Below, one piece after another: positions 1-64,000 of a DNA stretch of 64,000 nucleotides (its first letter is position 1; each line of letters begins with the position of its first letter). Source of the stretch: Phoronis australis (taxonomy: Eukaryota; Animalia; Phoronida); contig NMRA01000311.1 in NCBI GenBank assembly GCA_002633005.1, positions 73,839 through 137,838 on the forward strand, read 5' to 3'. The translations under genes and the position numbers were made by a program. The notes beneath the pieces were generated by a model. It was not told the origin of the DNA and ran no database searches. It saw only the letters and a list, made by a program, of their open reading frames with translations.

Positions 1-1610
1 TTGAGTTTTAGTTTGTCTTGAACAAAGGTTCTTTAACATCAATTTCACGAAGTCTGTGCAGAGGTGAGGTTAGTATGGTATTCACTGCGTCCATTCGAAA
101 CAAAGAAAAAATAAGTCTTTCCCTAATTGCAATCAAAGCCTTAATTTCATTACAGATAGCAATTTAATACAATTTTTTCAATCACCCACAGGGTGACCAG
201 ATCTGATCATGCCAAGACTCATGATCAACTGATACTCTGTGTTCCCACTGTTGTTTTAAAGTGGCATAGGACATGAAAATCATACTAAATTGCTTTATTC
301 AAAGTAGTTCTCTGTAACTGAAACAAAAGTCAAACTGTTCACCAGGTATTTTTATGTTTTGTTCGTAAAGATTTCTGTTGATATCAAAGCATTTTTCTTT
401 TAGTTCCAAATTTCAAAACAAGCTGTCTAGTGCTCGTCACTTCCTCGAATTTTCTCCACCACAGCAATGCATATCTCCTTATTTGGTATGGCAAGACATA
501 GATGTCATACATTTCCCTTATATGGAAATTGTGACCTTTGACAATTGCTGTAAACAAAACACTGGCGATTTCAAGCAGCAGCAAATCTGACTTCTTTGAA
601 AGCATGCTTGCATGAATATTATAGGGGTGGAGAATTAGATAAGTGTACTGGGATGAAAGAGTTATATTTCATTCGCGTTTCAAAAGCGGTGAATCTGACG
701 ATTTTTTCTAGAAATTCTTACAATATTCAAGGTGAATAACCTTAGCATCTCCAAGAAGTAGATTTGCTACAATCTGTTTAGAAGGTAATTTTTACGAGTT
801 TTCGCATTACTTGCCTCTTAAGAAAAATCTTCAGTTTATTGTCAAGTGCCCATACTACACAATATAAAAATCAGTTTGATTACTTCATCTTGTTCTCTAC
901 CACACCAGCACACACAAACACAAAACACAAACACAAACACACACACGCACGCACGCACACACATACACTGCACAAATCCAACTCAAAACTATATATATAG
1001 CTTTGCACTGGTGTGGGTAAAAAATGGCCAAATAAAATGTGGCAAAAATTTGCGTCATTGAAAACTACTCTTCCTTGAGTAGACTAAATTATTTACCGGT
1101 GTTGGAAAAATGGGTGTTCTACCATTATTCTGCATCTAAAGTTGTGGAGTGATCTTTTGCACCGGCTTTCGGTGTCATGAAATACTGCATCAGTTTCTTT
1201 TTCCGCTAATTCTTCAATCAACTACTACTCTTCTTTCATGAGGTTTGCATGAATGTCACAGCAAATTATCAGAACTGGTTTCGTTTCGTTACAAGTTTTC
1301 AGTATTTTAAGGCCAGCAAACCACAGTTTAGAACAAATTTTGCTGGTACAAAGCTGTTATCATCTCCCAAGAGAGATGTCGATCAAACATTTCACAAGTT
1401 ACAAGTATACTGTTTATCAAAACTATGACAGATTTTTCTGTTTTACAAAAGTCGGAGAATTATGCAAGACAATGATGTTTAGCTTGTTTTTCACTTAAAC
1501 GGCTGCAACGAGCAAGGTGAGCCTGTGTCAGTTGACTCCCAGATTTTGCTTGCAACCTCACTGGTCGTTAGCGCTAGATATTGATATAGGTTTTGTCGTA
1601 ATAGCCGAGA

Positions 1611-1685
1611 TTGCCCAACCTCGGGAATCGAACCACCAACCCCGATTTAACCGGCGAGCGTGCTAACCATTCAGCTAATAGGCAA
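1611..1685 (-). promoter_or_regulatory. tRNA-like Pol III module in LTR (second copy at 2059-2133)
   Basis: A-box TAGCTGAATGG, B-box GGTTCGATTCC and a 7-bp acceptor-like stem TTGCCTA/TGGGCAA. Confidence 0.75.
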
Positions 1686-1791
1686 TTGCCCGTTAGCGAG
1701 TGGCTAACAGAGGCTCATATGTGATTCACCGGAAGCACTTTCACAACATTCCCCCCTTTCCTATCAACAAGCACGCCATCAGCCAACTAGG

Positions 1792-1958
1792 TGTACCTTA
1801 CATTATGCCTGTACATGCACCTTACACCATGCCTGCACACGTACCTTACATTATGCCTGTACACGTACCTTACACCCTGTCTGTACATGCACCTTACATT
1901 ATGCCCGTACATGCACCTTACATCATGCCTGCACATGCACCTTACATTATGCCTGTAC
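1792..1958. repeat. 24-bp minisatellite (~7 copies) inside the TRIM
   Basis: Unit ~gcaccttacattatgcctgtacat. Confidence 0.9.
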
Positions 1959-4209
1959 CCTACCAACAAGCGTGCTGTCTCAGGACCCAGGGTCTATGAA
2001 GTGCTTCATCGGTATATCATCCGTTTGCCGACTACGCCAATTGTCGTAATAGCCGAGATTGCCCAACCTCGGGAATCGAACCACCGACCCCGATTTAACC
2101 GGCGAGCGTGCTAACCATTCAGCTAATAGGCAATTGCCCGTTAGCGAGTGGCTAACAGAGGCTCATATGTGATTCACCGGAAGCACTTTTACAACAGTTT
2201 CATGGCAAGGTGATGAGCAGAACTACCCAAGCTGCGAGAAATTTCGGGGTCTAACGGAGCTCAACACTCAACGGTCCCAGCCGTATTTTGTCGATAGTTT
2301 TCATACAGCTAGTTGAAGTTGGCTGGCAAGCCTAGCTGTGACTTCGTTTTGTGTATGTGCACCCGGTTGGACACCACATTTTGTACAACAATTACAAATG
2401 ATCAGAATGTCGAAGTAATATGATTGTGTAAAATTTTTTCACCATTTTTCAGCCTTGTCAATGTGTTCCTTGGCTTCCGCAACCTTTCTGTCCGAGTTCA
2501 TTTCTTGTCCGTCCGTTTGGATAAATCTGTCAATATGTTACTCAGCAATAACAATATTGACCCTTACAGGAACTTTGCAAAATGATCAGTACGCAACAAA
2601 AAATGCATAAAAATAAATTTAAATGGTACTGTGTAAATATGAATAATGTCATGAACATATATTTTCTGATATTTTCAACTGATCTAGTACATTTTCTGGC
2701 TACTCTTTTACTATTATTCATGAACACTACTTCCGGAGTAATGGTGTCTGCTTGATGCGTCAGAAATGTGAACACAACACGAAGTTTTCTGTTAAATTTT
2801 CTGTCTGTGTAAAGAAATGTAAATGCTGTCTTGGTCAAAACCAAAACATTTGGATTTGGAAACGCGTTTCTTTTTTCTCTTTTATATCTGCAGAACAGAG
2901 TTTACTTCGTCTGTTTTATGTCAACAAATTTCAGTGTGAAGTCCGTGGGGACCTCGGCAAGGCCAAGGGGCGTTCTCACTGAGTCTGTCTAGCCCAGACC
3001 GTGTGATTGCGTAATAGGGCCTAAATGTTTTAGCACAAACATTAAATTAGCTTAAGTCAGGTCACCAGCAGCCATCAAAACTCAGGAATGATTCAATCTA
3101 GGTGTATTATGGTGTAAGTGACGTAATACTCTGGAGAAATTGTGGTCACTTGAACCAAGAAGAAACGGCCTGAGACTGAGTTTATTGCCTGTGCAAATTT
3201 TTTTAGTAACCTATATTTATATTGTGTCTTGTGAGAGTGGTCCCAAATAGGGCAAGAACTGTAATATCCAGCAAAAGTTGCACATTCTTCTTGACAGTAT
3301 GGCTATGCAAATATACTGTGAAATAAAGTACTTATTATAGGTAGGTTCATTTATTAAGTAGAAAATAGTCTGGTTGTTTCAAAATGGTGTGTAGAAATAG
3401 ATAGCACATCATGTTGCCAAGTAATATGGTAACGATTCCGTTTCAACAGTTAATTTTGGAAAGTAAGTTAACAGTGTTTTAAATTTGTGATTCCGTGTGT
3501 GAGGTACGGTCACAATTTTTTGTCTTTTTCAGTAAATTGCCTACCAGTGGCAATGGACAGTTGATTAAATTGTCGATTGGTTTGGCATGCTAAAAATGAG
3601 CTAAATGTTCAAATCCCAGCTATGAACATGTAGATTTTCCTGCAATGCAGGCCCCCAAGGACAGTGAGATTCACTACCCTGAAGTACATGTACAAGTGAG
3701 GCTCATAGGGCAGAATTGTTCTTTGGTGTTATTTCAGAGCTTTTAGGGAACTGACAGTTTTTGCTGGTTTAAAGACCTTTTAGTTCATCCCTAGCCCAGA
3801 GAGTCACTTCATAAGTGAGCAAGGAACAAGTTAAGACCAAGTTTACAACGGTGAGTGGTCTGAATCAAAATTGGATTTTGATAGAAAGCACAAAAATGTG
3901 ACTTTTGAGCATCACCATTTTTAGTGCACCATTTCTTATTTTCTGAACCTTAGTAATTGTCAAAAATACCTTTTTGTTTGTTTAAGTTTTGTACAGTTTA
4001 GTTGAGACTTCACAGTATTTTTAGAAGTATTGTTTTTGCGGTTTTCAGCCTTAGATGTCACAAATTGGGATTGGGAAGTTTCCATTTGCTGTAACACTTT
4101 ACAAACTTCTAGAAATAAAGTAAACTTACAGACATCACTTTGACTGGTCAAGGAATGATTGTCCACCAATGTTGTTATCCTCAGGCTGTAGTTTTGTCCA
4201 GTGTACATC

Positions 4210-4335
4210 ATGGAGGGTGTCCGACATCGTTCTGCTTCTGGGAAGCACCTGGCAAAATATGGCGCTACATTTGAACCACCTAAAGATGATGCACTGCACT
4301 ATCCTGAGGATGATACACACTCCTTCTTTGCCAAG
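4210..4335 (+). CDS. CLC coding exon 1 (MEGVRHRS...HSFFAK)
   Basis: ATG at 4210 and donor AAG|gtatag. An upstream acceptor cctcag at 4184 implies a 5'UTR exon further up. Phase 0 joins exon 2 as FFAK-GRDFE. Confidence 0.75.
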
Positions 4336-7300
4336 GTATAGTAACATTGGTCTACTCTGGAAGTGTTTGAGCCTATACGGTTGAGCTGGGAAGGGAACCG
4401 TAGTAAATGGTTGTGTGAGTGCAGGTGATGTCTGGTGGTGCATCAGACGTGTGTAGATCACACTGGGGGAGGGACATTGCACGTAATACTTGAGGGGAAG
4501 CCCACGAGAGCCTTTCTGTTGGTTGTAGATATTTCGTGATGGAGGTTTTCAAGTCCTGATATGGTCTAAGAGGGTTCTTAATTTCCTGTGCAAAGACAAT
4601 TCATTTTCTTTCATATAAGTCATTGATGTGTCACAACTCCTTTCATCCACTTAGCTCAAATTCTGTCTCCATGTTACTGTAATTCGAGTACACGCACATT
4701 ATTGCGAGAATTGTTTTTCAATTGTTCAAATGCTGATAACCTTGCTACAAGTAATAAAAAGGTTATGCAATGTTGCAACATCTACTCAGTACGTTTAACA
4801 TGATTATAATATTTACGGTAAAATCTCTTTAATTTACGACATGAATATGCAATTAGTGCAATTATATTTTAATTTAATATTATTTCCATGCTACATATGC
4901 AGTACCAAATACATTTCCATGTTCAAGTTTTGTATTACATCTATCATTAGACAAACATTTGAAAATTTGTGGGCATTCTTGTAAATCTGTGGGCATTCGA
5001 AGCATTGTTAGAGCCTTTTGTCAAATCAATGAAGGCATTTTGGCAATTATTTCTGCCCAAAGTCTCTGAAATTTTGCCATATTGAGAAATTTGACAAAAA
5101 AAAATAAATTTCTACTTTTACTGTTATATTGATCTGCTTACTTGGTGAAAAACTAGCTGTCCTTAGTGACTAACTAGTACTCACTTGTTAACTTACCATT
5201 TGCTTTTTAGGGCCGTGACTTTGAGAGTGCTTACGTTAACCACCAGTACACAGTCAAAGAACGAGAGACTCTATCCACATATGAGAGTGCTGACTACTTG
5301 CCATCACACAGTCTGGTGTATAAACACTGGCTGAAGAGACAGCCTAGGAGGTACTTTACTGACCATGCATCTGTTGAAAAATGTCTTTAATGAGCCAGAA
5401 ATGTTGTCTTGTGCTCCACGCAACTAATCTGAAAAATAATTAAATACCACTTAATGAGCAAAAGTGCAAAGTGTCTGAAAATAAACAGCTAATTGCTAAT
5501 TACAGAGAAAGTTTCCATCAATTACTTTTAGACTGCCATGCACTCATAATTACTTGACTAAACTTTTAGACTGCCATGCACTCATAATTACTTGACTAAA
5601 CTTATAGACTGCCATGCACTCATAATTACTTATAGACTGCCATGCACTCATAATTACTTGACTAAACTTTTGCTGTTGTGGAGTGGGAACCTAAGATCAA
5701 CTTTCTGTCTTTAAAGTCTACGTGGTCTCTTTTCATGATTTAAAGTCTACGTGGTCACTTTTCATGATTTAAAGTCTACGTGGTCTCTTTTCATGATTTA
5801 AAGTCTACGTGGTCACTTTTCATGATTTAAAGTCTACGTGGTCACTTTTCATGATTTAAAGTCTACGTGGTCACTTTTCATGATTTAAAGTCTACGTGGT
5901 CACTTTTCATGATTTAAAGTCTACGTGGTCACTTTTCATGAAAGAGACCCCAGGGATCTTTGAAACAGACCCCAGAGAGAAACAGACTCCTGAGTTTTGT
6001 AAAGTGCTTTATAAAACCTTTGTCAGTTTTTGTCGAAAGAAGCAGAATTGTACGAAATATTTGTGGGTTCAAGAACTTAAAAGTAAACTTGTTAATAGAA
6101 TCTGATATGTGTTGTACATTTCTAAGTCTTATTCAGCATAATTACATTAGTTAAGTTAAAGAACGACACTGTAATTTGTTGATCAAGTTTGAGTCAACTA
6201 AAAGACTTCCCTGCCAACAGAACTCTGCTTTGTCGTGTTTAATTCATAACAGGAGTTCTCTCATCAAAAACGCCCCCTGTCATATTCATGGTGCATGTAA
6301 GTTTATAATGGAAACAAAGTAATTGTTTGGAAGCTATAATATCTCAAGTTATTGATTATTTGAATGGTTTATTTCGCATCGTTCGTTTTCCTATTCCTAT
6401 GTTTTTATTTGTCCAGACTTGACTGGGACCGATGGTTGATGATGGGTTTCATTGGGTTTGCCGTTGGATTTGTTGGGTTTTTGCTGCATCAGATTATTGA
6501 CGTACTTTCCGACCTGAGGTGGGAAAAAGCAAGAGAATATATTGCTGTAAGTATCTACATATGTAGACTGAGACTGAGCTTGGCTATCATGTGTCTTTGT
6601 AGTCATATAGCAGGGTAGCCATGTTGCATAGTCCTGCGAGCTGGCTGATTAAAAGGCTTTAACTTTAAAGCTTTTTATACTTTGGTGCAAAGCTGTAACA
6701 GGTTTGGGCCATTGTGGGTGGCATTCTGACATAAAATTAGTGTCATTAAAAACTACACTATTCCTTGAGTTAACAAATTGTTTAGCGGTATTTGAAAAGT
6801 AGGCAGTCTACCGTTAATCTGCTGTTAAAGTTGTGGAGCGATCTTATGCATCGTCTTTCGGTGCAATGAATTACGGCATCACCTATAGGCCAGTTTAATT
6901 TTTCGCGGATTCTTCAATCAACTGGTTGCATATGTGTCACAAAAAAATATCAGAACTGGTTTCATTTCTGAAAGTTTTTTATTTAATAACAGCAAACCAA
7001 ATTTCAGAACAAACTTTGCTGCTGTGAAGGTGCCATTCTCTCTCGAGAGATGTCGCAAAAAATTTAGATAATGGCGTGTGTCATGGTCGTACTGTTTTCA
7101 AAACCGATGATTTTTCTTTATTACAAAAGGCTTAGAATTGTGCAAGAAAACAATGTTTTTTTAGATTGTGTTCACTTAATATATGGCTGCAGTGGGCAGG
7201 GTGAGTGTTGGCTGAATCCAACCCACCGGTCATTAGCTCTACAGGTTGATATAGATTTCATGACGAGGTGGCAAGCAAAACTACTTGGATTGTGTGAAAT

Positions 7301-10300
7301 TTTGAGGTCTATTGGAGCTTAACGCTTAGTCGTTCCTAGTGTATTTTGACAATAGTCATCATACAGCTAGTTGGCTGGCTAATAATTCGTGTGCTTTCAG
7401 GGCTATTTATAATAGAACGTGCAATCTCTCTGAGTCTATAGCTATAGTGTTATCAAGTGTTTTTTACATGAAGCCCAATGTTAATTTAGTGGACTACTTT
7501 CTGTAGCCTCACAGCAAATGAAATCAATTTCATTTGCCAATTATAGTTTATTTGTATTTGTATTGAAGGCCTCTGGCCCAAAGTACAATAAACAAAACAA
7601 TTAATCAGGCACATTTGCACAAGCAGTCAACCCATTTAAGAGTTGTTCTCGTCTTTTAAGGGCAAAATACACATATTTAACAGCAGATATATCTGGATTA
7701 GCGAGCAGACATATACAGGATTCTTGAGTTGGATGCATGCAGTAGGAATTCTAACAGTGAAAATTTTTCTGCTAATTTCAACCTAGTTCATGCCTACGAA
7801 TGATAATCGAAGGTCAACTGTCTTTAGGTTTGCAAGTGTTAAAAGCTGTTACGTTGTCTATTCCAGGATCCCAACTTTATGCTGGCCTGGGTGTAGGTGA
7901 TGGGGTTCAATGTTATGTTGTCTATTCCAGGATCACAACTTTGTGCTGGCCTGGGTGTGGGTGATGGGGTTCAGTCTCCTCTTTCTGTTGCTGAGTACAA
8001 CATCAGTCGTAGTAAGTATGGGGTACATAATAAAGCATTTGCATTAAAAACCCTGCTTAGTTTTAACTCCAGACAACAGCAGTGTCCGAATCAAGGCTAA
8101 GTCAGATATCTATCTATAAGTCCTTTGTTATGCGTTCCCGCGTTCTTTTGTCCATCATCACAACTTGCAGGCTAATTTCCTTATTAAAATCACATTTCTT
8201 TGGTAAAAAATGATCAGCCAGGTAAATACAGCTTTAAGTCTTTCACTTTAATCTTTGTTTTCAGTTCCTTCGCCCCAGTGCCGGAAGCTCAGGTATCCCA
8301 GAGTTGATTGGTTTCCTTAATGGCACCGTAGTTCGACACATCTTCAACATAAAGACAATGGTGGTCAAGTTCTTCTCCTGCTGTATGGCTGTAGGCAGCG
8401 GGATGCCAGTTGGGCCTGAGGGACCAATGATTCACCTAGGGTAGGCAGGAAGATGCCGGTTGGGCTTTAGGGACCAATGATTTACTTAGGGTAGTATGGC
8501 GTGTGAGGCAAACAGTTTGGTGATGGCTATAGTGTACCTGATGGATTTTTATAGGAAACCTTCCACATGTAACCGCTTAAAGATTTAGTCCAGTCGTGGA
8601 CATCACTGAAAGTACCTAATGTTTTGAAAATGAGGTCAAGCTGGTAGCATGTTTTCAACCTGTTGGAATGGATTTTAATCCAACCTTTATAGCGTTCCAT
8701 TTTGACAGGAATTGCCTCTGTTAGATCCTATACTGGGTGTTCCAAAAATGTCAACAAAAATGCTCAATGTCAGAAAGTGGTTTTACTGACAAGTAGCAGT
8801 GTTTTTTGTATTCCAGGTGTAAATAATTTTCTTGCACCAGGCACAAAAATTAGAAAAATGTCTCAGTTGGATCTAATTGTAGAAAAATGATGAAAGAACT
8901 GTGCACAACTGTTCTTCTAAAAGACACTGTTTTCTAGAGGGACTAAATATGTCTTATTCAACTGCTGCAGACCTATCATTACAGTGATTTTTTCTCATTT
9001 TGTTGATCAGGAACTCAGGATACAGACGTCTTGTTATCAGTTTGACTGTGACAGCAGAGGGGGAAATTTGGCAAACAAAATAGAATGTTTACATAGTTCA
9101 GCTTTCTCATTGTCTGGGTTCAGTGATAAGCTCATGTAATCCAGCAATTGTAAACAGCATGTCTGACTCTAACTGATATGTAAGAAATACTATTTGCAAA
9201 CAACATTCAACAAATGTCATGAAGATTTGTTTTTATGAAATACTATCACCAAAAGACTTTGAACGAAGAAAATGAACGTGTTACCGTATCTACCCCTTAT
9301 CGGACCAATTGTAACGGGATAGTCTAACCTAAATTTTGGTGACCTACTTATGGAGCATCGATGCCATGCGCTATGCTTCGGAAAATTAAAGAATCTAGTG
9401 AGGCTTTTATGAATGAAAGGTAGAGTATGGTAATCAAAGAAAATAAGCAAATGATTTTCATTTGTTTTTAGTTTTATTTATCTCCACCTTTGAATGAAAA
9501 GTTGCATCCTAGGTGACACTCTGATTGAGTCAATTTGCGTCTTTTGCAGTTTGGTTGCATCAAATGATGCAAAAACACAACCTCGAGAGAATACTGAATA
9601 GGCTTGTTTGTCAATAATTGAACATGATTCTAGGTCAGATCGTGATGTTGGAAATTTCTTGGTTTTAGCAGTCCAAAGAAATATCTAGTACGTAACGTGT
9701 TCAAATTGAATCCTGACTTAAAAACATTACAATTTTACTCTTTCTTTGCCTTTGTACATCAGATTTCATTCTTCAATAATCCTCTATTGCTGCACTGAAG
9801 CTGCAAAAATGGTTGTGTTCGGTACCAAAACTCAAAAAAGAATCAGCTGTGGCACTTTCTCTATCTTTTTAATACTGCAACAGACTTTGTGACTCCTGGA
9901 GTAAAAAAACTTTCACTTGTTAGATCTCTGTGAGGCTGTATCCTCATATTTTAGAATGTTTCAGCAAACATTTTTGTGGGTCACCCTGTATATTGTAGTT
10001 TTTATGTGTTTACTAAAAGTTTTAAATGTTTTGAAATTTTCAGAAGCTTAGTTGGTGCAGGCCTGAGTCAGTTCAAGTCAGACACACTGAAGATCACGTT
10101 ACCGTTCTTTGAGAGATTCAGAAATTCTGAAGACAGGTGCGTGATTTGTGTTTTTCTCGTCATTTTATCTACCCAGTACAACTAACTCTCATTTAGTTTG
10201 TATTCCAGACGATACTGCTTTTCAGGGCCCTGATATCAATCTTTATTTGTTAATTGCACGGCTCAGTGTTGTCTGATGTCAAGATGAAAACACCATTTAT

Positions 10301-13300
10301 TTACAACGCTGAATATATGTGCTAACTGCGAAGCGATACCAAAGCTTGTTTACAGTGAGACAACACATGACAAAAACAAAACCCATTGCAGCGTTTTGGC
10401 CAATTTTTATGGTATTTCTTCGGAATCTGCGAAAGAAGGATAATTGTACACTAATTTTTGAAGAGGAATTCAGTTCAAGAAACAACACATGATAAAAACC
10501 CATTGCTGCGTTTTGGCCAATTTTTAAATTATTTCTTTGGAATCCGCTAAAGAAGGATTGTACACTAATTTTTGAAGAGGAATTCAGTTCAAGAAGCCAG
10601 AGACTGAACAAAATGACCAATTTCTGTCCACGGCATTTCAATTGATTTCAGCCAGTATTTTATTGCCATGGAGAGATCACTATTGTCCTTTGCTGTTCAG
10701 TAGGAATTTACTTTTTGTCAAGGGTGGACGGCGACACCGTTTTTCCCAGTTGATGTAGATAAGCATTGTCCAACTACAAGATGCCACTGAGCGACCGGGT
10801 TTTATAATGATTCTTTGGCGCAGTTTAAAGTTAAGTAGGATCCTTGAAAAAATGTTCAAATTTGGCAATTTCGGTGCATCTTCTCTTAAAAATGACTGAT
10901 CAAATTGATGTGAAACTTGGAGATGCTATGGTTTATACACAGCCCTCCAAAATGCTGTTAGGAATTGCTTTTAAAATGTTTCACTTTTGAATAGGAGCAA
11001 ATGTTGGACTTGTATGAAAAAATTCAAGAGTTTGCATAAAATGAAAACTAACATTTTTAAGATTTCATCTGAGTATTTGTATTAAACAAAATTTTATCAT
11101 CTTTGTGGTTTTGGTATGAATGTAACTTTTTTTCTAAATTTTACTAGTATATAAACATGATCATACATCCTAATTAATGGCAAATCAAAGAAGTCAATCA
11201 GAATCCACAGCCTTCCTACTTTCAAAAAATATATATACTTCAAATTTACCGACTAAGTTAAAATTGTTTAAATAATTTGTAGATATTTTTCTAAATACTC
11301 AAGACTTATTAATATTCGATACTACATACCCTCAACACCTATTTGCATTGATTTTTTTGCCTAGAAGTTAGAGCTGCATTGTTCCCTGTCTTGTTGGCTA
11401 TGAAAGAATATTGAATAAGACCTTTTGCTCTATTCAATGTCGTTATACTCCTTGCAGTGATAGGATTCCATTTCCAACCCGAGTCACAAGCAATGCTTGC
11501 ATTCACCGTGCTGGTACGTCATCAGTTGTGCTTTATCTTTTTTCAGGCGTAACTTCATCTCAGCTGGTGCAGCAGCGGGTATTGCCTCTGCGTTCGGTGC
11601 CCCCGTTGGAGGTCTGTTGTTCTCCATGGAGGAGGTCTCATCGTTCTGGAATGAGAAGCTGTCGTGGCAGATCTTCTTCTGCTGCATGGTGTCCACATTT
11701 ACTACAGACTTGTTCAACTCGGCCTTCGAGGCATTCCATTATGATGGAGACTTTGGACTGTTCAAGACAGACAGATACATATTGTTTCAGGTATCGCCTT
11801 ACCTTGAAACGTCACAAAATTAATCCTTATGATACAGTTAATAGCTTTATAGCTTTTTTAAGGAGGTGTTTGATAATTGGTTGTAGAGAGTGATCAATTG
11901 TCGAAATTCTCTGGGGTAATATAATTGTATTATTGGAAATGAAGTTGAAATCTTTTATTAGTTGTGATTGCTATGCCAAATATTGTGGCCGTTGCGTGCC
12001 AGTTATATTTGGCTCACATTGCTTTCAATGTGCACAGTTGTATTCAGTTACTATACATGCAATAATGTGAGTTTGATATTTTGTCTTTTTTTGTCTTTTT
12101 CGCAGTGCATTGTATAATTCTGATGTACAGGTAAACACAGGAATAACATGTTCTTTACAAACTGGCACTTCAGGGTCCATAGTCAATAACATGTAGTGTT
12201 TTACTTGTTTGGAAAATTCAGACTACAATGGAAATGATATTGTTTGTTCTGCAGATTCGTGTTATGGCCTGGTGACTTCTATCAGTTGAGCATTGTGTGA
12301 CTTTAATTCACTTTAAGCCTTGATTGGTGTAAGTCATATGTTGATTAGTTGCGATAGCTTCACATTACCATGTGTCACATTACAATGTTTGCTCCATGCT
12401 TTTGGCTTGAATGTGATGCCTGCAATTCAGGACCGTACACTTTTGGCTTGAATGTGATACCTGCAATTCAGGACCATACAATTCAGGACCATACACTTTT
12501 GCTAGGAAAGTTAAAATGCTGTCATGGAGAGAATTTCAGATTTTCTTACTGAGTCACTTTAGATTTTTGATATCGTAGCTGGTTCTGGTCTGTCACTCCG
12601 ANCCCTAGCCTATTGAGGAGAAAATGACCATGCCTTTCCATTTTGCAAAGTATGCCCTCTACTGGCCACTTTATGGTACCAATAAACAACCCTAGAAGGA
12701 TACCGTATGCGGTGCAATTGTGGGCGCATTTCAACGCTCTGCGTTGCTCTTGTTTGAAAAGCTGCACAAAAGTACGTAAGCAAGGGTAAACAAAGTTTAA
12801 AGTGACATCATGTACCAAACAACCAAACAATGAGCAAAACATACTCGCACCATTTCTGTTCGTATAAGATGGATTTCTTTTTCCAAAATGGTCAACTGAA
12901 AAAATACCAAACAGACCAGAACCAACTGTGCATTTTGTCCCATTAGTGTGTTGGTTGTGCTGGGACCCTGAAGTGCCTGAGATTGCATTACCGCCGTTGT
13001 TATGTTGTTTGTTGTTTTCTCATCATGACCAATTTTTCTACAGGTACAGCCGGCTTCCTCAAAAATCGGTGCTTATTGAGCTATATGTAGGTCTCTAAAC
13101 TAATCAAGTGGTAGTAACAGATAAACATTTGGCAAGTCAAAGTCTTTCATGTGTCGTCTTAAGTAATGTTGTTTACCCATTTTCAAACTTCAAAGACCCG
13201 ACTATGTTCGTCACGCAATATGTGGTAACACAATATCAACGTCCCAGTGTTAATGGTGAGGACTACACATTGTTAGTTACATACCACATATAATCGGGTA

Positions 13301-16300
13301 TTCACTGAGTATGTACCAACGGTCAACGGGAAACTGGCATCCATGACACTCAAAAGCTGAATGGTTGGTAGGTCTCCCTGCTTGTGGTAAGATAACCGGA
13401 ATTACAATTTTTACTGAAATGTTGCCAGGTCAAGAACGGTCTGGCCGTCAACATCCTTGCCTTCATCCCAACAGTATTCATCGGACTCTTTGGCGGCATT
13501 CTGGGTTCCTTATTCACGTTTGTCAACCTCAAGATAGCAAGATCACGCAAGCGCCTATTGTCCAATGTAAAACAGCCTTGGAAGCAGAAAGTCATCCGCG
13601 TAGTTGAGCCAGTCATCATTATTGTAAGCGGGCATTCTTGTGTTAATATACACGGATTTCTTTCCTTGAGGATGTACTGGTTATCCTGAATTATTCATAT
13701 TTGTGTTGAGGAAACCCAAACTCTCAGTAAATCTCCAAAACGCTGTTAAGAATTGTTTTACAATGTTTCACTCGTTAGGACTTTTTTATCAAAAATATCA
13801 AAAAACATAGTTTAGAAAACTGACCGCATTTTAAGTTTTACCCTTTGATGTTTAGTATATCAGTAATTTGGTAATTTAATGCAACCGTCTTGCTGTGAAT
13901 GTAATCTGAAGCATAAATTTATTTTTTTGCTTTCAGACAAGAAATGATCTCTTGGCCTAATCAACGGCTGACTGGTATAAAGTTCTAGCAAAATGAAATT
14001 CTAAAATGCCTTTTTTTTCCTAAAGTATATATTTTTACTGACTGAGCTTAATTGAGTAGTCGTTTGTACTAGACAATATATATGGCTCATTTCACAGGCT
14101 TGCTTATAAAGTTGTTCATAAACTTTAACACTCCTAATGTATCTCTTAGGTATGTTTTGTCACCATCTCCGTCTTTCTACCGCTGGCATTTGGTTGTACA
14201 AGAGTGGCGTGCACTCATCCATCTGAGAAAAATTCTAGGTGAGCTCTATTTAGTTGTTCAGCTATTGCCATGTTGTTACTCTTTTAGACCTAATTGTGAA
14301 ATGCAATTAGACCTTGTGTCAAGATAATGAGGTCTGAATTTACGATTCTCCAATCAAGTTATTTTTCATAAACGTCATTGCTGAAATTGTCGTTTCCAAT
14401 TTTTAATTGCTGCCATCCTTGCTATAATTTATCAAGATTTGACAGTGTTTTGTGACATCTATGGTGTACAAACCATGCCAACCATGAATTCTTATTGTTC
14501 ATTTTTGTTGTAAAATTTTACAAAATGTAATAATAATTATTAACATTTTACTTGACCGTCTTCCATGTTGAGGAGCTACCCTGCTTGTTCTGTGCAGTGT
14601 AGATTTCATGAAAAATCTTACACAGTCACGCCAATTTCAAATCGAAGTTTGAAACAAAATACTGTTTTTGTTGTTCTCTAATGGTTCTTCTCACCTTTAG
14701 TTTTCTTTTGATTTTTTTCGTGACAAAAAGATTTTCTCCTTCAACTTGTGTTTTATAAAATGGGATTCTGGTTGAAAAGCGAAATCGTATCATTGAGTTG
14801 ATCCAGCTTATTTTTGAGTTACTCCACTAGTCTGTCACTTGGTTCTTCACGAGTCACTGCACACAAGAGGGATTGCTTGGACTTTGCCATTAATGTTACA
14901 GTCTGTGGCCAACTTAGCTCTCATCACCTGAGAAGCATAAGTAATAAGAGCTTCTGACCTTGGCAGTTGGAAGATGCTTGCTACTGTAAGCTGATTTGTT
15001 GTACACTTTCAGCTTGTGCCTGAATACTGGATTTCAAGGCAATTTTAAACCATTCCTTGCCGAGAGAGACGTTGAAAACTACACCTGCCCTCAGTGGGTG
15101 ACTGTTACCATGGGCAACACCACATGGAGTAATGGCAGTTTCAATCAAGGTTTGTTGAATAAGGGAAGATGAATTATAAAAATATATATTATATTTATGT
15201 GCCGTTATTATTATAAATTAACACCTCTTTTAGTCAAAATTTCATTTTAAAAAAGGCATATTCAAACAATTTTAATGACACCTTTTTAATAAATGAAAAC
15301 TTCACCAGTTACCTCAAAAATGCTTTTAGGAATTTTAGATTAGTCTTTTAGTTTGGTTTCTATGACATTAGTCATCTTGCAAAATGTAAGGTATTTTTGT
15401 AAAAACATAGCAGTCGTATTCGTCTTTATTACATTAAGCAAAACCCAGGCCTTTGTACCAAAAATTTACAGTGTTTTTGAGACTGATGAATAAATATTAA
15501 GTTTGGGGAGTTCCAGCAAAATCCACTGAGCTGTTTTCGAGAACTCGTGTTCTAAGTTCAAATTAAGTCAATTTGCTACTTTTACTAGTTCATAAAGTTT
15601 GTTCGTTGATAAATGAATTAGAATAAGGTTTGAGATAACCTTAAGTCATGTTTTTTTGATTTTATGAGAAATACCCAATTCCTGACATTGGCTTCCATTC
15701 ACTCGGTGGAGATGTCGGGAAGTAAACTCGAACTGCCTCGAAGGACATTGTTTGCTTAATATTAAGGGATCACCCTTGCACTTGCAATAAACCAAATGAA
15801 TAAAATCTCATATAGCTTATTGCATATACTAATCCAGATTTTGTTCTCCTGATGGAGTCTCTGAATGCTGGAAAGGCATGCTGTGCCTGTAAATTTCGTA
15901 ATTTCACAGTTGCTAAAACCTTCTGAAACTGCGGGTCTGTGTGAGTTAAAAGTTATTCTAACCTAGAGGGTAATCTTATTTTGTGGAGGGGATTTTTTGG
16001 CCCAATGAGGGTAATTTTGCATGATTTTATAACGTTTTTCAAGACATTGAGGGATCTGGCTGATTGTTATATTCTACAACCCGTCTTCACTGTTGTAGTG
16101 GCCACCTTGCTGTTTGTCAACGGTGAACATGCCATTCATCACCTGTTCTCACGTGGAACTCATCTCCAGTTTGACTATGCTCCACTCTTGGTGGTGCTGG
16201 TCATCTATTTCTTCTTTGCATGCTGGTCAGCTGGAACATCCATCTCAAGTGGACTCGTAGTTCCCATGTTGTGAGTAATAGTTTTAAATTTTCTTAATAT

Positions 16301-19300
16301 CAGGAGACGCTGTTGTAATGTCAGGATAGTGTGTGTAGAAAGTTGGGTTGTATTAAACCAAGCTTCTAAAAGAAACCTTGGGTTGGATTAACTTGAAAGT
16401 ATGGAAGCCCGCACTTCTGTGACTGATGTTAAAGGTGTTTAAAAATGAGAGTTGTGCTCAGTTGCTCTTCCATAAATGTATAGTGAAGCCTGCTTAATGT
16501 CATACCTTGAGTTTTGACGCAAGTTATGAGAGTAAGCAGGATTTTCCATGACCTGGCTTACCGGCAATTGTAGCAACTTGCATAAGCTGACCATGCTAAT
16601 TGAATGAAAACTCTTAGGGAAAGATAGCCATACAGTCAGGAAACAAATGATTTTTACACCCGCCACTGAAGTCTGACCAAGCAATTGTAAATTGAAGTCT
16701 GGTGAATTAGGTTATTTTTAGATAGAAATGTGAAGGTATGTATTAGTGGATGAGAATCAATTGATGGTGATCTTGTGGTGATGTCCAGGAATATGACAAT
16801 AAATAGTGACATTATATGGATTGTTTTACATGGGTTTACTGGGAAATGATTCGTTTTTTGTCATTTATGACAAAAATCAGGATATCTGATTATTGGTATG
16901 ACATTGAGTGGCAGATTTCTTCATGATCTTGCACAATTTTATTAATAGTTATTTCATAAAATGAACAATTTTCACATTGCATTTGCATTTGCATTCTGTA
17001 ATTCTGCCTAGATATATTGGTGGTTGCTATGGTCGGGTCGTAGGTCGCGCCATGGTAGACATGTTTGGCGTTCACATGGCTGGCAGTGGTGATAATTACT
17101 GGGCGTGGATGGACCCGGGTGCGTTCGCATTGATAGGTGCTGCCTCCTTCTTTGGTGGGGTATCGCGCCTCACTATGTCACTCACAGTTATCATGGTAAG
17201 GCTATGTCATATTAATAATTGTACAATTAACACTTACCTTACCTTAAAATCCAGCCGCTCTCTGCTAGTTTGGTAATTGGCCCAATTATATTACACACAC
17301 AGCAGAATTGATTGACAAACAAGAATAATATGTCAACTTGTCCAAAAATTTTAGATTGTAAAAGTCACATTTTTGTGCACTTTTCAATTTCAAAACCTAA
17401 GGAACTACTTAATATTTTTATGCTATTTGAAAACTTAAAAAAGGCTATTGTCGCCCTCCATTGTGTTTATGATAGATATGATTATCTAGAGAACAATAGC
17501 ATCAGCAAATTAACTTTTTTAGTCTTTTTGTAATATTTAAAATGTACCAAAGCCAAAACTACTCTCCACAGTTGCTGGCTGTAACTCTGTGCAAAAGCCA
17601 GAGAAAAACCATTTGGGTGTAATAACAACTGTCAATGTTGAGACACTAGTGCCAGCTATTACCTTTCCACTTCATTAGCTCAGATCTACATCAATACAAA
17701 GGGTGTGCTGCATAAGGCATCATAAAAGTCCTCTGGGGCTGTGGGAATCTGAGCAGTGACCAGTGTAAGGAAGAAATTCTCCACATGTGGTTCTGTGATG
17801 GAAGGCGGGCTTATTGCTGGTTCAGAAGCACTGTTTTTGTTTTTGTTTCTCAATTTTCTAGATGGAGATAACTAATGATATTCAGTTCTTACTTCCTATC
17901 ATGGTGGCGGTGATGGTGTCCAAGTGGATTGGTGACTTTGTCACCCACCCTCTCTATCACGCCCTCCTTGAACTGAAGTGTATTCCTCACCTGTCAGCAG
18001 AGCCTGTTGTCGTACACGAAGGTCATAAAACGTAAGTTGACGTTATTGTAGCCCTTCTGCTGTTACTCTCCTTGCTATAGTCGACAATGTGTATCCCTCG
18101 CTTGTCCGTGCAGAACCCCTTGTCTTGCGCAAAAGTCATAAAAAATAAGCTGATCTAATATACACGTACTCGTCATGAATAGCTTGTAAATTGATGAACA
18201 GTAGTTTCCTGGCATGGAAAACTCATGAATAATGAAAGTAGGGTAAAGTCACATACTTTTGAAAAAGTTCATAAAATAACTGAAAATTCAAATCATGTCT
18301 TGAGTTGATGAAATTTATAACAATTGGCCAAAATCATCTTCAAAAAATTAGTAATGTTTATTTGTGTGGGAAAGATAATGAAAAGTGACACGTTTATCCT
18401 AGAAAACTCGTGGAAGTATACCGTATCAAGTCAAGTTTTTGCCTTCCATTCTGTTTCCAATGTTAGCCAAGAGCTCTTAGACTTTTTCAGACACATGTCT
18501 AGGGTAGTTGATGTAGTCTACCTAGAGCACTCGTCTCACACGCACACCTACTATATAAATTGTTCTGTTTAAGCCACAAGATGGTGGACAAATAAAATTT
18601 TAGTTCATGAATTTTTGTATTAAAATAACTTTTTAGAAGATTTTAATCTCGTGTTAGTATTGTTTGTTTAGCATAACTGTCACCTAACAACTCTTGGTAA
18701 TTTTATAGCAGTGTAGAAACCCTATGAAATATAGGCCATATAAAACAAATCTTGTTCTCATCTGTTTTTTGTTGCTCAATTACTCAATAAATAAAATCTA
18801 CACAAGACGAGCAAAAATGATGCCCGGATTTGTTTTTTTACTCATTGCTTGGTAAATTATTGGTTTGCAAACGTTGGTTACCCTTGGTTACGTGATCTTG
18901 TGTAGCTTTTCATACAAAAAAATCACAAGACCTTGACTGAAATTAACACGGGCAGACATTTTTATTAGTCGGAGACCTCAAAATGAGGTCAGAAGCAACT
19001 TTGTTTTTTTTGGCCTTAGCAATTATTTTTGTACCAAACAGAAGTATGCTAATTGTAGAGTCAATCTTGAGCTGTACTCGGCCAAGCACATCATGTCCTC
19101 GCCAGCGGTGTGTGTTCATCATATGGAACCTGTCCAGAGATTGGCTCATCTCCTGCTGGACACTCCCCACGGAGGATTTCCCCTGTTTGAGAAAACAAGA
19201 GAGGGTGATGAGGTGTTTGGGGGGTTCATTACCAGGTAAGTTTTGGCAAAGTGTACTTCTATGGAATCATGTTGCCAGCATTTGATATGTGCTGAAGATT

Positions 19301-22300
19301 TTTGTTTTATTTTTGTTGATATTTTGCATGGATTCTTTGATGGAGCATTTTATGCCGTCCTTGAACATGCTATGAACATTCCCACTAAATAAGATTGGTT
19401 CTAACCCCAGTGGTTAAGGCAAACGGTGGGGTATGGAAAATTGAACTAGACTGTATTTATCCACCTTGGCTGAGTCGCGCTCGGCTCACGATCAAAGGGA
19501 TGCCGCCAAGCTGCTCTAGTCATCGAGTCACGAGCGAGGATAATTGGCTTCGCTCATGCGGATATGATCAGCTGATTACAATCTAGCTAGCAGACTGTAC
19601 TTTTTATGGAGAGAGTTTTACGTAGTTTTTACTGTAATATGTGAAAAGAGGAGCGAAAACAAATATGAGTACAACTTTGAATTTTTCAAATCGGCCCAGG
19701 ATAAGAGATTTTGCAACACAGCAACACTCACGATTACTTTCATTCGGCGCGCACTAATACAAAAATATAGGACCCAAGTTATTTAGATTTTGGAACACAT
19801 GCATTGCAATATTCAAAATACGTTTATTATGAATCTTACAAGCTGTAAAACGACGTTGTTAATTTCATTGTGTTCATTCATTGTCATCCGTCAAATCGGC
19901 AATTTCCGAGATGTGATCTGCGGCGTGCGCGTATGTGTACAAAACACGTGATTGTTATGTTCCTGAAGTACGAAAATTAAGAAGGCTTTAACATGCCGTT
20001 ATTATTGACAGGGACACGATAAAACGAATTTGGATTTTGACTATAGTCTTGATACAGCGATCTGACTGACCACTGCGTCAGTGTCTCCGTTAGACCCAGA
20101 AATTTCACACAGCCCGGGTAGTTCATTTCGTCCCCAACATGTAGATCGAGCCTTGGACTATTAATACTCCACGGCAGAGCTAACGACAGTCGGCCTGTGC
20201 ACACAAAATCTGTGAGTTAACCAGCACTCACCTTGCACGTTACAGCCGTTTAAGTGAAAAACAATCTAGTAAACGCCATTTTCTTGCATAATCCTCCGCC
20301 TTTTGTAACAAAAAAGTCTATCGTCGATGACCCGCACACGCACGCTCACTCACTCTCATACACAGACGACCTTCAAAACAAACGTCACGTGACAACAACA
20401 TGTGTGTTCATCCAGAGATTTTTCTCTTGTTGTGGAGTACGATGTAGCGCACATTTGGACTTAATCGCAATTAATCTGGACTCCACATGAACTTTAAAAA
20501 TTGTAAAACATCAGGAAGATTTCAGGTAATTTGTTGAGTCGAAACTATATTTTTATTCAAGAGTACAAGTTTTCCTATTGACGATGGCGATTCAGCGGCG
20601 ACGCATCAGTCGGCAAGTTTTCGCCCTGTGATGAGCACAATTTTTTGAAAAATTATCGTAATTTAACAACGGAAGTTCATAGCAATGCACCACAATTTTG
20701 TAGAAAGACTGTCATAGGCTAAAAATTCGTCACAAAGCGTAAATTTTATGAATCCTAGCTTCCGATTTTACCCGTTTGGGAAACCGGCTTTCAACTGCCG
20801 TAGGCTACAATAAGAATCCCCTCCCCGTGAAATGATTTTTTCTAAGCGTTTATTAGAGCCAATACAGTATACAGCTTTCCACCAAGGCTAGGTGATACTA
20901 CGACATTATTCTTTGTTGCATTAGTAACTGGTCTTGGCTAATATTATCATTTTATGGCCTGGTCATCCATTCAGCCAAAAGTAGTTCCAGAGGTGGCTTA
21001 TCAGCCAATTATTCACGCATGCTGACTCACAATAGAAGCCTGATAAGAGTGAAGGTGGATAAATGCGGTGTTCCTACAGTTTCTTGTTTTAGTGGATGTG
21101 TTCACGACATGAATTATGTTTAGGTATTGGTAAAAGTTTCACAATCTTATGAATTTCTTATCATAAACTTATCATTTATTGCACGAAGGGCAATGTGACA
21201 TAGAGAAAGTGCTTTCGTTGGCTTAAGGTTATGTAAGATCCTAAAAAATTGTCCAAATTTGGCAAATTTTTGGAATGTCATACCTCAAAAATGGCTGATT
21301 GGGTTTCTTAAGAAAGTTTCAGATATTATGCACTTTGTATTGTTCTCCAAAACTTTGTTAAGACTTTTATGATTTCCATGGAAAAACTGATAAAAGGAAA
21401 ACAAAAAGATAATTTAGAGAACTGTAGCAGCGTTTTTGAGAATTAATCTTGAACATTTGTGTCTGATAAAATTTTATCATGTTATAGAAGTGATTGTTTT
21501 GCCATCAATAAACATTTTTTGCTAAATTTTACTAAAAAAACGTCATCACATGACACGATTAATGGGGTCCGTCATTGATAAAATGTGAAAATTTTAATTC
21601 TTCGGGCTTTTTACTTTCAGAAAATAATTACATACTTTTACTGAATTAAAATCTATAATTTCTTGGTATTTGTCTAAGTACGCATACTTGGCAGTAGCGT
21701 CATGCATAATCTTAAGGATTTTCTGAAATGTTGCCGTGAACCGTATCGTCTTATAGAATTTTAATACGGATTCATAGATTTTAACTCGTGTTTCCATGGT
21801 TTCTATTGAAGAAACATCAAAGTTGTTATAATTAGTGAGGGAGAATATTTCCCTTGCAACTAGAAAATGAATCAGTGCCGGTATGTTTTAAGGTGATAAA
21901 GTTTGTGTTATCACAACTTTCTCTCATTTGCTGTACTTGTTTAATAGCTGAGCTGTGAACAAGTAACCGACCATCAGTTGCTATTGGCAGCTTAACCATG
22001 CAACTGAAAAACTTGTAGCATTTATGCTCTCAACATGCTTGACCATTTGTTCAATAATTGTCCTACCTTCAATGATTGTGTTACACTGTTTGGATAAATG
22101 AAATTACGAAACTTTTTAAATTGACTGATTTTGATTTTGAATTCTTCATCATATGCTGATGGTGTTTGGTTTTTAAATCGCATGCTAAATCTTTCATTAG
22201 TAACCAGTCTCAGACGTTTTACTGTGTTTAAGTCACTTAGAAGTGACTTTCATATCACTTAGAAGTGACTTTCAAGTCACTTAGAAGTGACTTATAGATT

Positions 22301-25300
22301 ATAAGCTACATGTTGTGATAACGGACAATAGACTTGGTGGAACTCTCATCGTCTGGGATGGCCTCTGAATGAGAGACTTTTTGATTAGAATTTTGCTGAG
22401 CATACTTTTTGCAATTTGATTTCCATGTCACGTTGTTCTTTATATCTGATGCAATATATTGATGATTTGCTTGTTAATCCGCCCAGACTGGAGATCACGG
22501 TCCTGCTTATGAATGAGGACATGTTCACGTCGACTGACACGCCCCCTGTTGAGGAGCTGGAGGTGACCCATGTGGAATATCAGCAACTAACGCTAGACAA
22601 ACTGTCCAATCCTGAGCGGACGCAGACTGTACTGCTACACTACTGCAACGACCCTAAATACAGCAGGCTGTATGTTAATTTGGTGCGTATCTGTACATTA
22701 TTTTCCTTAATGGACAATTTATCCACACCTTCTGTCGAAACTAATTTTTGATTTGGGCCAATTACAGTTATGTTATAAAATCAGTCTCCTCATGTTCTAT
22801 CCTTAAATTAGAAATGGATTCTAAGGTTGACTGAGAAACACTCGTCTGACAGGTTGTCGCGGTAATGGTCTGATATAACGTGCCCGAATTCTGAGAACCA
22901 GTTTTCCCCACTAAATAATGGGCATCAAACTGGTTCTCAAAATGCGGGCACGTTATATTAGACTATTGCCGATTGTCACTGCTTCAGATGAAGGCGGCCA
23001 TTAAGTTGCTTATCATGATGGATTAGTTTCAGTAGCCAATGAAGTTTGAAGCCTTCTGTGGAATTACTAGCAATTTAGTGTAACCTATTTCAACTCAAAC
23101 AAAGAAGAAAGAGATTTTGTTGCTTTGGGAATGCTGAAACACACCTGTAAAGAAAGGGGGTGGTATATAGTTGTTTTAGTAATATACTGACTTTCACTGG
23201 CCTTGATGGTAAAGAATCCGGGTTTATTGTAGTTCCAGGTTAAGTCTTAACTTGTACCCCTGAAAACCAGAATGACTTATTTGAATTGTCAAAGAATGAA
23301 GCAAACTTTCGGTTGCCTTTATAACAAACTTCATCAGAGAAATAAAAATAGTCATTTGGCATATAACATCCTTGGAAAAATCATTCCGTAAAATCTCACC
23401 ATTTTGGACACAATATAGCAGACAAGTGGAACTATTTTTTAATCTTTTAATAAATGATGAATAGCACCAAACAACGCTTTATTATTTTTAAGTTCTGTGC
23501 CGTAGCTGCCCACAGACAATGTTATTGAAAAATTGTGGTTGTTCTGTCATGCTATGAACATTCCCACTAAATAAAATTGGTTCTAACCCCAGTGGTTAAG
23601 GTAAACGGCGGGGTATGGAAAATTGAACTAGACCATATTTATCCACCTTGGCTGAGTCGCGCTCGGCTCACGATCAAAGGGATGCCGCCAAGCTGCTCTA
23701 GTCATCGAGTCACGAGCGAGGATAATTGGCTTCGCTCATGGGGATATGATCAGCTGATTACAATCTAGCTAGCAGACTGTACTTTTTATGGAGAGAGTTT
23801 TACGTAGTTTTTACTGTAATATTTGAAAAGAGGAGCGAAAACAAATATGAGTACAGCTTTGAATTTTTCAAATCGGCCCAGGATAAGAGATTTTGCAACA
23901 CAGCAACACTCACGATTACTTTCATTCGGCGCGCACTAATACAAAAATATAGGACCCAAGTTATTTAGATTTTGGAACACATGCATTGCAATATTCAAAA
24001 TACGTTTATTATGAATCTTACAAGCTGTAAAACGACGTTGTTAATTTCATTGTGTTCATTCATTGTCATCCGTCAAATCGGCAATTTCCGAGATGTGATC
24101 TGCGGCGTGCGCGTATGTGTACAAAACACGTGATTGTTATGTTCCTGAAGTACGAAAATTAAGAAGGCTTTAACATGCCGTTATTATTGACAGGGACACG
24201 ATAAAACGAATTTGGATTTTGACTATAGTCTTGATACAGCGATCTGACTGACCACTGCGTCAGTGTCTCCGTTAGACCCAGAAATTTCACACAGCCCGGG
24301 TAGTTCATTTCGTCCCCAACATGTAGATCGAGCCTTGGACTATTAATACTCCACGGCAGAGCTAACGACAGTCGGCCTGTGCACACAAAATCTGTGAGTT
24401 AACCAGCACTCACCTTGCACGTTACAGCCGTTTAAGTGAAAAACAATCTAGTAAACGCCATTTTCTTGCATAATCCTCCGCCTTTTGTAACAAAAAAGTC
24501 TATCGTCGATGACCCGCACACGCACGCTCACTCACTCTCATACACAGACGACCTTCAAAACAAACGTCACGTGACAACAACATGTGTGTTCATCCAGAGA
24601 TTTTTCTCTTGTTGTGGAGTACGATGTAGCGCACATTTGGACTTAATCGCAATTAATCTGGACTCCACATGAACTTTAAAAATTGTAAAACATCAGGAAG
24701 ATTTCAGGTAATTTGTTGAGTCGAAACTATATTTTTATTCAAGAGTACAAGTTTTCCTATTGACGATGGCGATTCAGCGGCGACGCATCAGTCGGCAAGT
24801 TTTCGCCCTGTGATGAGCACAATTTTTTGAAAAATTATCGTAATTTAACAACGGAAGTTCATAGCAATGCACCACAATTTTGTAGAAAGACTGTCATAGG
24901 CTAAAAATTCGTCACAAAGCGTAAATTTTATGAATCCTAGCTTCCGATTTTACCCGTTTGGGAAACCGGCTTTCAACTGCCGTAGGCTACAATAAGAATC
25001 CCCTCCCCGTGAAATGATTTTTTCTAAGCGTTTATTAGAGCCAATACAGTATACAGCTTTCCACCAAGGCTAGGTGATACTACGACATTATTCTTTGTTG
25101 CATTAGTAACTGGTCTTGGCTAATATTATCATTTTATGGCCTGGTCATCCATTCAGCCAAAAGTAGTTCCAGAGGTGGCTTATCAGCCAATTATTCACGC
25201 ATGCTGACTCACAATAGAAGCCTGATAAGAGTGAAGGTGGATAAATGCGGTGTTCCTACAGTTTCTTGTTTTAGTGGATATGTTCACGACATGGTCCAAT

Positions 25301-25768
25301 GTTTGAAACATTTGAAAAATGTAAAATATGAAATAAGGAAAATATTTGATGAGATTTTATGAAGAGTTCAGAAATGACAAAAATAGTGTAGGTCTTTAGA
25401 AACTTTAATGTTGGAAATGACACGATTTTGTGAAATTAATAGAAAATGAAAAGACATAATGTTGAGGTTGTTGGTTGTTTTATTACAAAATATGAACACA
25501 CTTGCAGCACCCTTACGTCAACCAATCAGCAGTGTCACTTTACGAAGACTTCTCTCTGCATCGCACCTATATCATCTTCCGCACACTTGGTCTGCGCCAT
25601 CTGACGGTCGTCGATCGACATAACCGTATTCGTGGGGTCATCACACGCAAAGACCTGATGGGCTTCAACCTGGAGGAGAGGCTGCTCACCCTGGAGCATC
25701 GGCGGGAGGGAATGGATGACGAGGGCAACGTAGAGATGACGGAGGGGCGACTACAGCTAGATATATAG
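4210..25768 (+). CDS. Spliced gene, 16 coding exons, CLC-family Cl-/H+ exchanger (ClC-6/7-related branch) with 2 CBS domains, ~856 aa
   Basis: The exons join through GT-AG junctions with matching phases into one 2571-nt ORF from ATG to TAG. CLC motifs present: YESADY, SSGIPE, GPEGPMIHLG, AFGAPVGGLLFSMEE, SGLVVPML, GGVSRLTMSLTVIMMEIT, PLYH. CBS1: HGGFPL...GFITR. CBS2: FRTLGLRHLTVVD...GVITRKDL. Confidence 0.93.
5211..5350 (+). CDS. CLC coding exon 2 (GRDFESAYVNH...YESADYLP...KRQPR)
   Basis: tttttag acceptor and AG|gtac donor; YESxDY motif of ClC-6/7 N-termini. Confidence 0.9.
5524..5671. repeat. 38-bp tandem repeat (~4 copies)
   Basis: Unit acttttagactgccatgcactcataattacttgactaa. Confidence 0.9.
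5710..5941. repeat. 29-bp tandem repeat (~8 copies)
   Basis: Unit tttaaagtctacgtggtcacttttcatga. Confidence 0.92.
6417..6546 (+). CDS. CLC coding exon 3 (LDWDRWLMMGFIG...REYIA)
   Basis: gtccag acceptor and gtaagt donor; helix B-like RW...IG..VG pattern. Confidence 0.92.
6700..7380. repeat. Second, uninterrupted copy of the old dispersed repeat (intron 3)
   Basis: Aligns by eye to 1000-1593 plus 2197-2340 without the TRIM. Confidence 0.75.
7931..8011 (+). CDS. CLC coding exon 4 (DHNFVLAWVWVMGFSLLFLLLSTTSVV)
   Basis: ttccag acceptor and gtaagt donor; 81 nt, phase 0-0, hydrophobic helix. Confidence 0.85.
8265..8440 (+). CDS. CLC coding exon 5 (FLRPSAGSSGIPEL...GPEGPMIHLG)
   Basis: ttttcag acceptor and GG|gtag donor; selectivity-filter and gating-glutamate motifs. 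Confidence 0.95.
8733..9988. mobile_element. Degenerate Tc1/mariner-type non-autonomous element (intron 5)
   Basis: TA|ctgggtgttccaaaaatg ... catttttgtgggtcaccctg|TA: imperfect TIRs with TA flanks. Confidence 0.55.
10044..10136 (+). CDS. CLC coding exon 6 (SLVGAGLSQFKSDTL...FRNSEDR)
   Basis: ttttcag acceptor and AG|gtgcgt donor; typical GAGLSQ...FRN..D motif. Confidence 0.93.
11547..11790 (+). CDS. CLC coding exon 7 (RNFISAGAAAG...FSMEEVSSFW...YILFQ)
   Basis: tttcag acceptor and CAG|gtatcg donor; AFGAP and proton-glutamate motifs. Confidence 0.95.
13429..13623 (+). CDS. CLC coding exon 8 (VKNGLAVNILAFIP...VVEPVIII)
   Basis: ttgccag acceptor and gtaagc donor; IG.FGG.LG.LF helix. Confidence 0.9.
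14150..14238 (+). CDS. CLC coding exon 9 (VCFVTISVFLPLAFGC...EKNS)
   Basis: ctcttag acceptor and AG|gtgag donor; phase consistent with both neighbours. Confidence 0.85.
15013..15149 (+). CDS. CLC coding exon 10 (luminal loop LCLNTG...NYTCP...NGSFNQ)
   Basis: ctttcag acceptor and G|gtttgt donor; Cys-containing loop with N-glycosylation sequons NYT, NTT and NGS. Confidence 0.85.
16099..16270 (+). CDS. CLC coding exon 11 (ATLLFVNGEHAIHHLF...SSGLVVPML)
   Basis: ttgtag acceptor and gtgagt donor; helix M/N motif. Confidence 0.93.
17012..17195 (+). CDS. CLC coding exon 12 (YIGGCYGR...DPGAFALIGAASFFGGVSRLTMSLTVIM)
   Basis: gcctag acceptor and gtaagg donor; strongly conserved CLC helices O/P. Confidence 0.95.
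17862..18031 (+). CDS. CLC coding exon 13 (MEITNDIQFLLPIM...HPLYHALLELKCIPHL...)
   Basis: ttttctag acceptor and gtaagt donor; contains the central tyrosine in helix R. Confidence 0.95.
19059..19235 (+). CDS. CLC coding exon 14 (CBS1: AKHIMSSP...HGGFPL...GFITR)
   Basis: ttgtag acceptor and AG|gtaagt donor; CBS motif. Confidence 0.92.
19366..21111. mobile_element. 1746-bp non-autonomous DNA transposon, copy 1 (intron 14)
   Basis: CATG...CATG termini, imperfect TIR (catgctatgaacattcccactaaa vs catgtcgtgaacacatccactaaa), 2-bp TSD AA; nearly identical to 23548-25293. Confidence 0.88.
22229..22293. repeat. Short tandem array of a palindromic unit
   Basis: aagtcacttagaagtgactt x3. Confidence 0.75.
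22487..22682 (+). CDS. CLC coding exon 15 (LEITVLLMNE...RLYVNL)
   Basis: gcccag acceptor and gtgcgt donor; phase 2-0 fits; inter-CBS linker. Confidence 0.88.
22860..22970. mobile_element. ~110-bp hairpin MITE; diverged relative at ~62400-62495
   Basis: cggtaatggtctgatataacgtgcccg..tgagaaccagttt pairs with aaactggttctca..cgggcacgttatattagactattgccg. Confidence 0.7.
23548..25293. mobile_element. 1746-bp non-autonomous DNA transposon, copy 2 (intron 15)
   Basis: Same termini and length as copy 1, same orientation, offset 4182; 2-bp TSD GT. Confidence 0.88.
25508..25768 (+). CDS. CLC coding exon 16 (CBS2, to stop)
   Basis: ttgcag acceptor; HPYVNQS...FRTLGLRHLTVVD...GVITRKDL; TAG ending at 25768. 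Confidence 0.95.
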   Translation, partial: HPYVNQSAVSLYEDFSLHRTYIIFRTLGLRHLTVVDRHNRIRGVITRKDLMGFNLEERLLTLEHRREGMDDEGNVEMTEGRLQLDI

Positions 25769-26753
25769 GTACTGATCATGTGTACGTGTCCCGTTCTGGT
25801 TATATGTAGCAAGTCTCTGACTGTTCTGTCCCTGGGACAGTTATGACTAGTCATGTGGACTTTGTGCTTGACTTGTACCTGTTACGGTCTGGTTATATGT
25901 TGCAATATGTGTTGACTGTTCTGTCCCTGGAAAAATTACAACTCGACATATGGACATTGTCCATGTGTACCTGTTACAGTCTTGTTATATGTAGCAATAT
26001 GGGTTGACTGTTGTGACCAATTTGAGGATACACAGTTCTTGATAAGCGTAACAAAGCATAATGTTGTTTTTCATCATCACGGGCAAGTCTTTTTAATAGC
26101 AAAAATGACTCGGGTAATGCCAACTATGTTTCAACTATTGATTGGCTTATCCATCTTACTAACTTTCCCATTAACTCCTATTCATTGTCAGCCATTAGGG
26201 GACACTAACTCTAACACAGAATATAGTTTCTGCTTGAGTGCCTTGAAGGGGAATTCTTCCAGTACGTATATCTTCAATGTGTACATATCTGTGTCTTGCA
26301 AATTGTTAACTTTTCTAACTTTCTGACGCAGATTGGTTACAATTGGGTATTATTATATAACCACTGACCTTGTCCTCTGATTGGCTGAAGCGCTGTACCA
26401 TAACTTCCAATGTGATATAATGTCCATTGGCTACATGCTGCTTGGACGCCAGATGTCGCTATTTGCTATCTGACCAATCACACGCTGTAGAAACTATAGA
26501 CCCTGACCACTAAGTACATCAAAGAAGGTAATAAAATGCTAATCTTAAAAGAGACAAAAAGTCAGAGGAAAGAAGAATCAGTGGTCTTGTATTAAACCAG
26601 TATCTTTGTGTATCGTCCATGTTTGTTGTCTGCAATATTGACTGTCCTGCAGTACTGTTATTCAAACAACGGAGAGGCTTTGTACATTGCGTTAATCTTA
26701 ATTTTGAATTCTGTACTGATGTAGAGAATTCACTAATATATTAATTAGGTTAA

Positions 26754-28407
26754 AGGAGAATGCCACCTAAAAAACAACCTACTTTGTAGCAATTTAGATC
26801 GAGTAGTTCTACTCGATAACGGAGGTTTGGTCGCGTTACCTGACACCTGACGGCAGACGGAGGTGTTGAAATTATCCAATGACGTAATTGGTTTCACTCG
26901 CAGTCTGTTCAGCAGTTCACAACACGGGTTAGTGGTGTCAGCTTATCACTTGAAGTCATTGTTTAACACCAATAAATCATCAAACTTCGATGTAAAACCC
27001 TTAAAAATACATCCAGTTCTTATAAAAACGTGTTGTTTTATTTCTCTGTTACATTGGATTTACTGGTATTTGGTCACACCATAGCTTACAAAGTTCGGCA
27101 GGCCAATTTACCAAGATCCGTAGCAGGAGTTTGGGGTCTGTTCGGAGATAAATTCGAAGTATTCTCCGTGAAATACCGACAGGAGAACCTAGATCTGTGT
27201 TGTCTATAGTTGTGATTTTTTTTAGTTCTAAACACACAAAACGCTTGTTATCCCGGCCAGTGGCTCGGAACCCGATCAGGTCCGTCGTGGCCGCCGGGAC
27301 TGGCACGAACATAAACCAGCTTGAGTTGGAAACTAAACCTCCAGTCACGAAAAGACTATAATAGTGAGCCAAAGAGATAATGTGCACATAATTATTTAAT
27401 GTGAATTAGCCACAAAACTGAAAATCTACTTGTCGGGGGCCGCTAAGTCGGGTTCTCCTTCCACAGACCGTCAGGGGAAAGGTTGTACAGTAACAATGAT
27501 TTGAATAATGTATTTGTGTTTCTAAATAAAGATACCCTAACATGTGAAAAAATCGAGTAATTGTTTCACAACAGCTTTCTGTCAGCAAACACTGAATTAG
27601 CATGCACTCACACGGCCTCGGTGCCCAGTCAGTTACCTTTCTTGCCGACTTCAAAAGCCGGTAACGCAGTGGTTTATTCATTGCTGGCTTCTCAAAACAT
27701 TTGCAACCACGAGCACTCCAAGGCATTACAAATTATATCGAATGAGACAGACTTTGTTTCAGTTTCATATAAGCGTTGGTTAGGATCATTTTAGGATGAG
27801 AATAATTCATTTTGAAACAGAACGCAGAATAATAAACGTCTACACGGCGCCAATCCCGACTTAGTCAGGAGCTCATCCGATGAAGACTTCACGGGTCTGA
27901 TCGTTAGGTTTCACAGGCTATCAGTTAAATTTGAACCGGAATACACTGATCAAGAAATACTAGAGAGGCGCCGTGAACATGCATAGGCAACGGAACTTAT
28001 GGATAGTTCTTTGGTAAGCCGGAATTAGCAGAGAAATCACTCGACAAAATGCCGGCCACACACACGGAGATGTTTCACGGCCTCATACTTGCTGTTAACA
28101 GCGTACCTTTCATTCCTCACTACTGCGAGCCACTTCCTTAGCATTTCGGGCTCTCGAGGAAGTCGAAAAAACGATATACCCGCTTTCTTCGCAGCTTCAT
28201 AGTTTGGACACGAGGGAACCGATGCACCGCAATATGGCGGCATTCACTCTGCAGACGAACCATTGACGTCGCTGCGTCGCTTCTCACCTTCCTCACAGGT
28301 TAACGCGACACCTCTCGGCAATGTGAGGTCAACTGGCTGAGAGGGGATGTGGATATAGACCGATCAAGACAGTAAAAAAGACTAATTAAATCAGGTGGCA
28401 TTCTCCT
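26754..28407 (-). mobile_element. Kolobok-type DNA transposon derivative (1654 bp)
   Basis: Perfect 15-bp TIR AGGAGAATGCCACCT, TTAA on both flanks, purine-purine termini and an internal THAP ORF. Confidence 0.88.
28037..28243 (-). pseudogene. THAP (C2CH) zinc-finger domain ORF, truncated transposase N-terminus
   Basis: MPPYCGASVPSCPN...SFFRLP...W...LRVCGRHF matches the THAP signature (C..C, P, W, CxxHF); stop codon follows almost immediately. Confidence 0.82.
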
Positions 28408-29274
28408 TTAAAACCGAACTATGTATCAGCAGTACAATTAAATTTCTCACTGAGCTCTTTTACAAGGCATTTAGCATACTTGTTGGACCGAAAAATTCGA
28501 TACCATATTGTGCTGTGTGACATAGTGCGGTAACTTCTATATGGTAGTGACGTCATGCATGGTCTTCAGCATAGAAAGCAGTTCTACAATACAGTTGGAA
28601 CGATCAATGAATGTCACAAAAATCAGCGTGAAGTCATGCATGGAAATATAATGAGCCAATTGTTGAACAACATTTTTGTAATTAAAATTGACATTATCTT
28701 CCAATTTTGCTAATTTACCAGGTTTGTGGCATTTTGTTTTATTTTAAATTGACGAACCCTGAAAAACTGGAGAGCATGTTGTAGAATATAATTTGAACAA
28801 TCGGCAAATTCCCTTGGAAATGTCTATGGTGCTCATGGTAATATAATACGCCATTTGTTTCTGCTGCCATCTACTGTTGAACTTGTATTTTATAATTTCA
28901 TCAATTGGCTGTTTGGTTCATAGTTAATTTTCCGAATCACATATCATTAATAAATATTTTTGACGTAATCATGAATGTTTAAGTACCCCCCTATACACAT
29001 GTGGGCGCATATTGTCATTGTCTGGTGTGCATCCGTGTCTCATCTTTCAATTTTGTTTTTATGATTTGATCATGTATAACTTTTGCAAATTTCTTGAAAC
29101 CTACATAGCTGGGCAAAGTTAGTTTGCTTATATTGTGACTTGAATATTATGGTATTGTGAGTTTAATACGTTAATGTTCTTGTTGACTTAAAACAGGTAT
29201 TTTCAGCCATAATATTTTTATCAGATAATGCAAACTTTGTTAGAGCAAATGTTTTAAGAAATGTAGGTTTTGTA

Positions 29275-29953
29275 AGGCCCTTTCATACTTAAGTCGACGT
29301 GTCGATGTTTTGGGGAGTTGCGGTCTGTAGGAACAGTTAAGTTTGGTCATGGATCGAAGTTAACAGCTCCAGTTTACTTCACTGTAAACAGGTGGATTTA
29401 ACAGCAGAGCGTCGACGCTGCGGTGCAGTATGAATGGTCAGCTTCGGTCTCCTGGAAGTTATCACCAGGAGTCACTGTTCTCCTCATCAATTAAAGGACA
29501 GTGTCATCACTAATAGTTGCTTATGTTTCATTAAAGGACAGTGTCATCGCTAATAGTTGCTTATGTTTCATTAAAGGGCAGTGTCATCGCTAATAGTTGC
29601 TTATGTTTCATTAAAGGGCAGTGTCATCACTAATAGTTGCTTATGTTTCATTAAAGGGCAGTGTCATCGCTAATAGTTGCTTATGTTTTGCTCGAATAAT
29701 CACCAATCGAATTAGAAATAAGTTTTATGTCAATTAGCATTAGGTAAATGTTCTGAAATTTTCACTTTAAAAAAATCTTAGCGTGCCTGCTATGCATCAG
29801 TGCTACCTTACGATTACTTTGATGACAACATCGTCACCTACCATTTACTTTAATGCCCGTTTACTACCAAAGCCGTAATGAACGGTTCAGTTAACTTCGC
29901 AGATTATGTCGACGCTCCTATCAGACCGGAGTTATGTCAGTATGAAGGGGCCT
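29275..29953. mobile_element. MITE with Harbinger-like termini and an internal minisatellite
   Basis: TIR aggccctttcatact / agtatgaaggggcct; flanks read tgtaa on both sides (a 3-bp GTA or 5-bp TGTAA duplication). Confidence 0.65.
29491..29688. repeat. 40-bp tandem repeat (5 copies)
   Basis: Unit ttaaagg(a/g)cagtgtcatc(a/g)ctaatagttgcttatgtttca. Confidence 0.92.
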
Positions 29954-30646
29954 GTAAACATATGATCAAAGTGTGGTCACTAAACAAATGTTATTGTGTT
30001 GCATATATTTTTATTTTGTAAATTACACTAAAAATAGTAATGTATACCTTATATAATATTTCACGCCTGTTTTATTAATGGCTGTGAAATTGTGTTCTTT
30101 ATTATCCCAATAAAACAAATTATTATGTACCCTATTACAAGCACTCGCCCATTCAGAGGGTCTTCTAACAATAACTTCCACAAGTTTATTAACTGTAACA
30201 CGTTTTTGAATAACTGCTTAGTGGTGTATTTAGAAAAATCCCTGGGTGCTTTCGTGATTCAAAAAGATTTCAGAGAATTTCCAATGTATAGGTGCTCTGT
30301 TGTGTTCATTTTACTTGGTTTTGTGTGTTATCAGGAGTGGCTATGAGTTTTCATTAAGCGTTGAATGTTGGACTATAAAGCCTGAACGCAGATCAAGCAA
30401 TATTTTGTGATTTTATCTACTTTGTTCTATAATGTCCTGCTTACTGATTATGAAAAATAAAAATTATGACAAATAAAGCTGTTGTTTTAGTCATCATTAT
30501 ACTTAATAGATGTCACTAGTGTTTCACAGTTCAGCTGTATGATCAATCAACCATAAATTGTCAAGGGAGGCAATTACACATTTTCTGTATCTACCTGTTT
30601 CAAACATGAATTACACATCTCAATAGGACAAAAACAACAACCGGGA

Positions 30647-30690
30647 TGTGTGTGTGTGTGTGTGTGCGTGTGTGTGTGTGTGTGTGTGTG
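30647..30690. repeat. (GT)n microsatellite
   Basis: Direct reading. Confidence 0.95.
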
Positions 30691-32682
30691 CCTAAAGCCC
30701 CACCTGTGGTACAATACAGGAAAACGTTTACATAATCCAACACAACATGAATGAAAACTGCACTCAGTGAACTCAGCACTCCCCTCAATCTTCTAAAGTG
30801 TGAACTTGTCTTCCTTGTCAACAAGGCCGTACCCAGTGGCATGTATTTAGAGATTTTTTCACAAGGAGAAAAATGGAAGACTGGTTTACAAATAAAACAT
30901 GATTACGTAATAGTATTTGTATCAGCTACAGATGTGTCAGTCACATGTGTTGGCTCATAGTAACAAAGGCGAAATCACCAGGTATTCAGGTGTTAATTGA
31001 CACTTGTTGAACTACAAAATGTTTCATGGACTGGCTGATATGTCCTTGGAGTTTGTTTTGATTCTTATCAGAATGTTTAATTAAATGTACTTGTTATGAC
31101 TGATCAAATTATGTGGCAGTACAAGAGCCATGGGAAATGTTGTGTTGATTGTCAATCTGCAAAACATGTCTTGTTACTTAAACACTCGGTGGTTTCATGT
31201 TTTCATGTAGTTGGGCTTTATCAACAATTGGCAAGCACACAAATTTGCAAAGACTACAAATTATAATATCATTTTCATTGTTTTTAGTATAACATGGACC
31301 AATTCTCAGTGGGGTCATTACATATTTTATAATATACCAGCTCCTTATTTTTTCATATGTCTATATTTCTGTTAATCTGTTTGTCCCAGTTTTAAAGAAT
31401 ACAAGAGAAGTGCTTTTCATAGTATAAGAATCCAACATGTTTTCGGCATTGTCTTTTTCACCCCCTTTATGTTGATTGTGGGTACGAGATCTTCCCCAGT
31501 CTTTATTTTATGATAAAGGAATCCTGTGTATGTCTATCATCGTAGATCATTATCAGAATATTAAAGTGTTGAAAACAGATTGTTTTATGATGTCATTATT
31601 AATTATTAATATATGCAAATACAATATTACTGTCATCTGAAACATCTTTGCCATTTGCAGCTCAGAGCAGTTGCAAAATTTTTAAGCAATAGGATGCCGG
31701 GTCTCGGATAGAAATCTCCTGTCTTGGAGGTACGATTATGCGTTGCAGTCAAGCATTGTTTTACAAAAAATGTTGGATTGAGTCTAGGAATCACGGCAGC
31801 AAATATCACATCCACGGGTACCTCTGAAGTGCATTCAACTTTCTGGCATCGGAGTTGCAGCCCACAGCACTGTAGTAAAAGTTAGTGGGCAGTGTGAAAT
31901 TTCCAAGTCTGTGAATTTTACATGCATACTTTTCTATTTTTACTCTTAAGTCTATATACACCTGGCTTGCCAACTTTAGAAACAGCACTGCTNTACATAA
32001 CGCTTAATCGTCGTGAGAGACCGTCCCGAGTTGGTATGTGGTGCAACTCGGGACGGTCTGGGGTCTACAGAAAACCATAGTTCAACTGTGAGTCTACACC
32101 AATGTGATAAACGAGAGTAGTTCTACTTGCTGCATCAGCTGCTAGTATGCTTATCTCTTTTATGACACACAATGTGCGACTGGGCAAAGCGTTTTCAAAA
32201 TAATGTGGATAAATCAGTGGAGTGTGAAACCCCTGAGGTCCCTGTCAAGTCCTCACGGCAATTTTACGTTATGGGATGCCGGGTCTCGGATAGAAATCTC
32301 CTGTCTTGGAGGTACGATTATGCGTTGCAGTCAAGCATTGTTTTACAAAAAATGTTGGATTGAGTCTAGGAATCACGGCAGCAAATATCACATCCACGGG
32401 TACCTCTGAAGTGCATTCAACTTTCTGGCATCGGAGTTGCAGCCCACAGCACTGTAGTAAAAGTTAGTGGGCAGTGTGAAATTTCCAAGTCTGTGAATTT
32501 TACATGCATACTTTTCTATTTTTACTCTTAAGTCTATATACACCTGGCTTGCCAACTTTAGAAACAGCACTGCTATTGATTATGCACTATGGATTTTTTG
32601 CACTTTTTACTCACTGGATTTGTTTGTATAAGGATCTTTACTTTTCTGAATTTAGTATTTTCAGCAATAGACCTATTTTTCA

Positions 32683-33664
32683 AATTGTTCTAAAACCCCC
32701 TAGACCCAACACCCCCTGAACTGGCCACAACCCCCTCGACCCAAAGCCGGGTTCGGCTCCATCAGGTTATCGACTCACCTTCGGCTTTGCTGTGTCTGTA
32801 CGGCTGTACGAACCGGCACAACTTAGCGGCAGCAGATAGCCACACGTTTCAAGCGCACCATAAACAACCAGGAACAACACACCTTTTCTGAGAGAAACAC
32901 CAGACAGACTTCTGAAGCACCGAAGACAGGCCGATGCTTCTTTCGTCCCATAGCAGGACAGGAATGGCGACAATGGACAGGAATCGCGAACCATTTTTCA
33001 GTTTGGCGGATCAAGCTGAAACTACAGCCGGCCAGGAAAGTTGGCACGCGAGCTGACACGCGAGCTGCCATTTGCTCTGTCAGGGAGTACACTAATGTGT
33101 CCGTCAGCTGTAACAATGTCTCATGCAACAAAACTCAAAATTCAAATTTATTACATCAAGACATGGGCTGTGTAGCACTGAAATAAGTGGAGGGCTATAG
33201 CCTCCAGCTCCCTATGGTGCGCCGTCCATGCAAGATTGTTTTTCAAAAGGGGTAAATTATAGTAGACATCTTTAATGACAGTCCCATAATTTCAATAGAG
33301 AGACAAAATCAGCAACAATCCTGATGAAATGCCCAACGTTTTACTGAGAATTACTCTGATTCTATCTTAGACAGACAACACTTCAACAGTTGTTTGGAGC
33401 TTTTTCATAAAAATCGTTGATTTTCTTATGTGAGTGTGCTTTTCTTATGCTTTTATTTGAAAAAATCTGCGAGGCTAATGATTGTCGACCTCTTTGTTCC
33501 ACCACGTAACGGCAGTTAAGTCTTCAAGGACAGTCCCTTGACAGCGACGTAATAAGATTATGAAATATGTAAAAAGCCCAAAAATACCTCTATTGCCACA
33601 GGTCGTGGGTTAAGGGAATCGTGGGTTGAGGGGTTGTGGGTCGAGGGAGTCTTAGAACAATCCC
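32683..33664. mobile_element. Mutator-like MITE (~980 bp)
   Basis: Imperfect TIRs attgttctaaaacccc..gaccc / gggtcgagggagtcttagaacaat with subterminal repeats; 9-bp TATTTTTCA on both flanks. Confidence 0.6.
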
Positions 33665-36600
33665 TATTTTTCAGAACTAATTCTTATCCAAAGTTCAAAT
33701 TATCCAGACTGCTCTTCCTTCCTCTTTGAACACAGGTTCACACTATCTTCTAAAAATAAATAAATCCCCCATTCCAATTAGTTGTTACATAACAATGTGA
33801 TATATGAAGATGTCATACACATCCTGTCATCTCTAATTAGACACAGAATTGTTTGAGATAATTGCCTGTTTATGTTAGATACAAAGTTGAATTAAAGTAA
33901 AGTGGTTTACTGAGGAAAGTGATTTTATCAAAACATTTGGTCATTGCCAGGCCTCACAAATTGTGTTCAGGGGGGTCACTGAGTCGCTGATGAGAAATTG
34001 TTCCTGTTGAAGTTGTTCTGACACCACTGAGATTTTCCTCATCAAAATTTGAAACAATAGTCAGGATGAACAACTGCCGGAATTGTGGTACTTATGTTGC
34101 TCCTATTGGCAGGTATTGACACTAGACTACTATTAATTGAGTAAACAAACTGTGAAAACTTCCCGAGGCAATATTCCAGGCAAGTTTGGTAGAATTCAGA
34201 ATACTGGGTAAAATCGTGTCTCGTTGTTCAAAAAATTTTCTGATTAAATTTTTAGCGAAAAAACAACGGGGCTACTTCCATTAAATTTCGCATGGGTATG
34301 GAACTGTCAACTGTGTGATAAAATTGGTGCAAGATGAAAAAAATGCATTGTCATGGAAACAGCAGCATTGTCATGGTAACCACCTTGAAATCTTTGTAAA
34401 AGCAGTGTAAGACACAGCAGATGCTATTTTCAAGAACAATGAAATCTCACAAATTTAGGACACCATGAGACAACTATTGTAAAGATTCATATTTTCATTT
34501 GATTGTTAAGATAAGTTGCACTAAATAAACTCTTCACTTAAAGTTGTATGCCATGGGCTCCATCAGACAATGTTTAGACAGAGAAGATAATAGGTAAGCC
34601 TGTAAAATGGATAAGGTCAGTTTAATCAGTTATTTTTGTCTAAAATTTGAGATATTACCATGTGGCACACTAAGTTATTTCAAGTGAGTCCATCCAAGTC
34701 ACCCCCTGTCTACAAAATGCAGACAAGAATGTTACTTAACTTGTGAATCAGTTTCGTGTTATAATTAAATTTCATCTGTTGGCCTTCTCATACCTGTCAC
34801 TGGTTGCTTTGTCTTGTATACTAGACTAATTCCTTCCACTTTGCACAGCCATTATCTGCTATTCAAAGTTAATACAATAATAATATACCCATCTGTGTCG
34901 CCTCTTGTTATTCAAATGCTTGACGTGTAAACTAATCATATACCAATTAAATAAACCACATCAGGTGTGTTGAAATGATAGGTGTCAAACCTGCTGTTCC
35001 TCTTGAAACTGAGAAAAATTAGTTGATATTTTAGTGCCTATTATTTATTATATCATTAATCTTATGATGCGCAGAATAATGGTACATTCATAATATTTTT
35101 GTCGTTGTTGCAACCTGATCATGAACCAAATTCGTTATTTCCAGTTTTAAAAATAAGTTACTCTCAAATGCTATACATGGGTTCTTATCTCTTACTAAGA
35201 AGTTACAGGTGAGAATGTTTGATCACGCAGTATATATGAAGGTTCTTTTAGTAACTCAGAGAACCATTTCTTTGGTGTGCCTGAACGAACATGACAAAAT
35301 TGGTGTTTGCATGACAAAATTGGTGTTTTGCATGTTCGTCAACCATGATTGGAAGTTCCTGTGAATGTGATTCAGTATTCTCAGGATGTTCTACAACGTG
35401 ATACTTAATTTGTGAATGTGAAAAAGACTTGGCATGAAAGCTGCAAGGTAGTAACGTTGAAGGGGGGAACTGGTGGCAACAGGAGAATTGAAGGTCACTG
35501 AAGGTCACGATTGGCTGGGGGAGCAATGAAAATCTGACGTCCATGAAACTTAAAAAAGTGACGTGAGTCATGAAGTTGATAATTTTATCTGTGTGAACTG
35601 TGATGCGAACCCTCCTTCACTCCTAGCTGAATGATGGAGTGCTGTTGAATGAAACGTGTCCCCTTTATTCAAATCAAAAATGTTGAAATTGTGTTTTATT
35701 TACCATATATAAAGTGTACTTGCTACCACAATGTGTTCTGGTTGACTTTTAGTATCATGTTGCTAATAGCCAGATTAATATCATCAGCTATTTCATGAAT
35801 AGTTAGTCCTGAACACTAACACATGTAGGTCGTTGGCACTGCGGCTGATAAAAATCACTTGTTGCCAAGTATAAAATTCACATTTAGTCATTGCAAAATT
35901 GCATCAGTGTACATATATGAAATTGTCATTTGTTAGAACTGGAGCTGAAGGTGATTTATTTGAAATTAATTATGGAAAATTCTGTGCGAGGGTTACTGAA
36001 TCCTTGACTGGCGTATCTTCTTAAATCTGTGAAAGTCTGAAAACCAAGAAGTGTAACTAAAATGTCCCATTTTTGAACAATACTATATTTTTGCGACACA
36101 TTTTTCATGTTCAGATTTTTTAGTCAAAGCAGCAGAGGGTCAAGTCCAATTGCAGTAGTGTTTGCTAGGAAAACAAGATCTCGCAAGATATTGCTGTTTA
36201 TTTTCAGTGAGAGCACATGCTTTTTCGTAGATTTTTCTCGCTGCAAGACATTTATTGAACTCTATGGTGATTTCACCCTCTTTAACTGGCTAAAGGAAAT
36301 TGAATCGGGCCTTTTACTCTTGTAAAAGTGGTTTCATTATATTTCTTGCAGTGTTGGAATTCTTTTTCTGTAATGAACAAGAATATCGAAACCATTAGCA
36401 ACTCAAGAAAATGTGTAAGATTTTGTTGCGGTGATGGTTAACCCAAAAGATTGGATGAAGGTAGTAACACATTTTTTAAAAAACCCAACTCATGTAACTG
36501 CTTTGGTAAAGAATTCAGCATTGAGAAGTATACAATTACAACCAATTCCTTCTAGTGGGAGGATGCCAAGAGGCCTGATATTAATCTTTGTTTTGTTAAT

Positions 36601-39502
36601 CGCCAGGCTCAGTCTTTTGTTCGATGTCATGAGGCAAACACCAGTTATCTACCATGCTGCATGCATACATTAATGTACCTGATATCAAGAAAAAATACCC
36701 ATCCCAGTGTTTTGGACAGTTTTTAATGTATTTTGTTTGTGAAAGAAGGATTCTACACTAACTTTTCTGGAAGAGTACAATAATTTCAGATGTCAAACTT
36801 TAAAAATGCCAGTTTCTGTCCTTAACATTTCAGTTTATTTCAACCACTATTTTAGTGCCGTGAAAATATCGCTAATGCGATACAACACAATAGTTTAGAT
36901 AAAAATTCATGTCACCGAGGGCTGGTTACCCCCCCCTCTTGATTGATGTATAGAAGCATTTTCCAACTACGAGAAACCTCTGAACGGCCTGGTTTCCGTA
37001 AATCCAGTGTTAGCATTTGTAATTTCACAGAACCTTGTTTGGGTCATTGACATTAGTTTTGATACCATGCGTTGCAATGTCGTTGTGTAACAATCTGGAT
37101 GCAATGCGTTTTATTCAAGACAAAATGAAGCGTGATTACAAAATAATTTCAGTGCAACCGCTGGCCAGAGTTTAACACATCTTGACAATGAATTTTTTAT
37201 CAGCCAATGATCTGGGCGCACTCCTAAAAATATTCTGTCAGCGGTCTCGACTCGAAAAATGTTAAATCACCACTTTACATTTTCAGGCCGGTTCCCACTG
37301 AAATTTTTCATTGTTTAAATATCACTTTTTTTCACAAGAACGGAATTACGGTAATGAACATTGCGGCGATTGGAAGCACACCCATTCCCAACACGCTCAA
37401 CTTTAATCATTGTGAGAACACTTCATGGTACAGTCTCACCAATTTAGGACACGGCGTAGATGAAAAGTGAAATTTTATTTTATTTTCTAATTAACGATAA
37501 GTAGGGCAAAATAAATGTTTATTAGTTATAAAGATCTATACCACAACCCTATCAATTATTCTGTGGCTATTCACAACACTGTTAGCAGTCATTGAAAAAT
37601 GGGGAAAAGATCAAATTTTATAATTTCTTGTCCGAAATAGGCGAGATATTACTATAACTACTTTGTTCAAATGGCAAGACAGGTAAAGCATCTAGAATTA
37701 GGGCTGTGGAAATTAAATGAACATTTCTAATGTAAAATCACCAATTTTGGACAAAGTAAATTGTTTTTTTTTTTTTTCATTTTTTTAAAAGTTTGTAATG
37801 ATAATTGTGAAGGCCCACTATTTCTCAAACCATTGTTTGATGATTGATATGGTATAGAGCTTTAACAGTAATTATCCTCAAAATTATTTTTCTAAATCTC
37901 AAAGGCTAAATAACTTGATGCAAATGGTGGACACTTTACCAAATATAGTGTTACAAGATCCACTTGGTATAAACCAAGCCAATATTTTTCTATATTTTTT
38001 ATGGGAAACTTCACACAATAACAATTCCTTTTGTATGCCAGATTGTATACTAAATATGTGAAAAACTAGAGTAAACTTATGAATCATTTCTTTGGTGATA
38101 TTTATCTTTTATGACAACCTATAGTTAAAAAATGAAATTTAAATTTCACTTCTCCACTCTATTTGTGAGATTTTACCTTAGACATTCATGTATTATCTGC
38201 TTTCGTAATTTTATCAATATTAATGGGCATTTTATTTTAGATTGTCACCGAAGTTATCATTGTAGTTGCACTCTTGTCAAAGCTGACCATGCAATCCATG
38301 AGACAAGTCCAATGCTAACATTTGGACTTTTGTTACCCCAACACCTCAGGGAGCCTAAGCCAGACTGTGACTAAACTGTCCTAATTTGCTGAGAAACATC
38401 TTCAAAGTGAAATAGACAGTCTTGTAATTTTTACACTATCTTTTACCTTATACAAAACATTTGCTAACAGTTGTTCCAAAAATAACTTTCCAAATTTGTT
38501 TTGGGCCGATGGGTTCACATATAAACATAAATCAAATTCACTGTTGTAACCTGGCAAGTTTATATCATGTTGAATTTGTTGCTTTTATAAACGAAAACTG
38601 GCCTTGCTTCATGATTCAGCATTGTATGATTTTCATATGTTAGCTCTCTGCAAGAGAGTATTAGAAGGTTAATAACCCTTTCCCTAGACAGACAGACAAA
38701 CAAACAAATATGTGGCGCTCAAGCTGTTTCCAGTATGCCAGGTGAATATACCTGTAGATTACATCACTTGGAGGTTGATAACCCACATGGACACTGGAGG
38801 CTGTCAGGTTGGATCATAATAGTAAGCTGTTTACATTTGATTTACTCTTTCAAGAGTTTAATGATGTTAAGTGTTCAATACCTGTCCTTAAAGTTGTAAA
38901 GAGTAATGTTCAGATTGATATGACTATTACATTGGGACATCCCATTCAGACAGATTTGTGTCAAATGTTTTGATTTTGATTTTAATTTTATGATCCTCTA
39001 CGTGAAATTCATGAAATAAAGCAAGTTGTAACTTTTTGTTTTCATTGGTTATACCCTGATTGAAATATAACTTATAAATATTATTTTGGCTCAACAAACC
39101 TCTTCATACTTATTTTACATTATTCTAAAGTTAGCCATTTTTACCTGCCTTAATTTAAGTTCTCATGTGCTTTTGATTCTTGTGTTCTAGGTTTGGAAAA
39201 CCTTTGTTTTGATCATTCACGGTATTGTGTCCTGGTACATATTAATTATCAACTTAAGTTATTAATGCAACTTTCGCAAATGCTAAAAATAGAAACAAAT
39301 TTAACAAATTTGTATTGTATTGAAGTAAAGCTTAAGATAAGGTTCATGGATAATGTGTTGTTATGATTTTCATGTATCCTTCTCTCTTTGTTGTAGGGGC
39401 CCTACACTACTGGCTATTATGTAACTGTCAGGAAGGAATCAAAGTATCACAATTATTCACTTATTTTGCAAAAAATATTGCTGAAATTGTGTTTCTGGTA
39501 CT

Positions 39503-39621
39503 AGGACAGGACGAAGGCGGTAGTGGGACAGGACGAAGGCGGTAGTGGGACAGGACGAAGGCGGTAGTGGGACAGGACGAAGGCGGTAGTGGGACAGGAC
39601 GAAGGCGGTAGTGGGACAGGA
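39503..39621. repeat. 22-bp GC-rich minisatellite (~5 copies)
   Basis: Unit gggacaggacgaaggcggtagt. Confidence 0.92.
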
Positions 39622-42600
39622 CCAAGAAGGTGCCCCCAAAAAGCCATCTGAAGCTTATGAAATATTTTTTCATGCATACGATGGTTGAACCCTATTGCGA
39701 CATCTGAGATTTACCAGGCGGTGCTTCTTAATTGTTAAAGTTTTTGTCTAAGTATCAATTTTACAATGTAATTGAGTTGTTTGTAAGGCAAATTATTCAA
39801 TAACTTCATCACGCAAGTGTGTTTTAATTATGAATCAAGACATTTACTGTAATAAGTACATAAAATCTGTCAGATGTTTTGTTTGCCCACCATACAAACT
39901 GATATATGGTAGTGTTTCACTGTGATGACTGAGTAGACAATCAGCTCACTCTCGACACAGGCCTACACTGGTCAATATAATGGTCAACTGGTTTTAACAA
40001 ACTCTGACATAACAGCACATTATAACTTACATCAGTAGATTTTGGAAATTGATGCTTACATCTCAATTAAAACTGACCAGACATGTTGCTGTCCCTGGCA
40101 GATTTATCCCATCTGGCACTCTACAATGTTAATGTATAGTAACCCTGAAGGCTATTTTTCTGTCTGCTCTACTATGCCTATGCCCGTGAAAAAATATTTA
40201 GTAGAGGCATTATTGATTTCTTCGATTAATAGGAAAAGAAAGTGTTATTTCGTAGATGTTTCCCTGATGAAGGGATCAGTTATTAGTATTGAAGATTTGA
40301 TACATTTATGCAAACCAAAATATTTGTTTCTAATGACAATAATCCTATTTGAATTTAGGAAATTCTGAAGTATTTTAAATATGGAAGTTTTAAATCTTAT
40401 TTTTTCTAGGATGTACATACTTTTAAATAGTTTTGTAAGATCTTTAAATAATGTAATTGATTCATAGTGTCACTGATTTTGTGTCTTCTCATCTAATGTG
40501 AATCAAATGTTCATGTGTCTGGTGCAATTGAAACTTGTCCAAAGTGCTTTCTTGACTGATCCCCACCCATGTTCACTATAATAGATGTCCATTTGTCATC
40601 AGGTTGTCAGTGCTTCCACCTTCTCTATACATAACATTGTTCAATGTAGGCATGTGAAAGTCTGGCTATGGGGAATGCCTTGGTCCTAATTAATCACCTC
40701 CAGCTATGCCATAATTATTTGAGGAGGACTGTCTCACACCAACGTCATTAGTGGTGTATTATCCCTTATGTAATATACTGAAATATGCACCTACTGTTGC
40801 CACCGAAATGATGAATTGGACTGGGTGGATAGTTCTGGTTGACAATCTAATTATAAAGTGGCTCAATAAATATGTGTTGTATTTCATGTATATGAGTTTA
40901 ACTGGATGGATTATACGGTAATTTTCTACTCATTTCACAATGAAATTTGTCATCTTTTAACAATGGAAAATTTGTCAAATGTTGGCTTTTTGACATCTAT
41001 AAGTTACAAACCATGCTATTATAGAGGCTTAGAATTATCTTAATCTTTATTTTGTAGAGAAATTTGACAAACTAGACACTTGTCAGCCATATCATGTGTT
41101 TAATAAGTAAAGAATTACAGAAACATAACTTATAAACTTGTCAACATTTGCCACATTTTTCATGCAAGTGTTTCAGTACTGCTATATGGTGGTAATGTAT
41201 ATTGAGATATTTAGTAGACATTTTTATTAAATTACAATCTTCTAATAACTGATCCAGGGTGTACTAGTTCTTCATTTAGATAATAATAATTATAATAATA
41301 CCAAGTCATTTTTAAGGGTAATTACCTCACTTCAGATAATGTTAATTTTAGCAAATGCGATTATATGGTATCCTCATATCTATTACACTGAAACCAACTG
41401 GCAACAGATTGTTTTTTCTTTTTTAAGAATTTTGAATAACTTCACCGCAGTTCACTGTATTGTGAGCTAAATAGGTGACAAATTTTGTCCTGCAGTGCAT
41501 TCCCAAAATCTGTTGTGGTCAAAACTGATTTTTTCCGTTTAAAATCATGAAACCGTTTTCTAGATATTACTACAGCACTATTTATTGAAGAAATTCACAA
41601 AAGAGTCAGTCTATGGGGAGTTTGATGGCTCGTATCTTTTTAGTTTTCATTGTATGTAATGTTTCTTAGCTGTAGGTAATGCTGGTCATATGTCATCAGC
41701 CATAAAACGCTCACTTTATGTTGTTTTTATTGCTTGCTTTAGTCTAACTTGTGTATCTGACAGCCAGTCAGTCAAGTGATGACACTGCCAAACTTAGTGA
41801 CATACAGTGAAGCACAAGTTGATGATTTCGCAATTTTTTTCACACTTTCACGCATTACCAGCCTTATGCCAAGTTTGCCAAAATGTCATATTATTTCCTG
41901 TGTTAATTGGATAATTTGTCGCTAACCCTTCTGTTTTCCTCGTTATGAACTTTGGAACAAAGCGTCAGTTCACAAGATTTACTCCACTATTAAGTAATGA
42001 TCTGCTCAAACCATTTCCACATGGCATTCACTTGTAGCCAGGGATAATGATCTAAATATCACCACGCTGACCATGTGAGAGTAAATCAGTTTTACAGTAA
42101 GTCACCTTTAGTTTTTATTTTTCATCTTTTCAAGTTCCGGTGAGCCGCGTGTTGGGTTATAAGGTCTGCTACTTTCATTATCACAACATCGGCATTGCAA
42201 ACGCTTGATCTTTGAAATTAACCCATGTTTAAAACCATGTCGGACTTCATGCCTGTTTGGTAAAGCTATGTCTTCTCGTGTTTGTTTATTTGTGCTCCTT
42301 TGAAGTTCTGTTTACGTATGGTTATTCTTTACTCATTTAACACACAATCTGGCAATAAGTGAAATTCTATTCTAAAGATTAAGAAAATTTTACTCTATTA
42401 CCAGCATAGTTTACAGTGATGAGGTCATAAAACAACATTTGTAAAGTTTCCACTGTTCATAGTAAAGTAATCAGCCTTTAAAACTGGAAAATGATGATTT
42501 TGGTAATTTTTTGTGTGAAAGTAGAGAATTACTTAAGTACTGAACATCATTTCTTGAAAATTTTAGACTTTGTGATAATAGCTATGCGTTACTATGATCA

Positions 42601-43364
42601 AAATTCCAGTACAACTTTTTATTTCAATGAAACTTATTCTAAAACCTGAATTGATAGGTGTTTGTGTGAGTGCTTACCATAAAAAACTAGTAACTGGTTA
42701 AAAACAACATCATGTATCCTTTCTGTAATACACTTCTATTAATGGTATTGTATGCAGCATTTTTATTTGAAGCCTGGCTCAAGTGAAATTTGTTATATAT
42801 TTATTAGAAGATTAACCAGCTCTGGATGTCAACAGCAATCAAGCATTGTTCATGTTTAATCCATGCCCGATGAATTCTTTTCCGTGTCATAAAAAATTTT
42901 GTCTTGCTGTTCTCCTTTATGAATTGTTTTTGCACATAGTCGTTTTTCTTCTCTTTACGGTAATTGTATACTTATTTTGCACAAAATAATTGCCTAGATG
43001 TTCATTTTCCATTTTTATTTTTCAACAGCTATTTTTCCTTTTTCAAATGAAACCTTAAGTAATTGTTAATTTATGACGTCTACATGAATCATGCTTTTAA
43101 TAGACTAAAATATCCTTGTTCTTTTATTTTGTACAGAAATTTCAAAATTTTGCTTGCTGACCATATTGTGGGCTAAGTAAATTGAAGAATTCCCATAGTG
43201 CTTAAAATAAGAGGGTTTTTAGTTTATTAAATCTACTATAAGCTCATCAAGAAAGTAACTTCATTTTGAGCACTTACTGTCATCAATCTAGTTTTAACTT
43301 ATTCTCTATTCTAGAGATGATTCCAGGGTTAAGAACAATTGATAATTACTATCAAAGCAGGTCA

Positions 43365-43470
43365 CTTTATGCACCTCAGCAGGGCTGCAAGCTCCACCAA
43401 CACTACAAGTTCTTCCTTTATGCACCTCAGCAGGGCTGCAAGCTCCACCAACACTACAAGTTCTTCCTTT
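43365..43470. repeat. ~51-bp tandem duplication
   Basis: ctttatgcacctcagcagggctgcaagctccaccaacactacaagttcttc x2. Confidence 0.9.
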
Positions 43471-45015
43471 GTTGAGTAAGGAACAAGTTGTGGCCAATTT
43501 TATGGTGGAAAGTGGTCAAACTTATCAAAGGCTGTGTTGTTGCCTTACAAATTCATTGCAAAATTCTGGTTATTTGTAGAAAAATAGGCTTTGAAACATG
43601 GGAAAGGTTGCAATTTTGGTCATTTTTGAGGAAGGGTGAAGAATTGGTATGCACCTATTTGGAACAGAGTATTGCTGGTGAGTGAAATTTTGTTGCCAAA
43701 TTTCTCCAGAAAAATGAAGGGGTTTGTACTGTGTTTATTCCAAAACCTCCGGATTGGTTTCATCTCTAGACGACAGTGGTTTCCAAAATCGAGGGTATAT
43801 TCAGTCATCAAACTAGTCCATTATTAAAACATTCCTGCAGTCTTTTGTAGGACATCAATTCGCACCACAGTTCAATGAATGACTAAAACCACATGGACCA
43901 CTTTTGTCGATGGATAGCATGGAACCGAAAGTTTACGTGTCTGACTCTTGGTTAATTTCTATTGTAAAAATGATCCTAACTCAATTTCTCACTTGTGGAA
44001 TTACATTTCAAAAGCCAAACAGTTCGAAAAATCAGGAATTTTAGTCCACTATAGTTCAATTTAGTTTAGTCAGTGATTTTTTGCCAAGAAATATTTGCAC
44101 ATTCGTTAATTTGCTCCACTCCACACGAGCTGAAAGGACTATATCGGTGTTCCTGATATACAGACTTTAGTTGTTCTTTGCGTATACTAAATCTGTTGAC
44201 GCTGTTCAAGGTGTAGTGAAACGGACCGTGTTCATGCCACAGATGGTGTAATGGAACCATGTTGACGCCATACATGGTGTAGTGGGACCATGTTGACGCC
44301 ATACATGGTGTAGTGGGACCATGTTGACAAGGTATAGTGATGTTGCTGATCAGATTGGGAAAGTTTCCATTGTTTGCAGTACAAATCAGTCAGCTTTTGA
44401 AAAATAGAAATGACAGTCTTAGCAGTTATTTTTGTTTGACTTTTCCAACATAGCGGTGTTCATTTGACATTAGATAGTGTTGAACTATAGTGTGGTCATT
44501 CGCAATGATGGTGAAAGCTCTTAAAAATCAAAAATGGATTTTAGCAATTGGTTGTGACTGAAATTGGTGAGATTTTACTGTAAATTAAAGAAACTGCTGA
44601 TAGCTGAACAATGATGTCAGTTATCTGTCATCCATCTAGTGTACATTATGTCTGCATAGTCTTGAGACTATAATGACTTGCTGTTGTCCTATAACAGTCT
44701 ACACACCTGTCTTACAATAACAAATTAGGGATACCCCATACTGATAGTGAAGTGGCAACAATCAACAGTCCATGAAATAGGAATGTAATTTTGAGTCAAG
44801 GCTCTGGGTGGGAGGATCCTTTTGGAATGGGTTCCCATGGTTGAAATATCTAAAATTGATTATTGGAAAATCTCCATGGCAGCTTAAAGTGAAATATGTG
44901 ATGGTTCAGAATCTCACTACTATGATCGTCTCTCCCTTGTGCTTAGTGATAACTACTGAGTCTGAATTGAGGTGAATGTGGGGTGAGTGTGTTAAGTGAC
45001 CTTGTGGACAGTCGG

Positions 45016-45199
45016 GAACATTGAGGGCCCTCGTGAAAAGTAGTGAACATTGAGGGCCCTCGTGAAAAGTAGTGAACATTGAGGGCCCTCGTGAAAAGTA
45101 GTGAACATTGAGGGCCCTCGTGAAAAGTAGTGAACATTGAGGGCCCTCGTGAAAAGTAGTGAACATTGAGGGCCCTCGTGAAAAGTGGTGAACATTGAG
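45016..45199. repeat. 28-29-bp minisatellite (~6 copies)
   Basis: Unit gaacattgagggccctcgtgaaaagtagt. Confidence 0.92.
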
Positions 45200-46983
45200 T
45201 GTCCTCATGTAAAGCAATGAACGTTCATGAAAGGAATTGGTCAACTCTACTGATTGAGCACCTCAGAATCTGCTGGTTTAGATCAAACACTCCATGCTGT
45301 TGTGGTTAATTAAATTGCTTCAGGCTCCTGATGTTATTGTTATCTTGATAATGAGCCCCACCAGAAACACATTGCGGGTGACAATAGTATTTTTAAATTA
45401 TGGTTTTGAAAGTTTGTAAATAGGATATTTGAATAGTTCGTGAAAGGGACACGTGATTAGGTTTTTGAGCTTTGAACATTGGACAAGAAATGTGACTTTT
45501 ACAACCTAAAACATTTTGTTTAATGTTGCAATATGTTCCACATAATGCTCCTGGGTGTGCAAACCACCAGGCAGCAGTGGAATTTTGAAGTAAGCCAAGT
45601 ATCACGGTACAAGGCATGATTGAGGATCCTCCTACATGGAAAGCAGTGAACATCAAGTCACTGATGACGATTATTTTTTTAAAGTGTGGCATTTAGTTTT
45701 CAAAAGTGGAAAATGAGTCGAACCACTTATGCTTGCCAAGCCAATTCCCTTCCATGACAGTGCTTTTCCGTTCAGTGACTTTACCCCACATAGGGGGTTC
45801 TGAGCGTGTGATAACATCTAGCTTTTTCGTTAACTGCCAAGCATAGTCTTTTGTCTGTTATGACAACAGGCAGGCCAATTATCTACTAGGCTTATTACAG
45901 ACCACGTGTGAACACAGTCAAACTGAGAGTGAATTGGTACATTCGGAAAGAATAGATTGTCGTAACTTCGGTTGCAGTTGGGCGATTTTGGCCATTCAAA
46001 ACTAAACATGATCACCATTTGACGAAGATTTCAGAAATGCTATTGGTTTATGTTAAAATATGTTATAACTTAACTTTTATTTTTAACAGGGCAACCCAGT
46101 CAGGGCAGATACGATCTTATTGGAGATTAGAGCAATTATCGAACAAAAGAGAGCTGGCCCTCCATAAATGCCAGAATGGAGTTAATCAGTCGTGTAAGAT
46201 ATTGGCTACAGGGGTAAACTTCCCAACTTGTTGTTGGGCTATAGCATCGAACAAGTTGGGAGCAATGGGAGAATGCCGTAATGCAATTCCTTACCATTAC
46301 TAAACTAGAACAGTGATTCAACCATTAGAAACTCGGCTCATTTCAAATCACCTGCATGTGCAGATTTGTTCAAGAATAGCTCCTGTCTAGAATCCTGTTT
46401 ATCTGAGAAACTCTGATCTAAGGTGTGTAGTAAAATAATTAATTAACACCTTCGTGACGACTTTGTAACCGTAAAACTTTCGTCCAGTGAAATATACCGT
46501 GAACTTAAACTGGTGATTTCTCGAAATGTTTGCCCTTTGAAATTGAATTCATCAAGAAAAGTTAGTTCACGATCATTTATTACCCAAGGAAACAATAAAA
46601 ATAAAAATTAGTCAAAATTGTTGTGTTGGGTTTTGGTTCTCTGGCGGCCATTGATGAAGATGTTCCATTTATCATAAGTCTTCACCTATCTTAAGCTCGC
46701 CATATGTATGGCAGAGAAGTGAAATTTTATTTAGTCAATTTCGGACCAAAAAGGATTATGAAAATTTTAATCATCTGTTTGGTTGTTTATACTTATAGAT
46801 GTTATAAAACAAATAAAACAACATTTGACTAACTTTCCATTATTTGCAGCAAAAAGATAATCAGTGTTTAAAAAATTGAAAATGACTCTTTTGGCAATTA
46901 TTTGAGTGCATGATAACTGAAAAATATGGCAACTCTTTGAAATGTGGGAGATAATAGTCTGAGATAAAAGAGCTTAACAATGG

Positions 46984-47253
46984 AGATCAACTTTGAGTCA
47001 AATACTAGAATAAAAACTACCGACGTTGCGTCCGCATCTCAGAGACTTCAGCTTGGCTTGTGACACTATCGTTATTCTGGCCAATTGGTGGCGTTTTGAA
47101 CAGACAGCGCAGCATTGACATCTGTTCGAAACGCCACCAATTGGCCAGAATAACGATAACGTCACAAGCCAAGCTGAAGTCCATGAGATGCGGTCGCAAT
47201 GTTGCTAATTTCTTGTAAAGTTTTTATTCTAGTACTAGACTCAAACTTGATCT
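46984..47253. mobile_element. ~270-bp foldback/hairpin MITE
   Basis: Long inverted arms (gatcaa..tgagtc..tactagaataaaaact...gacttcagcttggcttgtgac..tatcgttattctggccaattggtggcgttt) around a ~15-nt loop. Confidence 0.75.
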
Positions 47254-50200
47254 GTTTTCTCAACCGGATGTCTCAAAATTTTCATGCTTTTACTTAGCAA
47301 TGGACTAGAGTGATATCTGGAGGTGAAACCAATATAGCAGATAGTACAAACTGGCTGAATACAGATACACTTATATGAAGTTCTATGTTGTTTTCATATA
47401 ACCACAAAATCTCCTTGGATTTTTAACAGGTACATAAATAATTTTGTCACTCAGAATTATATGCTCAAACGGTGTTTCACCAATGATGGAGTAAAGTACC
47501 TTAATTACCCTTCATTAAATAGATCAGGTTGGCATCCTATAGGATGCATTTTGGTTATTCACCTATGGATAGTTGGTAACTCTTGGTTACTAAGTTAATT
47601 CTGCACACCCCTTAACAACAAAGTCCATATATTCAGTTTATTTGGCACACTCTCAATTATCTAGAAAATATGTTTATTTTATTTATTTCAGTCTTACTCT
47701 AAACATGAGAAGAATCACTGTACCAAAATTGTAATACTCGTTTTTTATGTCAAAATGAAAGAATGAAATTTCACTTTTTGCCACATTACATCTTAAATTG
47801 GTGCGATTTTACTGCATGGGCGGTCCTTTTCTGGTTACTGACAGTTGAAGTTGTGCCTGTCTGCAAATGGTCCATTGTTTTGCGTTGGTGTATGGGGTAA
47901 TTGTGCATAAGTTGGTGAAGTATGTTGTTTGCTGCTCATAGACATCCAACTCATTGGTGTTACGGTTATTCTCCACGTGTTTCGTACAAAAAGTGATTTG
48001 CCAAGATTGTCATTTGTCCATATATCAAAGGTTGTAATGAAGGAAAATTTACCAAAAGTTGTTTTATGAAATCTACACAGTATGAACTACTACTACACTG
48101 AAATTTGCTTTCGCTTTATTTTTGAAGACAAATTTAGTGAAATAGATTTCACTTGTCGGTCCTATTGAGTAAAGACTTCTATCAGTGAGTGTATGCCCTT
48201 TTCTGGTTGGCTTCACCTGGTAGAAAAACCTGGTTGAAGAATGCTGCCTTATAAGAAGTAAGTGTTGATCTAGACACGTGTGTTGCAGTGTCTCGTGTAT
48301 GGCAGCACATGACCAGAGTGGGGGAACAGGTGGCAGGAAGTGCTGCTGATGGTGCCAGCATATGGCACACAGAACTGTGGTCTGTTGCTACTGCTGTGGG
48401 CTAAACCTTTGGCTATTGACTGGTCTGTTTATCTGTTCCTTTGACTGAGACTGGTCTAGGTGATGCATGTCCAAGGGGGGCCTTGGTTTGGTTCCATTGT
48501 CTAGACTAAGCATAGTAGAAGTTCTGTGTATTCTGCCACTGGCTGGGACTGAGTTGGGCATTGCAGGGATTGGGTTATGGCATATCTGGACTTGGGTCAG
48601 CAGGCGGCACAGCGGGAGACTGTGGTCAACTGCCAATGCCTAACTGGCTACATTGGCTGATGTGTGACTGAGCATCGTTACAAATGGCAAGACTGCGGCA
48701 TGCAAAGAGCTCAAGAGGCTGGGCCCCTCCGCATTAGGCTTGTTACTGTGTTGGACATTTACTGTATACGTTGACAAGTTACTAATATAAAACAGTAATT
48801 GGCATTGGCAGTCACCCCTTACTTCATAAATGCTTTGGTATTTTCTTTTTAAAGGCACACAACTAGTTACAGCAGTTACAGGCAGCGGTATGCAATGTTT
48901 TAATTTTGTGCAAAGCTGGTGAGTTTTTGGCGTACTTGGGAATAGCAAAATCCCTTCGTATACTGACTCTTTATGGTTATGACTGCGAAAATGACTTTTG
49001 CTGGATCCTTTCTCAAACTCTGGTGCACAAGACAAGCCATATGCTAACAAGATAAAACATTACATGTATATATCCTCTCTGTATATTGTTTGATTGGGCT
49101 TGTAATTTTGATGTTCTCCCACAACTGTGGTAAGTTGACACAAGATATTAAAATGCTGTAAAATCTCATTGCTTAAATCACAGACCAAAGACACATGACC
49201 TGGAGGTGGCACTTAATGTTTGCCAGCGAAATACTGAGTCACTGTTTGAAGGCACAGCTCTTTCAAATATGTCACTGCTGTTTGAGAAAAAAGTTTTTGA
49301 GAAAGTTGCAATTCAAGTCAATTGAAGCCTTAAATTTTTAGAAGGACTGCCCAATGAACATTTCTTATCCTGTAAATGATGTGGAAATTCGTAATGGCAA
49401 CAAGTAATGAAAGTCTTGTGGTGCGATAGAAAAGTTCAAAACTGATTGCAGTATGTTAAAGTGATTTAATTGCAATATTAATATTGTAATTAAATTTTGT
49501 TTCTCATTTCAGATAACCAGAAGGAAATTTTGTTTAAAATTTCTCAGTTTATCATGACAACTTGGTACCGTTGTAGGTCTACAATTACTGACGTAAGTTT
49601 CTCACCTGTGCAAGAGCGTTGGAAATTGAAAATAGTTGGTTATGTAAAAGAGTCAAGTTGTTTACGCAGGCCTACCAAACTGTGTTCAATGATGGATGGT
49701 TAGTGATGGTGCCAACATAGTCATCATTCCTAGATCATCATTTGATGATCGCCTCTAGTCTAAAATTAAACCTTTCTAATTACATCTTGTGCTGCTGATG
49801 TGAAATACACCTAACATTAGATGAATCTAAATGTCTAGAATTGTTCCAAAAATTAGACTTTAGAGTAACTCGTGTCAGCTGTGGGGTTAAAATATGCGTT
49901 TTGTGTCCAAGCATCACTGCTAACTTTATTTCATCTTGTTTGACTGAGCATATTCATCTCATTACTGTTTGGCTGAGCATATTCATCTCATTACTGTTTG
50001 GCTGGCCTGTACAATATGTAAGGTCCAAAAATGTGATAATGACCAAGGTTTTTGGTCGCATTGGAATAGGCCTACTCGTTCAGTCACTCAGCTACCAGTA
50101 TTTTACCCAAGGTTTTGGGGAAGTTTTGTGAAAACTTTCAGATGCTCGGAATGTATAAAGGAACAATCAATTATATTTTGGGAAAGATATCGTGTTTACA

Positions 50201-50706
50201 GTCGAACAACAGTTGTTTTTAATGCAAAACAATTGACTGTCATTTGATTCAGTGCTATAGCAAGCAGCATGCCTACGTGCTTAGCTTGTGTGGGCTTTTA
50301 AAATCACTATTTTAGTCTTTGAAAACACATTTTGTAAAATAGCATGACAGTGGATTACTATGATGCCTTGCTGTTGGATTGTATTCACCTTGTGGGTTAT
50401 AGTTTACTGTCAGTTAAAAACAAACAATGACATCACAATGTGGTTGACTTGAGTTGAGTGTTAGTAAAGTGGTAGAGAAGTGACTTGTGAACAAGAACAT
50501 TCCTTGATTGGATTGAATCACACTGTGATCGCACGCAAAAAAGTTTTAAAGGGAATTCATCCGACAGTACCATAGCAGTGTTCATTACTGCAGATCATTA
50601 ACTCCAAGTTACTGCTCTCTTAACCTTGTGCTACACCAAATCTACAATGCTTAGCTTAATTACTATTTGCGTGATCATCTGGATCGTTTCAAGACTGTGT
50701 AGAGAC

Positions 50707-51240
50707 TGTCTGAATTATTACAGTAAAGTAACCGTCTGAATTATTATTGTAAAGCAACCGTGTGAATTATAGTAAAGTAACTGTCTGGATTATTATTGTA
50801 AAGTAACCGTCCGAATTATTATAGTAAAGTAACCCTCCAAATTATTATAGTAAAGTAACCGTCCGAATTATAGTAAGTAACCCTCCGAATTATAGTAAAG
50901 TAACCCTCCAAATTATTATAGTAAAGTAACCCTCCGAATTATTATAGTAAAGTAACCCTCCAAATTATTATAGTAAAGTAACCCTCCGAATTATTATAGT
51001 AAAGTAACCCTCCGAATTATTATAGTAAAGTAACCCTCCGAATTATTATAGTAAAGTAACCCTCCGAATTATTATAGTAAAGTAACCCTCCGAATTATAG
51101 TAAAGTAACCCTCCGAATTATTATAGTAAAGTAACCCTCCAAATTATTATAGTAAAGTAACCTTCTGAATTATTATAGTAAAGTAACTCTCTGAATTATT
51201 ATAGTAAAGTAACCGTCTGAATTATTATAATAAAGTAACT
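50707..51240. repeat. AT-rich 25-28-bp minisatellite (~19 copies)
   Basis: Unit gaattattatagtaaagtaaccctcc with variants. Confidence 0.92.
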
Positions 51241-54200
51241 GACATAACTTCACTGTGTTACATCATAACATCTAGACTTTGTTTGCAAGCTTTGTGCTCA
51301 GGTTTTACACTCTGTCTCTTAATAAAAGTCTATTGAACCTTCCCATAACCATTTTTGCAGATAACATCATTAAATATTTTCTAAAGTCTCCTTCATAGTC
51401 ATTATTTTTGGAAATTCGTTTGGCGACTATTAAGCTAGTTTCCGGCCCGTACAAATGATCCCAATCAAAACCTCTGCAAAAACCATCAACTGTCTGGTAG
51501 AGAATTTTTATGAGAGTGGGCCTTTAACAGGTGCTTGGCTGGTTGGGGCCTATAAAATACTGTTAATGTTTTCTTAATAGATTTTATAGTTGGCGTAACC
51601 TCATATTAATATATTTATTACATAGGGAAACTAATCACGTCCTTGTTGAAGGAGGAAATATGTTGTAAGCTAACCTCAGTATTTTTTGTCTTGTTCTACT
51701 TTTGAAATTATTTTTATATTATTTTTGTTGTGTTGTAAGAGGACATTAGTGATCTTCAGTACCGTCTGGCTGAACTTCTGCTTTGTCCTTGTTTGGTGTT
51801 GGCAGTCGCATTTATGCTATGGAATTGAAATGAATTTTTATCTTCTATTATTTTGCCATGCAACTTTATTTAGAATATTATGCCATGATTGTGTACAAGT
51901 CTGAAGTTTAATGAAGCTAAGTAAATATAAATTTACACTTATTGAAAAATCTTTGCACATTGTATTTATAGATAACTAATTGAAAAAGCCTATGAACACT
52001 AGAACAGACGTGGTTCAAAGTAGTGAATGACTTTAATGTACCTATATTGTTTCCACAAGCACCGTGTATATTTTTGCTTGATAAGAAATGGAATCTGGCT
52101 GGCAAAAAGCAACTATTTATTGCGAGCACTCTTTGATTAGTGACTTTCCTATCAGTGGCAACATGATTATTTGATACAGAAGGAAACGTATGTGCAGCAC
52201 CTGTTTTGTTGGGAACATGGCGTCAGGTTTAACTGTGACTTAAACACATGCTGCATGTATCAAATGGGCAATTATATGGACTTCATTACTATCTGAGTAG
52301 ACTAATTAATTAAAGGATGTAGCTTTATACTGAGGTAACACAAAACCCCTATGTCACACAATGCTAATTTCTCATACAACAAATACAAAGCTAAAACTGT
52401 TCAGTATATGGGCGTGAGGGAATATGCTTTAATTTTGTGTCAAAGATTAACATAAGGTAATTTGCATGCCAACTGGAAGAAACATTTCTTTGGGATTTAA
52501 ACTTGACTAGTTATTTTTTATTAAAACTGCTGAAATCAGCTTTGCTTGGGTTTTTTCACATATTTCCGTGAGCTAAAAATTTTGCTAAGAAAATCTCAGG
52601 GAACAGCAGTAGTGGTATTCTGGATCCAAATAACTTGAGTGACTACAACAAATCACAAACATTTCTATCTGAGATGAGAGTAGGTTTTTAAATGCAGATA
52701 TCAATCTGGTTTATTGTTAAGCATCCCCCCACAGGCAAATTGTCTGCCATCCTTCACTGGATTCGATTTGGTGACATGCATGTCGCCAGTGCAACCTCAG
52801 ATTTTGTTTGGTGACCTGGTTAAAATCCCAGGTCACCATGAAGTTGCGCGCGCTCAAAATAAAAGTACTGTAAGAAGTAAAAAAGATGAAAGTAAGAATC
52901 GTATGGTTACAATCGGAGGGGTCCATTTGTGAGTCGTGCACAGGTAAGTGTGCCAATTGTCTGCTTTTGCCTTAGGTGAGCCTGCACGGGATAATGGACC
53001 TGATTACAAGGGACTGAGAAATGATCCAAGTTTCTAATGTCCAATATGTCCATCCTGGTTCAACACAAATTTTGGGTATTGAAGACTGGGATCAAGTTCC
53101 ATGAATATTTAGAGAGTTTTGACACCAAGGAATTATTGCAGTAAAATTTTATGATGTGGCTTGTTTGAGTGTTGTCATGATTGAGTTTGCAGTACATTAC
53201 ACTTAAATGTTTTTTTAGAAAGTTCATAGTGTTATTAGGAAACGAAATTGTCATTTCTTTATTTTTATCTCACAGTGCAACAGAAAATTATGTATTTTTT
53301 CTAGTCACAAATAATTTCTAACATTCATCAACTACAAATTGCTCACTATGAAAACTTGAGGCTGGGGTTTTTTGACTAATGTTTTTTATCTATAAACAAC
53401 TGGTAATCTAAAAAAATCTTGAGTTATCATATCAGTTCAATGTCTGTTTTTTGTTCGCTGGTTTTAATTTCTGAACATTACTGTATAAATTTTCACGCTT
53501 TGTTGCTTTTTGTGAGGTGGTTAGTGAAGATGTCTCAAATTCTAAATTGTTTATCTCAACAACCACCGGTGACACCTGTAGATATCGATGACAAACGACA
53601 ATAAAGAACAATGTCCTACACAAAAGACGGCTTGTGTGGTCAATGCGCTATCATAAACCTTTTAACAACATTAGATACATTTGCTTGACTTTCTCTCATC
53701 AGCTTGGTGCTGTATGTAGCTTAGAGGTAGGCATGTTAATGATCCTATCTACATCAATGCGGACATGTTACATGGCGATATAATTACCAGCACAAGCGCC
53801 AGACAAGTCAGTGACGACTGTTATAAAATGACAGACAAATTTATTGCGCCGCCGTGTGGAGGAAATTCTACAATAAAAGTTGAGTCAGTATAGGACACAC
53901 CTGTGACATTTGTACATCTCACCTTCCAAGTGGAACGTATCAAACAAATGATTCACTCAACACCTTTTCAAATGCTTCCAGAAACTAAATTTCAAAAGTG
54001 TTTTGGAAAGTGAAGTCAATTTTAAAACAAATAGAGAAAAGTGTTGTTTGGGACATTTGAATATTATTTTATTGATTCGTGAAGAAAACTTACTTGTCCT
54101 GTTTTAAATTAGGACTTTGCCAAAATAGTTTGTCTTGGTCGTGAATTTTAAATTGGAGTTGTCCTTTCGGTGTTTAGGTTACAGAAAGAACAATGGAAAC

Positions 54201-54472
54201 CAAATTTATTTAAGATGGGGAGGATTAGTGAGGGAGAACAGAATAATATGACCAATATACTTTTTAATGCTGTTTACTATAGGTCACTTAAGTACTGTCC
54301 ATGTACCTGAATGTGATGCTCCACCTATGTCTGGAATTAGGCACATGTTAATGTAGGCAAAAAGTTTTAGTAAAACAATGGAAACAAATTTGTGTAAGTG
54401 GAAATTCACTAAGTGGTCAATGTGGAAGTGTATTCAAGTTAACACTGGGCATTAAAACTGAATGAGTATTAA

Positions 54473-55993
54473 AGTCCTTGTTGAAAACTGCCCATGTGGT
54501 TCCAGTATCCGAAAATACTTACTACATAAATTCTTATTTTCGACACCCTTTCTTTATATTCTTTTCGCCTTTCTTGCCAAAAGCGATTTTGTAACAGTAT
54601 TTGACCCTTCTCTCTGAGCGTATGATTACCGGTTGCCTTCGGTTATTTCCGTACCCACATTTCCGGCTCATCAGTTCAGGAACTTGTCCTGAACGCCGCC
54701 ATTTTTTTCCTTGTAACTGAATGTGCTATGGCTTTCTCGAAAAGTCTTCATTATTTTGTTTTATTAGTAATGTATCGTGATTCGTTTGCATATGTAGTGT
54801 ATTTATAGTTTGTAGTTAGTGGTCGTTGATTTTTTTGGAATGTTACGCGTATTTAGTATGTTAAAATAGCATTGGTGTTTAGTTCCTTACGTAGGCCGGT
54901 CGAACCTAGGAACCAATATGGGTCNNNNNNNNNNNNNNNNNNNNNNNNNNNNNNNNNNNNNNNNNNNNNNNNNNNNNNNNNNNNNNNNNNNNNNNNNNNN
55001 NNNNNNNNNNNNNNNNNNNNNNNNNNNNNNNNNNNNNNNNNNNNNNNNNNNNNNNNNNNNNNNNNNNNNNNNNNNNNNNNNNNNNNNNNNNNNNNNNNNN
55101 NNNNNNNNNNNNNNNNNNNNNNNNNNNNNNNNNNNNNNNNNNNNNNNNNNNNNNNNNNNNNNNNNNNNNNNNNNNNNNNNNNNNNNNNNNNNNNNNNNNN
55201 NNNNNNNNNNNNNNNNNNNNNNNNNNNNNNNNNNNNNNNNNNNNNNNNNNNNNNNNNNNNNNNNNNNNNNNNNNNNNNNNNNNNNNNNNNNNNNNNNNNN
55301 NNNNNNNNNNNNNNNNNNNNNNNNNNNNNNNNNNNNNNNNNNNNNNNNNNNNNNNNNNNNNNNNNNNNNNNNNNNNNNNNNNNNNNNNNNNNNNNNNNNN
55401 NNNNNNNNNNNNNNNNNNNNNNNNNNNNNNNNNNNNNNNNNNNNNNNNNNNNNNNNNNNNNNNNNNNNNNNNNNNNNNNNNNNNNNNNNNNNNNNNNNNN
55501 NNNNNNNNNNNNNNNNNNNNNNNNNNNNNNNNNNNNNNNNNNNNNNNNNNNNNNNNNNNNNNNNNNNNNNNNNNNNNNNNNNNNNNNNNNNNNNNNNNNN
55601 NNNNNNNNNNNNNNNNNNNNNNNNNNNNNNNNNNNNNNNNNNNNNNNNNNNNNNNNNNNNNNNNNNNNNNNNNNNNNNNNNNNNNNNNNNNNNNNNNNNN
55701 NNNNNNNNNNNNNNNNNTTTTTTATCCCCGTTTGCTGGCTGGTAACAGTACAGGCACTGCTCCAGTCGCACTGACGGCGTTTTCTCGGCCTGGGTTCCTG
55801 AATGAATTGTACTTCTGGGTTCGCGGCAAGTTCAAAATGGCGGTGTTTCTTCGGGTGCGAATCGTGAGTGGCGCGTTCATTTAAACTGTTTTCGAGTACG
55901 GATCATGTATTAGTTATGGGGTAGGTACTTCTTGGATCCTTATAACATCTTCTAACCATGTAATAAGGGTTAACAACAAGTGAGAGAAGGACT
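54473..55993. mobile_element. Probable TTAA-flanked (Kolobok-like) element spanning the assembly gap
   Basis: TTAA|AGTCCTT ... AAGGACT|TTAA. The interior is CpG-richer than the flanks, but the TIR match is only 7 bp. Confidence 0.45.
54925..55717. other. Assembly gap (793 N)
   Basis: Run of N. Confidence 0.99.
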
Positions 55994-58900
55994 TTAAGAA
56001 TGGATTAACTGAAGCACAAATAATCCAATTTAAGACATGCCCACTTTCCAATACACAACACTGTTCCATTAAGATCAATCAGATACTTAGCCCTCTTTTG
56101 TGCAGTGGTATACACAAGTCAAGTCCCCTTATTGTGTTGCTTAATCAGGCTGGTACATATCAACAAAAGAACAGCAGTTGCAAGTCACATTATTTTTCAT
56201 ATCTTACATTGTAGTTAAGCAGATTTTTACCATTGAAATTATGAAAAAGTTCAATTTTCAATGATGGGTTCAGTTTTTATAGTGCCTACTGTCTAAAATG
56301 GACAGGAAAGAATGTTTGCCATGAACAGGTTGTGGTTATCATCAACACCCATCTCTGTTTTCTAATCCCCAAACTAAAGATCTTCTAACTCAGCTCCACT
56401 GACTTGTAGGTTCACCATGAATGCGACAAACTTGAGCAAAAACGCATCGTTTCAGATATAGGTGCATAAGCCTTCAGTAAAACTGTCCTTGACAAAAACT
56501 GTAATGAAAGGAAAGGAATCCGATTTTAAAGGTGCTGAAATAGCAAGCCTGTATATTAGCATTTTTTTATCAATGACCATTCCTAATCCATGTAATTGAT
56601 ATTAAAATCTCATTTTATGGTCAGGTGAAATAAGAGGCTTTGCACTCTAGTGGACGTCAGAAAGCGTGAACTGTTCACCCCAGAGTATCCATCCTCGGCA
56701 TATTCAAAGGTTTGTTGGCGCCGTCACAGATTGCAGTGAGCTTAGTCGCTATTCATGGGGTTAGTTGAACATGTTGGATGAGGTAATGACGATTGTAAAT
56801 CAACACGAGTTTCAAAGTTAAAAAACAGACAACATGACTTTTTAAAATTAAAAAGTAAATGGTATCCGACTTTGAATTTTTGATATTGATGCATTATAAA
56901 GAAACTAGTGAATAAGTTTTCTTCAACATTACATCTAAGCCACGAGTGTTAATTTGTGAGTTGATTAGCGGGAGGGTTAGTCACAGTCTGGCTTTGGCTG
57001 CTTAGTCGTTAGGGCAACAAACCCCAAATGTTAGCGTAAGAGTTGTCTCATGCATTTGTTATTTGTTTTTCTTTCAAAGTTCAAATGTGTTGCAAGGATT
57101 GCTCGCACATTCGTCCTTTCATGAAAATAAAGAGTTATTTCAAAATGATTACCATAGCTAGTTGCAAATGTCGTTTTAATTTGATGTTTTACAGGTAAGT
57201 TAACACCTGCATTGTCATTAATTTACATTGTTCGTGATTTTGACAAAGAATACGCACAAACTTGCATCAAACTTGGCAGGTCGTCAGTGAGTTCTGTAAA
57301 TGGTCCACATGTTAAAGGCACAGTTTGGTGATGACATGATTCATTTACCTGGAGGCTATTCAGCATTCATATGTGTTTCTGTAATGATATGTACTTTGAC
57401 TGCCTTGTCTGCAGAAAATAGCTGCAGAAAATGTTGCACATTTATTGTTTTAACACATGTGTCTTTCTCAGTCGCTTGACCATCAGTTGAAAAAGCTCAT
57501 TGTTTTGAATATTTTCATACTGTGTTAAAATTACCCATTAATTGTTTCTATTGTGTTAAACTGTCAGTTTGTACTGGCTTGTGTTTTTCCATCAAATAGT
57601 TTTCATTGTTGCTGTCACCAGTAACAAGTCACAATTATTAACCTTTCATTTCAAAAGTCATCAAACTGTGAACAACGTCACAAAAGTGTCAGGGGCACTG
57701 CTACCATTGCCAAATTTGCACATACTTTGACAAAAATTAGCAAATGAGTTTTCAATTGGAAGTTTTATTGTTCAAAACTTTTCTGTGAATTAGGCAATAA
57801 CAAATTTTTCGAAGTTCATATATACCATAAAATCGTTAGTTTTTCAAATATGACTCGTGAAGTATCACGTCTGCTTGTAATGAGCAGCCTTTGGTAATAA
57901 CTTGACTACCAAGACAAGGATGGGCGATGCAACCTATTTTAGGCTCATCGGAAGTTGTCACTGTATAATGACGCGTCTATGTTATTTCATAGTCGAAAAG
58001 TGGATCACAATAAGAACTGTCAAAACTTTTGTCAAAATCAAACTTTTTGACATGGTTTGCATGTCCTAGACAAACATGACCAACTAGGGTAGTAATTCTT
58101 CTATGAGCAATGTTGAAAAAAAAATTAGAGTAATTTTGTTATTTACATTGATTACATAACGGTTAAGTATTTGTTTTTATGCAAGTGTTCTTGAATTCCG
58201 GCAGAATTTTAAATGTTTTGGAATGTTTACGTTTAGCCATTGGTTTGCTTGCAGCTTTTTATTTTTTGATTCTTGACAAAATTTTATGCAATTATTTTTC
58301 AAATCGTTAAGTGAAATGCTTAGAACAAAAATGACGTATTACTGACATTCTACACTACAAGCCAAAAGTATTCAGACAAAATGACCCATAATTGTCATTG
58401 TCATGGTTGGGCTGAAACCAAGTTCATTATGAGATTGGTTTTCTATCCAGACTCCGAAAGAAGGGAAATTAACACAAAAGTTAGTAAGGAGGCAAAACCA
58501 TTCTATAATTATAATTTTGTCCTCATAGTAATTATTGCCAGTCATTTTTGATCTAAACTGAATTTGCCTTCGTGATGGGGAAACTGTATTTTGTCTGATT
58601 ACTTTTGTCTTGTACTGTATCTTATGGTATACTGAACAAAGTCTTACATTAGGTTTACCTACACCAGGTGTGATCCTCAATGTTGTAACCTGCCAATCAA
58701 GTCTCATTGAAAATTGAAGTTTATTCAATTTCATAAGCAGGTGTGTGCTGGAATTTGAATAATGAAGCCTCTTATGGAAACAGTGACTGCTGTTGTATAA
58801 ATACGTTGAGGTGTGTATGATTGTAACTGAGTTGTGTTTAGTTTGTACACACACTATAACATTAGAGGATATAAATTCATTGTATAACATTAGTGTTGTC

Positions 58901-59855
58901 CATGTTTCAATTTATTACAAATTAAGAAGAACTTGTTGAAGATGTTGCACCGGCCTGTTATAAACTCTGCTTCTGGCAAAACTTGACCTTTGATTTAGAA
59001 GACTTCATGCAGTATAGCTCAGGTTTCAAATCGTTCTCTTACTTGACTGAAGTGAATTCTGGACTCAAAATTTGGAAAGAACGTTCGTTTATGGTTTCGG
59101 TAAGAGACTTCCATTTTTGGTGACAGATCATGCAAATTTTCGTGAGATAGCATCTTATCTTTGAAATGATGTTCATGATAACATGAGCTGTCATTTATAA
59201 GATTCTTCAGTTATAGCTTTTGCAAACATCTGTATGGCAATAGGAATATTTTACAGCGCCCCCTGGAAGCCATATGTCACCATGTCAAAATCCCCAGGCT
59301 CCAATCCGTCTTGTGCATACAGCACTTGCCAAAAGTATTAAGACAAAATGACCCAGAATTCCCTGTCATGACAGTTTGGCAGGAGCCGGGTTCATTGTCA
59401 GACTAGTCTTCCTTCATTACTGAGAATTAACAGAGGAAAGTTAGTAAGGTGGCTAAGCCATTTTGTAATGAGAATTTGTCTACATGTGCACATGCATGTC
59501 ACATAATCTCATAGTGAAGTTAGCAGTGAGTTAGAATAGTTATTACCAGGCATTTTTATTGTTTACAGGATTAGCTTTGGTGACTGGGTAAACACTATTT
59601 TGTCAGATAACTTTTGTCTTGTACTGTATATGGCTAATCCAATGTCAAAGATGGACAGGTTTGGTTACAGCTTGCTCTTATCTCATCACAAACAGTGGTG
59701 AATAGGGGATTAATTTACAAATGCTTTAAACCTAAAATTTCAAGAAAGTTACTTCCATGGTGTTTTTCAGCTAGCAAAATAAGATTGCTGGATCCTCAGT
59801 TTCTTTAAAATGGGTGATTTCTTAACTGAAATCCCAACTAATATAAATATGCATA

Positions 59856-59927
59856 CTAAAGACTAAACTGAACTAAAGACTAAACTGAACTAAAGACTAA
59901 ACTGAACTAAAGACTAAAGACTGAACT
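59856..59927. repeat. 17-bp tandem repeat
   Basis: Unit ctaaagactaaactgaa. Confidence 0.85.
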
Positions 59928-59988
59928 CATAGCAAGTCATTATGTTCTTGTCAACCATTAAACAGATTTTTTGGCTTTGAATATACGG

Positions 59989-60191
59989 CAGAGGCGGATC
60001 TACAGGGGGTTCAGGGGTTCAAACCTCTCGGGACACGATCCAAAATAAAAATAAAAAAACTCACCAAAAAGAAACGAAATCAGCTGCTAAAGACCACAAA
60101 ATATCTTACACCTTCCTTCCCCTCGGTGCTACGCTTCTCAGATTCGCTCGAGGCCTAAACCCCCTTTACTGAAAACGTAGATCTGCCACTG
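59989..60191. mobile_element. hAT-like MITE (~200 bp)
   Basis: TIR cagaggcggatcta / tagatctgccactg; no clean 8-bp TSD. Confidence 0.55.
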
Positions 60192-63100
60192 ATAGGGAAC
60201 CATCACATGCAGAATCACGGGGACCTAAGAAACACTTTTGTATAAACTATAATGTATTGGAGCACAGAATTACATGCACTTAACTCGAGTTCACACAAAA
60301 AGCAGAACGGAAAGTGACAAGAATAACTTCGAGTTGGTTTCTAATAGGAAGATTGTACCCCTGGTCTTGGTGTCTGCACTAACAATTGCCTGGCAGTTCT
60401 CAACAAGTCACTGTGAAAATGGTACTTGTTACGCCTGTCTTAGCATGTGTTATAATAAGACAAGTGTATACCTCAAGGATTGTGTGGCATTGAAACTGTG
60501 TGGAACGGTCTGTGGAGGCATTCCTTGTTTGTTTTGTTTAAATTATGGATCGTTCCAGTTCAATCAATTTGACTTTTATATATTTTATATGATGTCGTGA
60601 AATTTCATTAATGGATATTGTAATACCATCATTATGTAATTTTACTAATTTAGTTATTTTGATAGATGAATACTATATTATTGTTCACATTCATATAATT
60701 GGCGGTAATAATTATATGAATGATTTTTGTGATGTTAAATCAACATGGGTGTTGTTCGCTAGGGAGCAAGTGTTGTTTATGCAGGTCTGCCCCAAGGCAA
60801 TACCTTTTTCACCAACCTCCACAGAATCAAAATGTCTTCCAGAAATGACGCCTAAGAGGGCAAAATGACCACCCGTATGGGCAGCAAGTCCCTAATGTCC
60901 ACTTCTGTGAGAAAGCCAGCCTGGGTTAATTATTCATCATGCCCAGTGGTCAATCTCAGGCCAGCAGTGGTCTGATGGTCAATACTACTGTTTACAGGGA
61001 CTGTCAATGACATCTCAGTAGTGCTGGCCCAAGGGGACATGGATTAACTCCTTAGCAGTCTGTTACAGGTAGTCTGTTGGCTTGTTTATTTGTCTGCTAC
61101 ACATACAAATGGGTTGGGAGAACATAATACAACCTGACTCCAGAACGGCTGGACAGCATTGTTACAGGCATATGTTCCTTTTCCACTCATTACTACTGGT
61201 TCATATGGTTCAGTAAATTTTGACTTCCTACCCCTCCCCCGAGTCAAGTTCATATTTGGGAGAAGGGTGTTGGAAGCAAATGTTTGCAAATTTAGATGCA
61301 ACATTAGTTGTTGATGACTTCTGGTTACTTCAGTGACACTTACCAATGTAGCAACAAGTCTATGCTTCACTAAAGATCTGTTTTGTGTTTTGTATAGAGC
61401 CCTCTGCCATGTTTAAGTCAACAAAATGTTCTCGTACTTTTCTTTTACCACTCCAATAGTGTTTTGAATAAGCAAAATTGTACATCCTCTAGAACATCAA
61501 AGGTGGTTGTATTTATTCAAAAAAATTAAAGCTTATTTTACACTAATAGTACACTAACCAGAAACTGAAACAGATAATTTAGGAGAGTGTCGGAGTTGTG
61601 AATCTGTTGTCTATAATCTATGGTGCAACAAATAACTCACTAGGACAAGTCAACATACATTCCTTTTGTTCCAGAGAACAATTTTCAAATGCAGATGTCA
61701 CTCTGGTCTATTATTGGGAGCTAGCACAGTTTCTAGTGAACTTATTGAGCTTGTGTCTGGTAAAATAATGAACTGCCTTTACTTAGACATGAAATTATCT
61801 TTTGTAAGGTCCAATCATTTGAATCCCAGGTTATTTTTCCGCAAGTGTTTATAAAGCAGTTCTATTTTTTAACACAAGGTAGAGACTTGTAGCCCACTTG
61901 TGAATATTGTGCCTTGAAAATGCATTGCATAAAAAATTAGCAACTATCAACCCATAACAGTGCCCATTTCCGGAAAGCTGGAGTCTAAAGTAAGTTTATT
62001 CATGCTGTTTACATCACTAGATGATGATGTTTTTGGAATTTCCATAACAAAAGATTTTTAATATAACTTTACTTTGTGTTGTTGTCAGTGTATGTTTTCC
62101 AACCTTTGAGTATACGTGTGTTGTTTCAATACCCTTCTCCTTTTTCGTCCATCAGTTCAATGAGTATTGTTTTTGTTTCTTCAGTACAGTGGCATGTTTG
62201 AATCGTGAGTTTTTCGCCTTGAATTTTTTCATTTTGGTGTGGGATTGGGCAAAGTAGAATCCCATCTTTCCTGGCGGCCATTTTGTTTCTTTGGTCTTCT
62301 ACTAGTCAAGTCATTTTGGTTTATTTGTTTTTTTTGCGATATTTTGTATTAATATCCTTATTATTATTTTGAGAATTCCTGGACAAACTCTACGGTATAC
62401 GGTAATAGTCACTGCATTTTGAGAACCAGTTTTCTCCATTGAACAAAACATCAAAGTGGTTCTCAAAATTCAGGACGCTTGTAAATGACTTGCGAATTGT
62501 CATCTTATCAAATCACAATTTTCCTTTTTATTGGGAATAGTTTGACATTTCAGAAAGTGTTTATTGATAAGTAAAGCTCGGAGGCTGTTTCACGTTGCTG
62601 ACGGTTCAAATAAGTTTTAGAGAAATCTGATTGTCACAATACTTTTCACAGGAGTGGAAGTAATAGGCTATCATTGCAAAAAATACATACGTCACAGTAA
62701 TTATTAAATTAATGTGTTTGTCAAAGTCATCTGTCAAGCAGACCATTGTGATTAAGCATGTTAGAATCAGCTAAATATATTATGATTAAGTTAAGGTATG
62801 TTATGAGTGTATTGTTATGCATTCATGTATTGTTATGCATTGATGTATTGTTATGCATTGATGTATTACATTTTTCTGGTGTCAAAACATTCGTCATGTA
62901 ATTTTCCATTTGTCTTGGCAATGTGTGTTTTTCGAGTAGATGAACCAGAGATTATGCAAATTTAAGACACATTAATGTGACAGAACATTGTGTTTGTGAA
63001 GTGTTGCAAGAACAAGCCCAACCTTTTACCTGTATGTTGGTGAAAAATGAACCTTGTTTCCGGAAGGTAGATATTTCACGCTACATAATCGTGTTTTTCT

Positions 63101-64000
63101 ACATGTTAGTGATTACTTGAGAAGTGATTAGGAACATGTTTTGCACTGTTAATATGTCCTGCGCCACTGTTAATATGTCCCGCGCTTCTTGTTTGTTCTT
63201 GTAGTAAGTGTCAAAACCAAAGAATAAGAGAATAAATGTTCTGCATGTACTGTTAGTCTTCCCACCCTTATACACTTGAGGTGAAAAATATGAAAATGAT
63301 AACACAACCAAATTATATGGCACTTAGAATGCGATAGCCCTACTAATCCATTGGCATTAATTTTTTTGCGTCTTGCTCAGAAAATTTGAAGCTAAGATGA
63401 AAATTTGTAGATTTGCAACTTTGAAAACTCACCAGTCACAGAAATATAGTATAAGTGGTTACTCTGTATTTTGCTCTTTTTGTTTTAGTTCCTTGTGCAC
63501 ATTTTAGAGGTGAGTCTTCCCTGGTGATTCATTTACGAATTTTCAACATTTCCACCCACAATCCAGTAATTTTTAAGACAAGTTAGTGCACATTATTATC
63601 CATGGTACATTACACTCTAGGTATCAAAAAACATACGTAAACTATATTAAGCTATGCTCAGCTTAACTGGACAGAGTAATTGGTCTCTGTTGAATGTATT
63701 GAAGGCACTAACTGCTTCCTCGCAACTTTTCTATACATATGCAATCTTACTAAAATGTCCACAGTCACATTGTGAGGTATTTTGCATAATTTTTCTCTAT
63801 GAATTCGAAAAGCATGTCGAAAGTGACTCCATTTCAGAGTTAAAATTTGTGTTGTTTCTAGTTCTACTAAAACATCTAAGTTATATCTCAGGTCTAAGAT
63901 TATGTAATTAGTCTTGTTATTGTACATTAGCAAGATACACAATGTCAATTACTGACCGAGCTAATTAAGTATGCGCATACAGCCTTTGCACTTTCTCTTT

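What the first reader, a model, noticed from the sequence alone, without database searches (positions are those of the whole stretch)
1594..2196. Young miniature LTR retrotransposon carrying its own tRNA-like Pol III cassette in each LTR
Seen: 155-bp LTRs differing at 2 positions, a GTTT TSD, a tRNA-Ser-type PBS, a PPT and no ORF. Each LTR holds a 75-nt tRNA-like module with consensus A and B boxes, oriented the same way as the element. Known: Cassandra TRIMs carry 5S-derived sequence in their LTRs, and the Helenus group carries tRNA-like sequence with 4-bp TSDs in animals. Inference: this is a recently active Helenus-like family, possibly uncatalogued, transcribed by Pol III and mobilised in trans by a Ser-primed Gypsy-type partner. 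It sits ~2 kb upstream of the CLC start codon.
Basis: partly seen in the sequence, partly recalled or inferred. Interest (0 to 1): 0.8.

Follow-up and report, generated by a model that had tools for sequence, protein, structure and literature searches.

The report
Helenus-type mini-retrotransposon with conserved hairpin
A 603-base, gene-less jumping element in an invertebrate genome carries tRNA-type promoter motifs in both end repeats; it is a new family of the Helenus kind described in 2024, is likely copied by RNA polymerase III and moved by another retrotransposon's enzymes, and its end repeats are predicted to fold a hairpin that seems shared with distant relatives and is not mentioned in the describing paper's text.

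Summary
Observation confirmed. The element lies on the minus strand and has 155-bp LTRs (2 differences), a 4-bp TSD, a 14-nt tRNA-Ser PBS, a PPT, no ORF, and A/B boxes in each LTR. An in-window paralogue of the older repeat it sits in shows the empty site. Reads show many diverged copies, LTR-PBS and LTR-PPT junctions, shorter variants and a likely solo LTR with its own 4-bp TSD. It meets every structural criterion of animal Helenus (Kojima 2024). Its PBS type and sizes are absent from the published set, and the host is a non-mollusc lophotrochozoan, so it is a new member of a known kind. Pol III transcription and the Gypsy helper stay inferred: RNA-seq showed no element-sense excess, and no genome was held. 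Additions: it lies in likely intron 1 of a minus-strand gamma-SNAP-like gene, not just upstream of ClC. Each LTR is predicted to fold a 24-pair hairpin in which U3 is antisense to the A-box region. By eye the same geometry recurs in coelacanth, zebrafish, bivalve and nemertean Helenus and in Ajax. The scan has found Helenus elements, and noted this hairpin, before on other DNA.

The parts
1594..2196 (-). Whole non-autonomous LTR retrotransposon (TRIM), 603 bp
   Evidence: left and right junctions each matched by a DNA contig with 0 differences (records 2 and 8)
2042..2196 (-). 5' LTR, 155 bp, TG...CA
1594..1748 (-). 3' LTR, 155 bp, 2 transitions from the 5' LTR
1590..1593 (.). Target-site duplication GTTT (left)
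   Evidence: single 4-mer at the matching place in the paralogue near 7255
2197..2200 (.). Target-site duplication GTTT (right)
2026..2039 (-). Primer-binding site, 14-nt complement of the tRNA-Ser(AGA/TGA) 3' end
1749..1762 (-). Polypurine tract abutting the 3' LTR
1795..1958 (.). 24-bp tandem array x6.8 in the internal region; predicted to fold as a rod; absent from some copies
   Evidence: z -7.4; joint 1764-2000; joint 1778-1963
2059..2133 (-). tRNA-like module in the 5' LTR (A box 2125-2115, B box 2082-2072)
   Evidence: not called a tRNA
1611..1685 (-). tRNA-like module in the 3' LTR (A box 1677-1667, B box 1634-1624)
2104..2164 (-). Inverted repeat in the 5' LTR: U3 arm complementary to the first ~30 nt of the module including the A box; 24 predicted pairs, 4-nt loop
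   Evidence: z -5.8, 0 of 300 shuffles
1656..1716 (-). Same inverted repeat in the 3' LTR, the only copy whose U3 arm would be transcribed
1045..2320 (.). Older interspersed repeat (unclassified, about 670 bp without the insert) into which the TRIM jumped
   Evidence: 70-79% paralogues at 6733-7373, 20085-20322, 24267-24504; high read depth on both flanks
2443..2501 (-). Likely first coding exon of a gamma-SNAP-like host gene (ATG 2501, GT donor 2442); the TRIM lies 246 bp into the intron, same strand
   Evidence: minus-strand RNA depth in 3 of 3 RNA runs; only PDB hit is gamma-SNAP N-terminus, weak, E 3.9
4210..4335 (+). First coding exon of the ClC chloride channel gene (context only)

Best explanation
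This is a recently inserted copy of a multi-copy, non-coding LTR retrotransposon of the animal Helenus kind, which is likely transcribed by RNA polymerase III from the A/B boxes in its 5' LTR and likely reverse-transcribed and integrated in trans by a tRNA-Ser-primed Ty3/Gypsy element. Shown: LTRs, PBS, PPT, 4-bp TSD, empty paralogous site, many related copies. Inferred steps: (1) TFIIIC binds the boxes and Pol III starts a few bases upstream of the A box (about 2130-2140). It reads through this copy, which has no T run on the sense strand, into or past the 3' LTR; the first T4 lies 143 nt beyond the element. (2) The U3 arm, which is antisense to the RNA's first ~30 nt, is transcribed only from the 3' LTR. 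It is predicted to pair with the RNA's 5' end (a panhandle) or with the 3' copy of the module, and would help the first strand transfer and/or 3'-end formation. (3) Helper Gag packages the rod-like RNA, host tRNA-Ser primes at the PBS, the PPT primes the second strand, and the helper integrase leaves a 4-bp TSD. The module is a promoter relic, not a working tRNA.
For: Structure. Empty site: with the element and one GTTT removed, the flanks align continuously to the paralogue at 6926-7373 (70% over 480 columns), which has one 4-mer at the junction. In DNA contigs of 3 runs of one sample, other paralogues join about 1547-1560 to 2196. Other copies: contigs 87-93% alike span LTR+PBS (e.g. 1967-2167, 1986-2185) and LTR+PPT starting exactly at 1594. 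In RNA run X7, loose ends at both LTR edges (79 and 67 reads) read as a solo LTR with a 4-bp GGGC duplication, if both ends are from one copy. Pol III: consensus boxes; no TATA, AATAAA or ATTAAA in the LTR; no TTT on this copy's sense strand (1.0% of mono- and 0.8% of dinucleotide shuffles, 23 of 2478 background windows). Hairpin: z -5.8. The 2 listed variants inside it (82% and 89% of X4 depth) both turn G-C into G-U, and this part of the LTR has the highest depth of related copies. Helper type: Kojima links animal Helenus PBSs only to Gypsy. Ty3/Gypsy elements with this exact 12-nt PBS are listed for a fly and a sponge (3 rows).
Against: No element-sense excess of RNA. In 3 stranded RNA runs (strand set by the ClC exons), LTR depth was 49-81 sense versus 67-133 antisense, internal depth 0-5, and 82-88% of laid reads ran on into unrelated sequence. 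Only 18-19% of each run was read and library selection is unspecified. The T-free sense strand is not family-wide: 72% of X4 depth carries T at both of two loop positions, which makes a T4 in the anticodon-like loop. Box conservation across copies is not significant (0 of 11 listed sites in 22 box positions, p=0.17; 128 rows not shown), nor is hairpin conservation (2 of 11 in 61 nt, p=0.12). The predicted 5'-3' panhandle depends on the assumed ends: 19-24 pairs in 4 of 6 trial transcripts, under 3 in the other 2. No helper element was seen, no single contig spans a second whole element, and the DNA runs may be the assembly's own source.
Confidence: 0.75

Rival explanations
1. An ordinary TRIM transcribed by Pol II (own weak promoter or read-through from host genes); the tRNA-like piece is a passenger left by an old SINE insertion into the LTR.
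For: RNA reads over the LTR come from both strands and mostly run on into other sequence. The module is too decayed for ARAGORN or Rfam. Most copies carry a T4 inside the module. Helenus Pol III activity is untested in the describing paper.
Against: Both boxes are perfect consensus at tRNA spacing while the body between and after them varies among copies. No TATA or poly(A) signal in the LTR. The box and hairpin layout recurs in families from other phyla (by eye).
Confidence: 0.15
2. The copy is old and its LTRs look young because gene conversion homogenised them; the family is no longer mobile.
For: This copy differs from the majority of related copies at 9 of the 11 listed LTR sites, and most laid contigs are under 95% alike. 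No exact empty allele is among the joints shown (89 not shown).
Against: Both LTRs share the window's letter at all 11 sites, the TSD, PBS and PPT are intact, and the host repeat around it has decayed to about 70%. One joint shows the 5'-LTR allele joined to a PPT, suggesting a near-identical sibling copy.
Confidence: 0.07
3. The hairpin is a by-product of one old fold-back duplication and does nothing; Helenus families arose many times independently.
For: Kojima argues for multiple origins. Not all animal families show a clear arm (by eye), this element lacks the exact junction motif common in the others (0 hits), and no covariation test could be run.
Against: The arm tracks each family's own A-box region with different letters: by eye 20 of 23 positions pair in coelacanth LTR1_LCh, 17 of 19 in mussel Helenus-1_MoPh and 11 of 11 in Ajax-1_LiLo, with a mismatch at the same place next to the inner stem in the first two and here.
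Confidence: 0.3
4. Two tRNA-derived SINE copies duplicated in tandem around a minisatellite, or an assembly artefact, and not an LTR element.
For: An internal minisatellite is present and the window has other near-identical duplications.
Against: TG...CA ends, a PBS 2 nt from one repeat, a PPT abutting the other, a 4-bp TSD with an empty paralogue, and both junctions in contigs.
Confidence: 0.01

Closest known systems
Animal Helenus TRIMs (TRIMp3), Kojima 2024, PMC10886601. Read: whole main text (parts 1-6 of 6) and supplement parts 1, 5, 6, 7, 9, 10, 11 of 11, plus motif searches of the whole file; figures not held
   Same: Under 1 kb, no ORF, two LTRs with a tRNA-like sequence and A/B boxes, PBS, PPT, 4-bp TSD, solo LTRs. 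By eye, the same arm/loop/arm layout before the A box as LTR1_LCh, LTR-11_DR, Helenus-1_CGi, -1_MoPh, -2_NGe.
   Different: No family in Table S1 has LTR 155 / internal 293. The Ser-AGA/TGA-type PBS motif has 0 hits in the file (its Ser users have other PBS types). Internal 24-bp tandem array. Host is not one of the mollusc, brachiopod or nemertean species in the gene tree; a phoronid is my untested guess, and that phylum is not in Table 1.
Ajax TRIMs (same paper; two consensus LTRs seen)
   Same: Similar size. By eye, a hairpin whose 3' arm runs into a tRNA-type A-box-like motif; Ajax-1_LiLo has the same 4-nt loop.
   Different: Ajax carries 5S promoter boxes, a Leu PBS and 5-bp TSDs.
Cassandra TRIMs of plants (as described in PMC10886601 and in passages of PMC7215508; the 2008 original was not held)
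   Same: Small-RNA-gene promoter inside each LTR. The transcript is reported to start in the 5' LTR and end in the 3' LTR, with a predicted super-hairpin formed by the two LTRs.
   Different: 5S-derived, plant, Met-type PBS; it is the only TRIMp3 with shown Pol III transcription.
biv-TRIM of bivalves (PMC6934838, passages read)
   Same: Animal TRIM with solo LTRs and internal inverted repeats.
   Different: No canonical PBS and no A/B boxes mentioned in that text.

Membership tests
Helenus (animal) | TRIM under 1000 bp, no protein gene | tested here: met
   603 bp; six-frame translation
Helenus (animal) | Two LTRs with PBS and PPT between them | tested here: met
Helenus (animal) | [quoted passage not shown] | tested here: met
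   (2 matches, 0 in 100 shuffles); motif definition
Helenus (animal) | Sequence similarity to a tRNA or SINE2 by Censor or tRNAscan-SE | tested here: inconclusive
   those tools are not on hand; ARAGORN and Rfam found no tRNA
Helenus (animal) | 4-bp TSD | tested here: met
   GTTT with empty paralogue; second case GGGC inferred from loose ends
Helenus (animal) | Interspersed multi-copy family with the same structure | tested here: met
   junction-spanning contigs of other copies and a likely solo LTR; no contig spans a whole second copy
Helenus (animal) | PBS shared with an autonomous Gypsy element of the host | not testable with these tools
   no genome held; same PBS listed for Ty3/Gypsy elements of other animals
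TRIMp3 | Transcribed by RNA polymerase III | not testable with these tools
   RNA-seq lay shows both strands and read-through only
A published Helenus/Ajax family | Matches a consensus in Data S1 / Table S1 | tested here: not met
   5 of 6 motifs had 0 hits, only the generic B box hit; sizes and PBS absent; no full alignment; Repbase and Dfam not searchable
Ajax / Cassandra | 5S rRNA-derived promoter in LTR | tested here: not met
   no 5S hit in Rfam at E<=10; tRNA-type boxes instead
Retrozyme-type LTR elements | Self-cleaving ribozyme in the LTR | tested here: not met
   no hammerhead or twister match at E<=10; a divergent ribozyme is not excluded

The most novel reading that the evidence does not exclude
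Hairpin-type animal Helenus families (coelacanth, teleost, bivalve, nemertean, this host) and Ajax are one lineage older than the protostome-deuterostome split, or spread by transfer, rather than many independent SINE captures. They share an undescribed cis-element: a U3 arm antisense to the A-box region. Because only the 3' LTR's arm is transcribed, it would close the Pol III RNA into a panhandle or mark its 3' end, which would solve how one LTR sequence can both start and end a Pol III retrotransposon transcript.
Probability: 0.35. Interest if true: 0.6.

Novelty: new member of a known kind. Interest (0 to 1): 0.35.

Why it matters
As a family it extends Helenus to another primer type and likely another lophotrochozoan lineage, which is a modest gain. 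The useful part is mechanistic. No Helenus has been tested for Pol III transcription, and how such RNA gets its repeated ends is open. An intact, T-run-free 603-bp copy with a defined hairpin is a small, ready substrate for that test. If the hairpin is shared across phyla and with Ajax, it would revise the proposed multiple origins of these elements.

Tried and rejected
No host genome was held, so no genome-wide copy count and no helper search. A metagenome scan with a 17-nt LTR motif gave 43 loci; none extended beyond 24 nt of match, so they are chance hits. The run search listed no RNA holder, which is no evidence on expression. Summed contig depth ratios (about 3500 at the hairpin, 400 at the LTR end next to the PBS, about 20 in the internal array) are not copy numbers by the tool's own warning and are used only as 'many copies'. 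ARAGORN and Rfam found no tRNA, 5S or ribozyme; the mir-367 hit (16.9 bits against a cutoff of 54) only reflects the hairpin. I considered family-wide avoidance of T runs and rejected it, because most copies have a T4 in the loop. No pile-up of RNA ends inside the LTR was found. No terminal inverted repeats were found for the host repeat. Exon 2 of the minus-strand gene was not recognised in 1-1100. The maximum-likelihood tree did not finish; FastTree on 33 named proteins was used, leaving out 6 named and 18 unnamed rows of the first try. Earlier scan notes held no look-alike sequence and no Helenus note in this genome. Paper searches for further work on Helenus or its hairpin gave only the 2024 paper, passing citations in a meeting report and a sugar-beet paper (passages read) and one rDNA review (listing only).
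Full report
1. What is there. Two 155-bp direct repeats at 1594-1748 and 2042-2196 differ by two transitions and are flanked by GTTT on both sides. Read on the minus strand, the right repeat is followed after 2 nt by a 14-nt PBS (2039-2026), and the left repeat is preceded by a 14-nt purine tract (1762-1749). The PBS equals the complement of the 3' end of tRNA-Ser-AGA-1-1 and Ser-TGA-2-1 as listed in a table of PMC10359600 (passage read; also a tRNA-Ser template in PMC3299991, passage read). The 293-bp interior holds a 24-bp tandem array of 6.8 copies and no gene. Each LTR has a consensus A box and B box 32 nt apart on the element's sense strand; the combined pattern matches twice in 64 kb and never in 100 shuffles. 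ARAGORN and Rfam do not call the module a tRNA.

2. It is an insertion. The flanks are themselves a repeat. With the element and one GTTT removed, they align continuously to a copy at 6926-7373 (70%) that has a single 4-mer at the junction, and more loosely to two copies at 20085-20322 and 24267-24504. In contigs of three DNA runs of one sample, further paralogues join the left flank straight to 2196. Both real junctions are matched by contigs with no differences, though these runs may be the assembly's source. No exact empty allele is among the joints shown.

3. It is a family. Over 1200 contigs per run were laid at 85% or better. Listed pieces from other copies span LTR plus PBS, or begin exactly at the LTR end and run through the PPT; one joint gives a copy with an interior of about 82 bp and another lacks the array. 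In RNA run X7, loose ends at both LTR edges fit a solo LTR with a 4-bp duplication, assuming one source copy. Among the 40 best-supported difference rows of 168, 11 fall in the LTR. None lies in the 22 box positions (p=0.17), and the 2 in the hairpin keep pairing as G-U. Both window LTRs share the same letter at all 11 sites, and it is the minority letter at 9, so this copy belongs to a small subfamily. LTR divergence is 1.3% (95% range 0.16-4.7%), or 0.5-6.5 My for assumed rates of 1.3e-8 to 1e-9 per year (the rates are assumptions).

4. Host and context. The neighbouring plus-strand gene is a ClC chloride channel. Thirteen of its exons group inside Lophotrochozoa (SH-like 98), outside molluscs, as sister to two nemerteans (95) in a 34-row FastTree with no phoronid or bryozoan row. 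A phoronid is my guess and is untested. Stranded RNA reads (strand set by the ClC exons) show a short minus-strand signal just right of the element in 3 of 3 RNA runs. It matches an ATG at 2501 and a GT donor at 2442, and the 20-aa peptide's only PDB hit is the gamma-SNAP N-terminus in register, at a weak E of 3.9 (the identification was first recalled). The element therefore likely sits 246 bp into intron 1 of that gene, in the sense orientation, and about 0.5 kb from where plus-strand RNA begins (about 2725). Nothing here shows an effect on either gene.

5. The hairpin. LTR positions 33-93 (plus coordinates 2164-2104) fold into 24 pairs at -29.5 kcal/mol, z -5.8, 0 of 300 shuffles. The upstream arm is an imperfect inverted copy of the module's first 30 nt, A box included. 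A transcript starting near the loop in the 5' LTR lacks that arm until the 3' LTR is read. In 4 of 6 trial transcripts the arm pairs with the RNA's 5' end (19-24 expected pairs); in 2 it pairs locally. The whole trial RNA folds as a rod (z -7.7), largely because of the array (z -7.4). Reading the published consensus LTRs by eye, the same arm/loop/arm layout precedes the A box in coelacanth LTR1_LCh (20 of 23 positions pair), mussel Helenus-1_MoPh (17 of 19), zebrafish LTR-11_DR, oyster Helenus-1_CGi, nemertean Helenus-2_NGe and Ajax-1_LiLo (11 of 11), with different letters. These are chosen examples, not a census, and some families show no clear arm. The paper's text has 0 hits for 'hairpin' and 'palindrom'; its figures are not held, and supplement parts 2-4 and 8 were searched by motif only. 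I noted the hairpin; an earlier scan note on a mussel copy reports the same, which is not independent support. A yeast study shows that hairpins help Pol III terminate only close to a T tract (10.1101/2021.08.27.457903, abstract and section 12 read). This copy has no T tract in the 3' LTR (first T4 is 143 nt outside), so I rank the panhandle role above the terminator role here.

6. Transcription. For Pol III: perfect boxes, no TATA or poly(A) signal, and no TTT on this copy's sense strand (about 1% of shuffles). Against or neutral: LTR reads come from both strands with more antisense, 82-88% run on into other sequence, and the interior is barely covered. Most related copies have a T4 in the anticodon-like loop; tRNA-Lys(UUU) genes are read through such a run (recalled). 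These libraries may not retain Pol III RNA. The step stays inferred.

7. Helper. Not seen, as no genome is held. Kojima finds only Gypsy elements sharing animal Helenus PBSs. The supplements of PMC13524379 (passages and searched rows read) list one fly and two sponge Ty3/Gypsy elements with exactly this 12-nt PBS.

8. Verdict. It works like, and is a member of, animal Helenus by all testable structural criteria. It is not one of the published families, though it may be in Repbase. New member of a known kind; interest 0.35. The conserved U3/A-box hairpin is the part worth following (probability 0.35, interest 0.6 if true).

Noticed in passing
window 2443-2501 (-) and about 2725 onward (+): Head-to-head genes: a likely gamma-SNAP first exon on the minus strand and ClC-strand RNA starting about 200 bp away suggest a bidirectional promoter near 2530-2720.
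   Followed up: partly
window 1045-2320, 6733-7373, 20085-20322, 24267-24504: Unclassified high-copy repeat hosting the TRIM. No TIRs found; the first two copies end in CTAG followed by T, after a short hairpin-like stretch, which recalls a Helitron 3' end (recalled, untested).
   Followed up: partly
PMC10886601 Data S1, Ajax-1_NGe and Ajax-1_LiLo LTRs: By eye, Ajax LTRs have a tRNA-type A-box-like motif and the same upstream hairpin before their 5S part, suggesting Ajax arose from a Helenus-like LTR.
   Followed up: no
PMC10886601 Data S1, Helenus-2_SyJa and -2_SyUm LTRs: By eye, these wasp LTRs contain a hammerhead-ribozyme-like core (motif recalled); not tested.
   Followed up: no
window 19366-21111 and 23548-25293; 31680-31992 and 32262-32574: Near-identical local duplications (99.5% and 98.7%); the first pair lies in ClC introns. 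Real duplication or assembly artefact not checked.
   Followed up: no
window 46984-47253 and 22860-22971: Self-complementary stretches (79% over about 270 bp; 82% over about 112 bp), possibly MITE-like foldback elements.
   Followed up: no
window 4210-25765: ClC gene of the 'chloride channel protein C-like' group, at least 13 coding exons mapped by tblastn.
   Followed up: partly
window 1801-1945 (-): Each tandem unit carries a GTAAG donor-like word on the strand of the host intron (7 copies); no reads showed use.
   Followed up: no
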